IMG/VR virus record: IMGVR_UViG_3300031578_000002 | Coordinates: 1-60,289 of that record | DNA: 60,289 nt | Strand: one strand, 5' to 3' | DNA from: a virus | Shown: one piece after another, positions 1 through 60,289 of the stretch | Position numbering within the stretch: position 1 is the first letter of the stretch | Layout: the number at the start of each line of letters is the position of its first letter | Made by a program: the position numbers and the translations under genes | The notes under the pieces: generated by a model | The model's input: the letters and a program-made list of their open reading frames with translations, nothing else | Told to the model about the DNA's origin: nothing | The model's database searches: none

Positions 1-9
1 AAAAACTAC

Positions 10-130
10 ACATAACAACAAATATAAAACATTGCTGTCGTGATTTCTATTTACTTATACGTAATTATTTTAATTTTGTTACATTTATTTGCATTTATGT
101 TGCAATATTTTATATTTGCGACCGTTAGCA
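10..130. repeat. attC-like hairpin element 1
   Basis: ACATAAC (10-16), arm CAAATATAAAACATTGC (19-35), loop, complementary arm GCAATATTTTATATTTG (102-118), 5 nt, GTTAGCA (124-130). Confidence 0.75.
58..82 (-). promoter_or_regulatory. ECF-type promoter GTAAC-N16-CGTA inside the hairpin 1 loop
   Basis: Same motif and spacing as six other sites that lie upstream of genes. Confidence 0.55.
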
Positions 131-136
131 ATAATG

Positions 137-376
137 CTATTTTACCCAGTTATATCTTACAAAATATCTACGTCCAAAAAAGTCTGTATGTGTTTGCCAA
201 CCTCGTTTATATATTTGATACCATTTACGAGGTAATAACTGTATTTTAGTGTCAATTTCAATAATACCAGAAGCACTATTGCTAACACTAAATAAATCCA
301 ATACTTGCTGTTTTGCTTGTTTTTCGGTTATCAGCTCGTAATGTAGGTCATCAAATATTTTATCTATCTTTTTCAT
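137..376 (-). CDS. small cassette-encoded hypothetical protein (start MKKIDK)
   Basis: ATG lies in the loop of hairpin 2; the ORF reads through the arm and core (LDLFSVSNS) and stops just before the left core. Confidence 0.65.
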   Translation of the reverse strand: MKKIDKIFDDLHYELITEKQAKQQVLDLFSVSNSASGIIEIDTKIQLLPRKWYQIYKRGWQTHTDFFGRRYFVRYNWVK

Positions 377-407
377 AGTCGTACTGTATTTATTATTTAC
401 GTTAGCA
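280..407. repeat. attC-like hairpin element 2
   Basis: TGCTAAC (280-286), arms 291-304 and 381-394 (12/14 complementary), GTTAGCA (401-407). Confidence 0.65.
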
Positions 408-626
408 AACATAACCACGAAGGTCGTAGCATTGGCAACTATGTGTTTCTATATTAATTATATAGTTATCACTTATGTCGCAAATGTATCTATCATGTCT
501 ATATTTACTATTTTTATTACTTTTTAAATTATTGCAAGTGTTACAATTACGTTTGCTAACAACAGGTTTAACCAATAAAGGTTTCCTGCGTAGGCGGTCT
601 GTAATGCGTTTAATAAAATTTTTCAT
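402..626 (-). CDS. small Cys-rich cassette-encoded protein
   Basis: CxxC...C...CxC; starts in the loop of hairpin 3; the TAA stop is inside the GTTAG core at 402-404. Confidence 0.65.
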   Translation of the reverse strand: MKNFIKRITDRLRRKPLLVKPVVSKRNCNTCNNLKSNKNSKYRHDRYICDISDNYIINIETHSCQCYDLRGYVC

Positions 627-683
627 ATCTTGATAATTTAGTTGTTTTAATTCCTTTACTGGTCAAACCTGCGGACGTTAGCG
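554..683. repeat. attC-like hairpin element 3
   Basis: TGCTAAC (554-560), arms CAGGTTTAACCAATAAAGG (563-581) and CCTTTACTGGTCAAACCTG (653-671), 5 nt, GTTAGCG (677-683). Confidence 0.8.
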
Positions 684-897
684 GTAATGCTTAAAGACAG
701 CAACACCGATAGGTATTGATATTAATGAGATTATAAACGCTGTTGCCAAATAAGGTCGTCCAGTAAGTTTATATTCTATTCCAATGTAAGTAAGGCTCAA
801 TACAGCCATTGCGAAAATACAAATACAAAGCACTACCGCTAAACACACGGTATAAAATATGCCTTTCTTTGTCGTTAAATTTAATTTTCAGTTCCAT
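678..897 (-). pseudogene. frameshifted cassette gene for a 72-aa, 2-TM membrane protein
   Basis: Removing one A from 841-843 gives MELKIKFNDKERHILYRVLAVVLCICIFAMAVLSLTYIGIEYKLTGRPYLATAFIISLISIPIGVAVFKHYR*, ending at the TAA in core 678-680. Confidence 0.7.
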
Positions 898-967
898 ATT
901 TAAGTTATTTGTTTATTGATAATTGTTACTTCTAAAACGGCACATTTCATACCGTCAACCGTTAGCA
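837..967. repeat. attC-like hairpin element 4 (1-nt insertion in left core)
   Basis: CGCTAAAC (837-844), arms 847-863 and 939-955, 5 nt, GTTAGCA (961-967). Confidence 0.75.
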
Positions 968-1240
968 CCCATTTAAGGATGCACAGTAATCAGTTAAGAA
1001 CTTTATATCTTCATCTCGCATTTCCCAACAACCTTTTTCTGAATTTTGGAAACCACGTCTATATTCTACTACATCGCAAGTGTCATGATGTAGTCCTTGA
1101 TAATCTTTGTTGTATTTAGGGTGTTTTGTATCCCTTACAGCAGCGCACCCACAACGAATGTCTAAAATAAAACGGGTGCTAACAACAGGTATATTTAATG
1201 CCTGTGTTTCTGCGTTATTCAAGTTTTCTGCTTCTTTCAT
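962..1240 (-). CDS. small cassette-encoded hypothetical protein
   Basis: Starts in the loop of hairpin 5, reads through the arm (ALNIPVVST), TAA stop in core 962-964. Confidence 0.7.
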   Translation of the reverse strand: MKEAENLNNAETQALNIPVVSTRFILDIRCGCAAVRDTKHPKYNKDYQGLHHDTCDVVEYRRGFQNSEKGCWEMRDEDIKFLTDYCASLNGC

Positions 1241-1300
1241 AATTTCTGCTATTTTAATAAGTTTGTAATTCTAAATCAGGCACTAAACATAACAGCACCT
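1177..1300. repeat. degenerate/truncated attC-like element 5 (array end)
   Basis: TGCTAAC (1177-1183), arms 1190-1204 and 1277-1291, no right-hand GTTAG core. Confidence 0.55.
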
Positions 1301-1342
1301 AAAAAACAGGCGGGGTTGGTTGTTTTATCGGTTTTCGATTTT

Positions 1343-1669
1343 TTACACATAGTTTTTATCAAGCCAATATACTACTGGTGCCATATCTTCATCACCACCA
1401 TACACATCATTTACATATTCTGCTCTTGTATCAATCCAAGAGCCAATATCATACCACCAACCTTCGGGTAAAAACATTTCAGCTGCTTTATTTGCCTCTT
1501 CAGGGGTTTTAAAAATAAATGTTTCTTCACACATTAATACGGTTATACCTATAGGTTTAAAACCAGCAGCTTTAATGTCATTTAAAAGCAAACTATTTGG
1601 TGTGCCATAATTATCATGTACTTCCCATAACTTGCTTTCATGTTCATCATAAACGTCAAAATTGCACAT
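1343..1669 (-). CDS. hypothetical acidic protein
   Basis: 108-aa ORF with a host-type promoter at 1686-1716. Confidence 0.7.
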   Translation of the reverse strand: MCNFDVYDEHESKLWEVHDNYGTPNSLLLNDIKAAGFKPIGITVLMCEETFIFKTPEEANKAAEMFLPEGWWYDIGSWIDTRAEYVNDVYGGDEDMAPVVYWLDKNYV

Positions 1670-1700
1670 AATATTTTATTTTTTGTAAATATAATAATTA

Positions 1701-2852
1701 TTATTGAATTTCCAAATCTCCTTTATCGGAATTACTGGTGAAACAAGAATCTGTTTTTAACCAATTACTGATTTCTGTTGGTGATAAATATTTAATGTCA
1801 CCATTAATCGTAATAGGTATTTTTCCATTAATATGATCAGTACAGGTTATAACGAGATTACTATTTGAGTATTTATTGTAATATTTATCACAAGAAATTG
1901 CATATTTTAATTGATTGTAATCTAAAATACTCCTTCTAAACTTACCTTGATAGCCAGTATCTACATTAGTTTCCAGAGGATTTATTTTTATTATTGAATT
2001 ATCCAAATCTTCATTACTTAAAAATCCATTCCCGTGTCGTGTTTGATATGCACGAGTTATATAATATGTGTCGATGATATTATGTTGGTCTTTGAATATA
2101 ATATCATCAATGATTTTAAATGCATTTTTGCTTGTGGTATTACTTCGGGTTACATTTGGAAAGAATCCATGATCCATATCAAGCATAATTCCTTGACTAC
2201 CTTCAAAAATTAAATCACCGTTTCCGAAATATACATCATTAATACTATTAACTATCTCATGTTTTTGAATTAAATCATCACATGCTTCTTTAAATTTCAA
2301 CTCTTCCTCATCAATTATTCGATGATAATTTTTGTCATATAAATCAAAAGCTGCTTTATAATATTTTCTTATTAATCTAATCTTTTCATCACGAATTGTT
2401 GGATAAAGCAAATCCCTCATATGTAAATGATAATGATCCTCATTGCGTTGAATTGTCGTGCCGAAACCAACTCCAACAGTACCATTTATTTTAAAATTAG
2501 CATCATTCAAATTCATTAATTTATCAAAGGGTGTTGTTATCAACGCATTTGCATTATAATACACCATAGGTATTGGTCCTAATTTTCTTAAAATATTACC
2601 TTCTTTAAAAACACCCATTGGGTCAACAGTACAATACTCCGACCAATATGTTGGGACGCCCTTTAATGTGCCTGAACCAAAATTTGAAAATACGTGTCTT
2701 ATGTCATTATAAACCACTGTATGTCCAACTTGATGACCTCCAGAAAATCTAACAACTAATGGATTTTTTGCATCAGAACATTTATTATTTGCCACGGAAC
2801 CTTTGCCTTCATCTCCATATAATGCACCAAGAATTATAGAAAATTTATTCAT
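1701..2852 (-). CDS. divergent adenylosuccinate synthetase-like protein (PurA family, not PurZ)
   Basis: GDEGKG, GGHQVGHTV, FEGSQG..LD..G.FPNVT.SNT, TRAYQTRHGNG. Confidence 0.85.
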   Translation of the reverse strand: MNKFSIILGALYGDEGKGSVANNKCSDAKNPLVVRFSGGHQVGHTVVYNDIRHVFSNFGSGTLKGVPTYWSEYCTVDPMGVFKEGNILRKLGPIPMVYYNANALITTPFDKLMNLNDANFKINGTVGVGFGTTIQRNEDHYHLHMRDLLYPTIRDEKIRLIRKYYKAAFDLYDKNYHRIIDEEELKFKEACDDLIQKHEIVNSINDVYFGNGDLIFEGSQGIMLDMDHGFFPNVTRSNTTSKNAFKIIDDIIFKDQHNIIDTYYITRAYQTRHGNGFLSNEDLDNSIIKINPLETNVDTGYQGKFRRSILDYNQLKYAISCDKYYNKYSNSNLVITCTDHINGKIPITINGDIKYLSPTEISNWLKTDSCFTSNSDKGDLEIQ

Positions 2853-2873
2853 AAATATTAATTTTTATTATAG

Positions 2874-2899
2874 TACGATAATTACAATCATTATGTTAC
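2874..2899 (-). promoter_or_regulatory. ECF-type promoter GTAAC-N17-CGTA
   Basis: 21 nt upstream of the PurA-like start. Confidence 0.7.
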
Positions 2900-2925
2900 A
2901 AAAAAGCCATGAATTTCTTCATGGC
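2900..2925 (-). terminator. intrinsic terminator after the vWA gene
   Basis: GCCATGAA-tttc-TTCATGGC stem with a U-tract on the minus strand. Confidence 0.7.
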
Positions 2926-2951
2926 CTTTAACTTAAATATTTATTATTCAC

Positions 2952-3872
2952 TTAAAGCTTCATTACTCCTTCATCAGGAGTCATTGCAAGTGCACCAATA
3001 TTTGACTTAGCAAGTGCGGTTGTTACTACTCCAGCAATCTTAGTATCAAAACCACTAACTACTTTTGTAATATCAACTCCATGTTGTACTGCAATAATGG
3101 TAGCGATAGTAGCACAAATAGCATGGTAATCATCAAGAACAATTAATCTTTCACCTAACATATCCTTCCAATAGCCTAAAACGTCGGGGTCATTACAATA
3201 ACTACCTTCATTAATGTGTATGTGATATACGTTATAAAGTCGTTGTGCTTCCTCAAGAAGTTGTTTGTCAGTAACTTCTTCACCTTGGGTATAGCCAAAC
3301 ACTTTTCTCAAACTATTTTCGTTTACTATATCCCAACTTGCTTCATCGCCAATGGTAAATAAAAATCCCTTTTGATTGCGTTTTTCAAAGCAATCAATAC
3401 TTGTATGCCTACCAGCAACAAGCCAAGCCAGAAGATAAGACTCTTTATCTTGGCCGCCGCCACTTTGAAGAGCAACACCTGTTAGCCATTTATCGAGTTC
3501 TTCTGTACCGGATTCGAATTGACCAACCTGAATCGGTGCTTTCACATGTGTGTTATGATCATTAATTGCACCAAAAAGAACTTGTGGATGTTCAATACCA
3601 TTGTCAATAATGGTGTTCATTAATGTTGGAAGTTCATTCTTTACAATATCTTCTGGAATTCTACCCATGCTACCAGTATCATCAAGAAATACCATAACTG
3701 CAATTGATTCTGGGTGATCATCACTATCACGAGATTCACGGATAGTGATTTTATTGGGCATCATATCATCAGAAGCATCTTTTGAAAAGATATCATCCGA
3801 TGATTTGGTTGCATAACCCCTACTTGATGACAAGTGAGTATATGCATCGTCAGACCATTTACTGTATCCCAT
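2952..3872 (-). CDS. vWA (MIDAS) domain protein
   Basis: FLDDTGSM, GGGQDKESY, FTIGDE. Confidence 0.8.
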   Translation of the reverse strand: MGYSKWSDDAYTHLSSSRGYATKSSDDIFSKDASDDMMPNKITIRESRDSDDHPESIAVMVFLDDTGSMGRIPEDIVKNELPTLMNTIIDNGIEHPQVLFGAINDHNTHVKAPIQVGQFESGTEELDKWLTGVALQSGGGQDKESYLLAWLVAGRHTSIDCFEKRNQKGFLFTIGDEASWDIVNENSLRKVFGYTQGEEVTDKQLLEEAQRLYNVYHIHINEGSYCNDPDVLGYWKDMLGERLIVLDDYHAICATIATIIAVQHGVDITKVVSGFDTKIAGVVTTALAKSNIGALAMTPDEGVMKL

Positions 3873-3874
3873 AA

Positions 3875-4024
3875 TTATTCAGGATTTTGTGTTTCACTAA
3901 CCTCAGCAGCAGTTTCAGTGGCAGCTTCGGTGTTATCACTTGTGTTGTTTTCAACACTTACTTCTTCTTGTTCGTTAGCCAAATCTTCAAATGATTTAAC
4001 CTCAGAATACTCTTTCATTCCCAT
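3875..4024 (-). CDS. 49-aa acidic low-complexity protein (not in the ORF track)
   Basis: MGMKEYSEVKSFEDLANEQEEVSVENNTSDNTEAATETAAEVSETQNPE*; abuts the vWA start; ECF promoter upstream. Confidence 0.7.
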   Translation of the reverse strand: MGMKEYSEVKSFEDLANEQEEVSVENNTSDNTEAATETAAEVSETQNPE

Positions 4025-4060
4025 AGTTTAAAATTTAATTGTTAATATTAAAGTTAATTA

Positions 4061-4086
4061 TACGTATATTTTCATTATTATGTTAC
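4061..4086 (-). promoter_or_regulatory. ECF-type promoter GTAAC-N17-CGTA
   Basis: Upstream of the 49-aa/vWA pair. Confidence 0.7.
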
Positions 4087-4967
4087 AAATCTAGTAAATA
4101 AAATTTACTTTCAAAGTTCTTTTTTAATAATTCTCGATATTGGACATATTCATCTTTGGTATTTTTATGTTTTGTTAACAAAAAATTTAACATCGATTGA
4201 TTTACATCCTTATCAACCCTTAGCTTAGTTCCAGCAGCTGATCTATCACCAAGTAAATATATTGCAATTTTTTTACTTAATTCTAAGTCAATATCTGGCG
4301 TTGCTATTTTTTCGCTAAATAATGTTGTGGGATACCACATTTTATATTTTGCTGATATTGTATCTGCTTTTCTACCAATGATGTTCATATGATAAAACGA
4401 AACAATTATTATACCGTGTGTTTCGGGAACAACAAAAACTGTTGTTGGATTCAAACCCATGTGCACATAATTTACTTGTCTCATCCACACGCAAAACTCA
4501 AACATTCTACTGAATATCCAGTTTACGTGTAACTGTGGTAACTTTTGTCCTGTTAGTGGAACTGATCTATCTTTTAAATTAATCGTTAGTTTATTCTGTT
4601 CTAAATGCATACTTTCTGGCAGGTAACGATGAAAACCAACAGACGCTTTGTCAGATAACAACATTAATTTATTATAGTTATCAACAGATTTTTTTATTAA
4701 GTTACGATTAAGATTAGTAACAACATATTCGATTCTTTTTTCAAACACCCTAAATTCACCGGCTTCATCAACATATTTAATACCATTTTCGAGAATGTCC
4801 TTATAATTATTCATCTTACTCATAGCTTCCACAGCAAGTGAATTTGAATTATAATCAGGATGAATTAACTTACTATACATAATGTATTGTTTTTTCCAAT
4901 CACCAGAAAAGATATCTGAAGGTTTTGTTGATTTAGATAATTTATTAATTAATTCAATATCTGTCAT
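4083..4967 (-). CDS. J-domain-like (HPD) plus degenerate protein-kinase-like protein
   Basis: YSKLIHPD at the N-terminus; kinase C-lobe-like YVHMGLNP..VFV and DIDL. Confidence 0.6.
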   Translation of the reverse strand: MTDIELINKLSKSTKPSDIFSGDWKKQYIMYSKLIHPDYNSNSLAVEAMSKMNNYKDILENGIKYVDEAGEFRVFEKRIEYVVTNLNRNLIKKSVDNYNKLMLLSDKASVGFHRYLPESMHLEQNKLTINLKDRSVPLTGQKLPQLHVNWIFSRMFEFCVWMRQVNYVHMGLNPTTVFVVPETHGIIIVSFYHMNIIGRKADTISAKYKMWYPTTLFSEKIATPDIDLELSKKIAIYLLGDRSAAGTKLRVDKDVNQSMLNFLLTKHKNTKDEYVQYRELLKKNFESKFYLLDL

Positions 4968-5200
4968 AATTTATTTGTTTTTCGTTCTTGCATTAAACTA
5001 TTTATAAAATCGATGATATTGCCTAAACATTGTTTTTCAAAAACAGTGCTTGGTTCGGGGAAAAATGAATATTGTCTCCATCTTCCAAACCATTTGACCT
5101 CGCCTAATTTAATTGGCGTTGTGTCTTTAGTAAGTACATTAAATTTTTTTGTTTTACCAGTATCTTCATAAAGGTTAAATGTAATCCATTTTGAGTTCAT
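4964..5200 (-). CDS. hypothetical phage protein
   Basis: Start MNSKWI; LGEVKWFGRWRQYSFFP..TVFEKQCL. Confidence 0.7.
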   Translation of the reverse strand: MNSKWITFNLYEDTGKTKKFNVLTKDTTPIKLGEVKWFGRWRQYSFFPEPSTVFEKQCLGNIIDFINSLMQERKTNKL

Positions 5201-5216
5201 ATTTAAAATATTAAAT

Positions 5217-5480
5217 TTATTCGTGTGATTCTGATTCATATCGCAATTGTTTTTCTTCAAATGTTACGATACTGACTTCGCCGCAATAGTTTTCAAAAGT
5301 CATTTTCAAATCATCACGAAATTGTTCTAATTCCTCATGACTATCAAAATAAAAGTCATTCTTTAATTCCCAAGTTGCATCAAACATGCCAACACTGGGG
5401 TCACCATATGATGTAATATAAAATCCGCTTACCTTTATTATGCTCATGATATTATCAATTACTTTATCTGTTATTTCCAT
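5217..5480 (-). CDS. hypothetical protein
   Basis: Start MEITDK, directly downstream of an ECF promoter; GDPSVG motif. Confidence 0.7.
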   Translation of the reverse strand: MEITDKVIDNIMSIIKVSGFYITSYGDPSVGMFDATWELKNDFYFDSHEELEQFRDDLKMTFENYCGEVSIVTFEEKQLRYESESHE

Positions 5481-5499
5481 TGTTTTTGTTTTTACAATA

Positions 5500-5524
5500 T
5501 ACGTTAAATTATTAAAAAGGTTAC
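5500..5524 (-). promoter_or_regulatory. ECF-type promoter GTAAC-N16-CGTA
   Basis: 19 nt upstream of ATG 5480. Confidence 0.7.
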
Positions 5525-5569
5525 CAAAACGACGCAAATTGTTACAAACACTTCATTTATAAGTGATTG

Positions 5570-5601
5570 CAAATATAGTGAAAATATTATTAACTTACAA
5601 G
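5570..5601 (-). promoter_or_regulatory. Bacteroidota sigma70-type promoter CTTG-N20-TATATTTG
   Basis: Matches the -33/-7 consensus. Confidence 0.6.
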
Positions 5602-5624
5602 TATTTACATTTTTAAATAACTTT

Positions 5625-5649
5625 GTAACAAAACAAAAAATTATTCGTA
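5625..5649 (+). promoter_or_regulatory. ECF-type promoter GTAAC-N16-CGTA
   Basis: Divergent promoter upstream of 5691. Confidence 0.7.
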
Positions 5650-5690
5650 TTATTGCAAAATAAAAATAATTTTAATTTAAAACTATAAAT

Positions 5691-6254
5691 ATGAAGATGA
5701 GACAATTATTACAATATAAGGTAGCACTACTAGTTATATTTTTTCTATCTACAAGTATGACTAGTGAAAGCAACACAGATATGTTACATATTTTTAATAA
5801 TACAAAAGAATTATTATATTCGAACATATGGGGTAGCATTTATAATTCAGAAAAAAGACAGTGTGACAACACACCAACAATTACTGGTGATGGCTCACAT
5901 ATATTACCAAAAAGAGCCAGTAAACATCGATGGATTGCAATTAGTCAAGAAATGCTTTATAGCAAATATCGTCAAAATTTATTATTAGATAAAGGTTGTG
6001 GTTTATATGACGGTAAAATACGATATGGCGATACTATTTGGGTTGATAGTCCAAATAAGAATATAAATGGTTGGTGGGTTGTTCATGATACGAAAAACGT
6101 TACTTATCGCAACAGTATTGACTTTTTACAAACTAAAGGTGATGGTTCGTTGTATAATAATAATCCGTTATGGAATGGTAAGTTTGAAAACATTAGAATA
6201 TACAAACTTAATAACATTAGTTATAAACAATATTATGCAATAATCAATGATTGA
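5691..6254 (+). CDS. 3D-domain (MltA/RlpA-like) cell-wall protein
   Basis: N-terminal hydrophobic segment; YN...QCD.TP.ITGDG, WIAISQ, VHDT...SIDFL. Confidence 0.7.
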   Translation: MKMRQLLQYKVALLVIFFLSTSMTSESNTDMLHIFNNTKELLYSNIWGSIYNSEKRQCDNTPTITGDGSHILPKRASKHRWIAISQEMLYSKYRQNLLLDKGCGLYDGKIRYGDTIWVDSPNKNINGWWVVHDTKNVTYRNSIDFLQTKGDGSLYNNNPLWNGKFENIRIYKLNNISYKQYYAIIND

Positions 6255-6735
6255 TTATAATAAGCCAATATTGTTTCTTGATCTTGATGGCGTAATTGTC
6301 TTAGATGACTTACCATTTAAAAAGAAAATACATTCAGAATATATTGCAAATAATTTTGATAAGAAATGTGTTAATGTTTTAAATGAAATTATTAAAAATG
6401 TCAATCCGATAATTATTCTTTCAAGTGATTGGAGATATAATTATTCTTTTGATATTTTAAATAAAATTTTTCATGACAATGGCGTTATTTCTGAAATTTC
6501 AGGTATTACAGATAATTTATGGGGAATAGAGTTTAAAAGTCTTTCACAATTAGAAGTATGTAGAGCTACTGAAATATTAAAATATGTCAATGAGCACGAT
6601 ATTAATAATTATGTTGCTGTTGATGATTTAAATTTATTTCCTTGGATTCCAAAAAATTTTGTATATTGCACTCGATTTAATGAAGGGATTAAACAAACTG
6701 GAATTAAAGAAAAAATAATTGACATATTAACTTAA
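6247..6735 (+). CDS. HAD-superfamily phosphatase (Swiss-Army-Knife RNA-repair-like HAD)
   Basis: FLDLDGV, LSSDWR, YVAVDD. Confidence 0.8.
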   Translation: MIDYNKPILFLDLDGVIVLDDLPFKKKIHSEYIANNFDKKCVNVLNEIIKNVNPIIILSSDWRYNYSFDILNKIFHDNGVISEISGITDNLWGIEFKSLSQLEVCRATEILKYVNEHDINNYVAVDDLNLFPWIPKNFVYCTRFNEGIKQTGIKEKIIDILT

Positions 6736-6765
6736 TTCAAAATAAAATTAATAAAAAACGATTAA

Positions 6766-7029
6766 ATGAATTTTATAAACAGTTTAAGAAACATCGCATA
6801 TTTATTTCCAGTATTTGGATATTACTTAGTCGAATCGATTGTAATTGCAATCTTTACAACGGTTGTTTGGAAATTTATACTTGGACCATTATTTAATTTT
6901 CCCATTAATTATCTACAGTGGATTTCAATTATTTGGATAAGTAAAATTATCTTTTTTAATGTATTTAATTTAATTTCTGGAATTTTTGCAATGACTCAAT
7001 CTAACACAGATAATAACGAAAACATGTAA
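6766..7029 (+). CDS. small membrane protein
   Basis: Two hydrophobic segments. Confidence 0.7.
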   Translation: MNFINSLRNIAYLFPVFGYYLVESIVIAIFTTVVWKFILGPLFNFPINYLQWISIIWISKIIFFNVFNLISGIFAMTQSNTDNNENM

Positions 7030-7031
7030 AT

Positions 7032-7253
7032 ATGAGATATATAAAAGAATCGCCTAGAATAAGCGTTAAAATTTATAATAGTGAAACCGAAGAATTGTTA
7101 ATAGCAATTACCGACAGGAGCTGGATGAATATTGGCGAAATTTTTCCACAAGCTAATATTAATGCATTACTTGAGCAAGAATTTAAAAATAAAAAACATT
7201 TAATGCCCAAAAAAGTATTGGTAATGGTTGCTGAGGAATATGTTCTGGAATAA
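7032..7253 (+). CDS. hypothetical protein
   Basis: Operonic ORF. Confidence 0.7.
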   Translation: MRYIKESPRISVKIYNSETEELLIAITDRSWMNIGEIFPQANINALLEQEFKNKKHLMPKKVLVMVAEEYVLE

Positions 7254-7267
7254 AGTTTGATGTTATT

Positions 7268-7292
7268 GTAACAAAATTTAATAATATTCGTA
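7268..7292 (+). promoter_or_regulatory. ECF-type promoter GTAAC-N16-CGTA
   Basis: 26 nt upstream of 7319. Confidence 0.7.
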
Positions 7293-7318
7293 ACATATAT
7301 TATCTTAAAAGCTTATTT

Positions 7319-7912
7319 ATGAAAAAGATTTTAATGTTATTAATCACTATTATTCCAACAATCAATGTGTTCAGTCAAACATGTGGGAGTGCCTTATGTG
7401 AGTTTAGTCAACCCGCAGCCTATTTATCAATCACCTTACCTATTAATGATAAATCAAGGAACTATTTGGAGCTAAATACTTATTTATTTTGGGCTAATGG
7501 TAAGTTCTATACAATATCATACGATACTTGCAGCAACGTACATGGTTATTATCATTATGGAGATAGATTTGAAAGGAACGTATATTTATTTCGTTTAGAT
7601 GATAGTGTTTGGCATATTGCATCAAATATAATAAAAGTTGATTATGATAATGTTGATGCTAATGGCATTAGGTCATTCGATTATTATTTTCCCTCAAAAC
7701 ATGACATTACAGATGCAATTGGTAGTAAAAATATTAAAGAAGGTGTAAATAAGGGGTATGTTAAAAAACTTAGTAATGGCAATATTGAAATGAGATTGCT
7801 TTATTTTCATTGCAATGACCAAAATAAACGTGATTTGGAGTCATATTACTATTATTGGGAAGTAATTACATTTATCCCAACCAATAATGAATTTTATATT
7901 ATAAAAAAATGA
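7319..7912 (+). CDS. secreted protein with Sec signal peptide
   Basis: MKKILMLLITIIPTINVFS|QTC. Confidence 0.7.
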   Translation: MKKILMLLITIIPTINVFSQTCGSALCEFSQPAAYLSITLPINDKSRNYLELNTYLFWANGKFYTISYDTCSNVHGYYHYGDRFERNVYLFRLDDSVWHIASNIIKVDYDNVDANGIRSFDYYFPSKHDITDAIGSKNIKEGVNKGYVKKLSNGNIEMRLLYFHCNDQNKRDLESYYYYWEVITFIPTNNEFYIIKK

Positions 7913-8343
7913 TAAGGGCATCCCAATATACTAAAACATTTGGAACTGAAAAATTCAGAATATTTATTAGTCAAAAGTTCACGATTGACATGTTATATCC
8001 AATATATAATGATAAATCATGCGAGACGCTTTTTGACAATTGGCATGGAAAAGATATGCTTGGGTGGCATAGATTCAAGAATGATGATAAAATCATTCTT
8101 GAATTTTACCCAACATATTACACGATAAAAAAAGATGTACCAAATGCCATTAGCTATATGTTATCAATTCCACAAACAATTAATGATTTTATTAGTGATT
8201 TAAATAGATTCAACATTCAACTTTATTGGACCAATTGGGTTGACGAAAATTTTGAACCAAAAGATTACTTAAATACAGAAGAAATTAAACCATATTATGA
8301 AGATTTACTTGGTAAAATGGGTAAATCATTTGAATTAACATAG
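7909..8343 (+). CDS. hypothetical protein
   Basis: ATGA overlap with the previous gene. Confidence 0.7.
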   Translation: MIRASQYTKTFGTEKFRIFISQKFTIDMLYPIYNDKSCETLFDNWHGKDMLGWHRFKNDDKIILEFYPTYYTIKKDVPNAISYMLSIPQTINDFISDLNRFNIQLYWTNWVDENFEPKDYLNTEEIKPYYEDLLGKMGKSFELT

Positions 8344-8351
8344 ACAATATT

Positions 8352-9068
8352 ATGAATATAGATACTTTTAAATTATTATCAGACATTACGTTTAAGACAC
8401 AAAGTTATCGTAAGAATTTTGATCTTATTAATAACAATGAAAATATTATAACCGAACATGAGGGCACCATTATTAAAATAAGACTTTCAGAAAGAAAGTA
8501 CCCGTTTATTGTTGGTGAATACGGATTTTCTGTTTGGGACGTTAAATTAGCGAACTTACTGAATATTGACGTTAAAAAATTGGTTATCGATCATGTGAAT
8601 GAAAATACTTATGATGAATTATTTAAACAGTTTAAATCAATTAATTTAAAAAATACCAATAAATTAATTTTATTACATACTTTTATACTACATAAGAACT
8701 ATCGAAAACATGAAATTACCGAGGAATTTATTGAAATGATTTATAGAGATTTTTACGATGACAATAATATTATTATTGCATTAGTTAAACCATTTCAAGA
8801 TAACTTGATCGATGCGGACTATTATTTTAATCACAAAAAAATACAAATAAAAGACTCGCTTAAAACAAATATTTATCAGGATATATCAGCAATTGATTAT
8901 TATTCACTCAATGAATTCGTTAATGAAACTGATACTGAAAATAATGAATATAAACTATTTAATGTTGCAGCTAAATGCGGTTTTAGTAGAATTAATGAGT
9001 CATATTTATTTAAATTCTCTCCAGAAAAAACCATTAGTAGAATTAAACAAAAACGACTAATAAGTTAA
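8352..9068 (+). CDS. hypothetical protein, possible degenerate GNAT fold
   Basis: FILHKNYRKHEI (motif-A-like) and C-terminal KCGF. Confidence 0.55.
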   Translation: MNIDTFKLLSDITFKTQSYRKNFDLINNNENIITEHEGTIIKIRLSERKYPFIVGEYGFSVWDVKLANLLNIDVKKLVIDHVNENTYDELFKQFKSINLKNTNKLILLHTFILHKNYRKHEITEEFIEMIYRDFYDDNNIIIALVKPFQDNLIDADYYFNHKKIQIKDSLKTNIYQDISAIDYYSLNEFVNETDTENNEYKLFNVAAKCGFSRINESYLFKFSPEKTISRIKQKRLIS

Positions 9069-9143
9069 TACTCACCTTAATACAGAATAATTCAAATTAT
9101 AATTATCTATGTATTAGATAATTAGCTATTTTGAAAACATAAA

Positions 9144-9152
9144 GTATTTATA
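9144..9152 (+). promoter_or_regulatory. late-type motif GTATTTATA
   Basis: Sense-strand copy ahead of the 9161 ORF and the M23 peptidase. Confidence 0.5.
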
Positions 9153-9160
9153 CACACAAA

Positions 9161-9361
9161 ATGATGATAAACTATTTAAACATATTAAAAATTAATAAAC
9201 AAAAGATTCCTTCGAATCAGCAAAAAATACATGATATTGAAGTAAAATTCTTCACAAAACCCAGAAAGATAATGATTTCTGGGAATTTTAGTTTAATAGC
9301 CCCATTAATCCACATTACTTTCAGTAAGTTTTTAACACGTAACTTATTGATTCTTAACTAA
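9161..9361 (+). CDS. uncertain short ORF
   Basis: 66 aa, follows the late motif, no recognisable motif. Confidence 0.3.
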   Translation: MMINYLNILKINKQKIPSNQQKIHDIEVKFFTKPRKIMISGNFSLIAPLIHITFSKFLTRNLLILN

Positions 9362-9387
9362 TAATAATCTCATTTAAATTAAAAATT

Positions 9388-10257
9388 ATGAAAAAGTTTA
9401 AAACTATGTTAAATAGGTCAATATCTACCCTAATCATTTTATTAGGATCAAATTTATTAATCTATTTAGGTACAAGTGCCTCAACAAATTCTAATGATGT
9501 TGAATTTAGATATAACGCACTTAAATATGAAAACGAATTATTAATGAACAAATATTATCAATATGAAAAGAACTTAAATTTAATTGAAAATAAAATGGAT
9601 TCAATTAATATTTTAAATAACTATTTTTATTCACAGATTCGATGCTCAAATCCTAATAATAATAAGATTGATACGTTTAAATTTGGCATACAAAATACAG
9701 ATTCAATATTTAATTCTTTAGATACAAAGATTTTATATACATCAAAAACAGCAATAATGCAATTAAATAAATTATCTGATTTTACTAACCAGCTTAAAAA
9801 AAATGCTAGTATTGTTAGTTTGTATCCAGATATTTCCCCAATAAGACCAAATGATTTTATACGAGTGTCATCAGGATATGGATGGCGTATACACCCAATA
9901 TATAAACGAAAAATGTTTCATAACGGCATTGATGTTGTGGCAAAACCAAATTCAAAAGTATTTACCACAATAAGCGGAGTTGTTAAAGTTGTTAAATATT
10001 CAAATTTTGGGTATGGGAATAGAGTAATAATTGATAATTCTAGCGGATATGAAACATTATATGCCCACTTAAATCCAAAAATTGTTGTAAGGGAAGGACA
10101 GATAGTTAAGAAAGGTCAATTAATTGGGATTATGGGTGATAGTGGTAATGCAACTGGACCACATTTACACTATGAAATTCATGTACATAATCAAGTAAAA
10201 AATCCAATTGAATATGTTTATGGTTATTTAACAAATGAATTAACAGCAAAAAAATAA
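9388..10257 (+). CDS. M23 family peptidase
   Basis: SSGYGWR.HP, HNGID, YAHL, TGPHLHYE; N-terminal TM and coiled coil. Confidence 0.9.
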   Translation: MKKFKTMLNRSISTLIILLGSNLLIYLGTSASTNSNDVEFRYNALKYENELLMNKYYQYEKNLNLIENKMDSINILNNYFYSQIRCSNPNNNKIDTFKFGIQNTDSIFNSLDTKILYTSKTAIMQLNKLSDFTNQLKKNASIVSLYPDISPIRPNDFIRVSSGYGWRIHPIYKRKMFHNGIDVVAKPNSKVFTTISGVVKVVKYSNFGYGNRVIIDNSSGYETLYAHLNPKIVVREGQIVKKGQLIGIMGDSGNATGPHLHYEIHVHNQVKNPIEYVYGYLTNELTAKK

Positions 10258-10260
10258 AAT

Positions 10261-10557
10261 ATGAAAACAAAAATTAAATCAATCCACGAAGAAAAATATT
10301 CTGATAATAGTAGAACATTGGGAATTTTATACAATTTTTCAATTGAATCTGATAATCAAAATTGGAAAGATAGTTTAATTTACATTTATAGGGATAATAT
10401 GTATATATTCTTTAATACAATGGTAGATATGATTGATTATTTATTATATGGTGAATCAAAAATGCCTAGAGCATATTTATCTGAAGAAGAATTTGATTTG
10501 TATTATGATGCCGAATTTATTGACGGGAGTTTTACTGAAAAAATAAGGTGGGTTTAG
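10261..10557 (+). CDS. hypothetical protein
   Basis: ORF ending at the bidirectional terminator. Confidence 0.7.
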   Translation: MKTKIKSIHEEKYSDNSRTLGILYNFSIESDNQNWKDSLIYIYRDNMYIFFNTMVDMIDYLLYGESKMPRAYLSEEEFDLYYDAEFIDGSFTEKIRWV

Positions 10558-10573
10558 TCCCACCTTATTTTTT
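10538..10573. terminator. bidirectional intrinsic terminator
   Basis: AAAAAATAAGGTGGG-tttagt-CCCACCTTATTTTTT between convergent genes. Confidence 0.85.
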
Positions 10574-11327
10574 AAAATTCTCTTAATATTTTCATTAACT
10601 GCATCACAAAATTCATTTGCGTTGCTGATTGTAATGAAATATACTCAAATGTCTCATTTGGTTTTTCAGTGATATTTTCCCAATAATATTTAGAAAGTTC
10701 ACTTTCCGTTAACAAATTCACGGTCTTTTTTAAATTAAGATAATCCGCAATAAGCATTAACGGTGTATTTCCATACCCATTAAATTTCCAAACATTTTGT
10801 GTATCAATTACTGATGATTCCCAAGGTTTAGTATCTAAACATTTTTTTAGAATATATGGTAATTCTTTATTTTTACCTGATTTAATTGTATGCAGTAAAA
10901 ATCTTTTTATTAATAGCGGAATATCATGACTAATTATATTATGTCCACATAATGCTGGAAAAAATTGTGGCTGTAGAATAATGCCCTCATTTGATAAATA
11001 GTCCAATACTTCCATAAATTGAGCAATCACAACGAATTCATCTGAATTAACAATTCTTTTAATTGAACGTTTTTGAACACCATTTTCTAAATAAATCGTA
11101 CCATAGGTTATTGCAATAATTTTGCAAAACTCAGGATAATTTGGTGCGTTATCTGCGTATGAAATCATGTTATTTTTTTCGTTGATTAAGTTCTTCCAAC
11201 GATCAAATAATTGCTTATCATTTTTTTCGAGTTCTTCTAAATTAGGATAATTTAGAACTGATTTAATACTAAAAAAAAGCATACTATATATACTTTCTTT
11301 ATTAAAGACTTCCTCAAATATTGCCAT
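10572..11327 (-). CDS. PolB-type 3'-5' exonuclease-like protein, catalytic residues degenerate
   Basis: PEFCKIIAI, LCGHNI..HDIP.L.KR, KPWE...IDT...WKF.G; ExoI DxE replaced by SIK. Confidence 0.7.
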   Translation of the reverse strand: MAIFEEVFNKESIYSMLFFSIKSVLNYPNLEELEKNDKQLFDRWKNLINEKNNMISYADNAPNYPEFCKIIAITYGTIYLENGVQKRSIKRIVNSDEFVVIAQFMEVLDYLSNEGIILQPQFFPALCGHNIISHDIPLLIKRFLLHTIKSGKNKELPYILKKCLDTKPWESSVIDTQNVWKFNGYGNTPLMLIADYLNLKKTVNLLTESELSKYYWENITEKPNETFEYISLQSATQMNFVMQLMKILREF

Positions 11328-11373
11328 ATTTTTATTTTTTGTTAATTATTACTAAATATAATTGTACTTAATT

Positions 11374-11715
11374 TCACTCAATATTAAAAATAAAATGAAT
11401 CATTTTTAATAAGAAGGACTTATTAAAATTTTTAATTTCCAAATAAATTTTTTGAATGTCAATAAACTCATATGACATTAGTTCGTCGAAAGTATAAGTG
11501 TTATTTGAATGTTTTAAAATATATTGAATCAATTTTTTTTGCCTGAGTTTATTTATCTTTTTTTTATTTTCAATTTCAATTAAATATTGCCCCCCCAATT
11601 GTTCAATATCAGAAATAATAATGTTCTTTTTACGATCAGTATCATCTTGAAGGTGTTTAGTGTATGCAAGATAACTAATATCGCTATCATCAATATTAAT
11701 ATCGTCTATTGCCAT
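11374..11715 (-). CDS. hypothetical protein
   Basis: ORF. Confidence 0.65.
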   Translation of the reverse strand: MAIDDINIDDSDISYLAYTKHLQDDTDRKKNIIISDIEQLGGQYLIEIENKKKINKLRQKKLIQYILKHSNNTYTFDELMSYEFIDIQKIYLEIKNFNKSFLLKMIHFIFNIE

Positions 11716-11720
11716 ACAAA

Positions 11721-12230
11721 TTATTCGTTTTGTTGATCTACGTCATCAATTTCTTTAATATGCACGCCCGAAGATTTAAAAATTGGTGCTTCTTTGGGCT
11801 GTCTTGGTTTCCTAGTTGTTTTTTCAGAAATTGGATTCAATTTTTGATTTAAATTTTTAAATGAATTAATTTTGAGTTCATCTAATTCGTTATAAAACTT
11901 TTTGGCCTCATTTTCTAACGTATTTTTCATTTCTTCCATTTTATCGGTGAACTCCTTCTCTTTGTTTGCAATTCGTTTATTTGTTTCAATGATAATTTCA
12001 ACAAAATTAATTAAATCATCGAATACAATTGTTGACTTTTTAGGCGAGATTTTTATTAATTTACCAACATCATTTTCAGTTATAAGTATACAGCTAATAT
12101 CCTTATTTTCGCTAAAAACCCACGTTTTGGGCATACCCACTTCTACTTCCCACCAGCCATTAACTGTATCTCTGGTAAATGACCTTATATAGCCGTTAGT
12201 TGGTTCTAATATTGTTTCAATTGGATTCAT
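11721..12230 (-). CDS. hypothetical coiled-coil protein
   Basis: ORF; P..W motif followed by a coiled coil. Confidence 0.7.
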   Translation of the reverse strand: MNPIETILEPTNGYIRSFTRDTVNGWWEVEVGMPKTWVFSENKDISCILITENDVGKLIKISPKKSTIVFDDLINFVEIIIETNKRIANKEKEFTDKMEEMKNTLENEAKKFYNELDELKINSFKNLNQKLNPISEKTTRKPRQPKEAPIFKSSGVHIKEIDDVDQQNE

Positions 12231-12233
12231 TTT

Positions 12234-12431
12234 TTATTTAATTAAATATGTAAAAAATATACTTATTGATATCCATAATATGATCTTCTCAACTTTGTTG
12301 AGAACAAAAACTGTTTCTTTATTTAACTTAAATCTTCCATACATTTTTATGCTAAGATCAGCGATGACATATAGCATAAAAATGATAGAAGAAATAAATA
12401 AATACTGATATATTTCAGTAGATATTAACAT
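12234..12431 (-). CDS. small 2-TM membrane protein
   Basis: Two hydrophobic segments. Confidence 0.65.
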   Translation of the reverse strand: MLISTEIYQYLFISSIIFMLYVIADLSIKMYGRFKLNKETVFVLNKVEKIILWISISIFFTYLIK

Positions 12432-12433
12432 GT

Positions 12434-12709
12434 TTATTCTCCATGTGTTTGACCTTGATGAACTTGTGTTTGCCCAACAGGTGTTTGTGAATTATTAATT
12501 TGTTCGGGTTGTACTGGTTCCTTGAAATATTGCTCAATAAGACCTATCTGAGCGTTTAGTATTGCAAGGTTTTTCAAGCTAAGAACCATATCATCAATCT
12601 TATTTTTGTAGTTAGTATCAGGGTCCTGAGCAAGGCGTACAAGTTCAATTTCCTCATAATACTTATCGTTCCCCAATTTGTTTAATAAATCTAATTTTAG
12701 ATTTGCCAT
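12434..12709 (-). CDS. hypothetical protein
   Basis: ORF with host-type promoter at 12745-12776. Confidence 0.7.
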   Translation of the reverse strand: MANLKLDLLNKLGNDKYYEEIELVRLAQDPDTNYKNKIDDMVLSLKNLAILNAQIGLIEQYFKEPVQPEQINNSQTPVGQTQVHQGQTHGE

Positions 12710-12781
12710 AGTTTTTTAATTATTAAATTAATTATTATTTTTTGTAAATTTAGCAATATTAATTAGAAGTTGCAAGTAAAA

Positions 12782-13207
12782 TTAAACAATTTCTAAAACA
12801 TTTCTTTTTGAGTTAATTGATTTATCATAAATAGTATATACTTCAATTAGGATATTTATGATATTTTTATTTTTTTGATTATCAATCTCAAAAATATCCC
12901 GCCAAAAATTTTCAAAATACTCAATAGATATTTCTGAATTATTTTTTTTCTTATAAAACTCATGATAATAGTATAAAAAGAAGTATTCTTTTAATTCGTC
13001 ATTGTCACTAAAATTAATATCTTCCTCCTTAAACTCATCACATACTTTATTAAAGCACCACGTATAATGATTACGAATATCATTGTCATCATTTAGACTT
13101 TCCTTATCAAGATAATACTTATAAATATAACGTAATAAGTTTAATGAAAAGTCCTTATAAACCTCAACTCTGTCTTTAATTATATAATGTTTCTGTGATT
13201 TACTCAT
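12782..13207 (-). CDS. hypothetical protein
   Basis: ORF; H..WCF.K....F..E.I.F. Confidence 0.7.
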   Translation of the reverse strand: MSKSQKHYIIKDRVEVYKDFSLNLLRYIYKYYLDKESLNDDNDIRNHYTWCFNKVCDEFKEEDINFSDNDELKEYFFLYYYHEFYKKKNNSEISIEYFENFWRDIFEIDNQKNKNIINILIEVYTIYDKSINSKRNVLEIV

Positions 13208-13887
13208 TAGTATAGATTAAAATATTCTTTCTTCATTATATTTAAATCAATTTCGCCATTATATCCATCAATTTTACCAATTGAAGTAAATTGCCATATT
13301 TTCCACTCATTCCACCCTTTTGGTATTGACGGCAGACTTTTTTCGGGATTATTAATGTATGCTGCAATCCATAATGGATTAGTATTAAATGATGAACTTG
13401 TATTTGTGTCAATAAAACTTTTGTATGAATATATAATTACGGAAATATTTTGCTCACGTAATTTACAAATAAATGCTTTAATGAACCTATTCATATGATC
13501 AACTTTATCCGTCCAAATGTTATCGCTAGAATATGATTCAATATCTAAAACTAACGGTAAATCAGCTTTGGGTAAGAATTTAACATGGCTGATAACATTA
13601 TTAGCTTCTTCAATTGCATCATCTTCAGGATTTGCCACATTCCCCGGCCTTGCAAAATGGTAATAGCCAACTTTCACATTATTTTTTTGCGCTTCTAAAA
13701 TTCTCGCCTTTATATTATAAATGTTGTCTTCGTGACCAGTAGTTCCTTCGGTAATTTTAATAAAAGCAAACTCAATTCCTGCTGCTTTTACTTTACTCCA
13801 TGTAATGTCTTTTTGATATTTTGAGCAATCTAAACCTAACACACAATCTAAATTCTCAATTCTTTTTTTCGATATATTCGGTAACAT
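13207..13887 (-). CDS. GH25 lysozyme (endolysin candidate)
   Basis: GLDCSKYQ, FAFIKITEG, GYYHFARP, LDIE, LWIAAY, WQFTS.G..DG..G.IDLN. Confidence 0.9.
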   Translation of the reverse strand: MLPNISKKRIENLDCVLGLDCSKYQKDITWSKVKAAGIEFAFIKITEGTTGHEDNIYNIKARILEAQKNNVKVGYYHFARPGNVANPEDDAIEEANNVISHVKFLPKADLPLVLDIESYSSDNIWTDKVDHMNRFIKAFICKLREQNISVIIYSYKSFIDTNTSSSFNTNPLWIAAYINNPEKSLPSIPKGWNEWKIWQFTSIGKIDGYNGEIDLNIMKKEYFNLY

Positions 13888-13901
13888 ATTTTATATTTTA
13901 T

Positions 13902-13910
13902 TATAAATAC
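13902..13910 (-). promoter_or_regulatory. late-type motif GTATTTATA
   Basis: 14 nt upstream of the GH25 ATG; representative of about 15 copies. Confidence 0.7.
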
Positions 13911-13920
13911 TTTATAAATG

Positions 13921-13945
13921 AAAAGGGTGCTAATAATTAGCACCC
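13921..13945 (-). terminator. intrinsic terminator
   Basis: GGGTGCTAAT-a-ATTAGCACCC with U-tract, after the 975-aa gene. Confidence 0.65.
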
Positions 13946-13976
13946 ACAAATTTAATAAAATTTTACTTAAAATTTA

Positions 13977-16904
13977 CTAAAATCCACGATTTTTTCTTAC
14001 ATTCTTTGTGTCAATATAATCTGCAGGTCTATAGCCAAGTAGATGTTTCATTTTATCATATTGTTCATTAACCATTGGTTTACCAACTTGAATATTTTCA
14101 TTTAATGACTTTATTTGGTTTTTTATAGCAATAACATTTTTACCATCAGTATAAAATTTATGTGTAGATATTAAATTAACAACCGCTTCATTAACAATGA
14201 CTTTATTATCAATAGATTTACTATTATATGTGTTACCTAATCCAGTAAAATCTAGTTCAAATAAATCCTCAACATTTGATTTTAATTTAACTTCGTTTAA
14301 TTTGAAATCAATTAAGTGTCTTTTATTTAACGCATCAATATATCTTCCAGTAATCATTGATTCATTAACCCCATCTCTTTCATTCCAACCACTTTTTTCT
14401 TTATCAAACTGGTTCTTTTTAATCCCATCTTCTACTGGTTGAGTATCCTTATTATACATTGGGGCACCAGCTCTAAATTTTAATTTGTCCTGTCTTTGTT
14501 TATATAACTTGTCACCCATATCTGCTTTCATTCGATCCTCAAAACGTTGATCGGGCTTGTTATCATAAACCAAGTCTTGTTGCCCAAGTCTATACATATC
14601 GACTTCATTTTGTTCATCTTCGGTAAAATTACGTTTAGGAACTTCATCACCCCCATCATTAGTGCTATTACCAACGTTTTTCAAAGCCTCACCTTTAGTT
14701 GTGCTTAGCTCTTTCTTTTCAATATCTTGTGTTAATTTTTGTGGATTATCAACATTTGTTTGTTGATCTTTCCATTCCAATTCATCTTCAATATCAATAA
14801 TTTCTTTAGTACCACTATGTTGTAAATCCTTTTTAAAATTTGTGGGGTTTTGTGAAATTACACGTTCTCTTGTGATCTCAGATGATATTTTTCTATCTTC
14901 ATTCATTTTAATTAATTTTTGGTGATGAATTGAGTATGCGTCCAATTCTCTATTTAATTCTTCAAATAATTTTATTGTTTCTGATTCATTAATTCCAGCA
15001 GTTGTTTGTGTACCCGTCGGTACATTACTGCTTTGATCACTTGTTGGTGTAGCATAATTCGCCATTGATGGGATACTTGGCCTTGCTATCATACTTTGTG
15101 ATGTTTCTTCGTTAACTTCGTCATCTGTTAATTTAAATGTCGCTCCTGATTTTTTCATATCTTCCATTTTGTTTAAAAATCTTTCATTATCAATATTATG
15201 TCCCCAATTTTTATTTGGGTTAATTTCTATTCCTCGATTATTAGCTAAGAATTTATATTTACCATCATTATCTAAATAGTATATTTTGTTGTTATTATCA
15301 TCTAATTTTATATATCTCATCCAAAATTTAGGATTTTGTTGAATTAAATAATTATTTTCATTATTACCTAACTTATATGGCTTTAATTGATATTGTTCTT
15401 GTGACGATGAACCGACAATATACGTTGCACCATGTGACTTACCATAATCATCATTTTCAAAAACAGAAACGCCACCAAATTTATTTGTTTTTGTTGGTAA
15501 CCAACCTATTTGTTTTAAAAATTGTGGTTCTGGTATATGATATTCTTCATTAACTCTTTCTGGTAGTTTTTTATGTTTAGTACTAGCAAAATCTTCAACA
15601 TCCTCTGGACTTACAGTTTTTGCAATTTTTTTCACAGCACCACCTACTTTATTTGGGCTTAACTTTCCTGCTTGTACAGCATGTGCCATGCCGAACAAAC
15701 GTTGTTGTGCCTTTGACTTAGCAATTTCATCAATTACTTCATCTTCCATAAGATTTATGTTAGGTGTATCGGTGGTTCCTTTGTTAAGTGTGTTTAATTC
15801 AGTATTAATATCTTCGTCATCCCAACCTTTTACAGTATCGCTATTAAAAGCAGATGTTTTATTAATAATGCGGTTAACAGCTACTTCACGATTATTGACT
15901 TGTTCATTAAATTCTGCTTGATGCGACAAATCAACCTCATTTAATTCATGGACATATTTTTCAAAACTAGATGGATCGGTTAGATAATTGCTTTCTTGTA
16001 TAATAGTACCACCCTTCCATATTGGTTTGCGCATTGGTGAACCTTTACTACCTAAAAGATCACCTTTATTACTCCACGCAGCAGGACCAACATATGCACC
16101 AGATGATGCTGATGTAGTTGTTTCATCAACTTTGTTATTATAACCTAATGCCGGTGAAAATGCCCCAGCACCTGCTGCACCAGTTGTTTCTTGTATTCCA
16201 TTTAGAACTTCAAGATTATACCCCAATCCTTCGAGTTCCCCTTTAAGTTCATTATATTCCTCTGGAGTAGCAAGGCGGCTTTCTTTAGCGTATTCAGGGC
16301 TTGCTGAGCTATGTTGCCCAACATGCGAATAAGCGGTTTTATTTTTACCGCCACTATCAAAATTTTCCTCTGGAAAATATGCAAATAAATCAGGGTCTTC
16401 TGGATTTTTTTCATTAACTAGAAATATTACTTTTGTTAGGGGTTCACTATTTTCATCAACAACTGTTTTTTGTTGCTTAGGTAATCCCGATTGTGCCATT
16501 TTCTTCTCTCCAGCTTTTTTTAATTGATTAATGCCACTATGATCTCTTCTTTTCTTTTCTTTAGGAATCGACATTTTATATTTTTGTAAATATTTTGGAC
16601 TATTAAGCACATAGTCGTTGAAAATAAGGTTCATTATTGTCTCATTATAGTGATACCCATAGCGTTGCTCCCCCATTTCAGCCATTTCATTATAAATGAC
16701 AGATAGTTTAGGATCACTAAACACCAAACCCTCCATTTTTGGTAAACTGAAAATCTTTTTCTTTAATGAAAATTCACTTTCGCTTAATAAACTATCAATT
16801 TCATTTAATTGTACATTATTTTGTACCATAGTTTTTTTAAAACCATTTTCAAATTTTTGTGATTGACTGTTAACTGGTTTATTTAATGTTGGTTTCGCAT
16901 TCAT
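13977..16904 (-). CDS. large modular putative internal head protein (contains a DUF3008-like module)
   Basis: AKSKAQQRLFGMAHA...EDFASTKHKKLPE module; many [ILV]-x-E junctions. Confidence 0.6.
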   Translation of the reverse strand: MNAKPTLNKPVNSQSQKFENGFKKTMVQNNVQLNEIDSLLSESEFSLKKKIFSLPKMEGLVFSDPKLSVIYNEMAEMGEQRYGYHYNETIMNLIFNDYVLNSPKYLQKYKMSIPKEKKRRDHSGINQLKKAGEKKMAQSGLPKQQKTVVDENSEPLTKVIFLVNEKNPEDPDLFAYFPEENFDSGGKNKTAYSHVGQHSSASPEYAKESRLATPEEYNELKGELEGLGYNLEVLNGIQETTGAAGAGAFSPALGYNNKVDETTTSASSGAYVGPAAWSNKGDLLGSKGSPMRKPIWKGGTIIQESNYLTDPSSFEKYVHELNEVDLSHQAEFNEQVNNREVAVNRIINKTSAFNSDTVKGWDDEDINTELNTLNKGTTDTPNINLMEDEVIDEIAKSKAQQRLFGMAHAVQAGKLSPNKVGGAVKKIAKTVSPEDVEDFASTKHKKLPERVNEEYHIPEPQFLKQIGWLPTKTNKFGGVSVFENDDYGKSHGATYIVGSSSQEQYQLKPYKLGNNENNYLIQQNPKFWMRYIKLDDNNNKIYYLDNDGKYKFLANNRGIEINPNKNWGHNIDNERFLNKMEDMKKSGATFKLTDDEVNEETSQSMIARPSIPSMANYATPTSDQSSNVPTGTQTTAGINESETIKLFEELNRELDAYSIHHQKLIKMNEDRKISSEITRERVISQNPTNFKKDLQHSGTKEIIDIEDELEWKDQQTNVDNPQKLTQDIEKKELSTTKGEALKNVGNSTNDGGDEVPKRNFTEDEQNEVDMYRLGQQDLVYDNKPDQRFEDRMKADMGDKLYKQRQDKLKFRAGAPMYNKDTQPVEDGIKKNQFDKEKSGWNERDGVNESMITGRYIDALNKRHLIDFKLNEVKLKSNVEDLFELDFTGLGNTYNSKSIDNKVIVNEAVVNLISTHKFYTDGKNVIAIKNQIKSLNENIQVGKPMVNEQYDKMKHLLGYRPADYIDTKNVRKNRGF

Positions 16905-16946
16905 AATTAAATATTTTATCTATTTTCATAATATATTGAGAAGCAT

Positions 16947-17153
16947 CTATTTGATATCTGATTTCCAAAACTCTTTCTTTTGCCATAATACTTTATAAAC
17001 TGATTCCATAGCATTTTTTATTGTTGAGATTAGTTCATTTCTCGTTTGGCTATTTGATTTAGCAAGAACCTTTTTCATTTCTTTATCTAAAGCATCATTA
17101 ACAAACTTATTTATTTCATCTTTAACGATTTTCTTAATTTCATTATTATCCAT
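16947..17153 (-). CDS. small basic helical protein (start MDNNEIKK)
   Basis: Late motif at 17173-17181 indicates the true start. Confidence 0.65.
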   Translation of the reverse strand: MDNNEIKKIVKDEINKFVNDALDKEMKKVLAKSNSQTRNELISTIKNAMESVYKVLWQKKEFWKSDIK

Positions 17154-17273
17154 ATCGTGCTTATCAATTAAATATAAATACTTGAAGAACACAAAAAAAT
17201 GGACATAAATAAAAAAGAACATATATTATTAGCATACGTTCTTTTTTTACAAAAATGATTTAAAATTTTAACA

Positions 17274-18050
17274 TTATTTCACTAAATAATAAATGCCACC
17301 AACACCTACCGCACCTAAACCAACATGAAATAACGTTTTTCCATTTCGAATAAAAAAGTTTTCAAATTTTTGCCATCCATTTGGATTTACAAATTCTTTT
17401 GTCAAATTTGGTATTGCATAACTTTCAATATCAACAGTTTTAAAAAATCCATTAGAGTTTGATACACTAAAGGTTATTGGATATCCCTTCTTTTTTTCAT
17501 TCTTCCATTGGAAATCAATAAATTGTGAATTTGGAAAGTATAGCGAATTAATACTTAATGTTGGCTGTGTTAACGAATTTATTGGTAGCACATTCCCAAC
17601 AGTAAAATTATATTCAACTTCATTGCTATCGTTTTTATATGAATCACTAAAGGTAATTTTTCTATTTGTTGTATCAACAATTGTTTGTCCTTTATGTAAT
17701 AGTGAATCGATTTTTACCGTACTTTTTATCAATGCCGCTGCAATTACATCACTTTTTTTATTAGCTTCAACAATCCTGTTAATGAGTTCTTTTTGTAATG
17801 AATTTAATTGATTATTTATCTTTTCAAGATTGCCAATACTTTGTTGTATTGTTAATTTTTCTGCAACCCATTCATTTCTGATATTCTGATAATATTTAAC
17901 AGAATCTAATAAAGCATCTTTTAATTTTACTTCAACCTGATTATCATTTTTTAATTTACTAATTTTACTATGTTGAAAGTAAATAATTCCTCCCATAATA
18001 ATTATAACACCAATTACTATTAATATTATGTTTCGTGATATGTTTTTCAT
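17274..18050 (-). CDS. membrane-anchored coiled-coil protein (possible spanin-like lysis protein)
   Basis: N-terminal TM, coiled coil, C-terminal Gly-rich hydrophobic tail; near the lysins. Confidence 0.5.
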   Translation of the reverse strand: MKNISRNIILIVIGVIIIMGGIIYFQHSKISKLKNDNQVEVKLKDALLDSVKYYQNIRNEWVAEKLTIQQSIGNLEKINNQLNSLQKELINRIVEANKKSDVIAAALIKSTVKIDSLLHKGQTIVDTTNRKITFSDSYKNDSNEVEYNFTVGNVLPINSLTQPTLSINSLYFPNSQFIDFQWKNEKKKGYPITFSVSNSNGFFKTVDIESYAIPNLTKEFVNPNGWQKFENFFIRNGKTLFHVGLGAVGVGGIYYLVK

Positions 18051-18061
18051 ATTTAAATATA

Positions 18062-18565
18062 TTAATTATTCAAAATATTATTTCTCCAATACTTATAAAA
18101 GGTATCATAATATGATTCAACCCTTTTAATGATTTTATCATTTTCCGGATTATCTGGTGTAAAATCTTCAAGATAGTTGAATTCAACGCCAGATGTACTT
18201 TCATCAGGGGTTACTTTATAAATAAATTGAATAATCCCATCAATTGTCCCACCCCAAAAAATTAAATTATCATAAACCTCTAGATCGATGAACTTAACGT
18301 TAATGTTCATGTCCGAGAAGAAATTATTGAATTTTTCTTCTTCACGAGCCTGATCATAAACAGTTTTTTTATTCTGTTTATTTTCATCGTCATTATGTTC
18401 AACATTTTCATTAATTCCACGTGTAATTTTTAACATATCACGCATGCTTAAGTCATTTTTTTGTGTATTCGTTGTTTCAGCAACATAATTGCCATTACGT
18501 ATACGTTTTATAAATTCTCTCATTTGTATTGGAGATGGTTTATCGTTTATTGTTGTTTTGTTCAT
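18062..18565 (-). CDS. hypothetical late protein
   Basis: Late motif at 18569-18577; repeated MR..LK..R; INE site. Confidence 0.7.
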   Translation of the reverse strand: MNKTTINDKPSPIQMREFIKRIRNGNYVAETTNTQKNDLSMRDMLKITRGINENVEHNDDENKQNKKTVYDQAREEEKFNNFFSDMNINVKFIDLEVYDNLIFWGGTIDGIIQFIYKVTPDESTSGVEFNYLEDFTPDNPENDKIIKRVESYYDTFYKYWRNNILNN

Positions 18566-18577
18566 GATAATAAATAC

Positions 18578-19183
18578 TCATTTACTTTGTAATAATTTAT
18601 TAAATTTTTCTATATCAAATAATGGATTAACATCACTACTATCTTCAATATAATTACTCCTAAAAACAATTCCTCTAAATTTTAGTATATCCTTATGGTA
18701 GTAGTTAAAATCGACACAAATTTTTGGAATATTATATTGTTCACAAAGTTTTTTACATAATTGTGCTACGCTTTTAGTTTGCTCATCAGGTATTTTTTCC
18801 CAATAATTATAACCAAACCATGTTTTCTCAACAACATTATTTTCATCACATTCTTCATTAATCCAATTAACATACCGATTTTGCAATGCTTCATATAAAC
18901 ATCCCATATTTTCTAACACAATTGATATTGACTGTTTATCAGCATTTTTAATTCCTAAAAAATCTGTGTGAAAATCGCTATTATAGTGCTGATATATCGT
19001 TCCATTTCTAGACACAGTAAAAGTGTTCCATTTTTTTGTTTTGCCAAAATCTTTATGTAATAGCCTTGTAATATGATAACTATCTTTTCTTAAACTAGCT
19101 GCTAATACGATTTGTGTTTTAGCTATTCGTGTTTTATATCGATTAATCTCATTAATCTGATATGTTGTTTCATCTATTTGCAT
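18578..19183 (-). CDS. Amidase_2-like protein lacking the usual zinc ligands
   Basis: F.V.RNG.IYQ, SISIVLENMG, Q..SV..L...L, DVNP.FD; IVLAAS replaces IVLHHT. Confidence 0.7.
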   Translation of the reverse strand: MQIDETTYQINEINRYKTRIAKTQIVLAASLRKDSYHITRLLHKDFGKTKKWNTFTVSRNGTIYQHYNSDFHTDFLGIKNADKQSISIVLENMGCLYEALQNRYVNWINEECDENNVVEKTWFGYNYWEKIPDEQTKSVAQLCKKLCEQYNIPKICVDFNYYHKDILKFRGIVFRSNYIEDSSDVNPLFDIEKFNKLLQSK

Positions 19184-19235
19184 TATAATTAATTATTAAC
19201 GTATTCAACCTCAATACCTGCCTCATTAAATATTG

Positions 19236-19403
19236 TCAATTTAATTTCCAATGTTTATTCATTCTAATCTTTTTCGCACGTTTCATTAGGTCATCTAATT
19301 TATCATAATCATCCATCGGATCGGCAATTGTTAATTTTCCTAAATCATCAACTAACTTAAGTGCTTTCTTAATTAAATCTGCCTTTTCTTTGTTTTCTGT
19401 CAT
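19236..19403 (-). CDS. 55-aa hypothetical protein (not in the ORF track)
   Basis: MTENKEKADLIKKALKLVDDLGKLTIADPMDDYDKLDDLMKRAKKIRMNKHWKLN*. Confidence 0.6.
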   Translation of the reverse strand: MTENKEKADLIKKALKLVDDLGKLTIADPMDDYDKLDDLMKRAKKIRMNKHWKLN

Positions 19404-19404
19404 G

Positions 19405-20550
19405 TTATTTCATATTTTCTAATATTCGATATGAATCATCAAAGCTTTCAACAATATCTAATGCTTCTTGATATGTTTTTGATATATATCTCCTTTTACC
19501 TACGGTATTAAAAACACTGACGTTATCCATATCCTTTAAGAATTCATCAACGAGCTTATTTGTACCGATAATTGTTGTTTTTTCCTTAATTAATTCTTTT
19601 AATTCCAACCCACTAATAACTTTATCACCAACATTAATTTTTCCGTTACCGTATATAAAAGTAATTAATGTACGATATCTATCACGTTTTAAATAAAACT
19701 TTTCAAATTTTTGTTCATTTATTACCAATAATTTAAATTCATACCATTCTCTAAAATAAATTCCGCCAAAAATTAAAAATTCACTAAGTATTGCAATAAA
19801 AATAAATAATATAATATTTTGAATATTTTCATCATCAATATTTATATTAGAATTATTTTGTTTTATTTCAAGTGCATTAATCTTTGCAACATATTCGGCA
19901 TTAATTAAATTAATTTCATTTTTTGTTTCATCAATTTTTTTATCATTCTTATCAATATCGCTACGATATCCAGCTTTTATACTTTCCCAACCAATTGGTG
20001 TTTTTTCTATTCTTTGACTTATTGCTTTATTAAGTTCAATTAATTCTTGAATGTAATTCAATTTTAACGTTTTTTGAGCTTCAAATATTTGAGTTATACT
20101 GTCTTTATTTACCTTTGTTAAATTCTCCACAACATTTTTTTTATATGTTCCAATATTCCCAAGATTTTTTGATCCAATTATTGATATATAAAAACTTAAT
20201 ATAATTATCACAATTGAAACTAATAACCAACTTGTTGAGGCTAATCTCATTTTTGCTTTCACATATTCATTAGAAAAATTTCGAATAACATATCGTTTAA
20301 TTACTTCAAATGCAACCAATATTAATATTGTAATTATTGCTGCAATAAATTCACCCATAAAACCATCAATAATATGTATGTTTATTGCCTTCAGCAAGCC
20401 CGGATAAACTAAAAAAATTGAGAAGAAAATTGAAAGCATATTACCCAAAAAGGATAAACGAAATAACCACCAATCCAACCCCCTATTGCTTTCCTCAAAA
20501 TCCTTTTTATTGTTTTTTTTCCTTAATAAATCATATTTATTTACATCCAT
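19405..20550 (-). CDS. 4-TM membrane protein with coiled coil
   Basis: Three N-terminal TMs, coiled coil, fourth TM, C-terminal wHTH-like region. Confidence 0.7.
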   Translation of the reverse strand: MDVNKYDLLRKKNNKKDFEESNRGLDWWLFRLSFLGNMLSIFFSIFLVYPGLLKAINIHIIDGFMGEFIAAIITILILVAFEVIKRYVIRNFSNEYVKAKMRLASTSWLLVSIVIIILSFYISIIGSKNLGNIGTYKKNVVENLTKVNKDSITQIFEAQKTLKLNYIQELIELNKAISQRIEKTPIGWESIKAGYRSDIDKNDKKIDETKNEINLINAEYVAKINALEIKQNNSNINIDDENIQNIILFIFIAILSEFLIFGGIYFREWYEFKLLVINEQKFEKFYLKRDRYRTLITFIYGNGKINVGDKVISGLELKELIKEKTTIIGTNKLVDEFLKDMDNVSVFNTVGKRRYISKTYQEALDIVESFDDSYRILENMK

Positions 20551-20593
20551 AATCAATTAAATTTTTTTGTATATACATACTTTAATTTCAATT

Positions 20594-23500
20594 TTATTCA
20601 AGAACCAATGATGATATTCCATCGGCATCTGATTGTACTTCAATCAAATAATCTGGATTAATATTGGCGTTATGCTCAATAATTAAAACTTTGTTTATGT
20701 TATTTTTTATTAGTTGGAGAACTTCAATAAACTCTTCAATACTATTTTCATCCAATTTGCCCATTACCTCATCTAATAGAAAGATTGCTGGTTTTGCTTT
20801 TACATTTATCTGATTCAATGCAAATTTCAACACAATACTTGAAAATGTCCTCTCTTTGCCACTAGCACTAATACAATCGATAATTGCTTGAGGTCTATCA
20901 TTATAAACTAATTTAGGTTTTAAATCATCAGCATCTAACCATACTTTAAATTGTGCAACGGATAATATTTTCTCAAGAGTTACATTAATCTTTGGAATAA
21001 TATAATTACTTAACATTTGCTTTGGAATACCATCACGATGTACACATTTCTTATATAAATTAATAATAGTATCCTGATATTCTTGTTGTTTAAATTCAAT
21101 AATTAATTGTTCGCTATTTTTAACTCTTAATTGTTTTTCAGCAACACTAGTTTTTTTGATATAAATATCCTCCTTTAAATCATTTTCAATTTCTTCTAAC
21201 GATATTAATTTTTGTTTCGATGCATCAATTCCCTTTTCAATTTTTTTATTTTCCTCAATTTGAATTAAGCTATTTTCATAGCTTATTATTTTTTGTTCAT
21301 TAATTGTTATTTTTAGTTCTTCATTTTGAATTTTTATTGGGATATTATCTAATTCCAATTGAAGTTCTTTGCGTTTATTCACATCATTCATATCATTAGT
21401 AAGCTGACCAATTTCTTTAAGAATGACATCCATGTTTAGGGAATATTGTTCAATTTCGTTTTCAACTGATTTAATGTCTGATTTTAGTTTATCAATATTT
21501 TTTTGATGTGTGATTTTATCGATGCTTTCTTTAATTGTTATCTTATCGGCAATATCAAACATTTCACTTTCCTTAATTTCAATCATTTTTTTTATATGAT
21601 CTTGATGCTCCTTTTTATTTATGACCTGTCCGCATTGACTACAAATTTTACTGTTTTTAAGTTCAATTATTTCATTTTTAAGCTTAACCCCATCTTGTTT
21701 TAATCTAAAAATCTCACCATTAATTATTTCAATTGTGTGTTCCTCATCTCGAATAGTTTGTTCAATTGTTTTTATTTTTAACTTTAGGTTATATTCATTT
21801 AATTTAAATTCATTTTTTTTCACATTAAGCTCCTCAAGTCTATTCTCATCATAAGTTTCTTTTAGTTGAGTAATGCTTTGTATTAAAACCTTCTCACGTA
21901 CCTTAAATTCAACAACATTTTGTTTGTTGATGTCAATATGCTCCTGTACATCATTCACATCTAAATTATATGTTTCTGAATCAATTTTATATAATTTTTT
22001 CGTTAGGTCTTCAACATATTTTTTACCAACATTAATTCTATTATGTGCATCAGGTAATTTATTTGTTTCAATATCAATGATGTTTGATTGAATCGATTTA
22101 ATTTCCTCAGTTAATTTAGTAATATCATTTGTCGTTACCTCAACATTACATGATATTCTTGACTTTTCATTTGCCCTTTTTTGATAAGATTTAATTCCAT
22201 CTAATTTTTTGTCAAAAATATCTAATCCGCTATCATATAATAACGAATCAATAAATATTGCCATGTCGCTAGATAATATTCTATTAAGTGTATCGGAAGT
22301 TGTCATTACAATTCTCATGAAGTTATCATAAGTACCAATAATATTTTCAATATTACTTTGAGTTAAAACTCTCCTGTCCTCATTAAGATTGTCTAATACA
22401 GTTTCTGAATTCAATTCATCGTCAGGCGTTGTAAGTAAATAATATTCTAATACAGTGGGAGCACCATTAATTTCACCATCTTTTGATTTCGTGATTTCAG
22501 TTTTTCTTTTAATTCCAAAATATTCATTATTTGCTTCAATAACAATATATGTTTCACAAGATTTTGCATCGTTTCTGTTATTAACAAACCTTTTATCACC
22601 AAATTTTAGTCGAGTTTCGGTTTCTAATGTTTTATTAAATAATGTATATGTAATAGCTTTCAATATCGTTGTTTTACCAGCAGTATTTAATCCGGTAATT
22701 TGAAATAATCCATCCATATCTCTCCAATCAATATTAAATTCACCATATGACATAAAGTTTTTACCACCAAATCTAATTATATTCCACTCAATTTGCTTGC
22801 TGTTTGAAATATTAATTTCATTTAAAATTTCTTCATCCAATGATATGACATCATTGATTAACTGGTCTTCAACACCTATTTTAGTTAGATATTCTTTAAA
22901 TATTTCATGTTGAACCGATTTTTCAGTAATGTTTTCCAATGTAACATTTTCATTTACCTCAAGTTTTTCAGATTCAAGAAATTCATTTTTATTTGCAATT
23001 GAAGTTATGGTATTACCATATTTTAATTTAATATGTTCAGTTATTTTTCGTTCATTATCCTTGTTTCTTGTTTGCGGTAGAGTATTCCAAATAAATCTAA
23101 TTCTCATAAATTTAGTTGGGTTATTAATTTCAATATCTAAGTCATCAAAATCAACATACTGACTAATTTTAATGTTCTTAAATGAATATTCATTTTCAAT
23201 AGGTATTTCTTGTACTGACTTATTAATAATATCCCATAGTAAGTATCCATGAAAATTATCATCTCCCTCAGAAAAGTCCTGTGACAATAAACTACTTGAG
23301 TATGCTTTAGTTCTGTCTTTATTTAAAAATTGTTGAAGATGAATGTCACCCAAAAATGAATAGTCACCTTTAAAATCATTTAACTTATAATAAGATTTAC
23401 TTTTCATTTCAAATCCGGTTGTTGATTTACAACCATTAATCGGATCATGAAATAAATCAATAAATGTTTTATCTATGGGTTTATTCTTTATATGTTCTTT

Positions 23501-23926
23501 GCCTTCTTTGCTTATCCAAGGATCGTTTTTAGCATCACCATGATGCCAAACAGCCCAGATTATATTTTCATCATCATAAAATCCGGTTTTATCGTAGTAT
23601 ATAACATTGTCGTTATTCAATGTTTTGATAATGGCTTTAACACTATCAATTCTCTTTATGTTTTTTTTTCTAAAATCGTGATTACCCCTAGTTACTCGAA
23701 CAGGTGCAATTTTGCTTAAATCATTAAGTAAGTTATTTGCCATAATTAGCTGCTCGCCCTGTAAATCCAAATAATCATGAACTAAATCACCAACAATTAC
23801 AATTCTATCGGGTTTATTCTTTCTTAGTGATTCAACTAATCTTTTAAAAACTTTTTCATATTCATTATTGCGTGTTGGGGTTTTACGCATATGCAAATCA
23901 GAAATGTGAGCAATTTTAGCTATCAT
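20594..23926 (-). CDS. fused SbcD/Mre11 nuclease and SbcC/Rad50 ATPase (gp47+gp46-like)
   Basis: HISDLH, VGD, GNHD, GDIH; Walker A GLNTAGKTT; zinc hook CSQCG; SASGKE signature; LLDE Walker B; IIEH. Confidence 0.9.
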   Translation of the reverse strand: MIAKIAHISDLHMRKTPTRNNEYEKVFKRLVESLRKNKPDRIVIVGDLVHDYLDLQGEQLIMANNLLNDLSKIAPVRVTRGNHDFRKKNIKRIDSVKAIIKTLNNDNVIYYDKTGFYDDENIIWAVWHHGDAKNDPWISKEGKEHIKNKPIDKTFIDLFHDPINGCKSTTGFEMKSKSYYKLNDFKGDYSFLGDIHLQQFLNKDRTKAYSSSLLSQDFSEGDDNFHGYLLWDIINKSVQEIPIENEYSFKNIKISQYVDFDDLDIEINNPTKFMRIRFIWNTLPQTRNKDNERKITEHIKLKYGNTITSIANKNEFLESEKLEVNENVTLENITEKSVQHEIFKEYLTKIGVEDQLINDVISLDEEILNEINISNSKQIEWNIIRFGGKNFMSYGEFNIDWRDMDGLFQITGLNTAGKTTILKAITYTLFNKTLETETRLKFGDKRFVNNRNDAKSCETYIVIEANNEYFGIKRKTEITKSKDGEINGAPTVLEYYLLTTPDDELNSETVLDNLNEDRRVLTQSNIENIIGTYDNFMRIVMTTSDTLNRILSSDMAIFIDSLLYDSGLDIFDKKLDGIKSYQKRANEKSRISCNVEVTTNDITKLTEEIKSIQSNIIDIETNKLPDAHNRINVGKKYVEDLTKKLYKIDSETYNLDVNDVQEHIDINKQNVVEFKVREKVLIQSITQLKETYDENRLEELNVKKNEFKLNEYNLKLKIKTIEQTIRDEEHTIEIINGEIFRLKQDGVKLKNEIIELKNSKICSQCGQVINKKEHQDHIKKMIEIKESEMFDIADKITIKESIDKITHQKNIDKLKSDIKSVENEIEQYSLNMDVILKEIGQLTNDMNDVNKRKELQLELDNIPIKIQNEELKITINEQKIISYENSLIQIEENKKIEKGIDASKQKLISLEEIENDLKEDIYIKKTSVAEKQLRVKNSEQLIIEFKQQEYQDTIINLYKKCVHRDGIPKQMLSNYIIPKINVTLEKILSVAQFKVWLDADDLKPKLVYNDRPQAIIDCISASGKERTFSSIVLKFALNQINVKAKPAIFLLDEVMGKLDENSIEEFIEVLQLIKNNINKVLIIEHNANINPDYLIEVQSDADGISSLVLE

Positions 23927-23942
23927 ATATAATATTTTTTCA

Positions 23943-23974
23943 CAAATATATTAATATTTAATCAATGTTGCAAG
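23943..23974 (-). promoter_or_regulatory. Bacteroidota sigma70-type promoter CTTG-N20-TATATTTG
   Basis: Immediately upstream of the SbcCD fusion. Confidence 0.7.
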
Positions 23975-24004
23975 CAATTATTATTAAGTCCGATCTAATA
24001 TTAC

Positions 24005-24108
24005 CTGACAAATTATCATACATAACACTAAAATAATTCAATTATTGTCAGAACTAAATCACAGATACTGTAAAGATGTCAGTATCAATATGTTGGCATC
24101 AAATTTGG
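24005..24108 (+). promoter_or_regulatory. three CTGACA-N3-TGTCAG-like boxes plus a sigma54-like -24/-12 element
   Basis: Boxes at 24005, 24037 and 24068; TGGCATCAAATTTGG at 24094-24108. Confidence 0.45.
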
Positions 24109-24152
24109 ATTTAACGACATTAAAATAATTTTATTTTAAAAAAATTAAAACT

Positions 24153-24554
24153 ATGTTGACAATGTATGTAAAACCACAAATGGATTTATTTTTCGATAAT
24201 TTCTTTAATTATCGCACTAATGACACTATGGTTAAAACACCGGTTCATGATGTAATCGAAAATGAAAAGGAATTTCAAATTGAGTTATTATTAGCTGGGA
24301 TTAAAAAAGATGATATCAATATTGATATTGAAAATGACATTCTTACAATCAGTGCTGAACGTAAAGAAGATAAAGATTTAAAGTATAATCGTAAGGAAAC
24401 CTATTTTGGAAAATATAAAAGGGGATTCACACTTTCAGATGAAATTGATAAGGAAAATATTAGTGCTTCATTTGTCGATGGGATATTAAAAGTAATTGTT
24501 CCTAAATTAAACAAACCGACGAAGTTAAGTAAAAAAGTAATTAAAATTACTTAA
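24153..24554 (+). CDS. hsp20: Hsp20/alpha-crystallin small heat-shock protein
   Basis: LAGIKKDDI.I.IE..ILTI, R.F.L...ID...ISA.F.DGILKV.VPK. Confidence 0.92.
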   Translation: MLTMYVKPQMDLFFDNFFNYRTNDTMVKTPVHDVIENEKEFQIELLLAGIKKDDINIDIENDILTISAERKEDKDLKYNRKETYFGKYKRGFTLSDEIDKENISASFVDGILKVIVPKLNKPTKLSKKVIKIT

Positions 24555-24557
24555 AAT

Positions 24558-24584
24558 AATTGAGGTGCTGCTTGCACCTCAATT
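24558..24584. terminator. bidirectional terminator
   Basis: AATTGAGGTGC-tgctt-GCACCTCAATT between convergent genes. Confidence 0.75.
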
Positions 24585-25205
24585 TTATTCATAATCAAAA
24601 TTTATATTATTTTTCTTTAATTTTGTTTTAATATAATTAACCCTATTACTTACTGTTGAGCTTGTTATATTAAATTCTTTTCCAATTTCATTATAATCAT
24701 ATCCTTGAATATATTTCATATCAAGTAATGTATAATCTTGGGGTGACAATTGTGCTGATATGTAATTAATTGAATTATTTGTTTCAAATGTATTATTACT
24801 AGTATTTGCAGATGCAAATGTTAATGAATTAAAATTATTTGTTGTAGTAAAATGTGATGTAGAAGCTGTAAATAACGTATTACCATTAGATATGGAATTA
24901 TTATATCCGTCAATATTCACTGTAGTTGTAGTATTACTTCTCCATTTATCAATCATATAATTTTTAGCAATACTGAAAACCCATGACATAAACTTCGATT
25001 TTGTTTCATCAAATGTGTTTATATTCATGAAAACTTTAATCATTATTTCAGAAACATCGTCATCAAGGTCATGACATAATGAATATTTATTTTTTAAAAA
25101 CCTTTCAACTAATTTTTTATATTTGTTATATAATATCTCTTGTGCCTTTTGACTTCCATTCAAAGTATTTTGAATTAGCGTCATATCTTCGTTTTCTATC
25201 GTCAT
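24585..25205 (-). CDS. ECF-family RNA polymerase sigma factor
   Basis: Region 2 (DDDVSEIMIKVF...F.SWVFSIAKNYMIDKWR) and region 4 (GYDYNEIG.......TVSNRV). Confidence 0.9.
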   Translation of the reverse strand: MTIENEDMTLIQNTLNGSQKAQEILYNKYKKLVERFLKNKYSLCHDLDDDVSEIMIKVFMNINTFDETKSKFMSWVFSIAKNYMIDKWRSNTTTTVNIDGYNNSISNGNTLFTASTSHFTTTNNFNSLTFASANTSNNTFETNNSINYISAQLSPQDYTLLDMKYIQGYDYNEIGKEFNITSSTVSNRVNYIKTKLKKNNINFDYE

Positions 25206-26211
25206 ATGGATTTTGTAGCTTTGTTATAAAATAATCATTGACATTTAAATTTCTTGCAGTTTTTATTGCATAAAGTACCGCATCAATCCCCTGATTTCTA
25301 TATAATTCGTCCAAATCTTCATTTGTTGGCAATTTAATTATTTTAATTTTTTCTTCACAATCAACATAAATACTACGAAGAGTATAATATGCTTCAATAC
25401 TATTCTTATAGGCATCAGGGTCCAATAGAATAACAACTGGTGGTTTTAACTCAACCAATTTATGAAATAATGCAATTGAGATTGTTTTTCCTAATAAAGG
25501 TATGGCATTAGGAATACGGAACATTTCGAAAACGCCCTCAACAATAAAAATCATTGCGTCCCAATTAATTAGTCCTTCATTAAAAATGATTTTACTTTTA
25601 TCTGAATTGGGGTTATCATATTTTTTCTTTTTCTCATTAGGATCATAACTTCTTCCAACAAAATAATTAATCTCACCATTTATTCCATATGATGGTATTA
25701 TGATTCGTTTTGCATATTTTCCTGTGGTACAAAAACCAAGCCTATATTTTAAAATAACATTTCTTGATATTTTTCTTTCATTAACTAAATAATTATACGC
25801 TTCGAAATGCTCTAAATTGTTTTCACTCATTTTTGAAAAAAATATCATTTCATCAGGAAGCTTTACTAATAATTCCTCAATTTCATTATCATCGTCATTC
25901 CAGAAATAGTCGTTTCCAAGAATTGATTTATATGATTTATATAATTCATAATCAGCATGTGAACCATACAACCTAATTAATTTACCCAAAGAACCGCTAA
26001 ATTTAGGGTCTTGACAGGACCAACAGCGAAAAACATTTTTTGCTGTATTAATCTCTAGATTATGTTTACCATCACCATGTGGTAGTCCACTTAGTTCGGA
26101 ACAGCGTGGACAATCTACCTGTAATTGATTGCTAACATTCAACCCCTTAACATCGCCAAAAATATTTTCAATAATGCTGTGAAACTCTATTCCACGTATA
26201 TTACCGTTCAT
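25126..26211 (-). CDS. DnaG-like DNA primase
   Basis: CPRC...CWSC zinc finger, RIIIPSY..YFVGR, TOPRIM IVEG.FE and LDPDA. Confidence 0.85.
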   Translation of the reverse strand: MNGNIRGIEFHSIIENIFGDVKGLNVSNQLQVDCPRCSELSGLPHGDGKHNLEINTAKNVFRCWSCQDPKFSGSLGKLIRLYGSHADYELYKSYKSILGNDYFWNDDDNEIEELLVKLPDEMIFFSKMSENNLEHFEAYNYLVNERKISRNVILKYRLGFCTTGKYAKRIIIPSYGINGEINYFVGRSYDPNEKKKKYDNPNSDKSKIIFNEGLINWDAMIFIVEGVFEMFRIPNAIPLLGKTISIALFHKLVELKPPVVILLDPDAYKNSIEAYYTLRSIYVDCEEKIKIIKLPTNEDLDELYRNQGIDAVLYAIKTARNLNVNDYFITKLQNPYDDRKRRYDANSKYFEWKSKGTRDII

Positions 26212-26263
26212 AAAAAGCTACAAAAAATTACTAATTAGATTTTCTTGTTTGTATACCATAATA

Positions 26264-26294
26264 CAAAAGTAAACAAAAAATGCTTTAAAGCAAA
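26264..26294 (-). promoter_or_regulatory. Bacteroidota sigma70-type promoter TTTG-N19-TACTTTTG
   Basis: Upstream of the primase-sigma pair; overlaps a hairpin at 26272-26314. Confidence 0.7.
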
Positions 26295-26328
26295 TAGTCT
26301 AAAGCATTTTTGTTATGAAGTTTTAATA

Positions 26329-26871
26329 TTAATATCGTTTTTCGTTTTCCAGAAACGGAAAAAATGTGATTAAACGATTAAGAAATCCCGGACAATATAT
26401 CCTAAAATTACCAATACCTGTATTTGGATCAGTTCCTAATTTAATGTGATTATTCTGAAGTTCATTAAATAATTCAATTACTTTAATACCTGTATTATCT
26501 AATGTTGAGAAATTACCAGATTTTAATTGTTGATTTTCAATGAATATTTTTTCATAATCACCTTTTGCAACAGCAATTTCTGCTTTAAGGTTTTTATTTG
26601 ATTCAGATAATAATGATACTTGTTCTTCAAGCCATTCGACACTAACATTTGATCCGCTTGTATCTTCAGCTACAACCAATTTTTCTTCAATAATTGGTGT
26701 TAACTGTACGTCCGATAAAAGTTCTTCAACCTTTTTTTTTGCCCTAGCATCTCGTTCATCAGCTTGTGTGATTGCTTTTTGTTTGATTTTATTCTCAGCG
26801 GGTTTTTTTGCAATCGGTTTTACATTTTTACTATTACCTTTTGCTAATTTTAATAAATTTTTTTCTGCCAT
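26329..26871 (-). CDS. hypothetical coiled-coil protein
   Basis: ORF. Confidence 0.7.
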   Translation of the reverse strand: MAEKNLLKLAKGNSKNVKPIAKKPAENKIKQKAITQADERDARAKKKVEELLSDVQLTPIIEEKLVVAEDTSGSNVSVEWLEEQVSLLSESNKNLKAEIAVAKGDYEKIFIENQQLKSGNFSTLDNTGIKVIELFNELQNNHIKLGTDPNTGIGNFRIYCPGFLNRLITFFPFLENEKRY

Positions 26872-26873
26872 AA

Positions 26874-28376
26874 TTATTCAATTATTAAGTTACTATTTAA
26901 ATGTGCAATTAATCCGTAATCATAATTCCATATAAAAGCATCAGCGGCTTTAATTTGCCCAACAAACCCTTTTTTATGGTGCCATTCCTCAGTTCCAGTT
27001 AAACTTGAGAGATACCTGATAGTAACACCTAAGTCTTCATTCAGTTCTCTTGATTTATTTAATTCATATTTCATATTACGTTTACGGTGTATGTGGCCTA
27101 AATGCCATTCATGAAATTTGGTTTCACTCCACATTGGTTTTGATTCGATATCAGTTGCCATAATCATTGGTAATGAACTTTCCTTTTCTTCACTACCATG
27201 TGTTAAACCTAACAATAAATTACCAAAACGATAATACTTTCTAGGTGAAGCACCACAATTAATATTTACGGTCGGATCATTGTTGAACCACGCCTCAAGA
27301 TATTTCCCCATATAATGACTACGCTCAAGATCATGATTTCCCGGTATAACCACAACATCAATTGGAACGCCCGTTTGTTTTAATATATTAATTCCATCGA
27401 CAAGTAATCTCACACCAACGTTAAATGTTTTTTGCCAACGCAAATCTTCATCTTGCTGAGTACCTTTCGTTGTTGTATTAAATATTGTGTCACTATTAAA
27501 GAAATCATTTCCGATTGGGAATAAAATTCTGGAAAATTCAAATCTGCTTGCTCTATATAATAAATTCCTAATTGTAATTAAGAATCTTTCACGAGCAATT
27601 TTTGTGTCATAATTTTCAAATGTTTCACCACCCCAAGCAAGCTTACCGATATGTAAATCAAATATTGATATTTCTAATAAATTATTCTCAGTTGTTTTTT
27701 TAGGATATTCAGGTGTCCAGTCAAATACTGGTGGCTGATAACTTTTTGCCATTTTTTTGAATATTTTCTCAATATCTAATGCATCAGCCAATTTAACATC
27801 TCTTTCTAAACGTGCCTTAACTTGCCAATTTTGAATTGTTTCAGGATTTGCATTTTTCCAGCTAGTCACATCCCATTTATTAATTGTATGTTCTTTTACT
27901 TTCCAAATATTTAAATCAACATTAGTTGCTTTCAGTAATTCATCTAATGTTTTAACATGGTCTATTGGGTAGTTACTATTACTTTTCCATTCAATATTTG
28001 CATTATTTTTATCATATTTCGTGGTGATTTTCCCATCAGAACGTTTTTCAGTAACTTCATTATTAATGCTAAATAATGTCTCACCACTTTTATTCTTTAT
28101 AATGAATATTTGCTTATCGTCATCAGTTATTTTATTTTTTGATTCTGATGTATCATTAAATAATGCATTTTTATACTGAGTATATGCGTTTTCGAACAAT
28201 GAAAACAAATCATCATCAAGCGTTCCGTTTTCATAATATTCATAAACTAACGCTTTTATATTTTTCACATATGTATCTGAATAACCACATTTAACTGACG
28301 CTTCTTTAACAGAAATTTGATTTTTCATTGCATATTGAATAACCTCGACGGCTTTCTCAATTCTTTCTTTCTTCAT
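26874..28376 (-). CDS. calcineurin-like metallophosphoesterase with N-terminal HTH-like region
   Basis: DLHIG, GNDFFN, PGNHD, THG, GHIH; host-type promoter at 28409-28440. Confidence 0.85.
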   Translation of the reverse strand: MKKERIEKAVEVIQYAMKNQISVKEASVKCGYSDTYVKNIKALVYEYYENGTLDDDLFSLFENAYTQYKNALFNDTSESKNKITDDDKQIFIIKNKSGETLFSINNEVTEKRSDGKITTKYDKNNANIEWKSNSNYPIDHVKTLDELLKATNVDLNIWKVKEHTINKWDVTSWKNANPETIQNWQVKARLERDVKLADALDIEKIFKKMAKSYQPPVFDWTPEYPKKTTENNLLEISIFDLHIGKLAWGGETFENYDTKIARERFLITIRNLLYRASRFEFSRILFPIGNDFFNSDTIFNTTTKGTQQDEDLRWQKTFNVGVRLLVDGINILKQTGVPIDVVVIPGNHDLERSHYMGKYLEAWFNNDPTVNINCGASPRKYYRFGNLLLGLTHGSEEKESSLPMIMATDIESKPMWSETKFHEWHLGHIHRKRNMKYELNKSRELNEDLGVTIRYLSSLTGTEEWHHKKGFVGQIKAADAFIWNYDYGLIAHLNSNLIIE

Positions 28377-28443
28377 ATTAAAAATATTTGAATTATATTA
28401 ATTTTTGTCAAATTTATACTAAATAATATTAATTTACAAGGTT

Positions 28444-28755
28444 TTATATAAAAACATTATTATTTTCAACTAAAACTTTAATATTTTTTTCAATTTTTTC
28501 ACAATCATCTTTAAATGTAACTTCATTTTCAAGTGAAAGCTTAAACCATTCGCCCTCCATACGATAATGCGAATATCTCATGTGTAGTGCCTTTTCAATT
28601 TTACTCGCAAACTCTGATTCATAGGTTTCAATTAATTTTAATTCAGATGAATTACCAGTATTTAATTCTTTTATCCTCTTATTTGGATGTTTTGATATTC
28701 CAATCTTATAGTAGCTATTTTCTAATGAATGTATTAGATACACATATTTCATCAT
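28444..28755 (-). CDS. GIY-YIG nuclease (T5orf172-like)
   Basis: YVYLI...YKIGIS..P..R...L.TGN, E..LH......GEWF. Confidence 0.85.
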   Translation of the reverse strand: MMKYVYLIHSLENSYYKIGISKHPNKRIKELNTGNSSELKLIETYESEFASKIEKALHMRYSHYRMEGEWFKLSLENEVTFKDDCEKIEKNIKVLVENNNVFI

Positions 28756-29394
28756 TTATTTTGAGTATTTTTCCAATAGCTTTAATTTAATCATTCCACT
28801 ATAACCACAAGCATATGCGTCTGACATATCAAAATTAATATTACTTGGTTGGTTTTTCTTATTATAAAACCATTCGATTTGTGGTTCTAATTCACATACT
28901 TTTCTCCAAATATACAACTTTTTTTCATCACGAAATTCAACTGGAAATGAAAGTGTTTCAACAATTTCAATTTCACCAGTTTTTCTATTTTTTCTTTTTG
29001 TTGTATTAATCAATTCAGGTAAGAATAATTTACGTGATTCATGAACGCTTATTTTTACTGGATAAACTTCAAATACTCTATATAATATATACCGACATAT
29101 CCCATTAAATCCGAACAATAATGATACGGTATTAGAATTATTACTTCCACCCAATGGTTCTTCAACAATAATTTCAACAATTTCCCCATTTAATTCATTT
29201 AAAATTCGTTCTTTATAATCAAGAACATATTTTCTAAAAATTTCTGCTTTATGAATATCCCTATCTTCAATAGGAACGTTCTTATCTGTTTTTAACTCAA
29301 GATGTTTAAGTTCAATGAGTTTACCATTATCATCCCATAATGCAGTACCAATGTTTGTTGTGCTTATATCTAATGACCAAAAATATTTTTCCAT
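28756..29394 (-). CDS. RuvC-like Holliday junction resolvase
   Basis: LDISTTNIG, IVEEP, DMSDA. Confidence 0.75.
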   Translation of the reverse strand: MEKYFWSLDISTTNIGTALWDDNGKLIELKHLELKTDKNVPIEDRDIHKAEIFRKYVLDYKERILNELNGEIVEIIVEEPLGGSNNSNTVSLLFGFNGICRYILYRVFEVYPVKISVHESRKLFLPELINTTKRKNRKTGEIEIVETLSFPVEFRDEKKLYIWRKVCELEPQIEWFYNKKNQPSNINFDMSDAYACGYSGMIKLKLLEKYSK

Positions 29395-29412
29395 GATAAT
29401 TAATTTATAAAG

Positions 29413-29610
29413 TTATACGTTATTTTCGTGAGATTCTTTATTTTCATCAATTAATTTCTGAATATTTTTAGGGTTTTTTAAATATAATTTAATTAAATCT
29501 TCAATAACACCACCAATCTTCATACTTTTTCCTTTGCATAATAATTTAAATTTATTATGTACATTACCATCAATTATAATTGATTTCGGCTTCATTTCAA
29601 TATCTTTCAT
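29413..29610 (-). CDS. ribbon-helix-helix DNA-binding protein
   Basis: KSIIID..VH..FK..C...MKI..VIEDLI. Confidence 0.7.
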   Translation of the reverse strand: MKDIEMKPKSIIIDGNVHNKFKLLCKGKSMKIGGVIEDLIKLYLKNPKNIQKLIDENKESHENNV

Positions 29611-29688
29611 ATTTATTATGTATAATTATTATTATAATTTTATAATAAATACTAAAAAAAAATAAAAAAATATAATTTTTTATGGTTT

Positions 29689-30402
29689 CTAAAAATCTAA
29701 CTCGAACAATATTGTTCTAGAAATTGTTGCATCTTTTGGAACGGGATTATTTAATTTCCCAATAGCAACTAAGTTTTTATTACTATCATACAACCCTATT
29801 TCACTGATAAATACCGTAGAACTACCATCCCACGTCATATTAGTACTTGAATTAAATTCATCTAATGTTAAATTTATTGAATAATCAAGGGTATATACAT
29901 CAGCTTTAATTGACGTTGTTACGTTACCAAAGAAATATTCTTCATCTCCAAAGCATAATTGATCTGTCTGTGTTGATGATGGATATGATAGATAGTCTAA
30001 TTTATATTCGTCATAACTATCATAACTATTTAATGGCATTTTAAATACAACACTATTTAATTGAGTTGGAGTTAAGAATCCTGAGCCAGTATAACCAGCA
30101 ATTTGATCGGTAACATCTAAATATTTCCAACTAGTTGAATCAGGCTTTGTTGTCACCCCAGAAATATTTTGAACAACTTGTGCAATGATATATATTCTAT
30201 GAACCGAATATCCAGTACTATCCATTCCATCACTTAAAAATTTAAAATCATTAACATCTTTAAAATTAACTCTAATTTCTTGCATTGAAATGTCATCAAC
30301 AACTAATTGTAAATTATTAATGTAATTACAATGAATTGCTCGATTATAAGTACTTCCTGTTGGGACTAATGCATATGTTGTATAAACCGTATAACTATTC
30401 AT
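29689..30402 (-). CDS. tail/baseplate structural protein (tail-collar-like C-terminus)
   Basis: VFISEIGLYD....LVAIGKL..PV.K. Confidence 0.65.
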   Translation of the reverse strand: MNSYTVYTTYALVPTGSTYNRAIHCNYINNLQLVVDDISMQEIRVNFKDVNDFKFLSDGMDSTGYSVHRIYIIAQVVQNISGVTTKPDSTSWKYLDVTDQIAGYTGSGFLTPTQLNSVVFKMPLNSYDSYDEYKLDYLSYPSSTQTDQLCFGDEEYFFGNVTTSIKADVYTLDYSINLTLDEFNSSTNMTWDGSSTVFISEIGLYDSNKNLVAIGKLNNPVPKDATISRTILFELDF

Positions 30403-30412
30403 TTTATTTTTT

Positions 30413-31717
30413 TTAGCTACCTATCGTATAATTTGGGAGTGTCCAAGACCTATTTGATTTATATGACATCGCAAATAATAATTCTTGATCTTCAATTACA
30501 AATATTTTTAAATCATTAAACACTTTACCAACAATATTACCATTCATATCACATAAATCATAATATGTTGTATTAAGTGATTTAGTATTACCTGTTAATA
30601 TCTTTGAGCTACCACTAGCGATTAATGTAACACCTAATTCCTTATTAGTAGACTTATGCCACATAATTGTTGGAATTTCTAATTTTGATGTGTCTAATAA
30701 AAATCCCTCAGCATATACATTTGCTGGAGATGAATTGGTGTAATGTATAACACCTAATTTTTTATATGTAGGTGCTTGATTTTGAATATATGAGACAAAT
30801 CCACCAAGTGCTTTATTTTTAAATTGTGTATATTTTACTTTGCCAAGTTCTACACCAGCAATTTCTTCTGTATATATTATTGACATATTCCAAAATGGAA
30901 ATATTATTGTTGGAGACTGACTATTTTGTAAAAAGGTTATTACACTATTGTCGAGATATTCTGTCGGTGTCATATTCATAGCAGTATCACCACTATAATT
31001 AATTTGATTATAATAAATTATTGCACCGGCATATACTGTACTAGAAATTCCCATTCCGCTAAAATCAGGTAACTCTCTGTCTACACTTACATTTACACTT
31101 CCAGTTGATAACTTATCACTACCATTGATCGCAGTAATCTTATAAAATAAATTAGGTGTTGAATATGCTTTATTAACACTATATCCAGTGGTACTATCAC
31201 CATGTGTCCATCTAATTAAAATTAAATCACCAATAGCTGGTTCTTCGCCACTTGTACCGTATAATGGTGATTTAAGTAAATTCAATGTTAATCCACCAGC
31301 AATATTACTAACCTGTATCATTACATCGGGTTGCTTGACATGATTACTATCAACAGTAAATGTTGTTCCACTATTACTAAAAAAACCTAATGAATTTACT
31401 GAATTTTCAACAGTATAACTAGTATTAGGTACCGATGTAATTTCATTAAAAGGATTTCCTGATAGTGATAATGTTCGTGGTATGTATGATATAATTTCAG
31501 GATTTTTATCTACTGGTTTTAATATTTCGGAATTAAATGTTGTATATCCGGTCACATCAGGATTTGCCTGAATTTCGCTATTAAAATTATAATCAATTTC
31601 ACTATCACCAATAGCAAAATAATTAAAAGTTAATTCACCTTTAGATAATAATTCTCTACCTTTTGATGTTAATTTTATATTTAAAACTATTGGGTCCTTT
31701 TTTTCAATAAATGCCAT
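30413..31717 (-). CDS. virion structural protein
   Basis: LTSKGRELL..G...F.YFAIGDSEIDY N-terminus; late motif at 31733-31741. Confidence 0.65.
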   Translation of the reverse strand: MAFIEKKDPIVLNIKLTSKGRELLSKGELTFNYFAIGDSEIDYNFNSEIQANPDVTGYTTFNSEILKPVDKNPEIISYIPRTLSLSGNPFNEITSVPNTSYTVENSVNSLGFFSNSGTTFTVDSNHVKQPDVMIQVSNIAGGLTLNLLKSPLYGTSGEEPAIGDLILIRWTHGDSTTGYSVNKAYSTPNLFYKITAINGSDKLSTGSVNVSVDRELPDFSGMGISSTVYAGAIIYYNQINYSGDTAMNMTPTEYLDNSVITFLQNSQSPTIIFPFWNMSIIYTEEIAGVELGKVKYTQFKNKALGGFVSYIQNQAPTYKKLGVIHYTNSSPANVYAEGFLLDTSKLEIPTIMWHKSTNKELGVTLIASGSSKILTGNTKSLNTTYYDLCDMNGNIVGKVFNDLKIFVIEDQELLFAMSYKSNRSWTLPNYTIGS

Positions 31718-31759
31718 TTAAATATTCTTTACAATAAATACAAATAAATAAATTTATTT

Positions 31760-32281
31760 TTAACTCGTAGTAACTTTTGTTTCAATCGTACCATATCCAA
31801 CACCATGAGCATTTCTTGCAAATGCTCGATAAAAGGTGTTAGTTGAAGATGTTAATCCGCTAATAGTATTATTATAATTATATGGAAGTACTGGAACACT
31901 TGAACATATTGATACCTTGTTCATATGTGTTGGGTAATTTTCATATATTAAGTTAGTATTGGTTCCATATGCAGAAAACTGTGTATATAGTATACCATAT
32001 TCAATAATTTCTGTGTTACCATCATTATTTATGGTGTTATTTGGCACATAAACTGTTGATGCTGTTGCAAATTGTGCGTTACCAGTAATTAAAATCGGAT
32101 TTGAAAGCTCAATTGCTGCCGTCTGTCCTGTAAGTACATTACCGTAATATTCAACACCATCAACAATAAAATATGATCTATATCGATACTTTGCACTTGG
32201 AACTAAATCTGTTATAGTAAAATCGTATGAGTCATTTGTTAATGGTCCAATATTTAAAAAATTTGTTGTTGTCCAAGCCAT
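31760..32281 (-). CDS. FN3-domain structural protein
   Basis: ITDL.P...Y.YR.Y......YG and EYGILY...ISGL...T..FYRAFARN..G.GYG. Confidence 0.7.
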   Translation of the reverse strand: MAWTTTNFLNIGPLTNDSYDFTITDLVPSAKYRYRSYFIVDGVEYYGNVLTGQTAAIELSNPILITGNAQFATASTVYVPNNTINNDGNTEIIEYGILYTQFSAYGTNTNLIYENYPTHMNKVSICSSVPVLPYNYNNTISGLTSSTNTFYRAFARNAHGVGYGTIETKVTTS

Positions 32282-32309
32282 ATTAATTAATTATTAATTA
32301 TCTTCATTA

Positions 32310-35300
32310 TTATATCTCACTATAAATACTATGAGGTGTCCCAACAGCATAACTTCCAACAATATTTGTTATACTTGAGAGTGTTGCTGTAGCCATAGCC
32401 GATACTGCTGATGGATCAATACTATAAGCACAAGTATATAATTGTAATACATCACCATGATTAACTCTTATTGTTCCAAAACTTCCAGATTTAGTTACAG
32501 CTAACTTAGATGAGGCAATTCTTTGTGACCAACCAGAAATTGGTAAATCATTACACATAACATAAACGCAACCAATAGCAATTACTGGTAAATCTGTTTT
32601 GCCTTTACATAAATTATACGATATTTCGGCATAATACGAGTCACCAACTTGTGGTTGTGTAATTGTACCGGATTCAAACATATCAGTACTTGTTGTTGTA
32701 CATGATATAATACTTGTAATAACATTAGTTATTGGTGGAATACCACTTACTTGTGATAATGTAACATACTTAGGACTTCCAACAGTTGGTGTATATTTCA
32801 CGCAACCACTTCTTGCAGCACCAGTATTTTGTCCAATACTAATTGTTTGTACAATACCCGAAGGTGTTGGTGGATTTGGCGTTGCTGGTGTTAACCATGC
32901 AGTACTTGCAGAAGCTGTATAATAATTTGTTGTTTCACCGATAATTGTTACATTACAAGATGTTGCATTACTAGAAATACTACTAATTGTTTGTGGTGTT
33001 ACGTTAAATTCAGCAAGACTTCCAATGCATTCATATTGCATACCATACCAATTAATATCTTGATAACATTGAATTGCATAACCGCCCGTTCCAACCAATG
33101 TACTTGTTGTACTAGAAGTATTTTGTTTCGTTTTACCTGATGGTAATAATACCGGAGCTTCCGTTGGTATTGTTAAGCTCAATGTACATCCTGATGCAGA
33201 TAATAATGGTGTGCATACTACAGCAGCATATTGATATGTAGCTCCTTGTGTTAAGTTATTTATAGTAATTCTATATGTATTAGCGCATAAACCAATTGTT
33301 GTTAACGACTCCCATGTAGTATCAACGTCCTTTTTATATTTAATGCCATATTCAGTTATATTTGTACTTCCCGAAATATTATAACCTCCGGTATTTTCAA
33401 TATATCCCATATCAACCCCATTCGTACCGGCAGTACCAATTTTTGTATCTACATGCAATACAAACGCTGGCGGTGTTAATGTTTGTGTTATTTGAAATGT
33501 ACTACCATCGTCCCCCAAATATTGCAGCATTTCATTACCTCTTACATCTGTTGTTATTCCAGCATATAAATTTACACCCCTTTTATACGTAAATTTTTGT
33601 TTTGTGAACATACTATTACGAATCAATAATCCGCCCTTTTTAATTATAATTGTTGCAGATAACATCTGATCAATAAACCTTTGAAAAAATGCATTGTATT
33701 TACTTAAAAAGGGATATAGATTCTCAAACGTATAACCATTCGACTTTAATGTATCATTTACCGGTAATGTGCTTCTATTATAATACATTTCATATATTCT
33801 TAGGATGGTAGGATACCAACCGCCCTTAAAGTCAGTAATCGTTTTTCTATTTCTGGCGTTTATCATTTTTCTTTGAACCAACTCAAGAAATTCCAAAAAT
33901 GATAATTGACTGATATCACCAATTCCAAAAACATCTGAAACCACTGGGGTAAATGCGGCATTTCCGCCAACGAGGTAATAAACACTAATAACATTACCAT
34001 ATCTTAGTCCCTTGGGTAAGAAAATCTCATAAGGATTCATTGTATTAATGCTATAGTCTTTATATGGTTCCAATGCAATACCATCAATTAATAATTTAAT
34101 TTCGCTTGCATCATTAGCCTTATAATTAAGTTTATATACATATTTATTTGCACTATTATTAAAATATATTTTACTGTTATTAAAACTATCGATTCTAATT
34201 ACTTCACTTCTTGCATTAATATCATCACTACCGTCAACTTGAACATAAGCAACCTGTACTTCGGGATTATCGACAAGAAATGCAATGACATCAGGATTTT
34301 GTAAAATAATTTGACTTGATCCTGTTGTATTATTTGGATCAACGATATAATCTGCGGTAAATTGTGGTGTTCCTTTAGTAAGTGCAATACCATTAATTGT
34401 AACCTGCACATCACCACGTGGCATTGTTGGTAATGGAATTATTGTCCCAGCTAAATTTACTTTAACTCTTGAAACAACATATTGCACACTAACACCAGTA
34501 ACCGGTCGAGTATTTCCTGAATATATAAATGTTGCTTGAATAACGTCTCTTCTATTACCTGAATTAATTGCGTAATTACCATTTAGTATTGTAAATGAGT
34601 TACCAGTTATGTCATAATCAGCATTTGTCGTAACACCTGATGTGGTACCTGTTTTAGGTGCATTTAATAAAATACCATTATAACGAACTTCTAAATCACC
34701 TTGTGTTTTATCATAAGGCGTCGGTAATTGAAATGTGTTTTGAGTTCCGGTATAACTTAATGAAATATTTACATATGAAAATGGTAGTGTATACCCGCTA
34801 TTATTCGCAGGAAAATCAATGTTCTTAATATAGTCAAATACATCATATTCGATTCCACGTGCAGTATCTAAAGCAATATCAACTGCTTTGGTGTTAAGTA
34901 CTAATCTACTATCCTCCTGATAATATCTTGGCGTCGTGCTATGAATTCTTGTTGTCGCACCAGTCTGTACCCATGATTTTTTATTATCAACGGTCTGCAT
35001 TAAATTAAATCCTGCCATTCTAAAGGCATCAAAATATCGTTCGCCACCATCGGTATCGCCAGAAATTTGAAAGTAAAATGTATTTGTTTCTAATGGTGCG
35101 ATAGGATACCCACTAGTATCATAAGGTAATGAGTTTGTTGGAAAATCTTGTTGTGCCACCTGTACAGTATTGGGGTTTATTTTTCCCTCTACTGTGTATA
35201 CATATTCGGTAATATTAATGAAAGGTTCGGGAATCCCAATTAATAAAAACATTGACTTTATTGTTTCACGAGTTCCTTTAGATTTCCAGAAGTAACTTGT

Positions 35301-36629
35301 ATTATTTAAAATTCTTCTCCAAAGTTCAACATCAATTTCAGCAGGAAGTAGATCAACATTTAAGCTTCTTTCAGTATCATCAATTGATAGAAAACTATTA
35401 ACCAATTCATTTTCATTAACCAATGAAAAATAATCCCAGCCAAACGTTTTTGATAAATTCTTTATTAATTGATCGGGTATGTTATTTAATTTATCATATG
35501 TGACCTTATTAATAAAAACTAATGAATCAACAAATTCTTTTATTTGATCGAACTCTTTACCATATATTCTTAAAAGTTTAGCTACCTTTCCGTCTTCGGT
35601 AAGATCATACGTTTTAAGTGACGATGGTGTTAAAAATCTAGCAATCAAATCTGTTTTAATTTTATCAAATTTTGCTCCAATTGTTAAAACAATTTGTAAA
35701 AACCTTTGATAAATTGGTGTGTCAATATCAATATTATATCCATCTCCTGTTGGCCAAACATTTATTGTGTTTGAATATATTATTGTGCCATTATCAAGTA
35801 AGGTTGGCGTTTTTAATGTAAATTTAAATCCATTTGCTTCATCCCTCTCAGAAACGATATATGCTTCATATGGATTTAATAGTGCTCGAAATTCTTCAAA
35901 TTTAACGTTATTTGGTTTAATGTGAAAGCTAACTGCGCCAGTAACACCTGTGGTAATCGGTGCAAACGGGTTTCCAATGGTTTGAATTTTTAACGTATTT
36001 CTGGCCAAATAATCACTGCTATTTACAGTATTGCCAGTAAACCCAATAATTGCATATGATGTATTAGATACACTTGTTGTTGAAATAACATACTCACCAT
36101 AGGAGTCATTTATGTTTTTTAATTCAACATCGTCAGGTATTGAAGTGTTTCCATTATTATAAACCAAACCAAATGTATTGGTAATAGCGATTATTGGGAC
36201 GTAAAATGTTGAAATATTTGTTATTGAATCATATGTCAAGCCTGAGTAAGTTAAACCCTTTTGTGAATCAACAAATAAACTTCCCGGATATGCTAAAATT
36301 ATATTTTGTATTGAAACTCTTAAAAATTCATATGCCGAGCCAAATTTTACAAAGGTGTTTAGATCGGATTTATCAAAATTTAAAACAGCATTTGTTGAGT
36401 AATTATCTAAAATTTGTGATTGTACATTAGAAACATTCATAGTATCTAATGTAACGGGACGGACAAAACTGCTTAAAGTATTAGTAAAATCAATTGTTTC
36501 TTTACCATCAAAATTAGATGTAACATAAAATGAACCAAATGAAAATATTGTTTTTGATGGAAAATCATCAAAATTTGTTCCATTTAAATTTTGATCAAGG
36601 TTTGGATTAATTACTTTAACTTTTGCCAC
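32310..36629 (-). CDS. large baseplate/tail protein with C-terminal FN3- and BACON-like domains
   Basis: WKSKGTRETIK P2-I-like motif; repeated beta modules (V.INGIAL...DY); GTG start with late motif at 36645-36653. Confidence 0.7.
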   Translation of the reverse strand: MAKVKVINPNLDQNLNGTNFDDFPSKTIFSFGSFYVTSNFDGKETIDFTNTLSSFVRPVTLDTMNVSNVQSQILDNYSTNAVLNFDKSDLNTFVKFGSAYEFLRVSIQNIILAYPGSLFVDSQKGLTYSGLTYDSITNISTFYVPIIAITNTFGLVYNNGNTSIPDDVELKNINDSYGEYVISTTSVSNTSYAIIGFTGNTVNSSDYLARNTLKIQTIGNPFAPITTGVTGAVSFHIKPNNVKFEEFRALLNPYEAYIVSERDEANGFKFTLKTPTLLDNGTIIYSNTINVWPTGDGYNIDIDTPIYQRFLQIVLTIGAKFDKIKTDLIARFLTPSSLKTYDLTEDGKVAKLLRIYGKEFDQIKEFVDSLVFINKVTYDKLNNIPDQLIKNLSKTFGWDYFSLVNENELVNSFLSIDDTERSLNVDLLPAEIDVELWRRILNNTSYFWKSKGTRETIKSMFLLIGIPEPFINITEYVYTVEGKINPNTVQVAQQDFPTNSLPYDTSGYPIAPLETNTFYFQISGDTDGGERYFDAFRMAGFNLMQTVDNKKSWVQTGATTRIHSTTPRYYQEDSRLVLNTKAVDIALDTARGIEYDVFDYIKNIDFPANNSGYTLPFSYVNISLSYTGTQNTFQLPTPYDKTQGDLEVRYNGILLNAPKTGTTSGVTTNADYDITGNSFTILNGNYAINSGNRRDVIQATFIYSGNTRPVTGVSVQYVVSRVKVNLAGTIIPLPTMPRGDVQVTINGIALTKGTPQFTADYIVDPNNTTGSSQIILQNPDVIAFLVDNPEVQVAYVQVDGSDDINARSEVIRIDSFNNSKIYFNNSANKYVYKLNYKANDASEIKLLIDGIALEPYKDYSINTMNPYEIFLPKGLRYGNVISVYYLVGGNAAFTPVVSDVFGIGDISQLSFLEFLELVQRKMINARNRKTITDFKGGWYPTILRIYEMYYNRSTLPVNDTLKSNGYTFENLYPFLSKYNAFFQRFIDQMLSATIIIKKGGLLIRNSMFTKQKFTYKRGVNLYAGITTDVRGNEMLQYLGDDGSTFQITQTLTPPAFVLHVDTKIGTAGTNGVDMGYIENTGGYNISGSTNITEYGIKYKKDVDTTWESLTTIGLCANTYRITINNLTQGATYQYAAVVCTPLLSASGCTLSLTIPTEAPVLLPSGKTKQNTSSTTSTLVGTGGYAIQCYQDINWYGMQYECIGSLAEFNVTPQTISSISSNATSCNVTIIGETTNYYTASASTAWLTPATPNPPTPSGIVQTISIGQNTGAARSGCVKYTPTVGSPKYVTLSQVSGIPPITNVITSIISCTTTSTDMFESGTITQPQVGDSYYAEISYNLCKGKTDLPVIAIGCVYVMCNDLPISGWSQRIASSKLAVTKSGSFGTIRVNHGDVLQLYTCAYSIDPSAVSAMATATLSSITNIVGSYAVGTPHSIYSEI

Positions 36630-36702
36630 AATTTTTTATTTTATTATAAATACAATAAAAAAAAATCCCAATCTTATTTATTGGAGTCTTTTTACAGCCA
36701 AT

Positions 36703-37605
36703 TTAAATTCCGCTAATAACACTATCAAAATTTTGTGTTGTATCTATATTTGTTCTTCTTTCCTTGACCTCACTTAATGGCACGTTTCCTACATCGTCTT
36801 TTATTTCAAAAATATTAAACTGTCTTGTTATTACCCTATTATTATCATAATACGTTAAAATACCATTATTAACATCTTTAACTTGTTCACCGCCAACCAA
36901 ATCAGATAATGTATCGATAGTGTTTTGTACAAGGCTAACCTCAATAACTACAGGAGTAAAAAATGTGTTCGATATAATTATTGTTTGGTTTGAAATGCCA
37001 ATAAATGGTGAAACGTTTGGTTTAACATCTGACGAACTACTTGGTGTTAATTGTAAGAATAATAATGTACCAGTATCATCAAATTTATATCTTATAGCTT
37101 TTTGCGATGTATTTCCAATATTCTCACTAACAGGTACGACCTTATTTGATGTTACAACATAACGAACAACATTTCTTATTTTATTATTTGTAGTCATGTC
37201 AACATATTCAATTCTATATCCCTGAAGTGCGTTATTTGCTCTTAATCCCTCACTTAACATGTTACTATCAATAACAATTCCTTTAACGTTTGGTAATGAT
37301 GATAATACACTACAATCATTAATTATTGTTACAATTCTTTTGGGTTTAATATATATTGTATATATTCCCAATTGATTAAATACTGTAGCTGGTAATCTTA
37401 AGTTATATAAGCCCTCAAGTAGATTTTCATTCCCAACAATTTGTTCGTCAGTTGGTAAATAATTATATGTTATTAATTGTGTAGCATCTAGTGAATAAAT
37501 GGTATCAGATATTACTTCCCTATTTGAGGTAAAATTATAATAAATGTCAATATCATCAACACTTACATCAGATGGTCGAATCGATCCAAAAACTCCAACA
37601 CCCAT
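36703..37605 (-). CDS. putative structural protein
   Basis: In the baseplate cluster; beta-rich. Confidence 0.6.
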   Translation of the reverse strand: MGVGVFGSIRPSDVSVDDIDIYYNFTSNREVISDTIYSLDATQLITYNYLPTDEQIVGNENLLEGLYNLRLPATVFNQLGIYTIYIKPKRIVTIINDCSVLSSLPNVKGIVIDSNMLSEGLRANNALQGYRIEYVDMTTNNKIRNVVRYVVTSNKVVPVSENIGNTSQKAIRYKFDDTGTLLFLQLTPSSSSDVKPNVSPFIGISNQTIIISNTFFTPVVIEVSLVQNTIDTLSDLVGGEQVKDVNNGILTYYDNNRVITRQFNIFEIKDDVGNVPLSEVKERRTNIDTTQNFDSVISGI

Positions 37606-37637
37606 ATTAATACATTTTAAAGTTTTTCATATTATTC

Positions 37638-38066
37638 CTAAACATTTTTTATGACGTTAAAATATTTTCCTCCAACATACGTATTTAAATCAACAAAGCT
37701 TTTAACAAATTCTAGCTTGTAATTTAAGTCAAATGCTGTTAATATTTGTCTGTCTATAAATACATCATCATTAATTTTTGTATTGCTAACAACGTTTTCC
37801 TTATTTGGGTCTTTATAAATAAAGTTATTTGTCATTTCAGTATCTTGTTGCTCGTATTGAAATATTGTTAATGACTCAATTACATTATCAATGTATTTAA
37901 TACCACCAATATAATAGGTGATTGTTATGCCAGATATTGACGTATCAAAATCAACACCGTCCGTTGTAAATGACCCATTTCCAAAATATTGCTCACTAAA
38001 AACATTGGTGATTTTATATTTTTTTAATTCGTTTAGTCTACTATTTTCAGTCGTTCCTGTTATCAT
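37638..38066 (-). CDS. putative structural protein
   Basis: In the baseplate cluster. Confidence 0.6.
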   Translation of the reverse strand: MITGTTENSRLNELKKYKITNVFSEQYFGNGSFTTDGVDFDTSISGITITYYIGGIKYIDNVIESLTIFQYEQQDTEMTNNFIYKDPNKENVVSNTKINDDVFIDRQILTAFDLNYKLEFVKSFVDLNTYVGGKYFNVIKNV

Positions 38067-38905
38067 CTTTTTATTGCCTCATAATATTCTACTAATGAAT
38101 AATGTTCTGGAAACATTTTTTTTATTTTTTCTTTTACCAAATTAACATATTTTAATTCATATTTAGTATTAAACCATAAATGTGTATATTTTTTATTGTT
38201 TGCAACAAAATTATTTCCATGCCGTAAAATTTCATCATAAGGTAAAACATCAAACACTTTTAAATTTTTTTTTAATATCAAATAATAAAATGTTAACTCT
38301 TCAAGTATCATACTAATTACATTTGCATTTATTAATTGATTATTCTCATAGCCATATGTCATTTTTTTTACCATTTCAATATATTCACTCCTATATTCAT
38401 TTCTAATTCCAACAGTACCACAACTAGTACACCTACCATCATAAATATCTGGATTTATTATGCTATTTTTAATTAAGAATTCTTTATTGCTTGACGTAAA
38501 ATCACTAATAAAATTATGCTCTTTTGGTAAGATGTCTTGAACAATTACATCAAAACTATTTTCATGATAAAATTTGTTGAAAACGTCATCAAAAACAAAA
38601 ACATCGGAATCAACATGAATTACATCATCATCAGTTTGGGCGATACTATCAACCTTATATAGATTCCAGCAATTAAATTTATTTTTATTTTCAATAATTT
38701 TTATTTCATCATATGGTATATATTTTATCATACTTTCATACGCCTTTTGATTACAAAACATTGTTACGTGTCCATAAAATTTTTTTAATGTTAAAAAACT
38801 TAACAAAAAACTATAAAAACTTAAATAAATTTTATTTCTATCAACACTATTATTTAAATAACTGCTGCCTTCATCATATTCAGCAAATGATTGTATTATT
38901 TTCAT
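38063..38905 (-). CDS. putative GT-A-fold glycosyltransferase/nucleotide-sugar transferase
   Basis: W..YK...I......IHVDSDVF (DxD), ILEE, YTHLW. Confidence 0.6.
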   Translation of the reverse strand: MKIIQSFAEYDEGSSYLNNSVDRNKIYLSFYSFLLSFLTLKKFYGHVTMFCNQKAYESMIKYIPYDEIKIIENKNKFNCWNLYKVDSIAQTDDDVIHVDSDVFVFDDVFNKFYHENSFDVIVQDILPKEHNFISDFTSSNKEFLIKNSIINPDIYDGRCTSCGTVGIRNEYRSEYIEMVKKMTYGYENNQLINANVISMILEELTFYYLILKKNLKVFDVLPYDEILRHGNNFVANNKKYTHLWFNTKYELKYVNLVKEKIKKMFPEHYSLVEYYEAIKR

Positions 38906-38914
38906 AAAAATCTT

Positions 38915-39148
38915 TTAATATAAATTACCTAATCCAAGTGGTATTGCATCATTGCCATAATAACCATAATAATATATTTGCTCAACATATACATCTAAAA
39001 AGCCTATTTCATGAGTGTCTTGGGTTAGACAAAACTTAATATAATATTCTTTTGTTAAATCGGGAATTATAACACAACAATTCTCAGTACACCCTGTTGT
39101 TGTACCAGTTGTTATTGCTTGAAAAATTGTTTTTTTTATAATTTCCAT
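38915..39148 (-). CDS. small structural-cluster protein
   Basis: Coupled to the baseplate wedge gene. Confidence 0.6.
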   Translation of the reverse strand: MEIIKKTIFQAITTGTTTGCTENCCVIIPDLTKEYYIKFCLTQDTHEIGFLDVYVEQIYYYGYYGNDAIPLGLGNLY

Positions 39149-40983
39149 TAGTTGGTCTTCTTTCTTAACAATACTTTTATATCCTTTTCAGGAAATTTTA
39201 TTTCAAACATCGAATCATTATTTGAATATATTGTGTTATTTGTAAGTACAATCTGACCCGTCGTTGCATTTGAAATTGTTTGCGATATCATATTGTTTGA
39301 ATATACATCGCCAACCTTATTATATGCGGTGATGTCAATAACATTAATTACTCCATTCACTTGAAGGATTTCTGTTTGCAATCTACCTAAAAACACATCT
39401 TCATTCATTTCATGACTATTAATATCGAAATAGTTTTTAACCACAGTAATTACGCTATTAGCAATTTGATTATCTGTTATATTTTCAACATATATATCAA
39501 TATCAAAAGCTAAATTATAAATTCTGCCATCTCTAATTTCAATATAATCATTAATCATTCGATATTGTGATAAATATTCAGCAATATTTTCTTTTAATAG
39601 AGAATTACTAGTGTTAGCCAATTTTCCATCAGAGCCAATATCAAGTATTGAAATCATTACTTTATTGTTTAGTTTGAACGCATTCGCACGAAAAGGTGAC
39701 CCGAACTTACCCGGCATTTTATATACCTGTAATATATAATCAGTTAATGTCACATCTCTAAATTGACTTGAAAAATTATATTTAATTAATTGTCTAATTT
39801 GTTCAATACCTAGTCCATCATTACCACCAATCGCTGGTATTGGATTTGTAACCTTAAAACTTCTTTGAACTGCCTGATTAAAATTTTGTTGTGAGCCATT
39901 AACACTAAGCTTATATGATCCTAGTTTAGTTAACACATCAGCACCAATATTTGAGCTGCTACCACCACCGGTACGATAACTAATAAACAGTGTATGATTT
40001 GCTTTTAATTTTTCACCTAATGCAGTATTATTTAAAAAATTCTCTAGGAAATAACGATTACTAACACCTTCTTTAAGAAAACCACTTTGAAAGGCATTAA
40101 TATCTGAATCACCAGACCCAAAAGTTAATTTGCAATATCCTTTTGGTGTGAACTCTTTAATAAATTTTTTCGTAATATCTATCCATATCGCAGATTTTAA
40201 TCCCTGTGTATTTGTATTTTGTGCTGAACTAGATGTGTTTTCAACAAAAATTCTTTGTTGAGCTAGATAATCTACTTCATAAAATCTGTCATTATCGGTA
40301 AATTCGGGCGTAACTGCATAATTAGTGCCTTCCATTAAATATACTCCCTCAATTTCAATTACATCTGGATCAGGTAATGTAATTGAGAAGAAAGGGATTA
40401 CATCCGCAGCATTAATAATCCTCTTAAATATGCTTGTACTGCCGTTTAATACTACCTCTCTTTTTGTTACAGTATAACTTACCTCAATACCATTAGCATC
40501 TAAATTCGGTATCAATTTTCGATTAGGATCACCCAAATTACTATTTGGCGAACTCCAATCAATACTATTTTGTGTCTCAAAAATTTTTCCTCCGCCAACG
40601 ATTTGTGCACCAGCATCTAATACCGGATAATATGATGGATCGGGCTTATTACCTAAAACAGGTACTATTACCGTAAAATCAACCACAGTAACCGAAGGTC
40701 TTCTTGCGGGAATATTAAATCCCATATTTTTTGCAATATTTAATATCGATGATTTAACTTGGGCATATTCTAATTGCGTTTCTTGAAATACTCTATCAGT
40801 ATTGATCGCAATATTATTAGTAACCCCCGCATTAATATCAATCAACATTGCCCCAACTGTTGAATCAGTAAAATCATTTAATACTTCTGGATATGCTTGC
40901 TTTATATATGCAACTAAGTCTTGTCTTATTTCTCCGAAAGTTCTACTTCCATACTGAATTATATTTGTTATATTTGTTGTCAT
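39148..40983 (-). CDS. baseplate wedge protein (T4 gp6 / baseplate J-like)
   Basis: R.F..IR..L...I...YP...DF, A...G, YRTGGG..SN, N...A.GG, Q.R.VT..DY. Confidence 0.85.
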   Translation of the reverse strand: MTTNITNIIQYGSRTFGEIRQDLVAYIKQAYPEVLNDFTDSTVGAMLIDINAGVTNNIAINTDRVFQETQLEYAQVKSSILNIAKNMGFNIPARRPSVTVVDFTVIVPVLGNKPDPSYYPVLDAGAQIVGGGKIFETQNSIDWSSPNSNLGDPNRKLIPNLDANGIEVSYTVTKREVVLNGSTSIFKRIINAADVIPFFSITLPDPDVIEIEGVYLMEGTNYAVTPEFTDNDRFYEVDYLAQQRIFVENTSSSAQNTNTQGLKSAIWIDITKKFIKEFTPKGYCKLTFGSGDSDINAFQSGFLKEGVSNRYFLENFLNNTALGEKLKANHTLFISYRTGGGSSSNIGADVLTKLGSYKLSVNGSQQNFNQAVQRSFKVTNPIPAIGGNDGLGIEQIRQLIKYNFSSQFRDVTLTDYILQVYKMPGKFGSPFRANAFKLNNKVMISILDIGSDGKLANTSNSLLKENIAEYLSQYRMINDYIEIRDGRIYNLAFDIDIYVENITDNQIANSVITVVKNYFDINSHEMNEDVFLGRLQTEILQVNGVINVIDITAYNKVGDVYSNNMISQTISNATTGQIVLTNNTIYSNNDSMFEIKFPEKDIKVLLRKKTN

Positions 40984-40993
40984 AATTTTCTAT

Positions 40994-41392
40994 TTAAAAA
41001 TTTAAATTAATTTCATTTTGTTCATTTAAATATCCTTCAGAATATGTGAATTTAATATTAACATTTAATTGATTATCAGATATTTGATTTCCCATTTCAT
41101 CAAAATTCCAATTAAATGTAACAGAATTGATTTTAAGCTCAGGAATATATTTTAATACGGTATTCTTTATTTCTTCTTCGACTTGATTAGATGTTAGATT
41201 ATCATTTGGTTCGAAAATATATTTTAATAGATTTGTACCATAGTCTGGCTCATAATATCTTTCACCAATTTGCGTTACTAATAATAACAATAAACTTGAT
41301 GAATATGAATCTTTAGTTATTTGATTCATTAAAAAGAAACCATTTGTTGAGTTATCATCTTTAAATGGATAATTGATAGTTTGTGAAGCCAT
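40994..41392 (-). CDS. gp25/GPW-like baseplate protein
   Basis: LL.T..GER...PDYGT.L..YIFEP; start MASQTI set by the late motif at 41408-41416. Confidence 0.85.
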   Translation of the reverse strand: MASQTINYPFKDDNSTNGFFLMNQITKDSYSSSLLLLLVTQIGERYYEPDYGTNLLKYIFEPNDNLTSNQVEEEIKNTVLKYIPELKINSVTFNWNFDEMGNQISDNQLNVNIKFTYSEGYLNEQNEINLNF

Positions 41393-41427
41393 TGTGATTA
41401 ATTTTAATATAAATACTAATAAACAAA

Positions 41428-41453
41428 AAAATCCTAACAACTTGTTAGGATTT
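41428..41453 (-). terminator. intrinsic terminator
   Basis: AAATCCTAACAA-c-TTGTTAGGATTT. Confidence 0.65.
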
Positions 41454-41475
41454 CATTTAAATGTAATTATATCAG

Positions 41476-41940
41476 TTACTGTTTTGGTTTTCTACCACGC
41501 TTACCTTTTCTTTCGGATTTCTCTTGTTCTTCTTTTTGTTTTTCTGAATCATAAAGACTTTTAACTGATTCTTTTAATCTAATAATCGGATCATGTCCAT
41601 ACTTTTGTAGTACACCTGTATGTGTATTAAAATTTGGTTTTTCTAATGAAAGTGCATCACTATCACTTATCCCAACACCTGCAAGACATTCATCAATTGC
41701 CATTATTTGCATATCTTCAGGAAGTTGCGTAAAGATTTTTTCGTTAAAAACCACCGCAAAATTAACACCTTCGGTTAATGTTTCAATAAGATCGTTTGTT
41801 TTGAAAATCTTACAAGGATCACCCTTTTGTTTGTTATTACATAATACTCGGAATTCAACCCAATGGGGAATTGATGTATTATTTCTTACTTCATCAAATA
41901 ATTTTTCAACATCTTCCGATGCTTGTTCAAATTTAGCCAT
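41476..41940 (-). CDS. phage metallopeptidase-like protein, HExxH degenerate
   Basis: F..L...Q..AIDECL.....KP.F....VLQKYG. Confidence 0.5.
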   Translation of the reverse strand: MAKFEQASEDVEKLFDEVRNNTSIPHWVEFRVLCNNKQKGDPCKIFKTNDLIETLTEGVNFAVVFNEKIFTQLPEDMQIMAIDECLAGVGISDSDALSLEKPNFNTHTGVLQKYGHDPIIRLKESVKSLYDSEKQKEEQEKSERKGKRGRKPKQ

Positions 41941-41951
41941 AAATATTTATT

Positions 41952-42389
41952 TTAGTTATTAGTAAAAGTTTCATAAGTAGATTTAATCGTATCGATCTTT
42001 TTTTGTAGTTCAGAAATCATTGGGTCGTTGTTATTTAATTCGTCGCCAAATTTTTCTGTTAATTCATTAACAAATATGAACATATCTGATATTGATAATC
42101 TTATCATTTCCTCAATATCAATTATTATTGCTAATTGCTTGTTAATTAATTCTTGTTTTTTTATTGTTTTCATTTTTTCTTCATATTGTGAATTAATTCT
42201 TAATGCCTCTTCTTCAGAGACAGCTTGTGATGCAAGCAATTCTTTTGCTTTTTCACCATCCTTCTCACTAAAACCTTTTGCATTATCAGCAAGCTTACTA
42301 ATCTCAACAATTTTTTTTGCTGCATCAGAATTAAACTCACCTGAATCAACAGCATTTTTAAGATTTTCTAAAAAATTTGAATTACTCAT
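41952..42389 (-). CDS. hypothetical helical protein
   Basis: ORF. Confidence 0.7.
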   Translation of the reverse strand: MSNSNFLENLKNAVDSGEFNSDAAKKIVEISKLADNAKGFSEKDGEKAKELLASQAVSEEEALRINSQYEEKMKTIKKQELINKQLAIIIDIEEMIRLSISDMFIFVNELTEKFGDELNNNDPMISELQKKIDTIKSTYETFTNN

Positions 42390-42399
42390 AGTATTAATT

Positions 42400-43314
42400 T
42401 TATTTTAAATTCACAGTTTCCATTTCAATTCCATCGAATTTCCAAACTTCATGTGTATCATTATGTCTTATTTTTTTTAAAAAATTATGTATAGAAAAAC
42501 CCATTAGTTCGCCATATTCATTTCGCACAAATATACTCTTAATATTTATAATATCATTAAAAATCTCAGAATTTTCTTCAATATTTATTGTATTAAATTT
42601 TAATGGTATAAAAAATTCAAATTGTCTAAACTCAAACCCTATTTTTTTAACATGTAAATATTCTGTTAACTGTTCAATTTTATTAACAACATTCTCATCC
42701 TCACGATATGCTTTAATTGGAAAATCGAATTGTTTGGATTTTCTAAACATATCCAACACCTCATATTCGAAATCAGCATCATCTTTTTGTGTTTTTTCAA
42801 CAACATCCATAATATTTACTAATCCCACTTCAATTGGCTTGTTATTGAATATATACAAAATTTCATAATCATCATCTTTTGTTCGTCTATCTTCAAACTC
42901 TTGGGCTAGAACTTCACCCAAGGTTTTTCCAACATTCTTATGTTTTTCATCAAAAAATCCATAATGCTCAAATCTTCTACCATATTGATCTTTCATGCCA
43001 TAACTTGTGCCATACTTATCAGCAGCAACTGCCATTTTATGCGATGTTGAGGTTTTCATGAACTTGTCACTCTTTTTCAATAGCGCATAATAGTCTTGAA
43101 CATAACGCTCATCACGTTGGCCTGCATAGAATTTTTCAAGTAAGCGATTACGACTTCGCATCCTCTGTGTATGATTATTTCTTTCATCTAAATCACTAGG
43201 ATTGGCTTTGAGTATATTGATTTCAGTCTCGTATAAAGCCATTCCAATATTAATTAGTAGACTATGAATTTTAATATATACCCACAGAACTATATTCTGG
43301 AAGAATCTTTTCAT
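42400..43314 (-). CDS. hypothetical protein
   Basis: ORF. Confidence 0.7.
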   Translation of the reverse strand: MKRFFQNIVLWVYIKIHSLLINIGMALYETEINILKANPSDLDERNNHTQRMRSRNRLLEKFYAGQRDERYVQDYYALLKKSDKFMKTSTSHKMAVAADKYGTSYGMKDQYGRRFEHYGFFDEKHKNVGKTLGEVLAQEFEDRRTKDDDYEILYIFNNKPIEVGLVNIMDVVEKTQKDDADFEYEVLDMFRKSKQFDFPIKAYREDENVVNKIEQLTEYLHVKKIGFEFRQFEFFIPLKFNTINIEENSEIFNDIINIKSIFVRNEYGELMGFSIHNFLKKIRHNDTHEVWKFDGIEMETVNLK

Positions 43315-43354
43315 TATTCAATTTCCTTAATAAACTTTTTCATAATTTTGGAAT

Positions 43355-44737
43355 TTATTTAACTTCTAATGTTTTTGCAATTACTGATTTATAAAATTCC
43401 ACACGTTTTTTTGTTACATGCTCAAGATTGTGTGTTTCTTTAAAATCATCATATAATTGCTCGCCAAGTTTTTTTCTTAAATCAGCATCTAGAATTAATT
43501 TTTTTAATGCTTTAATCCAATATTTCTTAGCATTTTTTTCAGCAGGAATTAATATACAATTTTCCATATTTCTTCCATGTACATTATATGGTGGAATATC
43601 TGAACAAACTATTGGTAATTTCCTCGTCCAACATTCAGTTTGTTTTAATTCCGATTTCATGTGATTAAACTCATTATCAGCTAATGGTGCAATAACAATA
43701 TCAGTTTCATCCAATACTTGTGCATAAGTATTTGCCTTTTGTGTCCAACGTCTACCGAAATTTCCTTCATTTGGGTATGATACATTTCTTTCGAAATTCA
43801 TTAACCATTGTAAATAATCAGGATTTGTAATTAGCTTATGATTATCAGTTAATATCTTTTCATATACAAAATAAACACTTTCCTCAGACCTAATATCCCG
43901 TTGCTTTTTATCAAAAATTTTTCCCCTGTACTTATTAAGTAAATCATCGGGCACTTTAGCTATTTTATCAATATCTCCTCTTGAATTATTAATGGCCTTT
44001 ACCATTTCTGCTGTCCACAAACCTCTTTCTTGAAGTTCTTTACCGAATTCCTGATTAAATGTTATATCAGTAGTATTCCCCTCAGTATCCCAACCCGCAA
44101 TAATCACCTTGAATTTATCTTTTAGTTGTATATCATTTGATAATACATTGACAACATGTTCAAGCTGTTGAACATCACCTAAATGCGACGATCCTGCAGC
44201 ATATGTGATTCTAACACGTCCATCTGGATCGGGTTTCCAATTATTTTGAAATTGTTTCATCCATGTCGGATCAACAGAGTTATATAATACTTCAACATTA
44301 TTTTTACCAGTAATTTTATTTATCTCATTAGCAAATAAATCTGTTGTAGTCGTTATATAGTCAGCAATCTTCAAATTTTCGATAATGGGTATATGCAGCC
44401 TTTGCTCTAAACTCATTCCATAAAATGGATGCTCTTTGCTCAGTTTCCAATAGTCATCAATATCCACAATCAATTGTGTTCCTGACTGTCTCAATTCATT
44501 TGCTAATTTCATCATTTGCTTGGTGTCGTTAAGAAACTGACGATGATAATGTATGATGTGAAATGTTTTTAAAAAATCAATTGTTTTTGGATCATTAAAG
44601 TCTAGTTCAGGATTTATCTCAACGTAAAACTCATCCGAATGATTTCGTTCGATTTCCATTGCAGGTGTTAGTGTGCGAAAATATGCAACCCCAGCATGAT
44701 CAATATTATAAAATAAAATTCTTATCTTTCCTTCCAT
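43355..44737 (-). CDS. GT-B (GT4-like) glycosyltransferase
   Basis: GVAYFR...P, DIDDYW, AGSSH..D, DIVIAPL..NEFN..KSELK..E, P.VCSD..PY. Confidence 0.85.
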   Translation of the reverse strand: MEGKIRILFYNIDHAGVAYFRTLTPAMEIERNHSDEFYVEINPELDFNDPKTIDFLKTFHIIHYHRQFLNDTKQMMKLANELRQSGTQLIVDIDDYWKLSKEHPFYGMSLEQRLHIPIIENLKIADYITTTTDLFANEINKITGKNNVEVLYNSVDPTWMKQFQNNWKPDPDGRVRITYAAGSSHLGDVQQLEHVVNVLSNDIQLKDKFKVIIAGWDTEGNTTDITFNQEFGKELQERGLWTAEMVKAINNSRGDIDKIAKVPDDLLNKYRGKIFDKKQRDIRSEESVYFVYEKILTDNHKLITNPDYLQWLMNFERNVSYPNEGNFGRRWTQKANTYAQVLDETDIVIAPLADNEFNHMKSELKQTECWTRKLPIVCSDIPPYNVHGRNMENCILIPAEKNAKKYWIKALKKLILDADLRKKLGEQLYDDFKETHNLEHVTKKRVEFYKSVIAKTLEVK

Positions 44738-44824
44738 ATTCGTATTTATAAATTATTATAGTTTTATGTAATTTATTATAAATACGTAAAAATAAGATAA
44801 AAACTTAAAAAACAAAAGTTTTTT

Positions 44825-44857
44825 AAAAAAAAATGCTAACAAGTTTGTTAGCATTTT
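44825..44857 (-). terminator. intrinsic terminator
   Basis: AAAATGCTAACAA-gt-TTGTTAGCATTTT. Confidence 0.65.
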
Positions 44858-44881
44858 AATTACATTAGTTTAATAATTTCT

Positions 44882-45250
44882 TTAGTTAGATATATCATCT
44901 TCTTTCTTACTTTGTTTTTTCCTATTTGTTTGCGTCGATTTTTGTTGTGAACTTTCATTATTGCTCACAATTTTCGTTGGCTTCATTTCAGATTTCATAG
45001 ATTTATTCATGTTCATTGACTTATTAAGTTCAGCTATACTAACCTCAACAACAGTAATTAATTTCTTAACCCTTAGTCTATGCACTGACAAAGGTAATGA
45101 CTGCACCGATAAATACACAGATTCACCAGCATTAATTTTTAATATTTTTTTTGTTAAATTATCGACATACTCAACATCAATTGTTGAATTATAATAATTG
45201 TCACGTTTTGCTGCAAGATTTGTAATGTTTGTTATTTTATATGTATTCAT
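44882..45250 (-). CDS. hypothetical protein with basic tail
   Basis: Start MNTYKI. Confidence 0.65.
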   Translation of the reverse strand: MNTYKITNITNLAAKRDNYYNSTIDVEYVDNLTKKILKINAGESVYLSVQSLPLSVHRLRVKKLITVVEVSIAELNKSMNMNKSMKSEMKPTKIVSNNESSQQKSTQTNRKKQSKKEDDISN

Positions 45251-45261
45251 AATTTTAAATA

Positions 45262-46089
45262 TTATTTTAACCCCCAAATTATTTTATCAAATTTTATTCC
45301 ATCATACCCCATTTCTTTAGCTTTATGTGCAATAGCCTTATGTTTTAAGTTATCAGAATCAATGTCATACTTTTCAGCTAATTTTTCAAAGTTAACGTGC
45401 GGAAACCAAATCTTAGATAAAATATCTATGGGGTTTTGGCTATCTTTATATGCAATGCCTGTTGCTTGAGTATCAAATAAGTTTTCTAGGTCTATTTGAT
45501 ATTTATCAAAACCTTCAATTGGGTTTAACGAAAAGAAATTTCCAATAACAGAATTATTCTTTATTGGTTCCTTTCTATAACCAATAATTGTTTGAGGATT
45601 TGTACTTGATACTTCTTTTTGAACTTCATTATTATCTTCTTCCAATGAATTTAGAAACTGGTTTTCATCATCGCCATACTGATTTATTGTGTCTTGAGTT
45701 TCTACTTCTTCAATGTTTTGAGATTGCTCATACTCATAAATATCCTGTATTTTATTTAGAACCCTGCAAGCATCATTGAAATTTAGATTAATTTTAACTG
45801 CTTTAATTGGGCTATTATTTTGTAATCCTAATGCATATCTATGATGTCCGTCACAAATATCAATCTTTTCATTATCGTTTGAAAGCCAAATTGGATTCAT
45901 GTCATTAGCATCAATATTTTCGATTTCATGTGAAAATACATAATTTTGAGATAAATTAATGTTATCATCCTCACTAGGGTTTAACTCAACCAGATTATAA
46001 TCAATCCCTTCATTATCTAGTTTATTCAGAACGATTGTATATGGCGCACTTACTTGTGGTAAATAATATGGTTTTCCTTCTTTTAACAC
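45262..46089 (-). CDS. ParB/Srx-like N-terminal domain plus ART-like C-terminal domain
   Basis: PIWLS....ICDGHHRY; IIGYR...GNFFSL...AKEMGYDGIKF. Confidence 0.6.
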   Translation of the reverse strand: MLKEGKPYYLPQVSAPYTIVLNKLDNEGIDYNLVELNPSEDDNINLSQNYVFSHEIENIDANDMNPIWLSNDNEKIDICDGHHRYALGLQNNSPIKAVKINLNFNDACRVLNKIQDIYEYEQSQNIEEVETQDTINQYGDDENQFLNSLEEDNNEVQKEVSSTNPQTIIGYRKEPIKNNSVIGNFFSLNPIEGFDKYQIDLENLFDTQATGIAYKDSQNPIDILSKIWFPHVNFEKLAEKYDIDSDNLKHKAIAHKAKEMGYDGIKFDKIIWGLK

Positions 46090-46113
46090 GATGTTTTATT
46101 TTTAATATAAATA

Positions 46114-46671
46114 CTATAAAAATGTTTTTTTAATTTCGTCATTAATTATATTAATAATTCTAGTCTCAGTCAATGAGATTTCATCGTTATTAACCAAGTA
46201 AATATTAAAAACAATGTTATCAGAAATCTGACCTCTAACGCTTTCATATGATTCAATATCACTATCCCTGTCATCATAAACATTTATTTCTTGTAAATCA
46301 GGGAATTCTTTAATATAATCGAGAATTTTTTCTCCTTTAGTCATTTCACTTCGCTTCATATCTAATTTATCAATGCCAATACTATTAACATCTAAAATTT
46401 TTTGAACATATGGACGTAATCTTTCAAGTCTTGATGTTAAAACTATAACATAGCTATTGGGGTTTGATAACTCAGAATTTAATTGATTTAAAACTGTTGG
46501 GAATGCCTTAATATCAAAGACATTTAGGTCTAAACTTTCGGGCTTGCTCCACCAGCCCTTATATGGATATGACTTATCATAGTACATTTCCCACATAGGT
46601 TTACCTTCTTGTGGTTCAGGTGTTTGAAATAAAGTCCCATCAAGATCGAAGGCAACTAACTTTTTTATCAT
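46114..46671 (-). CDS. HAD phosphatase (Swiss-Army-Knife RNA-repair-like)
   Basis: FDLDGTLF.TP, GWW..PESL, LTSR, K, YDDR; host-type promoter at 46683-46713. Confidence 0.85.
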   Translation of the reverse strand: MIKKLVAFDLDGTLFQTPEPQEGKPMWEMYYDKSYPYKGWWSKPESLDLNVFDIKAFPTVLNQLNSELSNPNSYVIVLTSRLERLRPYVQKILDVNSIGIDKLDMKRSEMTKGEKILDYIKEFPDLQEINVYDDRDSDIESYESVRGQISDNIVFNIYLVNNDEISLTETRIINIINDEIKKTFL

Positions 46672-46714
46672 AACATTTTTTTCAAAAATACTGTTTTATA
46701 AATAACAAACAAAT

Positions 46715-47098
46715 TTAATTAAAACTTACCTCAGTAACAATTCCCGTTAACATTAACGGAGTATTAATTTTTTTCCAATTAGTTAGATTATTTGACATCA
46801 TTGGTTTACCACCAGCACTTTTATTTACCGCTAAGGTAATATGGGGTTTGGCGTTTTGACTATAAAATCCTGAAACACCAACTGCCATTACTTTATCATT
46901 TACAGCAATATCATCTACTGTTAGTCTTATTGGCATGCCCAAATATTTTTCATATTCGGGATTAATTTCACCTAAGTTTATTGTCATATGATGTGCAATA
47001 ACAGTCCAACCCTCAGGTATTATTGAGTTAAATTTTTTTATTAATCTTTTTCTTGACCTTTCATCAAGAACCACTGCACTATATGATACGTTACTCAT
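46715..47098 (-). CDS. 2H phosphoesterase (tRNA-ligase CPDase-like)
   Basis: AHHMTI and PHITLAV...G.P..SN. Confidence 0.85.
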   Translation of the reverse strand: MSNVSYSAVVLDERSRKRLIKKFNSIIPEGWTVIAHHMTINLGEINPEYEKYLGMPIRLTVDDIAVNDKVMAVGVSGFYSQNAKPHITLAVNKSAGGKPMMSNNLTNWKKINTPLMLTGIVTEVSFN

Positions 47099-48626
47099 GT
47101 AATTTCTTTAAAATACTATAAAAACTTTCAATAAGATTATCTTTCGAATCTTTTAATACTTGTTGGTACTCACCAGTAACACCTAGTGTTTTTGCAACAT
47201 CCATTGGTGTAATATGCCTTGCTGGTGTTATATTTGCTTGTATATCATTTGTTTCACTTACGGTCTTATTTAAATGACTGTTAATATAATCTAATAGTAA
47301 ATTAACAACACCAGTTACCGTATCAAAAACTCTTATCATTGCCTCCTTATCTGCACCCCATATTGCCACATAATTTAAAGAAGTTGTTTTTAAATCAAAG
47401 CCATATGATGCCATTATCATCCATGCCGATAATTCGGCTTGTTGTTCAACAAGTTCCCTGCCTTCACTTGTTCCTACAAAATATTGTGCGAATTTTGAGT
47501 TTTTGTTTTTTAGATAATTTTGATGTAATAGCTCATGACTTGTTTCATGCGCAAGTGTTTTTGTAATACCAACATCATTACCTTCACTTTTTAATAATTG
47601 AATTTTTCCACCACTACTCATTCCTCTTGCGCCATTTAAATTATCGATTATCTCAACAGCAATTCCATTTTCCTTATCAAATTCCAATAAGGCATTGTAT
47701 ATTGGCCTGACTTCATCGCTAATCATATTTTCTTCAAACCATTTAATGTCATTACGCTTTTCAATATCTCCAACTAAATTCTCCTTACCTTCAATTTGTG
47801 CTGTATTTGAAATATCATATACTGGCGTAAATTCAAATTGTCGTCTGGTTAATCTACCACGAAGAATTATACTAAGTCGTTCTTTTTCACCAGCACCTAA
47901 TTCATCATATTTTCGTTTATTAACTGATTGTAAAAATTTAGCAATGATTTCTTTCTCCTGATCTTTTGAATATTTTTGCAATGCACTTTTTGCTGGAGAA
48001 CGTACAATCATTCTGTTGGATTTATCAATAATTGTTCTATTAAATTTCATCCAGTTAATTTCGCTTTTAACCATTCTTGCATTTGGGTTTTGAATCCAAA
48101 TTAATATAGTGTTGGTGAAACTATATTGATGACCTTGTGCGTTTTTAAATGCAGTTATTATCTGCATGGTTTTTTTAAATTCATCATCATCATCGAGATT
48201 AACAAGTGTTTCTTTAAATTTAGCAAGTCTATCAACAACATTTCGTTTTTCATCAGAAGTAATACCATCATCACCAGTTTCGGATGTTTTAGCTGATTGG
48301 ACTTCACCTATCACAGCATCAAGTGATGAAACCAATGACGCTTTACTTTCCTCTTCAGGAGCACCTTCTAATCTATGTACTTCACGTAGTGCTGGTTCAA
48401 TAAATTTAGAGTAAACATTTTGCCACTGATCTTTAGTCTTGCCAATATACCAATACCAAATTTTATATTCACCATTCCATTTGGCACCAAAATTTTTAAA
48501 TATATCTTTGTATTTGTAAGTTTCTTTATTTTCAGGAAGATTGGGGTCGAAGTAAGCAATATTATTACCATTAGAATCTAATCTTTTACTTATTTTAAAT
48601 GCCTCATTTAAAGTTTTCATTTTCAT
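47091..48626 (-). CDS. ArdC-like ssDNA-binding plus MPTase zincin protein
   Basis: K..GAKW.....W N-domain; YSFTNTILI..Q.P.A...W...R; PVYDISNT; TLAHETSHELLH; EQQAE; YVAIWG. Confidence 0.8.
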   Translation of the reverse strand: MKMKTLNEAFKISKRLDSNGNNIAYFDPNLPENKETYKYKDIFKNFGAKWNGEYKIWYWYIGKTKDQWQNVYSKFIEPALREVHRLEGAPEEESKASLVSSLDAVIGEVQSAKTSETGDDGITSDEKRNVVDRLAKFKETLVNLDDDDEFKKTMQIITAFKNAQGHQYSFTNTILIWIQNPNARMVKSEINWMKFNRTIIDKSNRMIVRSPAKSALQKYSKDQEKEIIAKFLQSVNKRKYDELGAGEKERLSIILRGRLTRRQFEFTPVYDISNTAQIEGKENLVGDIEKRNDIKWFEENMISDEVRPIYNALLEFDKENGIAVEIIDNLNGARGMSSGGKIQLLKSEGNDVGITKTLAHETSHELLHQNYLKNKNSKFAQYFVGTSEGRELVEQQAELSAWMIMASYGFDLKTTSLNYVAIWGADKEAMIRVFDTVTGVVNLLLDYINSHLNKTVSETNDIQANITPARHITPMDVAKTLGVTGEYQQVLKDSKDNLIESFYSILKKLHE

Positions 48627-48789
48627 TAATATTATCAATACAATTATTTACAACAGGCTCAAACCCATCATTCATAAATCCATCATGAGTTATTTTTAAT
48701 TCCTGCTCAATGAGTATGCCCCTATATTCACTTTCAACACCCAAAATCTTTGCAATATCAACTGGTGTCACTAATTTTGCTTTTTTCAT
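48604..48789 (-). CDS. 61-aa HTH-like protein homologous to the C-terminus of the downstream ArdC protein
   Basis: VTPVDIAKILGVESEY vs ITPMDVAKTLGVTGEY; own ECF promoter. Confidence 0.6.
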   Translation of the reverse strand: MKKAKLVTPVDIAKILGVESEYRGILIEQELKITHDGFMNDGFEPVVNNCIDNINENENFK

Positions 48790-48801
48790 AATTATTGATT
48801 A

Positions 48802-48826
48802 TACGTTGTATTTAAATTTTTGTTAC
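48802..48826 (-). promoter_or_regulatory. ECF-type promoter GTAAC-N16-CGTA
   Basis: 12 nt upstream of ATG 48789. Confidence 0.65.
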
Positions 48827-51800
48827 GTTAATTTCAGTTAATAAATCCCGATCATTCAATGCCCATAACAGTAACTGCTTTAATTTTTCATTATTCGAAT
48901 AATCTTCATAGTTATTTTGTAGAAATTCTAAAACAGATGCTGCTGATGGGTCTTTATATGATTTTTCGCCATTTTGTGTGTTCCATTCATCGTATTTACG
49001 AACAAAAAACGGAATATTAACTATTTCATCATTTAATTTATATTTGCCATCACCAATTTCATTATATTCTTCAGTTAAAATACCACGGTCATTTAGTTTT
49101 AAAATGTTTTTCGATTCATTTTTTGTTGAAAAAATTAATTTATTCCCAATAAACTTTATTTTCTTTTTTAAATTTACAATATATTTATCACCACAACCTT
49201 TTTTTACATATGCAATTGTGATGTGTGCATGATATTCAGGAAAATCTGATGTATTCGGTAGCTCTTTTAATACTTTATTAATATTTGTTAATAATTTTGA
49301 ATTGACATCAAATTTAACAACATCAAATTCATCATTTTCAAATATTGAAATTTTATTTGTTGTTATTTCAATTGGTTTTAATTTAAAGTTTTTTTTATAT
49401 AAATCAAAAACCTCCGTACTATTTACATTATCGTGGAATCCATACAGTAATGTTAAATGTGGCATCGTTTCAATGCCAAACTCATCGTTTTTTTCATATA
49501 TATCATCTTTTTTGATAATTTTTGTAAATTTTTTCCAATCTGGAATGTCCAGCCCTAACATTAGTGCGCCATACTCAATTTGTGTTGTTTTTTTTACTTG
49601 TTCGTTAAGGCTTTTATCTAACAAAGATAATAAATCATTCTTATTGTTATTAACAGTATTTGAATAAATTTTTAATAGCATCATCTTTAATGTATCGCCA
49701 ATTTCTTTACCTTTTAATCCTAATTGCATTAAATCGTTTCCATTTACAGCTAATTCACTAATCGTTTTCGGATATTTACCTTCTAATAATTCTTGTGCTG
49801 CTGTTTTTATTGCATTTGGTAATATTTGACTATTAAGTGATATTGGTGATGTCACATACATATTATGAGCAATCGTTCTTGCTTCAATCATATTTGTTGT
49901 TTCACTGCCATCAAAGGCCATTTCTAATGCCTTAATCTCCTTATATGTATCAATATCACCTCTTAAATTGTTTTTGTAAAACTCCGCAGGATTTTCAACT
50001 AGATTATGTGAAATTAAATAAATAAATTCACCCATTGTTTTTACATTATTCCAAATTTTGTCATTAACTAATATTCCAGAATCTCTGCCAAAAATATTTT
50101 TTAATAAACCCGTTTGTTTTAATAAAAATGCTGCGGAAAATTTATCACCCTTTTTCACAATTTTATCAAATTCTGTTAGTATTCTTTCTGGTGGAATTTC
50201 TTTAATTCTTTCGGCATTATCCCTAATCATTTGCATTGTCTTTGGTTCAATCTTAAACCCAAAACGACTTGCGAACTGTACGACCCTCAGCATTCTTAAA
50301 GGATCGTCATTAAATGCTTCAGGATTTGCCGCTGAAATTTGTTTTTTCTCAATATCTTCCAAACCACCCAATGGGTCAATAAATTTACCTGTATTTATAT
50401 TAATTGCAATTGCATTGATCTTCACATCTCTTCTAATAAGATCATCCTCAATTGGTAAATTTTCATCGCTCTGAACATCAAAACCACGATAGCCACCTTC
50501 ACCATTTAATTTTTCTTTTCTCGGCAACGCAATGTCGTAATCAACACCGTCCCCATCAACAAATTTAATAACACCAAATGATTTACCAACAACATCGACT
50601 TTACCAAATTTTTGTAAGTGCGCTATTAGTGCATCAATTGGTACTTCTCTAACAACCAAATCTATATCCTTATTGGGTTTATTGAGTACAAGATCACGAA
50701 CTGCTCCACCCACTACGTAAATATCTGACATTAAGTCTTCAATTAATGATTTAATAAATGGCTTACTTATTAATCCATTTCTAAAATCACTAATTTTATT
50801 GTTGCTGTTCATTAATTTAGTTTCGTTAATTGCTGAGGTCTTTATCTTATTTTTTCTCATAAGTTCGGATACAATAAAATTAACAATATCATCATATTCT
50901 TCACCAAATACTTCACGAGCAATATTTCTATTATAATAAATTATTAAATAATAGAAATATATGTCATCCATATCTTCATCCGAAAGATATTGTTTATTGT
51001 TTGCAATATTAATATAATTTTTAATATTATCATAAAATTCTTTCATTTTATCTATGCTAATGTTTTTATATGTATTGCTACCCATTACTTGAAGGTCTTC
51101 GGTAATATCATTATCTTTAATAATCTTAATTTGTTTGGGGCTAAAAACAAAATAATCATCATCAAGTTTTGCCCCATCATATCCCATTTCACGTAGCTGA
51201 CCTAAACCATATTTACTATATTCATTCCAACCCGCCATTTTTTTGATTGATAAATACGCTTTAATAATTCTACTTCTTCCAGCAGCACCAGCATCGCCTC
51301 TTTCGATTTTATCTCTATCAGATGAAAACCATATAATTGGTTGTGCGGCATTTTTTAAGCTAAATTTATTAAAATCTTGATTAGTACCATGATAAACAAC
51401 TAGTGGTTTACCTGTGTTATCAACAACTTTTGAACCATTAAACCATTCGGAGTTAACGGCTTCATCAATTTTTTTAATTTCTAGATTATTGATATCTCCT
51501 TGATTACAAGCAGCACTAGTATTTCCTAAACCAGCTAATTTACATTTTTTTTTAACATTTACCGTACTACTACCAGCCATTGATGAAATAATTCTTTCAA
51601 CCAATTCATCAATTGTGTATTTATCTTGCGTTGCATCATCGACATGATGATATTCCAAATCTTCATACATATCATCACTGGTTCGAATATTATTATCTGT
51701 CATTGGCGATGAATCATATTGACTATATGGCGGAAAACCATCCTGTCCTATTGAGTTGTCCGTTGAGTACAGTGAAGTACCATCCTCATCCATTTCAATT

Positions 51801-54142
51801 TTTTGTGGCTGTTTCTCGTTAAAAGCAATATCACCCCAACCCATGTCAAAAAACCCTAAATTACCGTTCTTTTTATAACCCAAATTCGATGTATTATAAA
51901 AATCAGCACTTTTTATCCCATATTTGCGTGCTTCATCAGCAATTGCCAAAAGTCCATAATAAAATTTTGCATCTTCTGGATTTTTTAATAAGTACTTATC
52001 GATCTTATCTTTATTTAAATCATATCCGCCATATAAATAATCATCAAGAACAGAATAAAAATTTAAACCTAATATATTGTTAAAAGCATATTGTAATCTT
52101 TTAACGATTCTATCAAAATATTGTTGATCGGTTTTTAGTTTTTCTGATATAATCACATATGACTGAGGTATTGGTGAAGTTTTTTGTGGTGTAATTTCGA
52201 ATACATCATATATATTAGCTAAATGTTCTAATTCAATTCCTTTTACCTTTAAACTTTCAACTGCTTCACTTTTATCTGAGGTAACTTTCATGATTTTATC
52301 GTTACCAATATCATATGCAAAACCATGTCTGCCTTGACCAAGATATTGTGGTTGACTGAATCCATGTACCTCAGCAACCTTATTAGCAATTAAATCACCA
52401 ACGTTTCTATTGAATCTTCTATCAATATCTTCGGTAATTTCAACACTTTCTGGAATATAAACTGTTTGATCACTATTTAATTGTGGTTCAATACTGCGGT
52501 ATCCACCAAAATCAAAAAATTTTAAAACGCCATTTTCATATCCAAGGTTCTCTACATTACTATAGTCATTTGAATAAATTCCATAGCTCAGCAATTCTTT
52601 TTTTATTTCAACGATGCCAAGAATAAAATTGTAGGTTTTTTTTCTGCCTTCATTAGAAATGTTTGCTTCGGGATTTTGACTTAAAATTCCTTGTGCTAAT
52701 GCAATGATATTATTTGCATCAATACTTTTCTTTTTCATTAATATCATAAAATCAACAAAACCCATTTCATTAGGCATTATCGCATCAACAATATTAATAT
52801 ATCTCCAAAATTCTTGAACGGGTTTATTTTCAACATTTTCCTCAATAAATCCAAAAAATGCCTGATTTTTTTCAGTATCAACAATTTTATATATATTATA
52901 TACCGCAGCAATATGTATGGGTTTTGCTCCTAATAATTTAAATGCAGCATCTGCTTCACTAGCATCAGATGTTAATTTAAATATTTTATTGTTTCCGATA
53001 TCAAAAGCAAAACCATTTGAGCCACCGCCAAGTGATTTAATAACGGTGAATTTAAGTTTTTCACCCACCGATTTAACTAAATTATTCGCATATGCCTCAT
53101 CATCTAATGACATTGACACAACATCAGGCATATTAGCATTTTGTTCATTAATTCCATGTGCTTCTTTACCTAATCTATCCCTATTATAAACACCTTGAGA
53201 TATTAAATATTCTTGAAGTTTTAGTAAATTATCATAAAATTTGCGTTTATTTGTTGTATGATTTAAAGTTTCTTTTAAATTATTTATGCACTCATGAAAA
53301 TTATCAACAAGTACTGGTAAATTATTAATTGCTGTTTTAGGGTATTCATTTCTATTTTCAACAAACTCTACAAACTCTTCATTTATTGTATCATCACCAT
53401 CACCAACACCATATGGGATTATTGCCCACATTCCATGTCTTATCTCATCGCCATCGTCAATATCAGAAAGAATGTCATCATTACCGTCTGCAAAATTATA
53501 CATTTCGTACATACGATAGTTTTGTTTTCTTTGTGGACTATAATATGTATTGTAAACTTCATCATTAAGACCATAATCTGTTAATACAATTGAAGGCTGA
53601 CCCCCACGAAGTACTTCACCATATGATGATGGTTTTATATAATCTCCGGGTGATTGATTATAATTAGCAATTAGATTTGTTAAGTCTTGAGCAAATTCAT
53701 TTTTATTAAGTTCTTCTTTCATTTCAGGAGTTTGACCAAACACATCCCTCTTGCCGTTATTATTCGATACAAAATTCCTGACATAATGATATAATTCATT
53801 AAGACTTGGTATGCCCGTTAGTTCTTTAATTCTCTTTTCATTAACCTTTTTAGCCTTTTCTGAGATAATCCAAGTATCATCATCTGCTTCATCAAACACT
53901 TCTGTTACAATATCTTGAGCGTCAGGATAACGACCAACATTACTTTCAGCTTCATTTTGGGCAATACCTTTGGTATTTTTTGCTAGTTTTAATACTTTCT
54001 CACCATCAATATCATAGACAATTCTGCCACTACCACTACCAATTCTAGTTAAATTAGCATTAGCATAACTTATTCTCCCAGCAAACGATTTTATTTTAAG
54101 AAACTCTTTTAAGAAATTTTCAAGAAATTCTACATATGTCAT
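48812..54142 (-). CDS. polyvalent polyprotein: 3 kinase domains, ART-PolyVal-like, CCA-adding nucleotidyltransferase, Acb1-like 2H phosphoesterase
   Basis: GxGxxG/K/D..N/DxG three times; PLVVYHGT...GYDG; VGGAVRD..DID, DL.RRD..INA, DPLRMLR; PHLTLLYG and HAHITIAY; late motif at 54162-54170. Confidence 0.85.
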   Translation of the reverse strand: MTYVEFLENFLKEFLKIKSFAGRISYANANLTRIGSGSGRIVYDIDGEKVLKLAKNTKGIAQNEAESNVGRYPDAQDIVTEVFDEADDDTWIISEKAKKVNEKRIKELTGIPSLNELYHYVRNFVSNNNGKRDVFGQTPEMKEELNKNEFAQDLTNLIANYNQSPGDYIKPSSYGEVLRGGQPSIVLTDYGLNDEVYNTYYSPQRKQNYRMYEMYNFADGNDDILSDIDDGDEIRHGMWAIIPYGVGDGDDTINEEFVEFVENRNEYPKTAINNLPVLVDNFHECINNLKETLNHTTNKRKFYDNLLKLQEYLISQGVYNRDRLGKEAHGINEQNANMPDVVSMSLDDEAYANNLVKSVGEKLKFTVIKSLGGGSNGFAFDIGNNKIFKLTSDASEADAAFKLLGAKPIHIAAVYNIYKIVDTEKNQAFFGFIEENVENKPVQEFWRYINIVDAIMPNEMGFVDFMILMKKKSIDANNIIALAQGILSQNPEANISNEGRKKTYNFILGIVEIKKELLSYGIYSNDYSNVENLGYENGVLKFFDFGGYRSIEPQLNSDQTVYIPESVEITEDIDRRFNRNVGDLIANKVAEVHGFSQPQYLGQGRHGFAYDIGNDKIMKVTSDKSEAVESLKVKGIELEHLANIYDVFEITPQKTSPIPQSYVIISEKLKTDQQYFDRIVKRLQYAFNNILGLNFYSVLDDYLYGGYDLNKDKIDKYLLKNPEDAKFYYGLLAIADEARKYGIKSADFYNTSNLGYKKNGNLGFFDMGWGDIAFNEKQPQKIEMDEDGTSLYSTDNSIGQDGFPPYSQYDSSPMTDNNIRTSDDMYEDLEYHHVDDATQDKYTIDELVERIISSMAGSSTVNVKKKCKLAGLGNTSAACNQGDINNLEIKKIDEAVNSEWFNGSKVVDNTGKPLVVYHGTNQDFNKFSLKNAAQPIIWFSSDRDKIERGDAGAAGRSRIIKAYLSIKKMAGWNEYSKYGLGQLREMGYDGAKLDDDYFVFSPKQIKIIKDNDITEDLQVMGSNTYKNISIDKMKEFYDNIKNYINIANNKQYLSDEDMDDIYFYYLIIYYNRNIAREVFGEEYDDIVNFIVSELMRKNKIKTSAINETKLMNSNNKISDFRNGLISKPFIKSLIEDLMSDIYVVGGAVRDLVLNKPNKDIDLVVREVPIDALIAHLQKFGKVDVVGKSFGVIKFVDGDGVDYDIALPRKEKLNGEGGYRGFDVQSDENLPIEDDLIRRDVKINAIAININTGKFIDPLGGLEDIEKKQISAANPEAFNDDPLRMLRVVQFASRFGFKIEPKTMQMIRDNAERIKEIPPERILTEFDKIVKKGDKFSAAFLLKQTGLLKNIFGRDSGILVNDKIWNNVKTMGEFIYLISHNLVENPAEFYKNNLRGDIDTYKEIKALEMAFDGSETTNMIEARTIAHNMYVTSPISLNSQILPNAIKTAAQELLEGKYPKTISELAVNGNDLMQLGLKGKEIGDTLKMMLLKIYSNTVNNNKNDLLSLLDKSLNEQVKKTTQIEYGALMLGLDIPDWKKFTKIIKKDDIYEKNDEFGIETMPHLTLLYGFHDNVNSTEVFDLYKKNFKLKPIEITTNKISIFENDEFDVVKFDVNSKLLTNINKVLKELPNTSDFPEYHAHITIAYVKKGCGDKYIVNLKKKIKFIGNKLIFSTKNESKNILKLNDRGILTEEYNEIGDGKYKLNDEIVNIPFFVRKYDEWNTQNGEKSYKDPSAASVLEFLQNNYEDYSNNEKLKQLLLWALNDRDLLTEINVTKI

Positions 54143-54205
54143 ACTTAAATTATAATACTAATATAAATACAAACACATAGATAAAAAGAAATAAAAAAAA
54201 CGCAA

Positions 54206-54850
54206 TCAATGTTGCGTTTTTGCTTTACTTTTAGCTTGAATTTCTTTTATGGTTTCATAAACCAATGATTTAATCATTTCTTTATTTTCTGTAAGTACCT
54301 CTTTTATTCTTTCAACAGCATACATTTCAAGTATGGTATTCTTTATTGCTTCTTCGAAGATTGGTCCTAAATTTTGAACTAAATGATCATTTACAATAGT
54401 CTTAACATTTTCAGCTAAATATGCCTCATTAATTTGCTGTGGTTTTATACCGTTATTTTGTGATACTGACTGATTAGTGTTTGGTTGATAGTACCCCTGC
54501 ATTGACTCAGATAATGTCTGTTTACGTTTATTTTCAATTTCCGCCCATAATTGTTCATCTCTTTCAGGTGACATATTAATTGAAGATAAGTTATTATTTG
54601 ATTGTCTTTGTGTTGGCGTTACCACTTCATTTACTGGTAACTTAGCATTTTCGCCCTTTTTTATTGCAACTTTATTGTCAACGGTTTTAACTAATGCTGA
54701 TGATTCTGTTTCCCTTCCAGTGTTTAATGATTCAAGCAATCCATTTAAAAATGCATCACGGGGTGCTGCACCAGAATTCACTCCAATGCCCTTATCTCGT
54801 TTACGTGTATCTATTTCTGTTCTCAGTTTATTTAAATCAGGTTTTGCCAT
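54206..54850 (-). CDS. hypothetical late protein (possible head/scaffold-associated)
   Basis: Late motif at 54882; LSE/INE/LTE sites. Confidence 0.6.
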   Translation of the reverse strand: MAKPDLNKLRTEIDTRKRDKGIGVNSGAAPRDAFLNGLLESLNTGRETESSALVKTVDNKVAIKKGENAKLPVNEVVTPTQRQSNNNLSSINMSPERDEQLWAEIENKRKQTLSESMQGYYQPNTNQSVSQNNGIKPQQINEAYLAENVKTIVNDHLVQNLGPIFEEAIKNTILEMYAVERIKEVLTENKEMIKSLVYETIKEIQAKSKAKTQH

Positions 54851-54891
54851 TATATTGAAATTATAAATTTTTATTATTTTTTATAAATACG

Positions 54892-55818
54892 TTATTGTTT
54901 GAAAAAAGTCTTTTTTTCGAACGGAATTGTTGGTGATTCAGAATTTTTATCTTCACCTTGGGGTTTATTTAACTCATTTTTAGACTTATCTAACTTATCT
55001 CTAAAAAATTTATCATTAACAGGCGTATTATTTTTAACTAATGAATCATATAAATATGATAACGTACCAATAATCGCTGCATCAGGAATATTTTTTTTGT
55101 CTTTATCGCCAGCAGGTATTAGTTGAAAATTATTTTTGTCATCAATTACGACAAGAAAGCTACCACGGCTTTTTTTATAAACATTACTTGCAATATCACG
55201 TAATTTAACCACATCATTTGCAGTAATCTTTCGTTTAGCTTTATTGCCTCTTCGAATACTATCCCATTTTTCTTTGGTAAGATCATTTTTTGTTTTTTCA
55301 TCACCATGAAATTCCTTATCGTACTTATATTCAAAATCTGGTTGGTTTTTTGTTGATACATATGCGGTAATGCTGCTCATGTCCTTATCACCGCCTTCAT
55401 GATATCCAGCGGGTATCATAACCAATCCATTTGAATCATTAAACTTTTTACCTGTTGGGAATATCTTTTCAATCTTATCTAATCGAAACATACGCCAACC
55501 CGGTTTCATACCTTCTTCATCAATCCAATAATCATGATTTTGACTATCCCTACGTGTTGGTCTGTTGTCAAAATGATAACTATTTTTTGGGTTATCTTGC
55601 CATGCCCGTAGTACTTTATTCCCAGCCTTACTTGTACCTAAAACATAAGGTCTAATTGTTCGATAGCCCTTTTTATTTGTTCTATCACCAGCATAGTAAA
55701 TATAGACATATTCATGATTTTGAATATATCCTACAATGTCGTTATCATTAACACTTTCAGTTAATAAATGACGAAAAGTTTTAATGTTATTAAATAATAT
55801 TTTAACCTCAGTTAACAT
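54892..55818 (-). CDS. WYL-domain protein
   Basis: YIYY.GD...GYR.I.PYVLG...GN.VLRAWQ...PGWRMFRLDKI. Confidence 0.7.
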   Translation of the reverse strand: MLTEVKILFNNIKTFRHLLTESVNDNDIVGYIQNHEYVYIYYAGDRTNKKGYRTIRPYVLGTSKAGNKVLRAWQDNPKNSYHFDNRPTRRDSQNHDYWIDEEGMKPGWRMFRLDKIEKIFPTGKKFNDSNGLVMIPAGYHEGGDKDMSSITAYVSTKNQPDFEYKYDKEFHGDEKTKNDLTKEKWDSIRRGNKAKRKITANDVVKLRDIASNVYKKSRGSFLVVIDDKNNFQLIPAGDKDKKNIPDAAIIGTLSYLYDSLVKNNTPVNDKFFRDKLDKSKNELNKPQGEDKNSESPTIPFEKKTFFKQ

Positions 55819-55827
55819 CTTAATTTT

Positions 55828-56106
55828 TTAACAATTACCACAACCATATGGCTTAGCTACTGTATAGTGATTTGCATTTTTCCCTAATAAAGCATTCCTA
55901 CATTCAATATCAAAATTGGTACCGATTGTGCTACTAGTACTTGAGTCTTTTGGGTCTCTTCCTCTACAATCACCATCAGAAATTACATCTTTATTACCAT
56001 CTTTATATTCATTTCCTTCAACATAACCACATGAATTTTTAATTAAACTACATGTTCGATAAGCTTCACTTAATGCTGATAATTTACTTGGGGTTTCGTC
56101 TGCCAT
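55828..56106 (-). CDS. small Cys-rich late protein
   Basis: Six Cys; late motif at 56140-56148. Confidence 0.65.
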   Translation of the reverse strand: MADETPSKLSALSEAYRTCSLIKNSCGYVEGNEYKDGNKDVISDGDCRGRDPKDSSTSSTIGTNFDIECRNALLGKNANHYTVAKPYGCGNC

Positions 56107-56150
56107 TTTATTTTAATTTTAATCTTTCTGTTATTTTATTATAAATACTA

Positions 56151-56924
56151 TTATTCATACTTTTTAAAAACAATTGTTATATATTCCAGTAAATGTGGAA
56201 CAATGTCTAAGTACTTCATTTCACTTACATCATACCACCCATAATTAGTGTTCTCATCATTAAGTTTTATATCTGTTGGCTCGCCATTATATCTACAAGC
56301 AAAAACATGTTCAGTAGAATCGGTATTTCGTTGAATTGTAAATGACTTGATGAATTTATTAATCACTAAACCCGTTTCTTCTTGAATCTCCCTTTCAATG
56401 GCTTTTTTCGGTGTTTCATTTTTTTCAATTTCACCACCAACAAATGACCATTTATTTGGCATCCAAATCTTTCCATCATCGGCACGCTTAAGTAATAGGA
56501 ATTTATTATCATTGTCAATAACAATCCCAACAACATTTTTTTTCTTTTCCTTTTTTTCCTCATTAAGCCTAGGAGTCTGATATGGTCTCAACTCTGAATT
56601 TGGATTAGCCGTCATATCCCTCTTTATTTCTTTACTTGCCTTAACTGCATGCCTATCAGAATTTAATGTCGTCTCAATGAAAGCTTTCATTGAATTACCT
56701 CCAGCAAGTGCATACTGATTTTTATTATCTAACTGTGGATTGAAATGATCAAAAAAATTTTTTAATCTTTTCATTGCTTGATATGTTATTGTACCGTTTC
56801 TTACTAAGAATTTTGCACGTTTAACACCATCACCACTAGGATTACCTACCAATGTTGCTTTAATACCATTTAATATGTCCGCAGGTATCTTATATTGTTT
56901 ATCATATAGTTCTTGGTTTGCCAT
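56151..56924 (-). CDS. N-terminal unknown domain plus NUDIX hydrolase
   Basis: GGEIEKNETPKKAIEREIQEETG Nudix box. Confidence 0.85.
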   Translation of the reverse strand: MANQELYDKQYKIPADILNGIKATLVGNPSGDGVKRAKFLVRNGTITYQAMKRLKNFFDHFNPQLDNKNQYALAGGNSMKAFIETTLNSDRHAVKASKEIKRDMTANPNSELRPYQTPRLNEEKKEKKKNVVGIVIDNDNKFLLLKRADDGKIWMPNKWSFVGGEIEKNETPKKAIEREIQEETGLVINKFIKSFTIQRNTDSTEHVFACRYNGEPTDIKLNDENTNYGWYDVSEMKYLDIVPHLLEYITIVFKKYE

Positions 56925-56930
56925 TACAAA

Positions 56931-57548
56931 TCATTTTCTTTCCAATAACGTAATTAATTTATCAATATCTTTTTTCTCCAATTTATTGATTAACCCCGCA
57001 ACCTTTTGAAGTTTTTTATCTTTAATATCATTACAATCCCTTTTACCTGACAATTCTTCTTCACTTTTCTTTTCAAGCATTTTATCCTCAACAACAGCTG
57101 CTTCATCAATATTTTTCTGTTTTTCATACGTTTTATCAAGATTATCTTGAACAATTTTTAATATTGCTTTTGCTGTGGTTTTGTTATTATTTTCTAATTT
57201 AAAATCATCCGAAGATAATTTTCTGTAATCGCTTTTTAACTTATTTGGGTTTTTATAATAATATGTTAATATGTCTAATCGCAAATCTTGAATGAACTTT
57301 TCTAAATCATTTAATACATCAACGTCATCATTATCATGTCCATCATTTTCCATGAATGGCATAAGTGTGAAACCAAACCGACCAAGCATATCGTACCTAA
57401 ATGGTTGAGTCCCGATCTTTGCATTATAATCAGTGGTGTTATTTGCCTGACTTTCTAAGTCCGAACCATTACTTGGCGTATCGTTACCACCAATCAATTC
57501 ACCGTTTGAGTCAATTATTTCAGATAAATCTTTCTTCTTAAACTTCAT
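56931..57548 (-). CDS. hypothetical late protein
   Basis: Late motif at 57565-57573; LSE/FME/IDE sites. Confidence 0.65.
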   Translation of the reverse strand: MKFKKKDLSEIIDSNGELIGGNDTPSNGSDLESQANNTTDYNAKIGTQPFRYDMLGRFGFTLMPFMENDGHDNDDVDVLNDLEKFIQDLRLDILTYYYKNPNKLKSDYRKLSSDDFKLENNNKTTAKAILKIVQDNLDKTYEKQKNIDEAAVVEDKMLEKKSEEELSGKRDCNDIKDKKLQKVAGLINKLEKKDIDKLITLLERK

Positions 57549-57601
57549 AATTACATTTATTTAATATAAATACTAATAATTATGAATATGCTCTTAAATA
57601 A

Positions 57602-60289
57602 TTATTCATTATCATCATCAACATCCTCTTCAATTTCTTCGCTAACACTTTCTTTTTCTTCATTAACAAAGTCTTCAAAAGCATAACTTGAGTTTTCAAA
57701 TTCAGAAAATACTTCGAGCATTGTCATTTTTGCAGGAATTTTGTGTTTCTTCTTGAATTTTGTAAATAATTTTTCTTCTTCACTCATTTCATCTTCAATA
57801 ACTTCATTTGTATTTATCGAAAGTTCACTTGCACGCAATTCTTCTAATTTTGCTTCATTTTCTTGCCTTTTTTTATCTAAGGCGATTTCAATCTCGCTTT
57901 TAGGTATGTCAATTTTACTTCTAATAATTTGAATATAAACATCGTTATATAGACCCAAATGATATTCATTACCATCTTTGATTAAAACCAAATCATCTTT
58001 TTTATAATCGTCATTAATTGATTTAATTTCGGGTTTATTTGCATTTCTCATTTTTTCATTAAGAAAATTTAATGCATTTTCATATATTTCAAAATAAACA
58101 GGATGCTCACTAGGCATTTTAAACCCATTCCATATTTTTCTGGGGTCATAACCTGTCTTATTCCAAAAATCAATTTCAAGTTCTTCTAATTGCATTGATT
58201 CATCAAAATCGTCGGAATCAAAATTTATTAGTTTGTTGTTATCATATAAGGGATTAAAATCATTTAAAACTAAATCACCTTTTTTATTAATTGTAACCAA
58301 TATTTTTTTTCTGATTTCAGGATCAAACCCAACCAATATTGTTTTCACACGTTTATTAAATGCATCCAAATATTTTTCAACATTATATGTACCAGTCATA
58401 TTTGGATTATCCATTAAATCTTTATTATTAATTAATGTTGCACAGAATCTTTCTTTACCAGTAATCTTGTCAACAATTTTACGTGAATCACCATGAGATT
58501 TTCTATATCCACTATTGACATAATATACAACACTGTCTAATTCAGGCTCTTGTGGCATATAATTAATAACCAATTTCATTTTATCTTCAATTGTTAATTC
58601 TTTTTTTGAATTACCTAAATCAAGTTCTGATTGATATTTTTCAAAAAGTTCCTCAGCAATTTCTTGACGCTTTTCAATTAATAATTCCATATGTGCTTGC
58701 ATTCCCTTTTCTCTACCATTCTTATCCTTACCTCTTTTTGTATATTTCGAAAGGGTTGTTTTAATCTTGCTCTTGCTTGCAATTTTCTTTAATGGTATTT
58801 TTAAATAATATATGTTTTGTGCATATTCTTTATAATAATCAATAAATTCCTTACCTTTATCATGAAGAATTAAATCCAACCCCTTATCAATAAATTCTTC
58901 GATATATTCAGGCATAACTTTAGACTTAATTGTATTCCCAGTTAATTTAATTTTTTCTTTCATACCGCCAGTCTTTTTATCTTTGGCTAATGATAATGTT
59001 CCATAATTAATACGTGAAAGATTTAAACAAGAAATACTTTCCCCGTCATTGTCTACACTCATATATGGAAGTTTCATTTCTTCCGAATTAAACTTTTCGA
59101 TTAATGCCGCAATCCCACTTTTGTCATTATATTGCCACATTTCTTCAATTACTCCCTCAATTACCCCTTCGGTCACTTTCTCATTCGTTACTCTTATTGT
59201 AGTAGTGTCTGGTATTTGAAAATTAATACCATCGGTAACTGCCAATAGTGCCACACATCCGTATTTGCTAAACCAATCAATTGCATGCCTTAAATGCAAC
59301 CTACCCGTACATGTAATTCTTGCGGCACAAACATTATCGGACCAGTTAAATGAAATGTTTGATCCCAATGCACCAAATAATGAGTTATTTAATATTTTTA
59401 TTGGCAACTGTTTTGTTTTGGCCATTGCAATATCAGCTGGAGTGAGTTTATTTCTGACATATTTAATATGTATTTCAGGATCAATTTGTTGTAATAGCTG
59501 AACTTCCTCAACATCTAACTTAGTTCCATTTGCAATCTTTTTATAGATATTACGTGTTGTTGTGAGATATAATAACAGCTTTTTCGTAACGCCTGTTATA
59601 TCAAACATTGGAAATACACCCTCGGTTAATTGAATCATTGGGTAAAGACTGGCATAGTCAATTTTAACAATACGTTTTGAATAACCTGTTTTAAAACATC
59701 TTGCTAGACCCCCACTAAATTTTTCATATTTATCTGATTGTGGAATTGCTAAATCATTTTCATAGCTCCATGCCGTTAATAATAAATTCCAAATTGCTGC
59801 AGTTCCCATTGTGCATATTCGCTGATATGTTGTTGGGACAATCTTTGCTAACATAAATGATGATTGATTATATAATTCATCAACATGCTCAGTTTCCCAA
59901 AGGTCATCAAGTAAATATTGTTTCACTAATTTTCTACTACCAATAAAGGTTATTAAATTCTTTGGTAATGCTTCCGATTTAAACCATTCAATAAATTCTT
60001 TAGAATCAACTGATTCATTAAAGCATTTAGCTTTTAATTCTCTATATTTTTCATCGGCAATATTAGCTTTATTTACTTGAAGTTTATATAGTGTTTTTGA
60101 AATTTCTTGAAATTCATCGGGCACTTGAAGATAATCGTTCTTGTCATTAACTAAAAATATTTTATTTTCAGCATAATATTTGCCAATTTTATTATCCTCA
60201 CCATCGATATACGTTCTATTTGGTTTTGCAATGTTTTCAAATTTTGCAATATATTTTAATTTTGTTTCCTTTAGATCACTATTTACGGC
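57602..60289 (-). CDS. polB: family B DNA polymerase (5' end beyond the window)
   Basis: ExoIII YLLDD, motif A DYASLYP, motif B KILNNSLFG, ITCTGR, motif C AVTDG; frame open to the window edge. Confidence 0.9.
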   Translation of the reverse strand, partial: AVNSDLKETKLKYIAKFENIAKPNRTYIDGEDNKIGKYYAENKIFLVNDKNDYLQVPDEFQEISKTLYKLQVNKANIADEKYRELKAKCFNESVDSKEFIEWFKSEALPKNLITFIGSRKLVKQYLLDDLWETEHVDELYNQSSFMLAKIVPTTYQRICTMGTAAIWNLLLTAWSYENDLAIPQSDKYEKFSGGLARCFKTGYSKRIVKIDYASLYPMIQLTEGVFPMFDITGVTKKLLLYLTTTRNIYKKIANGTKLDVEEVQLLQQIDPEIHIKYVRNKLTPADIAMAKTKQLPIKILNNSLFGALGSNISFNWSDNVCAARITCTGRLHLRHAIDWFSKYGCVALLAVTDGINFQIPDTTTIRVTNEKVTEGVIEGVIEEMWQYNDKSGIAALIEKFNSEEMKLPYMSVDNDGESISCLNLSRINYGTLSLAKDKKTGGMKEKIKLTGNTIKSKVMPEYIEEFIDKGLDLILHDKGKEFIDYYKEYAQNIYYLKIPLKKIASKSKIKTTLSKYTKRGKDKNGREKGMQAHMELLIEKRQEIAEELFEKYQSELDLGNSKKELTIEDKMKLVINYMPQEPELDSVVYYVNSGYRKSHGDSRKIVDKITGKERFCATLINNKDLMDNPNMTGTYNVEKYLDAFNKRVKTILVGFDPEIRKKILVTINKKGDLVLNDFNPLYDNNKLINFDSDDFDESMQLEELEIDFWNKTGYDPRKIWNGFKMPSEHPVYFEIYENALNFLNEKMRNANKPEIKSINDDYKKDDLVLIKDGNEYHLGLYNDVYIQIIRSKIDIPKSEIEIALDKKRQENEAKLEELRASELSINTNEVIEDEMSEEEKLFTKFKKKHKIPAKMTMLEVFSEFENSSYAFEDFVNEEKESVSEEIEEDVDDDNE

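Follow-up and report, generated by a model that had tools for sequence, protein, structure and literature searches.

The window analysed here, a stretch of 60,289 nt, forms the first part of a linear viral contig of 140,815 nt with 29% G+C, for which the working label G000 is used. CheckV rated G000 as 46% complete, and the contig was assigned to a large phage because it encodes baseplate, DNA polymerase and exonuclease proteins. Five structured elements were located on the minus strand between positions 6 and 1311 of the window, where they bound four units of about 280 bp with one small ORF apiece (Table 1). Read along the minus strand, each unit opens with a structured element of about 125 nt, and a body of about 150 nt comes after it; in cassette A, for instance, the order is site (element 2), GTTAGC, body and GCTAA. 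In the units of the window the ORF starts in the element's loop and continues through the GTT core, and the stop codon is the TAA of the next core. The stop of cassette A is a TAG placed 12 nt ahead of the core TAA and in frame with it.

Table 1. Positions of structured elements and gene cassettes in the window.
Feature	Position	Strand	Details
Element 1, folded site	6..136	-	Helix arms 19-35/102-118; R1 score 103 bits
Cassette A	125..401	-	ORF 137-376; closing stem 124-138/272-286
Element 2, degenerate folded site	276..413	-	R1 score 36 bits; loop holds start codon of ORF 137-376
Cassette B	402..677	-	ORF 402-626; closing stem 401-414/547-560; stop is the core TAA
Element 3	550..689	-	19-bp helix 563-581/653-671; R1 score 108 bits; start codon in loop
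Cassette C	678..961	-	ORF 678-897 (frameshifted); closing stem 677-692/828-844
Element 4	833..973	-	Helix 847-866/936-955; R1 score 113 bits
Cassette D, most distal unit of the window	962..1311	-	ORF 962-1240; closing stem 961-974/1170-1183; contains element 5
Element 5	1173-1311	-	R1 score 110 bits; 5' AAC core decayed

The hexamer GTTAGC occurred on the plus strand at 124, 401, 677 and 961, with intervals of 277, 276 and 284 nt, and its complement at 281, 555 and 1178, together with a further copy with one extra base at 837-843. Across the 140.8 kb the two hexamers were found 13 and 19 times (17.5 copies expected for each), and 4 and 3 of these copies fell within the first 1.2 kb. The extra base, at position 841, interrupts the ORF of cassette C. 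Since it was absent in all contigs of runs X2 and X4 and in part of those of run X1, the broken core and ORF represent a minority variant or an assembly error. The loop of element 1 contains a sigma-ECF-like promoter motif and no start codon, and the unit downstream of it is truncated by the start of the contig. The helix of element 3 has two mismatches, both of which are G·T on the minus strand. A recombinase gene on the plus strand of positions 1-1300, split by the elements, was considered and ruled out: the plus-strand frames were closed and the minus-strand ORFs were coherent.

In blastn searches against GenBank phages the elements alone found matches. Element 1 was 82% identical to an element of LR756500, a 462-kb phage in GenBank, and 100% identical to the end of another viral contig, L030. 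Element 5 resembled sequences of Cellulophaga phages phi19:3 and phi13:2 (84%); together with the ORF leader of cassette D it showed 84% identity to gp033 of phi19:3. Both sources of these relatives, the Cellulophaga phages and LR756500, possess rows of elements. A search of positions 1-3000 against Rfam returned nothing credible.

A covariance model, R1, was built from nine elements, among which 13 of 18 helix pairs showed compensatory changes. R1 found six matches in the 140-kb contig, five of them in the window and one near the 3' end, and 16 clustered elements plus one stray in LR756500. In other viral contigs it detected 144 elements in 28 IMG/VR loci, which had been retrieved by means of two exact element words. 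Among 136 distinct sequences, 94.3% of the helix cells were paired, versus 59.6% in shuffled sequences; both sides of a pair had changed in 780 cells, and one G·U was retained in 125 of 130 sequences. The cores were well preserved, with AAC in 140 and GTT in 141 of the 144 elements. At the same place an element scored 124 bits on the sense strand versus 17 bits on the other strand. No conserved bulges or extrahelical bases were found in the elements, and fixed G·T wobbles were present instead. The covariation shows that the helix of the element is under structural selection.

We compared the bases that follow the GTT core of one element with the bases that precede the AAC core of the next. Across 111 phage units the two ends of the same unit paired at 10.2 of 13 variable positions, versus 6.8 for random partners and 6.4 for neighbouring units. 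Positions 1-4 of this closing stem were invariant (GTTA/TAAC), and positions 5-10 varied and covaried. Position 11 was a G·T wobble in 58 of 69 phage units, with an invariant 3' T; position 12 was T-A, positions 13-15 were paired and pairing ceased at position 16. The units are thus closed by cassette-specific stems of 14-15 bp, in which the wobble at position 11 is confined to one strand. When the sites of the window cassettes were joined as in a circle and folded with DNA parameters, a single hairpin was obtained, with two stems around a 5-nt/2-nt spacer. The sense strand was 2.5-6.2 kcal/mol stabler than the antisense strand (for cassette B, -26.8 versus -20.6 kcal/mol).

The grammar of a cassette on the minus strand can be written as follows. 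It starts with C, a linker of 4-5 nt, a helix of 18-20 bp and TT, and continues with GTTA and a cassette-specific extension of 11 nt, the gene body, the complementary extension and TAA. The loop of the helix frequently carries a promoter or a start codon; the start codon was in the loop in 48 of 111 units, and the stop codon was the core TAA in 30 of 111. Translational bypass from the core stop to the GTT-AGC codons was also considered and rejected, as the take-off and landing codons mismatch and the frame across the core varies.

These results bear on several points that a sequence-only reading of the same DNA had raised. The core positions, their spacings and the inverted repeats that close each unit were all found again in the sequence at the coordinates it gave, and inverted arms were found as well. 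Its view that the arms are unrelated and that structure alone is conserved failed on unrelatedness, as the arms are homologous and show conserved positions together with compensatory changes. It had proposed that both strands be folded, and the folding gave a single hairpin with the sense strand stabler.

To search bacteria, a degenerate pattern was scanned against one genome per prokaryotic species. At least 120 loci were found, nearly all in Bacteroidota (Flavobacteriaceae, Bacteroidales, Prolixibacteraceae and others), and R1 detected 254 elements across 80 of these loci. Long arrays were present in Lacinutrix neustonica (127 elements), Winogradskyella sediminis (114 elements) and Polaribacter sp. 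R77954 (at least 99 elements over 131 kb). The Polaribacter array begins beside a gene for an Xer-like recombinase that is 45% identical to the recombinase encoded by the phages (described below), and the bacterial recombinases as a whole were 34-45% identical to the phage protein. In three of four bacterial genomes with detected elements, namely those of the same Polaribacter, Lacinutrix and Winogradskyella, a recombinase gene with 35-45% identity to that of the phages lay 0.7-2.1 kb from the start of an array; the Lacinutrix copy was interrupted by stop codons. The closing stem of the bacterial units was 14 bp long, and 64 of 67 units had G·T at position 11. No cassette bodies common to the phage and bacterial loci compared here were found by blastn. 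The shared grammar shows that the phage and bacterial arrays belong to the same family.

The orientation of the genes distinguishes the two groups. Of the phage units, 93 had the longer ORF on the folded strand and 14 on the opposite one, whereas the genes of bacterial units were opposite to the folded strand in 55 cases and on the same strand in 11. Despite this opposite orientation of the genes, the strand that carries the wobbles is identical in phage and bacterial elements. Because the fold is kept on one DNA strand whichever way the unit is transcribed, the element most likely acts as a structure of single-stranded DNA rather than of mRNA, although folding of single-stranded DNA is itself inferred.

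An alternative is that the hairpins act in mRNA, in processing, stabilisation or control of translation, and that shuffling is a by-product; the structures would then enclose start codons and pair the 5' and 3' ends of cistrons. In favour of this explanation, the folded strand is the coding strand in phages (93 versus 14 units), the start codon is in the loop and the stop codon in the core in the proportions given above (48/111 and 30/111), and all wobbles are G·U on the transcript. However, the structure of the bacterial units keeps these fixed wobbles although it is on the strand antisense to the genes. The mRNA explanation also leaves unexplained why DNA breakpoints lie at the core and why a recombinase is linked to the arrays, both of which are described below. 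We consider it very unlikely as the main explanation; a secondary, exapted role of the hairpins in phage mRNA is possible and was not excluded.

A match to the tyrosine recombinase family PF00589 was found in 6 of 26 viral records, and two of the six loci, which are 100% identical over 8.6 kb, were counted once. According to the coordinates, the recombinase gene is downstream of the array and on the same strand in all six loci. In three distinct loci it starts no more than about 350 nt from the last detected element, and where the junction was read it starts tens of nucleotides past the AAC of the last unit. In the remaining two distinct loci, judged from coordinates only, the distance is about 1.5 kb in one and, measured across the contig ends, about 7 kb in the other. 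The phage recombinase has 268 amino acids and the R, HxxR, H and Y motifs, and its best scores came from Xer-type models. With TIGR02249, the model of integron integrases, the phage protein scored 156 bits and the Polaribacter protein 192 bits, both below the cut-off of 265. In both proteins the match was split into two stretches, and in the phage protein the split is where the IntI-specific segment would lie. As the recombinase is Xer-like and fails the integron-integrase model, we regard the system as integron-like and not as an integron.

G000 itself ends in the first 26 codons of a recombinase gene, and it gave no match to PF00589 because it contains no more of the gene than these codons. 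The end of contig L030 is identical (100%) to positions 1-127 of the window and continues with seven more elements up to a full recombinase gene, which places the recombinase about 3 kb to the left of the window. G000 and L030 share an identical sequence that begins at the AAC ahead of the recombinase gene, and the cassettes upstream of this point differ. Upstream of the recombinase gene there is a conserved junction, composed of TAAC and then a TTATATAT-like motif, which is abutted by different cassettes in G000 and L030. A similar junction was present ahead of the gene in two further loci, L015 and L032, and ahead of a conserved block at the right of the arrays in four Cellulophaga phages, where it also follows different cassettes. 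The order on the folded strand is array, conserved junction and recombinase gene. The difference between G000 and L030 is what insertion at an attI-like site would give; this remains a possibility, as the function of the site is inferred.

L030 overlaps both ends of G000, and both ends lead into one recombinase node. Two copies of the gene, an inversion and variants within the population are candidate causes of this arrangement. A search for related viral contigs with a peptide pattern of the neighbouring PurA-like protein found none.

Arrays also occur without a recognised recombinase. Of the seven viral contigs with a completeness rating of 90% or more, five gave no match to PF00589, and neither did LR756500; all of these have arrays. 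It is possible that these arrays depend on a host enzyme or that they are relics. The Cellulophaga phages encode an integrase of a different family (418 amino acids) next to their arrays.

Rearrangement of cassettes was examined in related phages. Four Cellulophaga phages have conserved left and right blocks in common, the latter consisting of a small gene and the integrase gene, and 7 to 14 further small genes are located between the blocks. Within these regions phi19:3 and phi13:2 contain blocks that are 96-99% identical and differ in order, and the block with gp033 spans exactly AAC to AAC. In each of the four phages the right block starts precisely at AAC, and the last cassette in front of it differs from phage to phage. 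Two more blocks, shared by pairs of viral contigs with 95% and 99.6% identity, terminate at AAC; the second of them has an exception, in that identity begins 16 nt upstream of AAC. Breakpoints were resolved to within 3-6 shared bases. The comparison shows that cassettes have been reordered in related phages with breaks at the AAC core, while no recombination event, circle or enzyme activity was observed.

Many matches of 85-90% identity were restricted to the element, from TAAC to GTTA, and one element, even one encoded leader, was found joined to unrelated gene bodies. Some exchange must therefore have taken place at or near the GTT core, or the bodies were replaced in another way. A cassette composed of a body and its downstream element, cut at the GTT core, was considered as the mobile unit and ruled out, because the blocks of high identity run from AAC to AAC and the frame across GTT is not uniform.

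Cassettes of the window were also found elsewhere, at about 95-97% identity. Logan contigs from a landfill metagenome matched just positions 123-404 and 676-966, each of which is one cassette, and had foreign flanks, and a contig from a subsurface metagenome begins at position 124. This evidence of mobility comes from the contigs of sequencing runs and not from raw reads, and joints with low support in run X3, in which the shorter side was 20-24 nt, were excluded.

The sequence-only reading had inferred a phage-borne system for the capture or shuffling of cassettes, and this is supported, with the reservation that circles and recombinase activity were not shown. It had also stated that the same cassette order in related phages, with indels away from G|TT, would speak against it. 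That comparison was carried out; the order differs, and the breaks are at G|TT (AA|C). Its observation that the window contains no recombinase, and its suggestion to look to the left, held as well, with the first 26 codons at the contig end and the full gene in L030. A tyrosine recombinase was found as expected, but of Xer-like type; the IntI-like identity failed, as the TIGR02249 score was below the cut-off.

Shuffling without a dedicated recombinase has a precedent in PeSLs, repeats composed of a promoter and a stem-loop at which modules are gained, lost and swapped in T4-type phages (Arbiol et al. 2010, PMC2839356; Comeau et al. 2014, PMC4122927). In an explanation of this kind the elements are regulatory repeats, and general or microhomology recombination does the rest. 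Besides the precedent, it is favoured by the lack of a tyrosine recombinase in most of the complete phage genomes that bear arrays, by the promoter motif in some elements, and by elements that are 85-95% identical over about 120 nt in unrelated phages. Against it, the breaks are at a core of 3-6 nt and are not spread over longer shared stretches, homologous exchange would not account for closing stems that are specific to each cassette and carry a fixed wobble, and the position of the recombinase gene is too regular. We therefore hold PeSL-type shuffling to be unlikely. PeSLs are nevertheless the nearest analogue in phages: both systems involve small phage genes of unknown function, hyperplastic regions and repeated flanking motifs, whereas PeSLs lack a dedicated recombinase, a cassette-specific closing stem, AAC and GTT cores and a counterpart in host chromosomes.

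The array of the window could also be an immobile, CALIN-like relic that was built in a host or in an ancestral phage. Element 2 is degenerate, element 5 is without its 5' core, an extra base in one core breaks an ORF, and no complete recombinase gene is present in G000. However, the extra base is missing from other runs, the overlapping contig L030 contains a recombinase gene with the catalytic motifs, the cassette that adjoins the recombinase-proximal site is not the same in L030 as in G000, and the window cassettes occur elsewhere at about 95-97% identity. A relic thus appears improbable. The favoured interpretation is that the locus is a phage-borne array of mobile gene cassettes and part of an integron-like gene-capture system of Bacteroidota, which we consider likely.

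The cargo provides few clues to function. No informative match to Pfam or PHROG was found for the cassette proteins, the one PHROG match being limited to the leader encoded by an element, and no immunity genes were recognisable in the phage cargo with these two databases.

The following mechanism is proposed for mobile cassettes of this kind. The two extensions of a cassette would pair, either as single-stranded DNA or once the cassette has been excised as a circle, to give one long hairpin. This hairpin would consist of the 15-bp stem, an unpaired spacer and the second stem, and would match the bottom strand of an integron attC site. The Xer-like tyrosine recombinase may bind to both stems and cleave AAC as AA|C, and this cleavage would excise, insert and reorder cassettes. 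Insertion is predicted to take place mainly at the conserved site just upstream of the recombinase gene. Folding of single-stranded DNA, the exact point of cleavage, the circular intermediates and the identity of the acting enzyme are all inferred. What is shown is the anatomy of the units, their covariation, G·T wobbles confined to one strand, a grammar identical to that of bacterial arrays, the linkage to a recombinase and the reordering at the core.

The arrays were compared with integrons, especially with sedentary chromosomal integrons, which have long homogeneous attC sites. In both systems a cassette has one gene and an imperfect hairpin with AAC and GTT cores formed from one strand, the start of the cassette is complementary to its own inverse core, and breaks are at G|TT (AA|C). 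The order on the folded strand, array, conserved site and recombinase gene, is also alike, and the core often supplies the stop codon. The present arrays differ from integrons in their Xer-like recombinase of 268 amino acids without the integron-specific segment, in the R-box-like stem, which has 15 bp versus 7, and in the choice of strand, which is marked by fixed G·T wobbles versus extrahelical bases. In addition, the phage genes share the folded strand with the site and often have their start within it, and their transcription proceeds in the direction of the recombinase gene.

Sites resembling attC have been reported from virulent marine phages, including a Polaribacter phage, and in E. 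coli some of them are recombined by IntI1 (Qi et al. 2023, PMC9892861). The CALINs and integrons of that study differ from the arrays described here in that they were detected with canonical attC models and have two to four sites per phage (PMC9892861). The paper and its supplement contain no Cellulophaga phage and none of the phages studied here, and its survey of 10,705 phage genomes with integron tools reported nothing like the present element family (PMC9892861).

The closest published relative is the rAID-1 array of Bacteroidales, in which a XerD-like recombinase lies beside rows of small genes with repetitive, integron-like intergenic sequences (Ross et al. 2019, bioRxiv 10.1101/471110); the recombinase of B. 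fragilis rAID-1 itself was not compared. The arrays of Flavobacteriaceae are like those of phages in the element, in the closing stem, in the wobble at position 11 and in a recombinase with 45% identity. They differ in layout. In bacteria the recombinase gene precedes the other genes on their 5' side and is read in the same direction, and the sites come after the genes but on the other strand; the phage recombinase gene stands last, and phage genes and sites share one strand. The phage recombinase also lacks the N-terminal extension of about 100 amino acids that the bacterial one has. No description of phage arrays of the present type was found in the literature searched, and the phage version, with genes on the folded strand that often start inside the site, appears to be undescribed.

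A bolder reading can be made of the same data. Taken as a whole, it holds that the arrays are an active integron-like capture platform in Bacteroidota phages, from genomes of 44 kb to jumbo phages of 460 kb, that a minimal Xer-like recombinase acts without the domain thought to be needed for folded sites, and that the turned-round site doubles as promoter, start codon and leader. This joint reading may as well prove wrong as right. One part of it, an exchange of cassettes between the platform and the very large arrays in host chromosomes, is no more than possible.

The usual view of integrons is that they are bacterial devices and require a special domain of IntI. The arrays described here have the same cassette logic inside virus genomes together with a plain Xer-like enzyme, the activity of which is inferred, and this has a bearing on the origin of integrons from Xer recombinases. 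The system can be tested directly in the four cultured phages of Cellulophaga baltica, phi19:3, phi13:2, phi18:3 and phi46:3, whose arrays differ in the content and order of cassettes, and the fixed G·T wobbles, which can be mutated, offer a concrete candidate for the feature by which the enzyme would choose the DNA strand. Such a system would let phages collect and reshuffle small accessory genes, likely with functions in host takeover or anti-defence.

Both ends of the viral contig G000, whose first 60,289 nt form the window, matched stretches of a single other viral contig, L030, at 100% identity. L030 carries a full Xer-like tyrosine recombinase gene, and that same gene is reached from either end of G000. 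This could mean that the gene is present twice, that a large segment is inverted, or that variants co-exist. The 127-nt overlap resembles one produced in an assembly graph, which may be its origin.

A second array was observed outside the window, on the plus strand at the 3' end of G000 (139958-140815). In addition to a full element, it contained one proper cassette with a 15-bp closing stem and the wobble at position 11. It also held a mini "empty" unit, in which a closing stem of 9 bp surrounded only 11 nt. The conserved junction lay 3' of these units, and after it came the start of the Xer-like recombinase gene, of which 26 codons are present.

Features located in this part of the analysis
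Feature	Location	Strand	Remark
PurA-like (adenylosuccinate synthetase-like) gene	window 1701-2852		directly past the window array
Full element (one), second array	G000 139958-140099	+	
End matching L030	window 1-127		L030 10074-10200, 100% identity
End matching L030	G000 140697-140815		L030 7055-7173, 100% identity
Giant array, Polaribacter sp. R77954 (L158)	chromosome, 1.90-2.03 Mb		
Giant array, Lacinutrix neustonica	chromosome, 0.84-1.00 Mb		

A peptide-pattern search found no close IMG/VR relative of the PurA-like gene. In the loop of element 1 of the window array, a putative sigma-ECF-type promoter motif, GTAAC-N16-CGTA (window 58-82), is oriented along the cassette genes. The homologous element of the 462-kb phage LR756500 keeps it as GAAAC-N16-CGTA, and this element type was found again in 12 IMG/VR loci.

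In the LR756500 array (399500-412500), 13 elements share one strand and three occupy the opposite strand, the two sets diverging from a 5-kb block. The products of this block are a glycosyltransferase, a GNAT acetyltransferase and an endonuclease-like protein of 478 aa. No tyrosine recombinase was found in this 462-kb phage. Across phage loci L008-L037, AAC-to-GTT lengths grouped at about 40-50, 70-90 and 100-130 nt, and a few elements were near 190. The length classes suggest helix-only, short-loop and full-loop forms.

Stop codons were present in the recombinase gene of L. neustonica. The giant arrays of Polaribacter sp. R77954 (at least 99 elements) and L. neustonica (at least 127), which span 130-165 kb, rival the Vibrio superintegron.

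Follow-up and report, generated by a model that had tools for sequence, protein, structure and literature searches.

The hairpins at one end of this viral DNA are probably, at a probability that we put near 0.6, structure-specific recombination sites of an integron-like cassette system that has its genes on the folding strand and resides in phages of Flavobacteriia and related Bacteroidota. The stretch analysed (the window, 60,289 nt) comprises the first 60 kb of an IMG/VR phage contig of 140.8 kb, whose estimated completeness is 46%.

Results

An array of hairpins and small genes at the contig end

Five hairpin elements of about 125 nt (H0-H4) and four minus-strand ORFs occupy window positions 11-1300. 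The plus strand carries the core GTTAGC at 124, 401, 677 and 961 and the core GCTAAC at 281, 555 and 1178, with the variant GCTAAAC at 838. Seven of the 19 GTTAGC hexamers in the window lie within its first 1.2 kb, and the pattern GCTAAC-N90-120-GTTAGC was observed twice in the window versus 0.02 expected. The array is composed as follows.

H0, 11-129, minus strand: hairpin; plus-strand cores CATAAC (11-16) and GTTAGC (124-129); arms 19-35/102-118
Cassette 1, 125-401, minus strand: core to core; ORF1 at 137-376 (79 aa), ATG in the H1 loop, peptide LFSVSNS
H1, 281-406, minus strand: hairpin; arms ~287-310/383-400; ORF1 ATG at 374-376
Cassette 2, 402-677, minus strand: ORF2 at 402-626 (74 aa), ATG in the H2 loop, peptide VKPVVSK, stop formed by the TAA of core 401-406
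H2, 555-682, minus strand: hairpin; arms 563-581/653-671; ORF2 ATG at 624-626
Cassette 3, 678-961, minus strand: leader frame 769-897 (42 aa, ATG at 897) and 2-TM body frame 678-848, stop formed by the TAA of core 677-682
H3, 838-966, minus strand: hairpin; arms 847-866/936-955; ATG at 895-897; left core GCTAAAC
Cassette 4, 962-1300, minus strand: ORF4 at 962-1240 (92 aa), ATG in the H4 loop, peptide LNIPVVST, stop formed by the TAA of core 961-966
H4, 1178-1296, minus strand: hairpin; arms 1185-1203/1277-1295; ORF4 ATG at 1238-1240

An earlier note on this DNA had the four minus-strand ORFs starting in hairpin loops and reading through one arm and the GTTAGC core, and the coordinates, the ORF list and the folds confirm this: ATGs lie in the loops at 376, 626, 897 and 1240, from where the frames traverse the 3' arm and enter the core as GTT-AGC (Val-Ser). 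Its count of three genes in four ending at the TAA of the left core is likewise borne out, the TAA within the next GCTAAC being the stop of ORF2, of the ORF3 body frame and of ORF4; ORF1 stops at a TAG (137-139) 8 nt before the core. Three of the four peptides that it listed are literal translations (LFSVSNS, VKPVVSK and LNIPVVST), but LYRVLAVV is not, as the third gene has no single open frame here and is split in the assembled sequence by a 1-nt insertion, the extra base of GCTAAAC (838-844), which lies within 841-843. In other metagenomes, three protein clusters (P0099-P0101) contain relatives of this gene whose product of 72-74 aa is intact (MELK...LYRVLAVV...KHYR), and the extra base is absent from their DNA. 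Because relatives without it encode an intact protein, LYRVLAVV is the ancestral reading of the third gene, not a literal translation of the window.

Downstream of H0 the array is truncated by the contig end. The H0 loop holds no usable ATG and carries GTAAC-N16-CGTA on the minus strand. The upstream edge of the array is marked by H4, in which the gene-sense 5' box (TAAC and spacer) is missing; intact versions with TAAC-GTCC-GCAGG are present in L150-L152, and H4 is 84% identical to the element that precedes gp033 of Cellulophaga phage phi19:3. No second array emerged from a scan across all 140.8 kb of the contig, where the remaining matches were low-scoring background, and Rfam, which includes no model of attC, gave two chance matches only for positions 1-6000 (evalue mode), none of them on the hairpins. 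The four ORFs and the next gene gave no significant or meaningful Pfam match, and their sole PHROGs match is that of PHROG 33482 to ORF4 residues 1-27, the leader only. By blastn against other phages the hairpins match and the genes do not, with matches to Cellulophaga phages phi19:3 and phi13:2 and to two huge phages.

Site architecture, folding strand and start codons

The same architecture fills arrays in many flavobacterial and jumbo phage contigs, and a pattern scan of IMG/VR followed by a hairpin detector uncovered such arrays in many large viral contigs, with as many as 14 elements per 8 kb. The elements, read on the coding strand, have a common layout consisting of a 12-nt X' that ends in TAAC, a spacer of 4-5 nt (often GGTT), a stem of 17-25 bp, a loop, a T and GTTA-N6-(A/C)GT (= X). 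The order TAAC, spacer, stem, loop, 1 nt, GTTA was found in 71 elements, which come from 19 loci and make up our sample; in the window H0-H3 fit this order and H4 is without the 5' box.

All five window elements fold as long hairpins, with stems that run unbroken on the minus strand but have interruptions on the plus strand. H2 forms a continuous 20-bp stem on the minus strand only (-38.8 kcal/mol, z = -5.9, versus -32.9 kcal/mol, z = -2.2, on the plus strand), and H1, the weakest stem of the window, has a folding z of -2.96. The stems are ungapped over their 17-25 bp, the recurring irregularities being G.T wobbles and not bulges, and no conserved extrahelical bases (G and T) were found in them. 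On the strand with the longer 5' spacer the stem mismatches number 129 G.T versus 19 A.C, a count left unbiased by the detector, which scored the two alike. This strand is the coding strand, as 62 of 71 gene bodies have a sense frame that exceeds every antisense frame in length. Such coding-strand wobbles are equally expected from a function at the RNA level.

Each X has its complement in the X' behind the same gene and not in the X' ahead of its own hairpin. All four window units show this, with closing stems formed by 124-138 and 272-286 in cassette 1 (15 bp with one G.T on the minus strand), 401-412 and 549-560 in cassette 2, 677-691 and 828-844 in cassette 3, and 961-972 and 1172-1183 in cassette 4; a compensatory change from AA/TT to GG/CC separates the closing stem of unit 1 from that of unit 3. 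The complementarity extends over 12 bp and is specific to cognate ends. In 50 consecutive element pairs from other contigs, cognate X and X' pair at at least 7 of 8 variable positions in 28 cases, versus 9% for non-cognate pairs, and position 11 of the pairing is a G.T in 34 of the 50, while the two flanks of one and the same element pair like random pairs.

The elements form two size classes, short (~75-95 nt) and long (~110-135 nt). Genes of the short class start 0-40 nt after X in 29 of 32 cases; in the long class the ORF start lies inside the loop in 19 of 39, a loop start being typical of only about half of the long-loop sites, and the window is unusually pure in this type (4/4 gene-bearing sites). 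GTT stands in frame as a codon in 19 of 20 loop-start genes (P ~1e-8). At the other end of the unit, the TAA of TAAC is the stop of 20 of the 71 downstream ORFs, and another 21 end at a TAA overlapping the first base of X'. The ECF-like promoter motif GTAAC-N16-CGTA is not general to the loops, occurring in 1 of 71 and in the H0 family only, and no T-runs were found at the hairpins. Readings of the hairpins as terminators or RNase III sites were rejected, since ORFs begin within the hairpins and continue through them.

Relatives differ by whole units

Among close relatives the differences come in whole units of one hairpin and one gene, cut at TAAC. Units common at 83-99% identity have unrelated DNA on both sides, the breaks fall at AAC...TAACG(G/T), and the sequence common to each break amounts to 5-9 nt (CTAACGGTT). 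Between phi19:3 and phi13:2 the block AAC-spacer-hairpin-GTTA-X-gp033-X'-TAACGG is 99% identical with different genes on both sides, and a two-gene block lies on opposite sides of the gp033 unit. In phi19:3, phi13:2, phi18:3 and phi46:3 four different cassettes, each with its own X'-TAAC, join one conserved sequence, which precedes a 237-nt gene and a tyrosine recombinase gene. The third cassette of the window (H3, body and TAA) recurs at ~90% identity in two other metagenome contigs, L136 and L138, between different neighbours, with a different gene upstream of CTAAC and a different hairpin downstream of TAACGT. Further exchanged units are ORF2 with H2 in L139, ORF4 with an H4 variant in L147, and one unit common to L034 and L063. 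The one gene per core-to-core unit described in the earlier note is thus also the unit that moves, as the third cassette in two other contigs and the other pairs demonstrate.

The hairpin is inherited with the downstream gene in all 5 informative cases and with the upstream gene in none. The classical orientation, with the crossover between G and TTA on the coding strand and the hairpin owned by the upstream gene, was rejected, as no comparison favoured it and five gave the opposite. Taken together the alignments suggest that cassettes are exchanged by recombination at these sites.

Hairpin modules also recur with different DNA on both sides. Copies of H0 are 94% identical in L139 and 82% identical in LR756500, those of H2 are found in 7 other viral contigs, and both sets are bounded by TAAC and GTTA; a copy of H1 in L146 is 91% identical and bounded by TAAC and TTAGC. 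One crossover point alone does not account for such modules.

A candidate recombinase

In 5/5 array-bearing IMG/VR contigs longer than 120 kb, the array is followed on its downstream side, at a distance of 0.5-1.7 kb, by a gene in the same direction for an Xer-like tyrosine recombinase of 262-289 aa. Among solved structures XerA/XerC-like proteins come nearest to this recombinase, with IntI4 and XerD next, and in comparison with IntI4 (2a3v) it has 34 residues where IntI has 82, the ~48-residue IntI-specific insert being absent. No PF00589 match or tyrosine recombinase gene was found on the 140.8-kb contig, which is no argument against the model, since the contig end cuts off the array on its downstream side (coordinate 1). 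An adjacent Xer-like gene is absent in the huge phages LR756500 and LR756502 and in the 61-kb contig G007, all of which have arrays. The Cellulophaga phages encode only an integrase of 418-428 aa, which is SAM_5-type, different from the Xer-like type and located beside a repressor gene; the 418-aa protein was considered as a candidate cassette enzyme, and it may simply be the lysogeny integrase.

The main rival to recombination sites places the function of the hairpins at the RNA level. As regulatory cassettes of the PeSL type, which are known in T4-type phages (PMC2839356, PMC4122927), they would set starts in the Shine-Dalgarno-poor messages of Bacteroidota, couple or insulate ORFs, or stabilise processed mRNAs via the X/X' stem that closes 5' to 3' end, with shuffling as a by-product of homologous or microhomology recombination. 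Such a role covers the wobbles, which occur at fixed positions and take the form of G.U on the mRNA strand, and the start codons in A-rich open loops, and recombination inside a repeat would give hairpin families with different flanks on both sides. It does not cover the exchanges, which occur across only 5-9 nt at both ends and so across too little sequence for ordinary homologous recombination, nor the X/X' closing stem, which is hard to explain by translation control, nor the tight linkage of an Xer-like recombinase to the arrays, and the loops lack a general promoter motif. On this evidence we consider the RNA-level explanation unlikely.

Common leaders on different protein bodies

The ORF4 body belongs to a family of 24 homologous clusters that carry at least 8 different N-terminal leaders or none (MSRF.., MDRYF..), with the leaderless homologues in P0016, P0022 and P0024 starting at their own ATG. 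Conversely, the ORF4 leader alone (first 20-27 residues, 68-100% identity) is found in ~46 further protein clusters, in a subset of which the identical 20-aa leader MKEAENLNNAETQALNIPVV precedes unrelated bodies, among them Cys-rich proteins and a further protein that matches DUF4326. The sharing ends right after GTT-GTT-A, and the next three codons fit X (ANN NNN NGT, read as x-x-[S/R/C/G]). The leaders of ORF1 and ORF2 also recur on other bodies: residues 1-36 of ORF1 are found at 89% identity on a different body in L146, and ORF2 has a full-length relative in L139 and its leader alone in L140-L145. The H2 leader frame is open in 8/8 copies, with several synonymous changes in the unpaired part of the loop, and these leaders are presumably translated. 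ORF4 and phi19:3 gp033 first seemed to have wholly unrelated interiors, a view that was softened because their last ~25 residues look alike.

The prediction that the sites would stamp a recurring peptide on unrelated small proteins was thus right: a family leader does occur on unrelated bodies (the ~46 clusters), but the loose motifs LxxxxVS and LYxxLxxV are not the recurring unit, which consists of family-specific leaders ending in ..VV-x-x-[SRCG]. The check that accompanied this prediction, whether the DNA of leader-sharing proteins lies in such hairpins, came out positive for 3/3 sampled genes, each in an intact hairpin with its own X and X'.

Leaderless homologues of the ORF4 body would also suit an origin of the hairpins as selfish miniature palindromic elements (MITE- or REP-like) that insert at TAAC/GTTA-like targets between genes, with the ORFs secondarily extended into the repeats, and so would the occurrence of identical hairpins several times per genome and across genomes with different flanks. 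However, no target duplications flank the sites, X pairs with X' at the far end of the gene and not across the element, R boxes occur with no hairpin between them in four Cellulophaga phages (TAAC-AAT-GTTATATAAC), and hairpin and gene move together as whole units, all of which makes a selfish element quite improbable. A chance origin of the phasing of ORFs and hairpins in AT-rich sequence, with small ORFs that would not be genes, would agree with the lack of a significant Pfam match for the four ORFs and with a PHROGs match to the ORF4 leader alone, but it is already contradicted by homologue and frame statistics (24 homologous clusters for the ORF4 body and 3 intact homologues for ORF3; frame kept in 19/20, P ~1e-8; leader frame open in 8/8 H2 copies; sense strand more open than antisense in 62/71 bodies) and has almost no likelihood left.

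Discussion

If the hairpins are recombination sites, the mobile unit would run from the C of one TAAC to the TAA of the next and contain one 5' hairpin and one gene. Because the genes lie on the folding strand, the site would itself be transcribed and translated; at long-loop sites the loop would supply the ATG, and the 3' part of the loop, the 3' arm and GTT-Axx would encode a leader of 20-30 aa. Since the units are bounded between TAA and C on a strand that is both folding and coding, the last three bases of every unit would provide a ready-made TAA stop on the coding strand. At the level of sequence comparison, the inference of the earlier note that the recombination site doubles as coding sequence, leader and stop is supported. 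With X paired to the X' of its own unit, a circular intermediate would rebuild a fully paired site, as integron cassettes do. The likely enzyme is the small Xer-like tyrosine recombinase just downstream of the arrays, in this contig beyond the cut end, which would cleave between TAA and C in folded single-stranded DNA. Integron chemistry cannot be assumed, because both the IntI-specific insert and conserved extrahelical bases are absent.

More tentatively, and with less than even odds in our judgment, Bacteroidota phages may run an integron analogue of their own around a minimal Xer-like recombinase, in which the site acts as a portable expression signal. Startless cargo would be placed in frame behind the ATG and leader of the site and closed by the TAA of the cassette, and the hairpin would serve both as the single-stranded DNA substrate and as a translation-start structure in the mRNA.

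Were the sites recombined, they would represent a second, phage-borne answer to the capture and expression of promoterless genes, with a simpler recombinase and with sites that are read as protein, and would account for the turnover of many small ORFan genes in jumbo and flavobacterial phages. Natural structure-specific sites would then be seen to lie within coding sequence. The Cellulophaga baltica phages phi19:3, phi13:2, phi18:3 and phi46:3 offer a cultured, tractable system. For annotation, common leaders give false homology between unrelated proteins, as in the match of PHROG 33482 to ORF4 residues 1-27 only, and repeated hairpins probably break assemblies at arrays.

Comparison with known systems

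Like integrons and CALINs, the arrays have folded sites with basal ...AAC and GTT... boxes, an unpaired spacer and an inner stem, and folding is strand-specific; each cassette has complementary ends, from which a circle would reconstitute the site, and each unit holds one small promoterless gene. Arrays of close relatives differ by whole units cut at the AAC box, with gain, loss and reordering of cassettes at the sites evident from comparison, and a tyrosine recombinase of the Xer/IntI clade lies at the array end in what becomes the integron layout once polarity is aligned. The attC site of an integron folds from its bottom strand, and cleavage falls between A and C of 5'-RYYYAAC-3', which forms the 5'-terminal box of that folded strand (Nivina et al. 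2020, PMC7439510). Here the best-folding strand has a 5' TAAC and the units are bounded between TAA and C, so that the coding strand corresponds to the bottom strand of attC and the genes run opposite to those of classical cassettes. Once an array is turned to match integron site polarity, the recombinase takes the position of intI and points away from the array, and only the cassette genes are reversed. The description of the system in the earlier note as the inverse of classical integron cassettes is supported by the coding-strand wobbles and by the inheritance of the hairpin with its downstream gene.

Several features depart from the classical integron. There the ORF is on the top strand with attC 3' of it, whereas here it is on the folding strand with the site 5' and translated, supplying start, leader and TAA stop. 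The recombinase of the phage arrays lacks the IntI-specific insert that forms the additional domain, the sites have fixed G.T wobbles in place of conserved extrahelical bases, the complementarity of the ends is 12 bp against 6-7, loops extend to ~70 nt and contain coding or promoter-like sequence, and transcription runs toward the recombinase, not away from it.

Clusters of attC sites in phages have been reported by Qi et al. 2023 (PMC9892861), who predicted 17 in phage genomes, one of them in Polaribacter phage P12002L. The site P12002L_attC1, predicted with HattCI and cloned, reads TAAC-GGCT-stem-T-GTTA and has the same design as the elements described here; in an IntI1 assay it gave no verified recombinants, whereas P12002L_attC2 did recombine (PMC9892861). 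The available text of that report makes no mention of Bacteroidota, Flavobacteria or Xer, contains nothing on translated sites, and does not report the phasing of genes to sites. We found no description of this cassette system in the literature.

The nearest phage precedent is the PeSL cassettes of T4-type phages (Arbiol et al. 2010, PMC2839356; Comeau et al. 2014, PMC4122927), in which small novel ORFs of hyperplastic regions lie between repeated motifs containing a stem-loop, which also delimit the modules that are shuffled. A PeSL consists of an early promoter with a terminator-like stem-loop and is thought to act via homologous recombination (PMC2839356, PMC4122927). The pair of early promoter and terminator-like stem-loop does not flank each ORF of the present array, which differs further in having no general promoter, no T-run, ORFs that read through the stems, 5-9 nt at the breaks and a dedicated recombinase linked to such arrays. 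Synthetic attC sites placed in coding sequence (Nivina et al. 2020, PMC7439510) offer a different parallel, being structure-specific sites inside an ORF where only the structure and the AAC triplet are constrained; those were an engineered demonstration, whereas the natural sites described here appear to be routine N-terminal coding sequence.

Array edges and the H0 site

Two features lie at the upstream side of the hairpin-gene array:

Window 1296-1342: region abutting the arm of hairpin H4, in whose loop cassette gene ORF4 starts; the gene-sense 5' box (TAAC plus spacer) is missing
Window 1343-1669: 108-aa gene without a hairpin, adjoining the H4 edge

In the window the H4 arm is preceded by ...TTTTTTAGGTGCTGTTATG... 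and the box is absent; in intact H4 copies from other contigs this region reads TAAC-GTCC-GCAGGTATG... Absence of the box marks the upstream array boundary. At the other side the contig terminates within the array, at window position 1, and a 202-kb relative (L139) likewise terminates within its own array (contig positions 1-2037), which may reflect either assembly breakage at the repeated hairpins or location of the arrays at a genome terminus.

The hairpin H0 carries a distinct loop motif:

Window 58-82, minus strand: GTAAC-N16-CGTA in the H0 loop, oriented with transcription

The H0 loop lacks a usable ATG, and the LR756500 copy retains the motif as GAAAC-N16-CGTA. Because motifs of this type are confined to the H0 family among the 71 elements compared from other contigs, this family may represent a version of the hairpin site that carries a promoter.

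Leaders, cargo and related phage sites

The PHROGs match of ORF4 (window 965-1240) to phrog_33482 is confined to residues 1-27, the hairpin-encoded leader; homology-based clustering can therefore group unrelated proteins through a common leader.

Sites or their boxes also occur in Polaribacter and Cellulophaga phages:

L149:38036-38935: DNA methyltransferase gp54 with flanking sites, Polaribacter phage P12002L
L127:2880-2925 and equivalent places in L125, L126 and L128: recombinase-proximal junction, Cellulophaga phages

A minimal site (54-56 nt, n=2) of the same design as the window hairpin sites lies on each side of gp54, and the cassette ends X (GTTACCTA) and X' (TAGGTAAC) pair, so cargo also includes larger genes, such as methylases. 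The Cellulophaga phage junction reads TAAC-AAT-GTTATATAAC in all four contigs, its boxes separated by 3 nt with no hairpin between them and followed by a perfect 10-nt palindrome resembling an empty cassette body, with X fused directly to X'; this TAAC-AAT junction may be the array insertion site.

Follow-up and report, generated by a model that had tools for sequence, protein, structure and literature searches.

A late polyvalent protein of a giant T4-like phage with prohead protease-type sites at its module junctions

The window (the whole stretch of 60,289 nucleotides analyzed here) is IMG/VR record IMGVR_UViG_3300031578_000002, a 46%-complete contig of a T4-like phage of ~300 kb. The source is a giant phage, probably from soil, and a relative of T4. 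On the minus strand, an open frame at 48812..54142 encodes P0001, a polyvalent protein of 1776 aa, and the neighboring genes belong to replication and nucleotide metabolism, outside any head module. More than 190 homologs of 1000 to 2900 aa were collected from related jumbo phages (contigs up to 366 kb), among which the N-terminal sequence MTY.EF is kept. The complete relative, G006, has a sheath protein 68% identical to that of this phage. No cultured relatives were found: tblastn matches of P0001 covered at most 20% of the chain (the CCA domain only), and searches with the sheath and major capsid protein (MCP) gave identities of at most 40% (36 to 40% for the best MCP match). A search for the virion proteome of a relative also returned none. 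The closest MCP and sheath matches allow no more than a guess at the hosts, which are likely Bacteroidota of soil.

P0001 is composed of about a dozen modules, including three kinase-like domains, an ART, a CCA enzyme, and a 2H phosphoesterase (all coordinates below refer to the minus strand). Kinase-like domain 1 (aa 1-213; 53504..54142) was recognized by its motifs (a GSGSG loop at 35, DYIKPSS, and DYG at 189), by pLDDT values of about 90 as far as residue 195, and by the kinase-fold matches of the model of residues 1-900. It probably ends at MYE-213, an additional site that is 99% conserved and lies within a disordered stretch, and not at INE-255, where the preliminary description had ended it. 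The two sites enclose a disordered peptide (aa 214-255; 53378..53503). Residues 196-251 have pLDDT values below 50 yet are strongly conserved, and the 214-255 peptide, which is retained by every architecture, is a candidate packaging signal. Residues 201-255 occur in one copy per genome, which ruled out their use as a targeting tag common to several cargo proteins. The following helical module (aa 256-333; 53144..53377; helices at 255-315 in the model) ends at INE-333, where an almost invariant E333 precedes unconserved residues; where homologs lack kinases 2 and 3, the end of this module is followed directly by DGS.... Kinase-like domain 2 (aa 334-565; 52448..53143), assigned by motifs (GGGSNG at 372 and DFG at 544), ends at IPE-565, where E565 is invariant, 30 homology blocks stop, and the linker at 566-575 has pLDDT values below 50. 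The joint between kinases 2 and 3 had been placed at ITE-571, but the conserved joint is IPE-565 (96% conservation for IPE 563-565 versus 48% for ITE 569-571), and ITE-571 falls within the leading linker of kinase-like domain 3 (aa 566-786; 51785..52447). The third domain, recognized by its motifs (GQGRHG at 602 and DMG at 766), ends at MDE-786 with an almost invariant E786; many homologs lack it and retain the joint as Phi-x-E followed directly by DGS (Phi, hydrophobic). All three kinase-like domains contain a G-loop and a D[FYM]G motif, and none matched any Pfam model. The model of residues 1-900 matched protein kinases and APH(2'') in Foldseek (E 2e-4, prob 1.0), a match that belongs to this model as a whole and is not assigned to one of the three domains.

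Behind the kinases lies a conserved nonenzymatic core (aa 787-894; 51461..51784), consisting of a disordered DGS...SP stretch with the sites MYE-827, IDE-846, and LVE-849 (pLDDT below 50 for residues 786-858) and then a two-Cys motif. The core ends at IDE-894, where 27 homology blocks stop; C867, C879, and E894 are invariant. It was found in all architectures, had no Pfam match, and gave no usable match in the ESM Atlas (residues 787-897). The ART-PolyVal module (aa 895-1015; 51098..51460) was identified by PF18760 (E 7.9e-14; 53 bits versus a cutoff of 31.2). Because few homologs carry the ART, this region was poorly modeled, and the boundaries of the module were drawn from Pfam and homology only (low-confidence model). 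The module ends at ITE-1015, a moderately conserved position that matches Phi-x-E in 4 of the 6 homologs with an ART. A second helical module (aa 1016-1107; 50822..51097; helices in the model) ends at INE-1107, an 80% conserved site in a linker (1099-1111) with pLDDT values below 50; the consensus tripeptide ahead of the CCA module is MNE.

Residues 1108-1514 (49601..50821), ending at LNE-1514, have the sequence features of the class II CCA-adding/poly(A) polymerase-type nucleotidyltransferases, and either specificity is possible. PF01743 (PolyA_pol head; 1.6e-22) and PF12627 (RNA binding; 4.6e-14) both scored above the cutoff, phrog_2244 matched at 8e-60, and the motifs GGAVRD and DID are located at 1145 and 1159, respectively. 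Homology to this module ends at 1508/1514, beside a low-confidence linker (1512-1522). The 2H phosphoesterase (aa 1515-1691; 49070..49600) has the two H-x-T/S motifs of its class (HLT 1562 and HIT 1640) and a beta-rich fold with pLDDT values around 90. Its match to Acb1 (PF23474; 23.7 bits) is below the cutoff of 27 and ties with that to 2_5_RNA_ligase2 (~24 bits). It ends at LTE-1691, with a linker at 1687-1695. The C-terminal module (aa 1692-1770; 48833..49069) ends at LTE-1770, six residues before the end of the chain. This site is Phi-x-E in 100% of 73 homologs and is where 36 homology blocks stop; in over 50 homologs, further modules come after this position. The multi-enzyme nature of the protein claimed in the preliminary description was borne out by the Pfam matches of the ART-PolyVal and CCA modules, the 2H motifs, and the kinase motifs in three domains, which support the classification of P0001 as a polyvalent multi-enzyme chain.

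The preliminary description had also reported an [ILM]-x-E tripeptide at every domain junction. The ten coordinates it gave were all correct, each pointing to the final base of a Glu codon at an actual site, and the claim was confirmed by enrichment in all three tests used (linkers, BLAST stops, and homology breakpoints). P0001 contains 38 [ILM]-x-E tripeptides, whereas shuffling its sequence gave 24.2 +/- 4.4 (z 3.1). Linkers, defined by an AlphaFold2 pLDDT of <50, hold 12 or 13 of the 36 scorable copies versus an expected 12.7 to 13.8% (binomial p about 1e-3). In the same comparison of linkers with domains, a check that had been proposed beforehand, the controls were flat: Phi-x-D, Phi-x-K, Phi-x-N, Phi-x-[QST], non-Phi-x-E, and plain Glu showed no linker enrichment. 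All nine interdomain linkers contain or abut an [ILM]-x-E site, and wherever the AlphaFold model was usable, each named site falls within a low-confidence linker or borders on one. Folded domains hold about 24 of the 38 copies; therefore, the tripeptide by itself cannot define cutting.

Conservation is concentrated on the two outer positions of the tripeptide, Phi and Glu, and the middle residue varies. E565 and E894 are invariant beside unconserved linker residues. Within the 844-849 pair, LVE-849 is the best conserved, with an almost invariant E849. LKE/LPE-13 is 73% conserved, and ITE-1015 and LNE-1514 are each about 50% conserved as exact Phi-x-E. The same terminal tripeptide is shared by modules that are unrelated to each other (helical, kinase, Cys motif, CCA, and 2H).

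Comparisons across the family placed module boundaries at the same sites. BLAST homology to 119 homologs stops right after E255, E565, E786, E846, E894, E1514, E1691/2, and E1770, and family-wide, a terminal Glu preceded at -2 by Leu or Ile marks 53% of the well-supported breakpoints. For modules absent from P0001, Phi-x-E was found at 54 of 410 homology breakpoints versus 9.8 +/- 3.2 at random positions; six control motifs showed no enrichment at these breakpoints. The architectures are mosaic: GNAT, ParB, CPD, and ART modules are gained or lost, and the number of kinase modules varies from zero to three. Wherever kinase modules were inserted or deleted, the Phi-x-E junction with DGS... was always restored, so the suggestion that orthologs might swap domains at such tripeptides held exactly. 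Kinase 1 is missing from P0062, P0083-87, P0098, P0101, and P0117, and these variants start 8 to 17 aa ahead of the Phi-Y/H-E site. A CPD-type 2H protein of 127 aa is encoded here by a stand-alone gene (46715..47098). In more than 50 relatives, it forms a C-terminal module of the polyvalent protein, beginning 1 to 4 residues after ...LLxE or ...ILKE; the Met is retained in several of these fusions. The occurrence of CPD both separately and fused indicates that covalent linkage is not needed for its function.

The P0001 gene appears to be its own late transcription unit, given the terminator hairpin of the upstream gene (54196..54221), which has an equivalent with a T-run at the orthologous loci. 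Behind this terminator, a conserved promoter motif, GTATTTAT, lies ~28 nt ahead of the P0001 ATG (late-type motif GTATTTATA at 54162..54170, 28 nt ahead). Regions upstream of genes show a 7.7-fold enrichment of the 7-mer GTATTTA. As the preliminary description had recognized, the motif is of the late type: in this phage GTATTTAT precedes the sheath, baseplate, and virion structural genes, and it was not found ahead of polB, primase, or helicase. It is also kept ahead of 12 of the 12 orthologs examined and ahead of the scaffold-MCP operon of G006. The sequence evidence thus supports late expression of P0001 together with the head genes; a late promoter alone is no proof of packaging. The T4 late promoter TATAAATA was rejected as a candidate: it had 27 matches versus 23 expected (no enrichment), and those upstream of minus-strand genes were the reverse complement of the real motif.

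The head genes of this lineage were examined in G006, which encodes a gp21-type S77 protease, whose catalytic His and Ser regions align to T4 gp21, and a gp23-type MCP. Another gp21 homolog of the lineage, P0121 of IMGVR_UViG_3300037424_001372, carries an intein. S77 proteases cut after Glu with a hydrophobic residue at P3, and in T4, Asp in place of this Glu blocks processing (PMC9026906). The predicted MCP maturation site is INE, LNE, or MNE at position 60 in 120 of 120 relatives, where T4 has LTE-65. The G006 scaffold contains 25 motif sites versus 10.5 +/- 2.6 expected, as T4 gp22 contains 17 versus 6.7. The search for a gp21-like protease, which had been proposed as a check, succeeded in the complete relative and found none on the phage's own contig. 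S77 and gp23 Pfam searches of this contig and nine partial relatives gave no match because the head module is missing from those records; for this phage, the head module and protease are therefore predicted from G006, the relative with 68% sheath identity. The P0001 N-terminus (MTYVEF) resembles T4 MKTYQEFIAE in a post hoc match of five residues that the kinase-1-less variants do not have, and no other protein of this contig has a TY.EF N-terminus.

Every joint of P0001 ends in a T4-type head protease signal, which suggests, with a likelihood that we judge to be somewhat better than even, that the protein is packaged, cut by a gp21-type protease into separate enzymes, and injected. The gene would be transcribed from its own late promoter alongside the head and tail genes, and the full-length chain would enter the prohead core. 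The entry signal may be the N-terminal peptide, the conserved peptides (aa 214-255 and 787-894), or both. The S77 prohead protease would then cut exposed linkers after Phi-x-Glu, sparing the 20-odd motif copies buried within folded domains. The released products (three kinase-like proteins, the ART, the CCA-adding enzyme, the 2H enzyme, and small modules) would be ejected with the DNA, so that their action would precede any phage gene expression. An anti-defense role for these parts is plausible. Several findings weigh against the proposal: the gene lies with replication and nucleotide-metabolism genes and away from head genes, the head module and protease were seen in a relative and not on this contig, most motif copies are inside folded domains, and exact Phi-x-E is conserved to only about 50% at ITE-1015 and LNE-1514. 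The overall interpretation in the preliminary description was thus partly supported: the polyvalent chain, the late gene, the protease in the lineage, and the swaps at Phi-x-E stand as results, and from them we infer packaging, cleavage, and ejection.

Other explanations of the same features were considered. P0001 could remain uncut, as a late "Swiss army knife" for tRNA repair or host modification, with Phi-x-Glu serving as a module end-cap or arising as a by-product of recombination. In its favor, the CCA, 2H, CPD, and HAD domains could plausibly act in one pathway of RNA-end repair that might benefit from tethering, many motif copies are within domains, and in three modules the motif lies behind a short terminal beta-strand. 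Against it, unrelated modules share one terminal tripeptide with a free middle residue, and the same motif is present at the predicted MCP maturation site and in abundance in the scaffold of the lineage. Moreover, CPD is separate here and fused in relatives, and neither the kinases nor the ART has an obvious role in RNA repair. We regard an uncut chain as unlikely. Packaging with trimming at the ends or at few sites, after which P0001 would be carried along in one large multi-enzyme piece or a few, with most interior Phi-x-Glu sites left intact, seems to us a rather slim prospect. It has precedents in T4 Alt, which is trimmed at its ends only (PMC5694885), and in N4 vRNAP, which is packaged without processing (PMC5512222), and two sites near the ends, LTE-1770 (100%) and LKE/LPE-13 (73%), are among the best conserved. 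Against it, two interior Glu residues (E565 and E894) never vary and three more (E333, E786, and E849) hardly do, within disordered linkers that are otherwise variable; modules are also swapped at interior sites.

A different protease, either an ArdC-like zincin (MPTase) or a host enzyme acting in the cytoplasm or after injection, is improbable. Processing of polyvalent proteins by MPTases has been proposed by Iyer et al. (PMC5512222), and two genes downstream of P0001 lies a gene for an ArdC-like protein of 515 aa with the zincin motif HETSH (47091..48626). However, its match to MPTase-PolyVal is weak (E 0.0076; 16.8 bits versus a cutoff of 27.5), and the gene was detected in only 2 or 3 of 16 related syntenic loci. 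G006, the complete relative, gave no match to it, and the P0001 ortholog of G006 keeps the junction motif. This distribution ruled out the MPTase as a universal protease. P0001 itself has no HExxH, and cleavage after Glu with a hydrophobic P3 is the S77 rule.

If P0001 is packaged and diced by the prohead protease, kinases, an ART, and tRNA-end repair would be delivered before phage gene expression, which would explain why a late gene encodes activities that are useful early. A broader reading, which we offer tentatively and rate at somewhat short of even, is that the prohead protease site acts as punctuation for a cassette system, in which a conserved nonenzymatic chassis would bring the chain into the capsid and any enzyme ending in Phi-x-Glu would be packaged, released, and injected. 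The chassis might, with the same reserve, comprise the N-terminal peptide, the disordered 214-255 peptide, and the DGS/two-Cys core (787-894). One late gene would then be an evolvable, preloaded arsenal, and genes would drift between stand-alone and cargo forms by the loss or gain of a stop codon just behind the site. The rule that a module ends in Phi-x-Glu within an exposed linker could be reused for loading foreign proteins into T4-type capsids. If correct, these ideas would provide a concrete trans-acting processing mechanism for many polyvalent proteins, whose proposed processing enzymes have so far been limited to fused zincin or assemblin peptidases, and the size of the family (>190 members) would make the effect on jumbo-phage genome annotation broad.

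P0001 is a variant of two known systems, polyvalent proteins and the T4 Alt and internal proteins; a literature search returned no paper describing prohead protease processing of polyvalent proteins in such an arrangement. Polyvalent proteins, described by Iyer, Burroughs, Anand, de Souza, and Aravind in 2017, carry two to 15 effector domains per polypeptide; processing by fused zincin MPTases or assemblin-like peptidases was proposed for them, and delivery with the DNA was predicted (PMC5512222). P0001 resembles them in its unrelated effector domains, including the signature ART-PolyVal, kinases, a Pol-beta nucleotidyltransferase, and a 2H domain, and in the mosaic architectures of its homologs. 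In contrast to those proteins, it has no peptidase domain, a site for a T4-type prohead protease acting in trans is present at its joints, and its modules act as cassettes that each end in this site.

Giant phages provide another precedent: in phiKZ, 201phi2-1, and SPN3US, head-loaded proteins are cut after Glu at a three-residue motif (PMC5694885, PMC10052503), sometimes at several sites. Unlike the sites in P0001, those preferred by their proteases have a small P3 residue (S/A/G-x-E or A-x-E), and the substrates are mostly structural proteins or vRNAP subunits rather than exchangeable enzyme strings.

The T4 precedent cited in the preliminary description is documented. Alt, a packaged ART, is cut at ITE-6 and LTE-619, losing 6 N-terminal and 63 C-terminal residues and no more (PMC5694885), and processing of the internal proteins removes a peptide of 10 aa, the last three being IAE (PMC5694885, PMC9026906). 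Like these gp21 substrates (Alt and IPI-III; MEROPS S77), P0001 is encoded by a late gene in a lineage with a T4-type head, includes an ART, and has sites of the same form as ITE-6 and LTE-619 of Alt and the IAE of the internal protein propeptides. Among the differences, the ART of P0001 is of the PolyVal family. In T4, the cargo consists of single-function, end-trimmed proteins, whereas P0001 is a 205-kDa chain with ~12 to 15 candidate interior sites and about a dozen predicted products, which would, if they are produced as proposed, widen the Alt/internal-protein paradigm, which covers single proteins, to cassettes that can be exchanged.

Hydrophobic-x-Glu (Phi-x-E) tripeptides occur at the joints between the modules of P0001, a protein of 1776 residues encoded by an open ORF on the minus strand (48812-54142), and comparison with homologues strongly supports this placement. 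The window covers the initial 60 kb of an IMG/VR viral contig (140,815 bp) rated 46% complete, which implies a phage genome of approximately 300 kb. Two transposase genes (phrog_506) were seen in the contig, at 65557-66834 (-) (E value, 1e-47) and 115251-116450 (+) (E value, 1e-136). In P0001, Pfam detected an ART-PolyVal domain at residues 908-969 (53 bits), two domains characteristic of CCA-adding enzymes (PolyA_pol head and RNA-binding) at 1141-1351, and a sub-threshold 2H/Acb1 match; the nucleotidyltransferase assignment was also given by PHROGs. Both CCA motifs (GGAVRD, DID) were found, as was the 2H pair HLT and HIT, and in each of the three kinase-like domains a D[FYM]G motif accompanies a glycine-rich loop. 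Residues 1-900, modelled with AlphaFold2 on 45 homologues, resembled protein kinases and also phosphotransferases of the APH(2'') type (Foldseek E value, 2e-4; probability, 1.0; matching domain of the three not specified). On the basis of this domain set, from Pfam, PHROGs, the fold match, and motifs, P0001 is a polyvalent protein by the criteria of Iyer et al. 2017 (PMC5512222).

All 10 junction positions listed in the preliminary description were the final base of a Glu codon in a genuine [ILM]-x-E tripeptide. P0001 contains 38 such tripeptides, versus 24.2 ± 4.4 in shuffles (z = 3.1). The caveat that junction enrichment needed statistics was answered by three independent tests (i.e., structure, homology breakpoints, and modules absent from P0001), all showing enrichment. 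In models of P0001 made in two parts (1-900 and 881-1776), the low-confidence segments were 196-251, 326-336, 566-575, 786-858, 892-900, 1099-1111, 1512-1522, 1687-1695, and 1766-1776, every one of which holds or adjoins an [ILM]-x-E site. These linkers make up 12.7 to 13.8% of the chain and contain 12 to 13 of the 36 scorable sites (P of about 1e-3). They showed no enrichment of Phi-x-D, Phi-x-K, Phi-x-N, Phi-x-[QST], non-hydrophobic-x-E, or plain Glu, and hydrophobic residues overall were depleted there. Some assignments required revision. The joint between kinases 2 and 3 does carry a Phi-x-E site, but it is IPE-565 (96% conserved) rather than ITE-571 (48%), as first proposed. Within the 844-849 pair, LVE-849 is better conserved than its partner, and conservation of ITE-1015 is only moderate. 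Kinase 1 probably ends at MYE-213, located in a disordered yet 99% conserved stretch; variants without kinase 1 start 8 to 17 residues ahead of this site (e.g., MANYKLYE and MKKEQYRIHE).

A database search yielded >190 homologues of 1000 to 2900 residues with differing domain sets. BLAST blocks between P0001 and 119 homologues end exactly after E255, E565 (30 cases), E786, E846, E894 (27 cases), E1514, E1691/2, and E1770 (36 cases). Family-wide, Glu ends 53% of well-supported breakpoints (6.5 times background), with Leu/Ile two residues earlier. For modules absent from P0001, Phi-x-E stood exactly at 54 of 410 breakpoints, versus 9.8 ± 3.2 for random positions, while six control motifs were flat or depleted. 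Phi and Glu are conserved in homologues and the middle residue varies freely: Phi-x-E occupies positions 892-894 in 98% (INE, VNE, LKE, IDE, and IKE) and 1768-1770 in 100% (LNE, LDE, LGE, LSE, and LKE), the P0001 chain ending six residues past LTE-1770. Invariant E565 and E894 are each followed by unconserved residues. Whether a homologue has three interior kinase modules, one, or none, the joint Phi-x-E/DGS(A/S) is always restored, whichever module precedes it (KYLNE/DGS, ISLPE/DGS, and EMDE/DGT). A CPD-type 2H gene (127 aa; 46715-47098) stands alone in the source phage; in >50 homologues it forms the C-terminal module of the polyvalent chain, joined 1 to 4 acidic residues after DRDLLxE or KGILKE, and several fusions retain the former start Met. 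A recurrent linker, Phi-x-E/GV(A/G)DKYAEK, follows different modules in the homologues P0003, P0015, P0020, P0025, P0073, P0090, and P0099 and could represent another stereotyped element at junctions, with P1' occupied by Gly.

Upstream of the P0001 gene, a terminator hairpin (54196-54221) ends the preceding gene, and GTATTTATA is located 28 nt 5' of the ATG. GTATTTA is the top enriched 7-mer upstream of genes in the source genome (7.7-fold); it lies ahead of the genes for the tail sheath, a virion structural protein, and several large unknown proteins, as well as baseplate-region genes, and is absent ahead of polB, primase, SbcCD, helicase, and recombinase. The terminator-motif arrangement precedes 12 of 12 orthologues examined, and in G006, a complete relative genome, the motif stands before both the scaffold-capsid operon and adjacent head-region genes. 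No sigma-70-like site was found between the terminator and the gene start. Given the terminator, the motif common to sheath and head genes, and this lack, the P0001 gene is very probably late. Across the whole contig, GTATTTAT(A) occurs approximately 21 to 48 nt ahead of start codons at about 26 of 147 genes, those for sheath, baseplate, and virion proteins among them (e.g., 54162-54170, 44777-44784, and 36645-36652), and probably serves this phage group as its late promoter element. In the coding orientation, this element is distinct from the T4 motif TATAAATA. A 92-aa upstream gene (55828-56106) has three tandem overlapping matches in related loci L006, L012, and L021 (around 7680-8234), which suggests an internal repeat or tandem duplication.

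The source phage has a T4-like tail sheath, and its contig (140,815 bp; 46% complete) contains no head module. G006 (324,744 bp), whose sheath is 68% identical and whose P0001 orthologue carries the same junction motifs, encodes a gp23-type capsid protein (PF07068; 6e-63) and a gp21-type S77 prohead protease (614-aa ORF; L030:11002-12846), which aligns with T4 gp21 over its catalytic His and Ser regions and is interrupted by an apparent intein. The approximately 380 residues between the two S77-matching halves, from the Cys directly after the catalytic-His motif (ADHPD/C) to HWTGN/S, look like an intein containing a LAGLIDADG-like endonuclease. The acidic 511-aa scaffold of G006 has 25 [ILM]xE tripeptides versus 10.5 ± 2.6 (z = 5.5; T4 gp22 by the same count, z = 4.6). 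Its capsid protein can be aligned to T4 gp23 across the regions flanking the T4 maturation site LTE-65/A; the equivalent place in the G006 protein holds M-I-N-E-60/S, the sole Phi-x-E available there. In 120 related capsid proteins, this position is INE (115), LNE (4), or MNE (1); INE is also the most frequent tripeptide at three polyvalent-family junctions.

P0001 was proposed to be a late, packaged toolkit cut by the head protease; this is the best available interpretation, with key steps that we infer, and we rate it slightly better than an even chance. The processing protease could instead be the ArdC-like neighbour (47091-48638, -), which bears a zincin motif, and zincin processing has been proposed in general for polyvalent proteins; against this, its gene is found in only 2 to 3 of 16 syntenic loci, the protein has no match in G006, and HExxH is absent from P0001. 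This gene and the preceding 61-aa ORF form an insertion, in only 2 to 3 of 16 relatives. P0001 might also work as an uncut multi-enzyme, as the approximately 24 motif copies inside folded domains would allow. Trimming at the ends only, as in Alt, is another possibility, but interior sites are invariant inside disordered linkers.

For head-protease processing of packaged P0001, candidate packaging signals would be the MTY.EF peptide at the N terminus, residues 214-255 (a disordered peptide), and the DGS/two-Cys core (787-894), which are non-enzymatic, conserved, and present in every architecture. A motif with two invariant Cys (aa 850-894; 51461-51595, -; consensus VKKKCRLGGLGNTSxACNQGDINNL; VKKKCKLAGLGNTSAACNQGDINNL in P0001) occurs in every family member and had no match in Pfam, PHROG, or the atlas. 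A literature search found no paper on gp21-type processing of polyvalent proteins as read here; the reading brings together polyvalent proteins and the processing of T4 cargo by gp21, both already known, as one specific, testable mechanism. In T4, gp21 cleaves behind a Glu that has Leu or Ile at P3; Alt, a packaged ART, is processed at ITE-6 and LTE-619 (PMC5694885, PMC9026906). The T4 record gives MKTYQEFIAE/A at the N termini of IPII and IPIII, LIE-9 in gp21, and IPE in gp68. The ArdC-like protein begins MKTLNE/AF (MKALNE/AF in the related locus L020), a 6-residue peptide ending in Phi-x-E that resembles ITE-6 of Alt. A 205-aa protein (56931-57548, -) with the late motif begins MKFKKKDLSE/IIDSNGELIG, and the basic stretch and Phi-x-E of its first ten residues are kept in 14 orthologues (e.g., DLLE, ELAE, QLFE, and QINE). 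This candidate small internal head protein has an N terminus resembling the T4 capsid-targeting peptide in length and shape.
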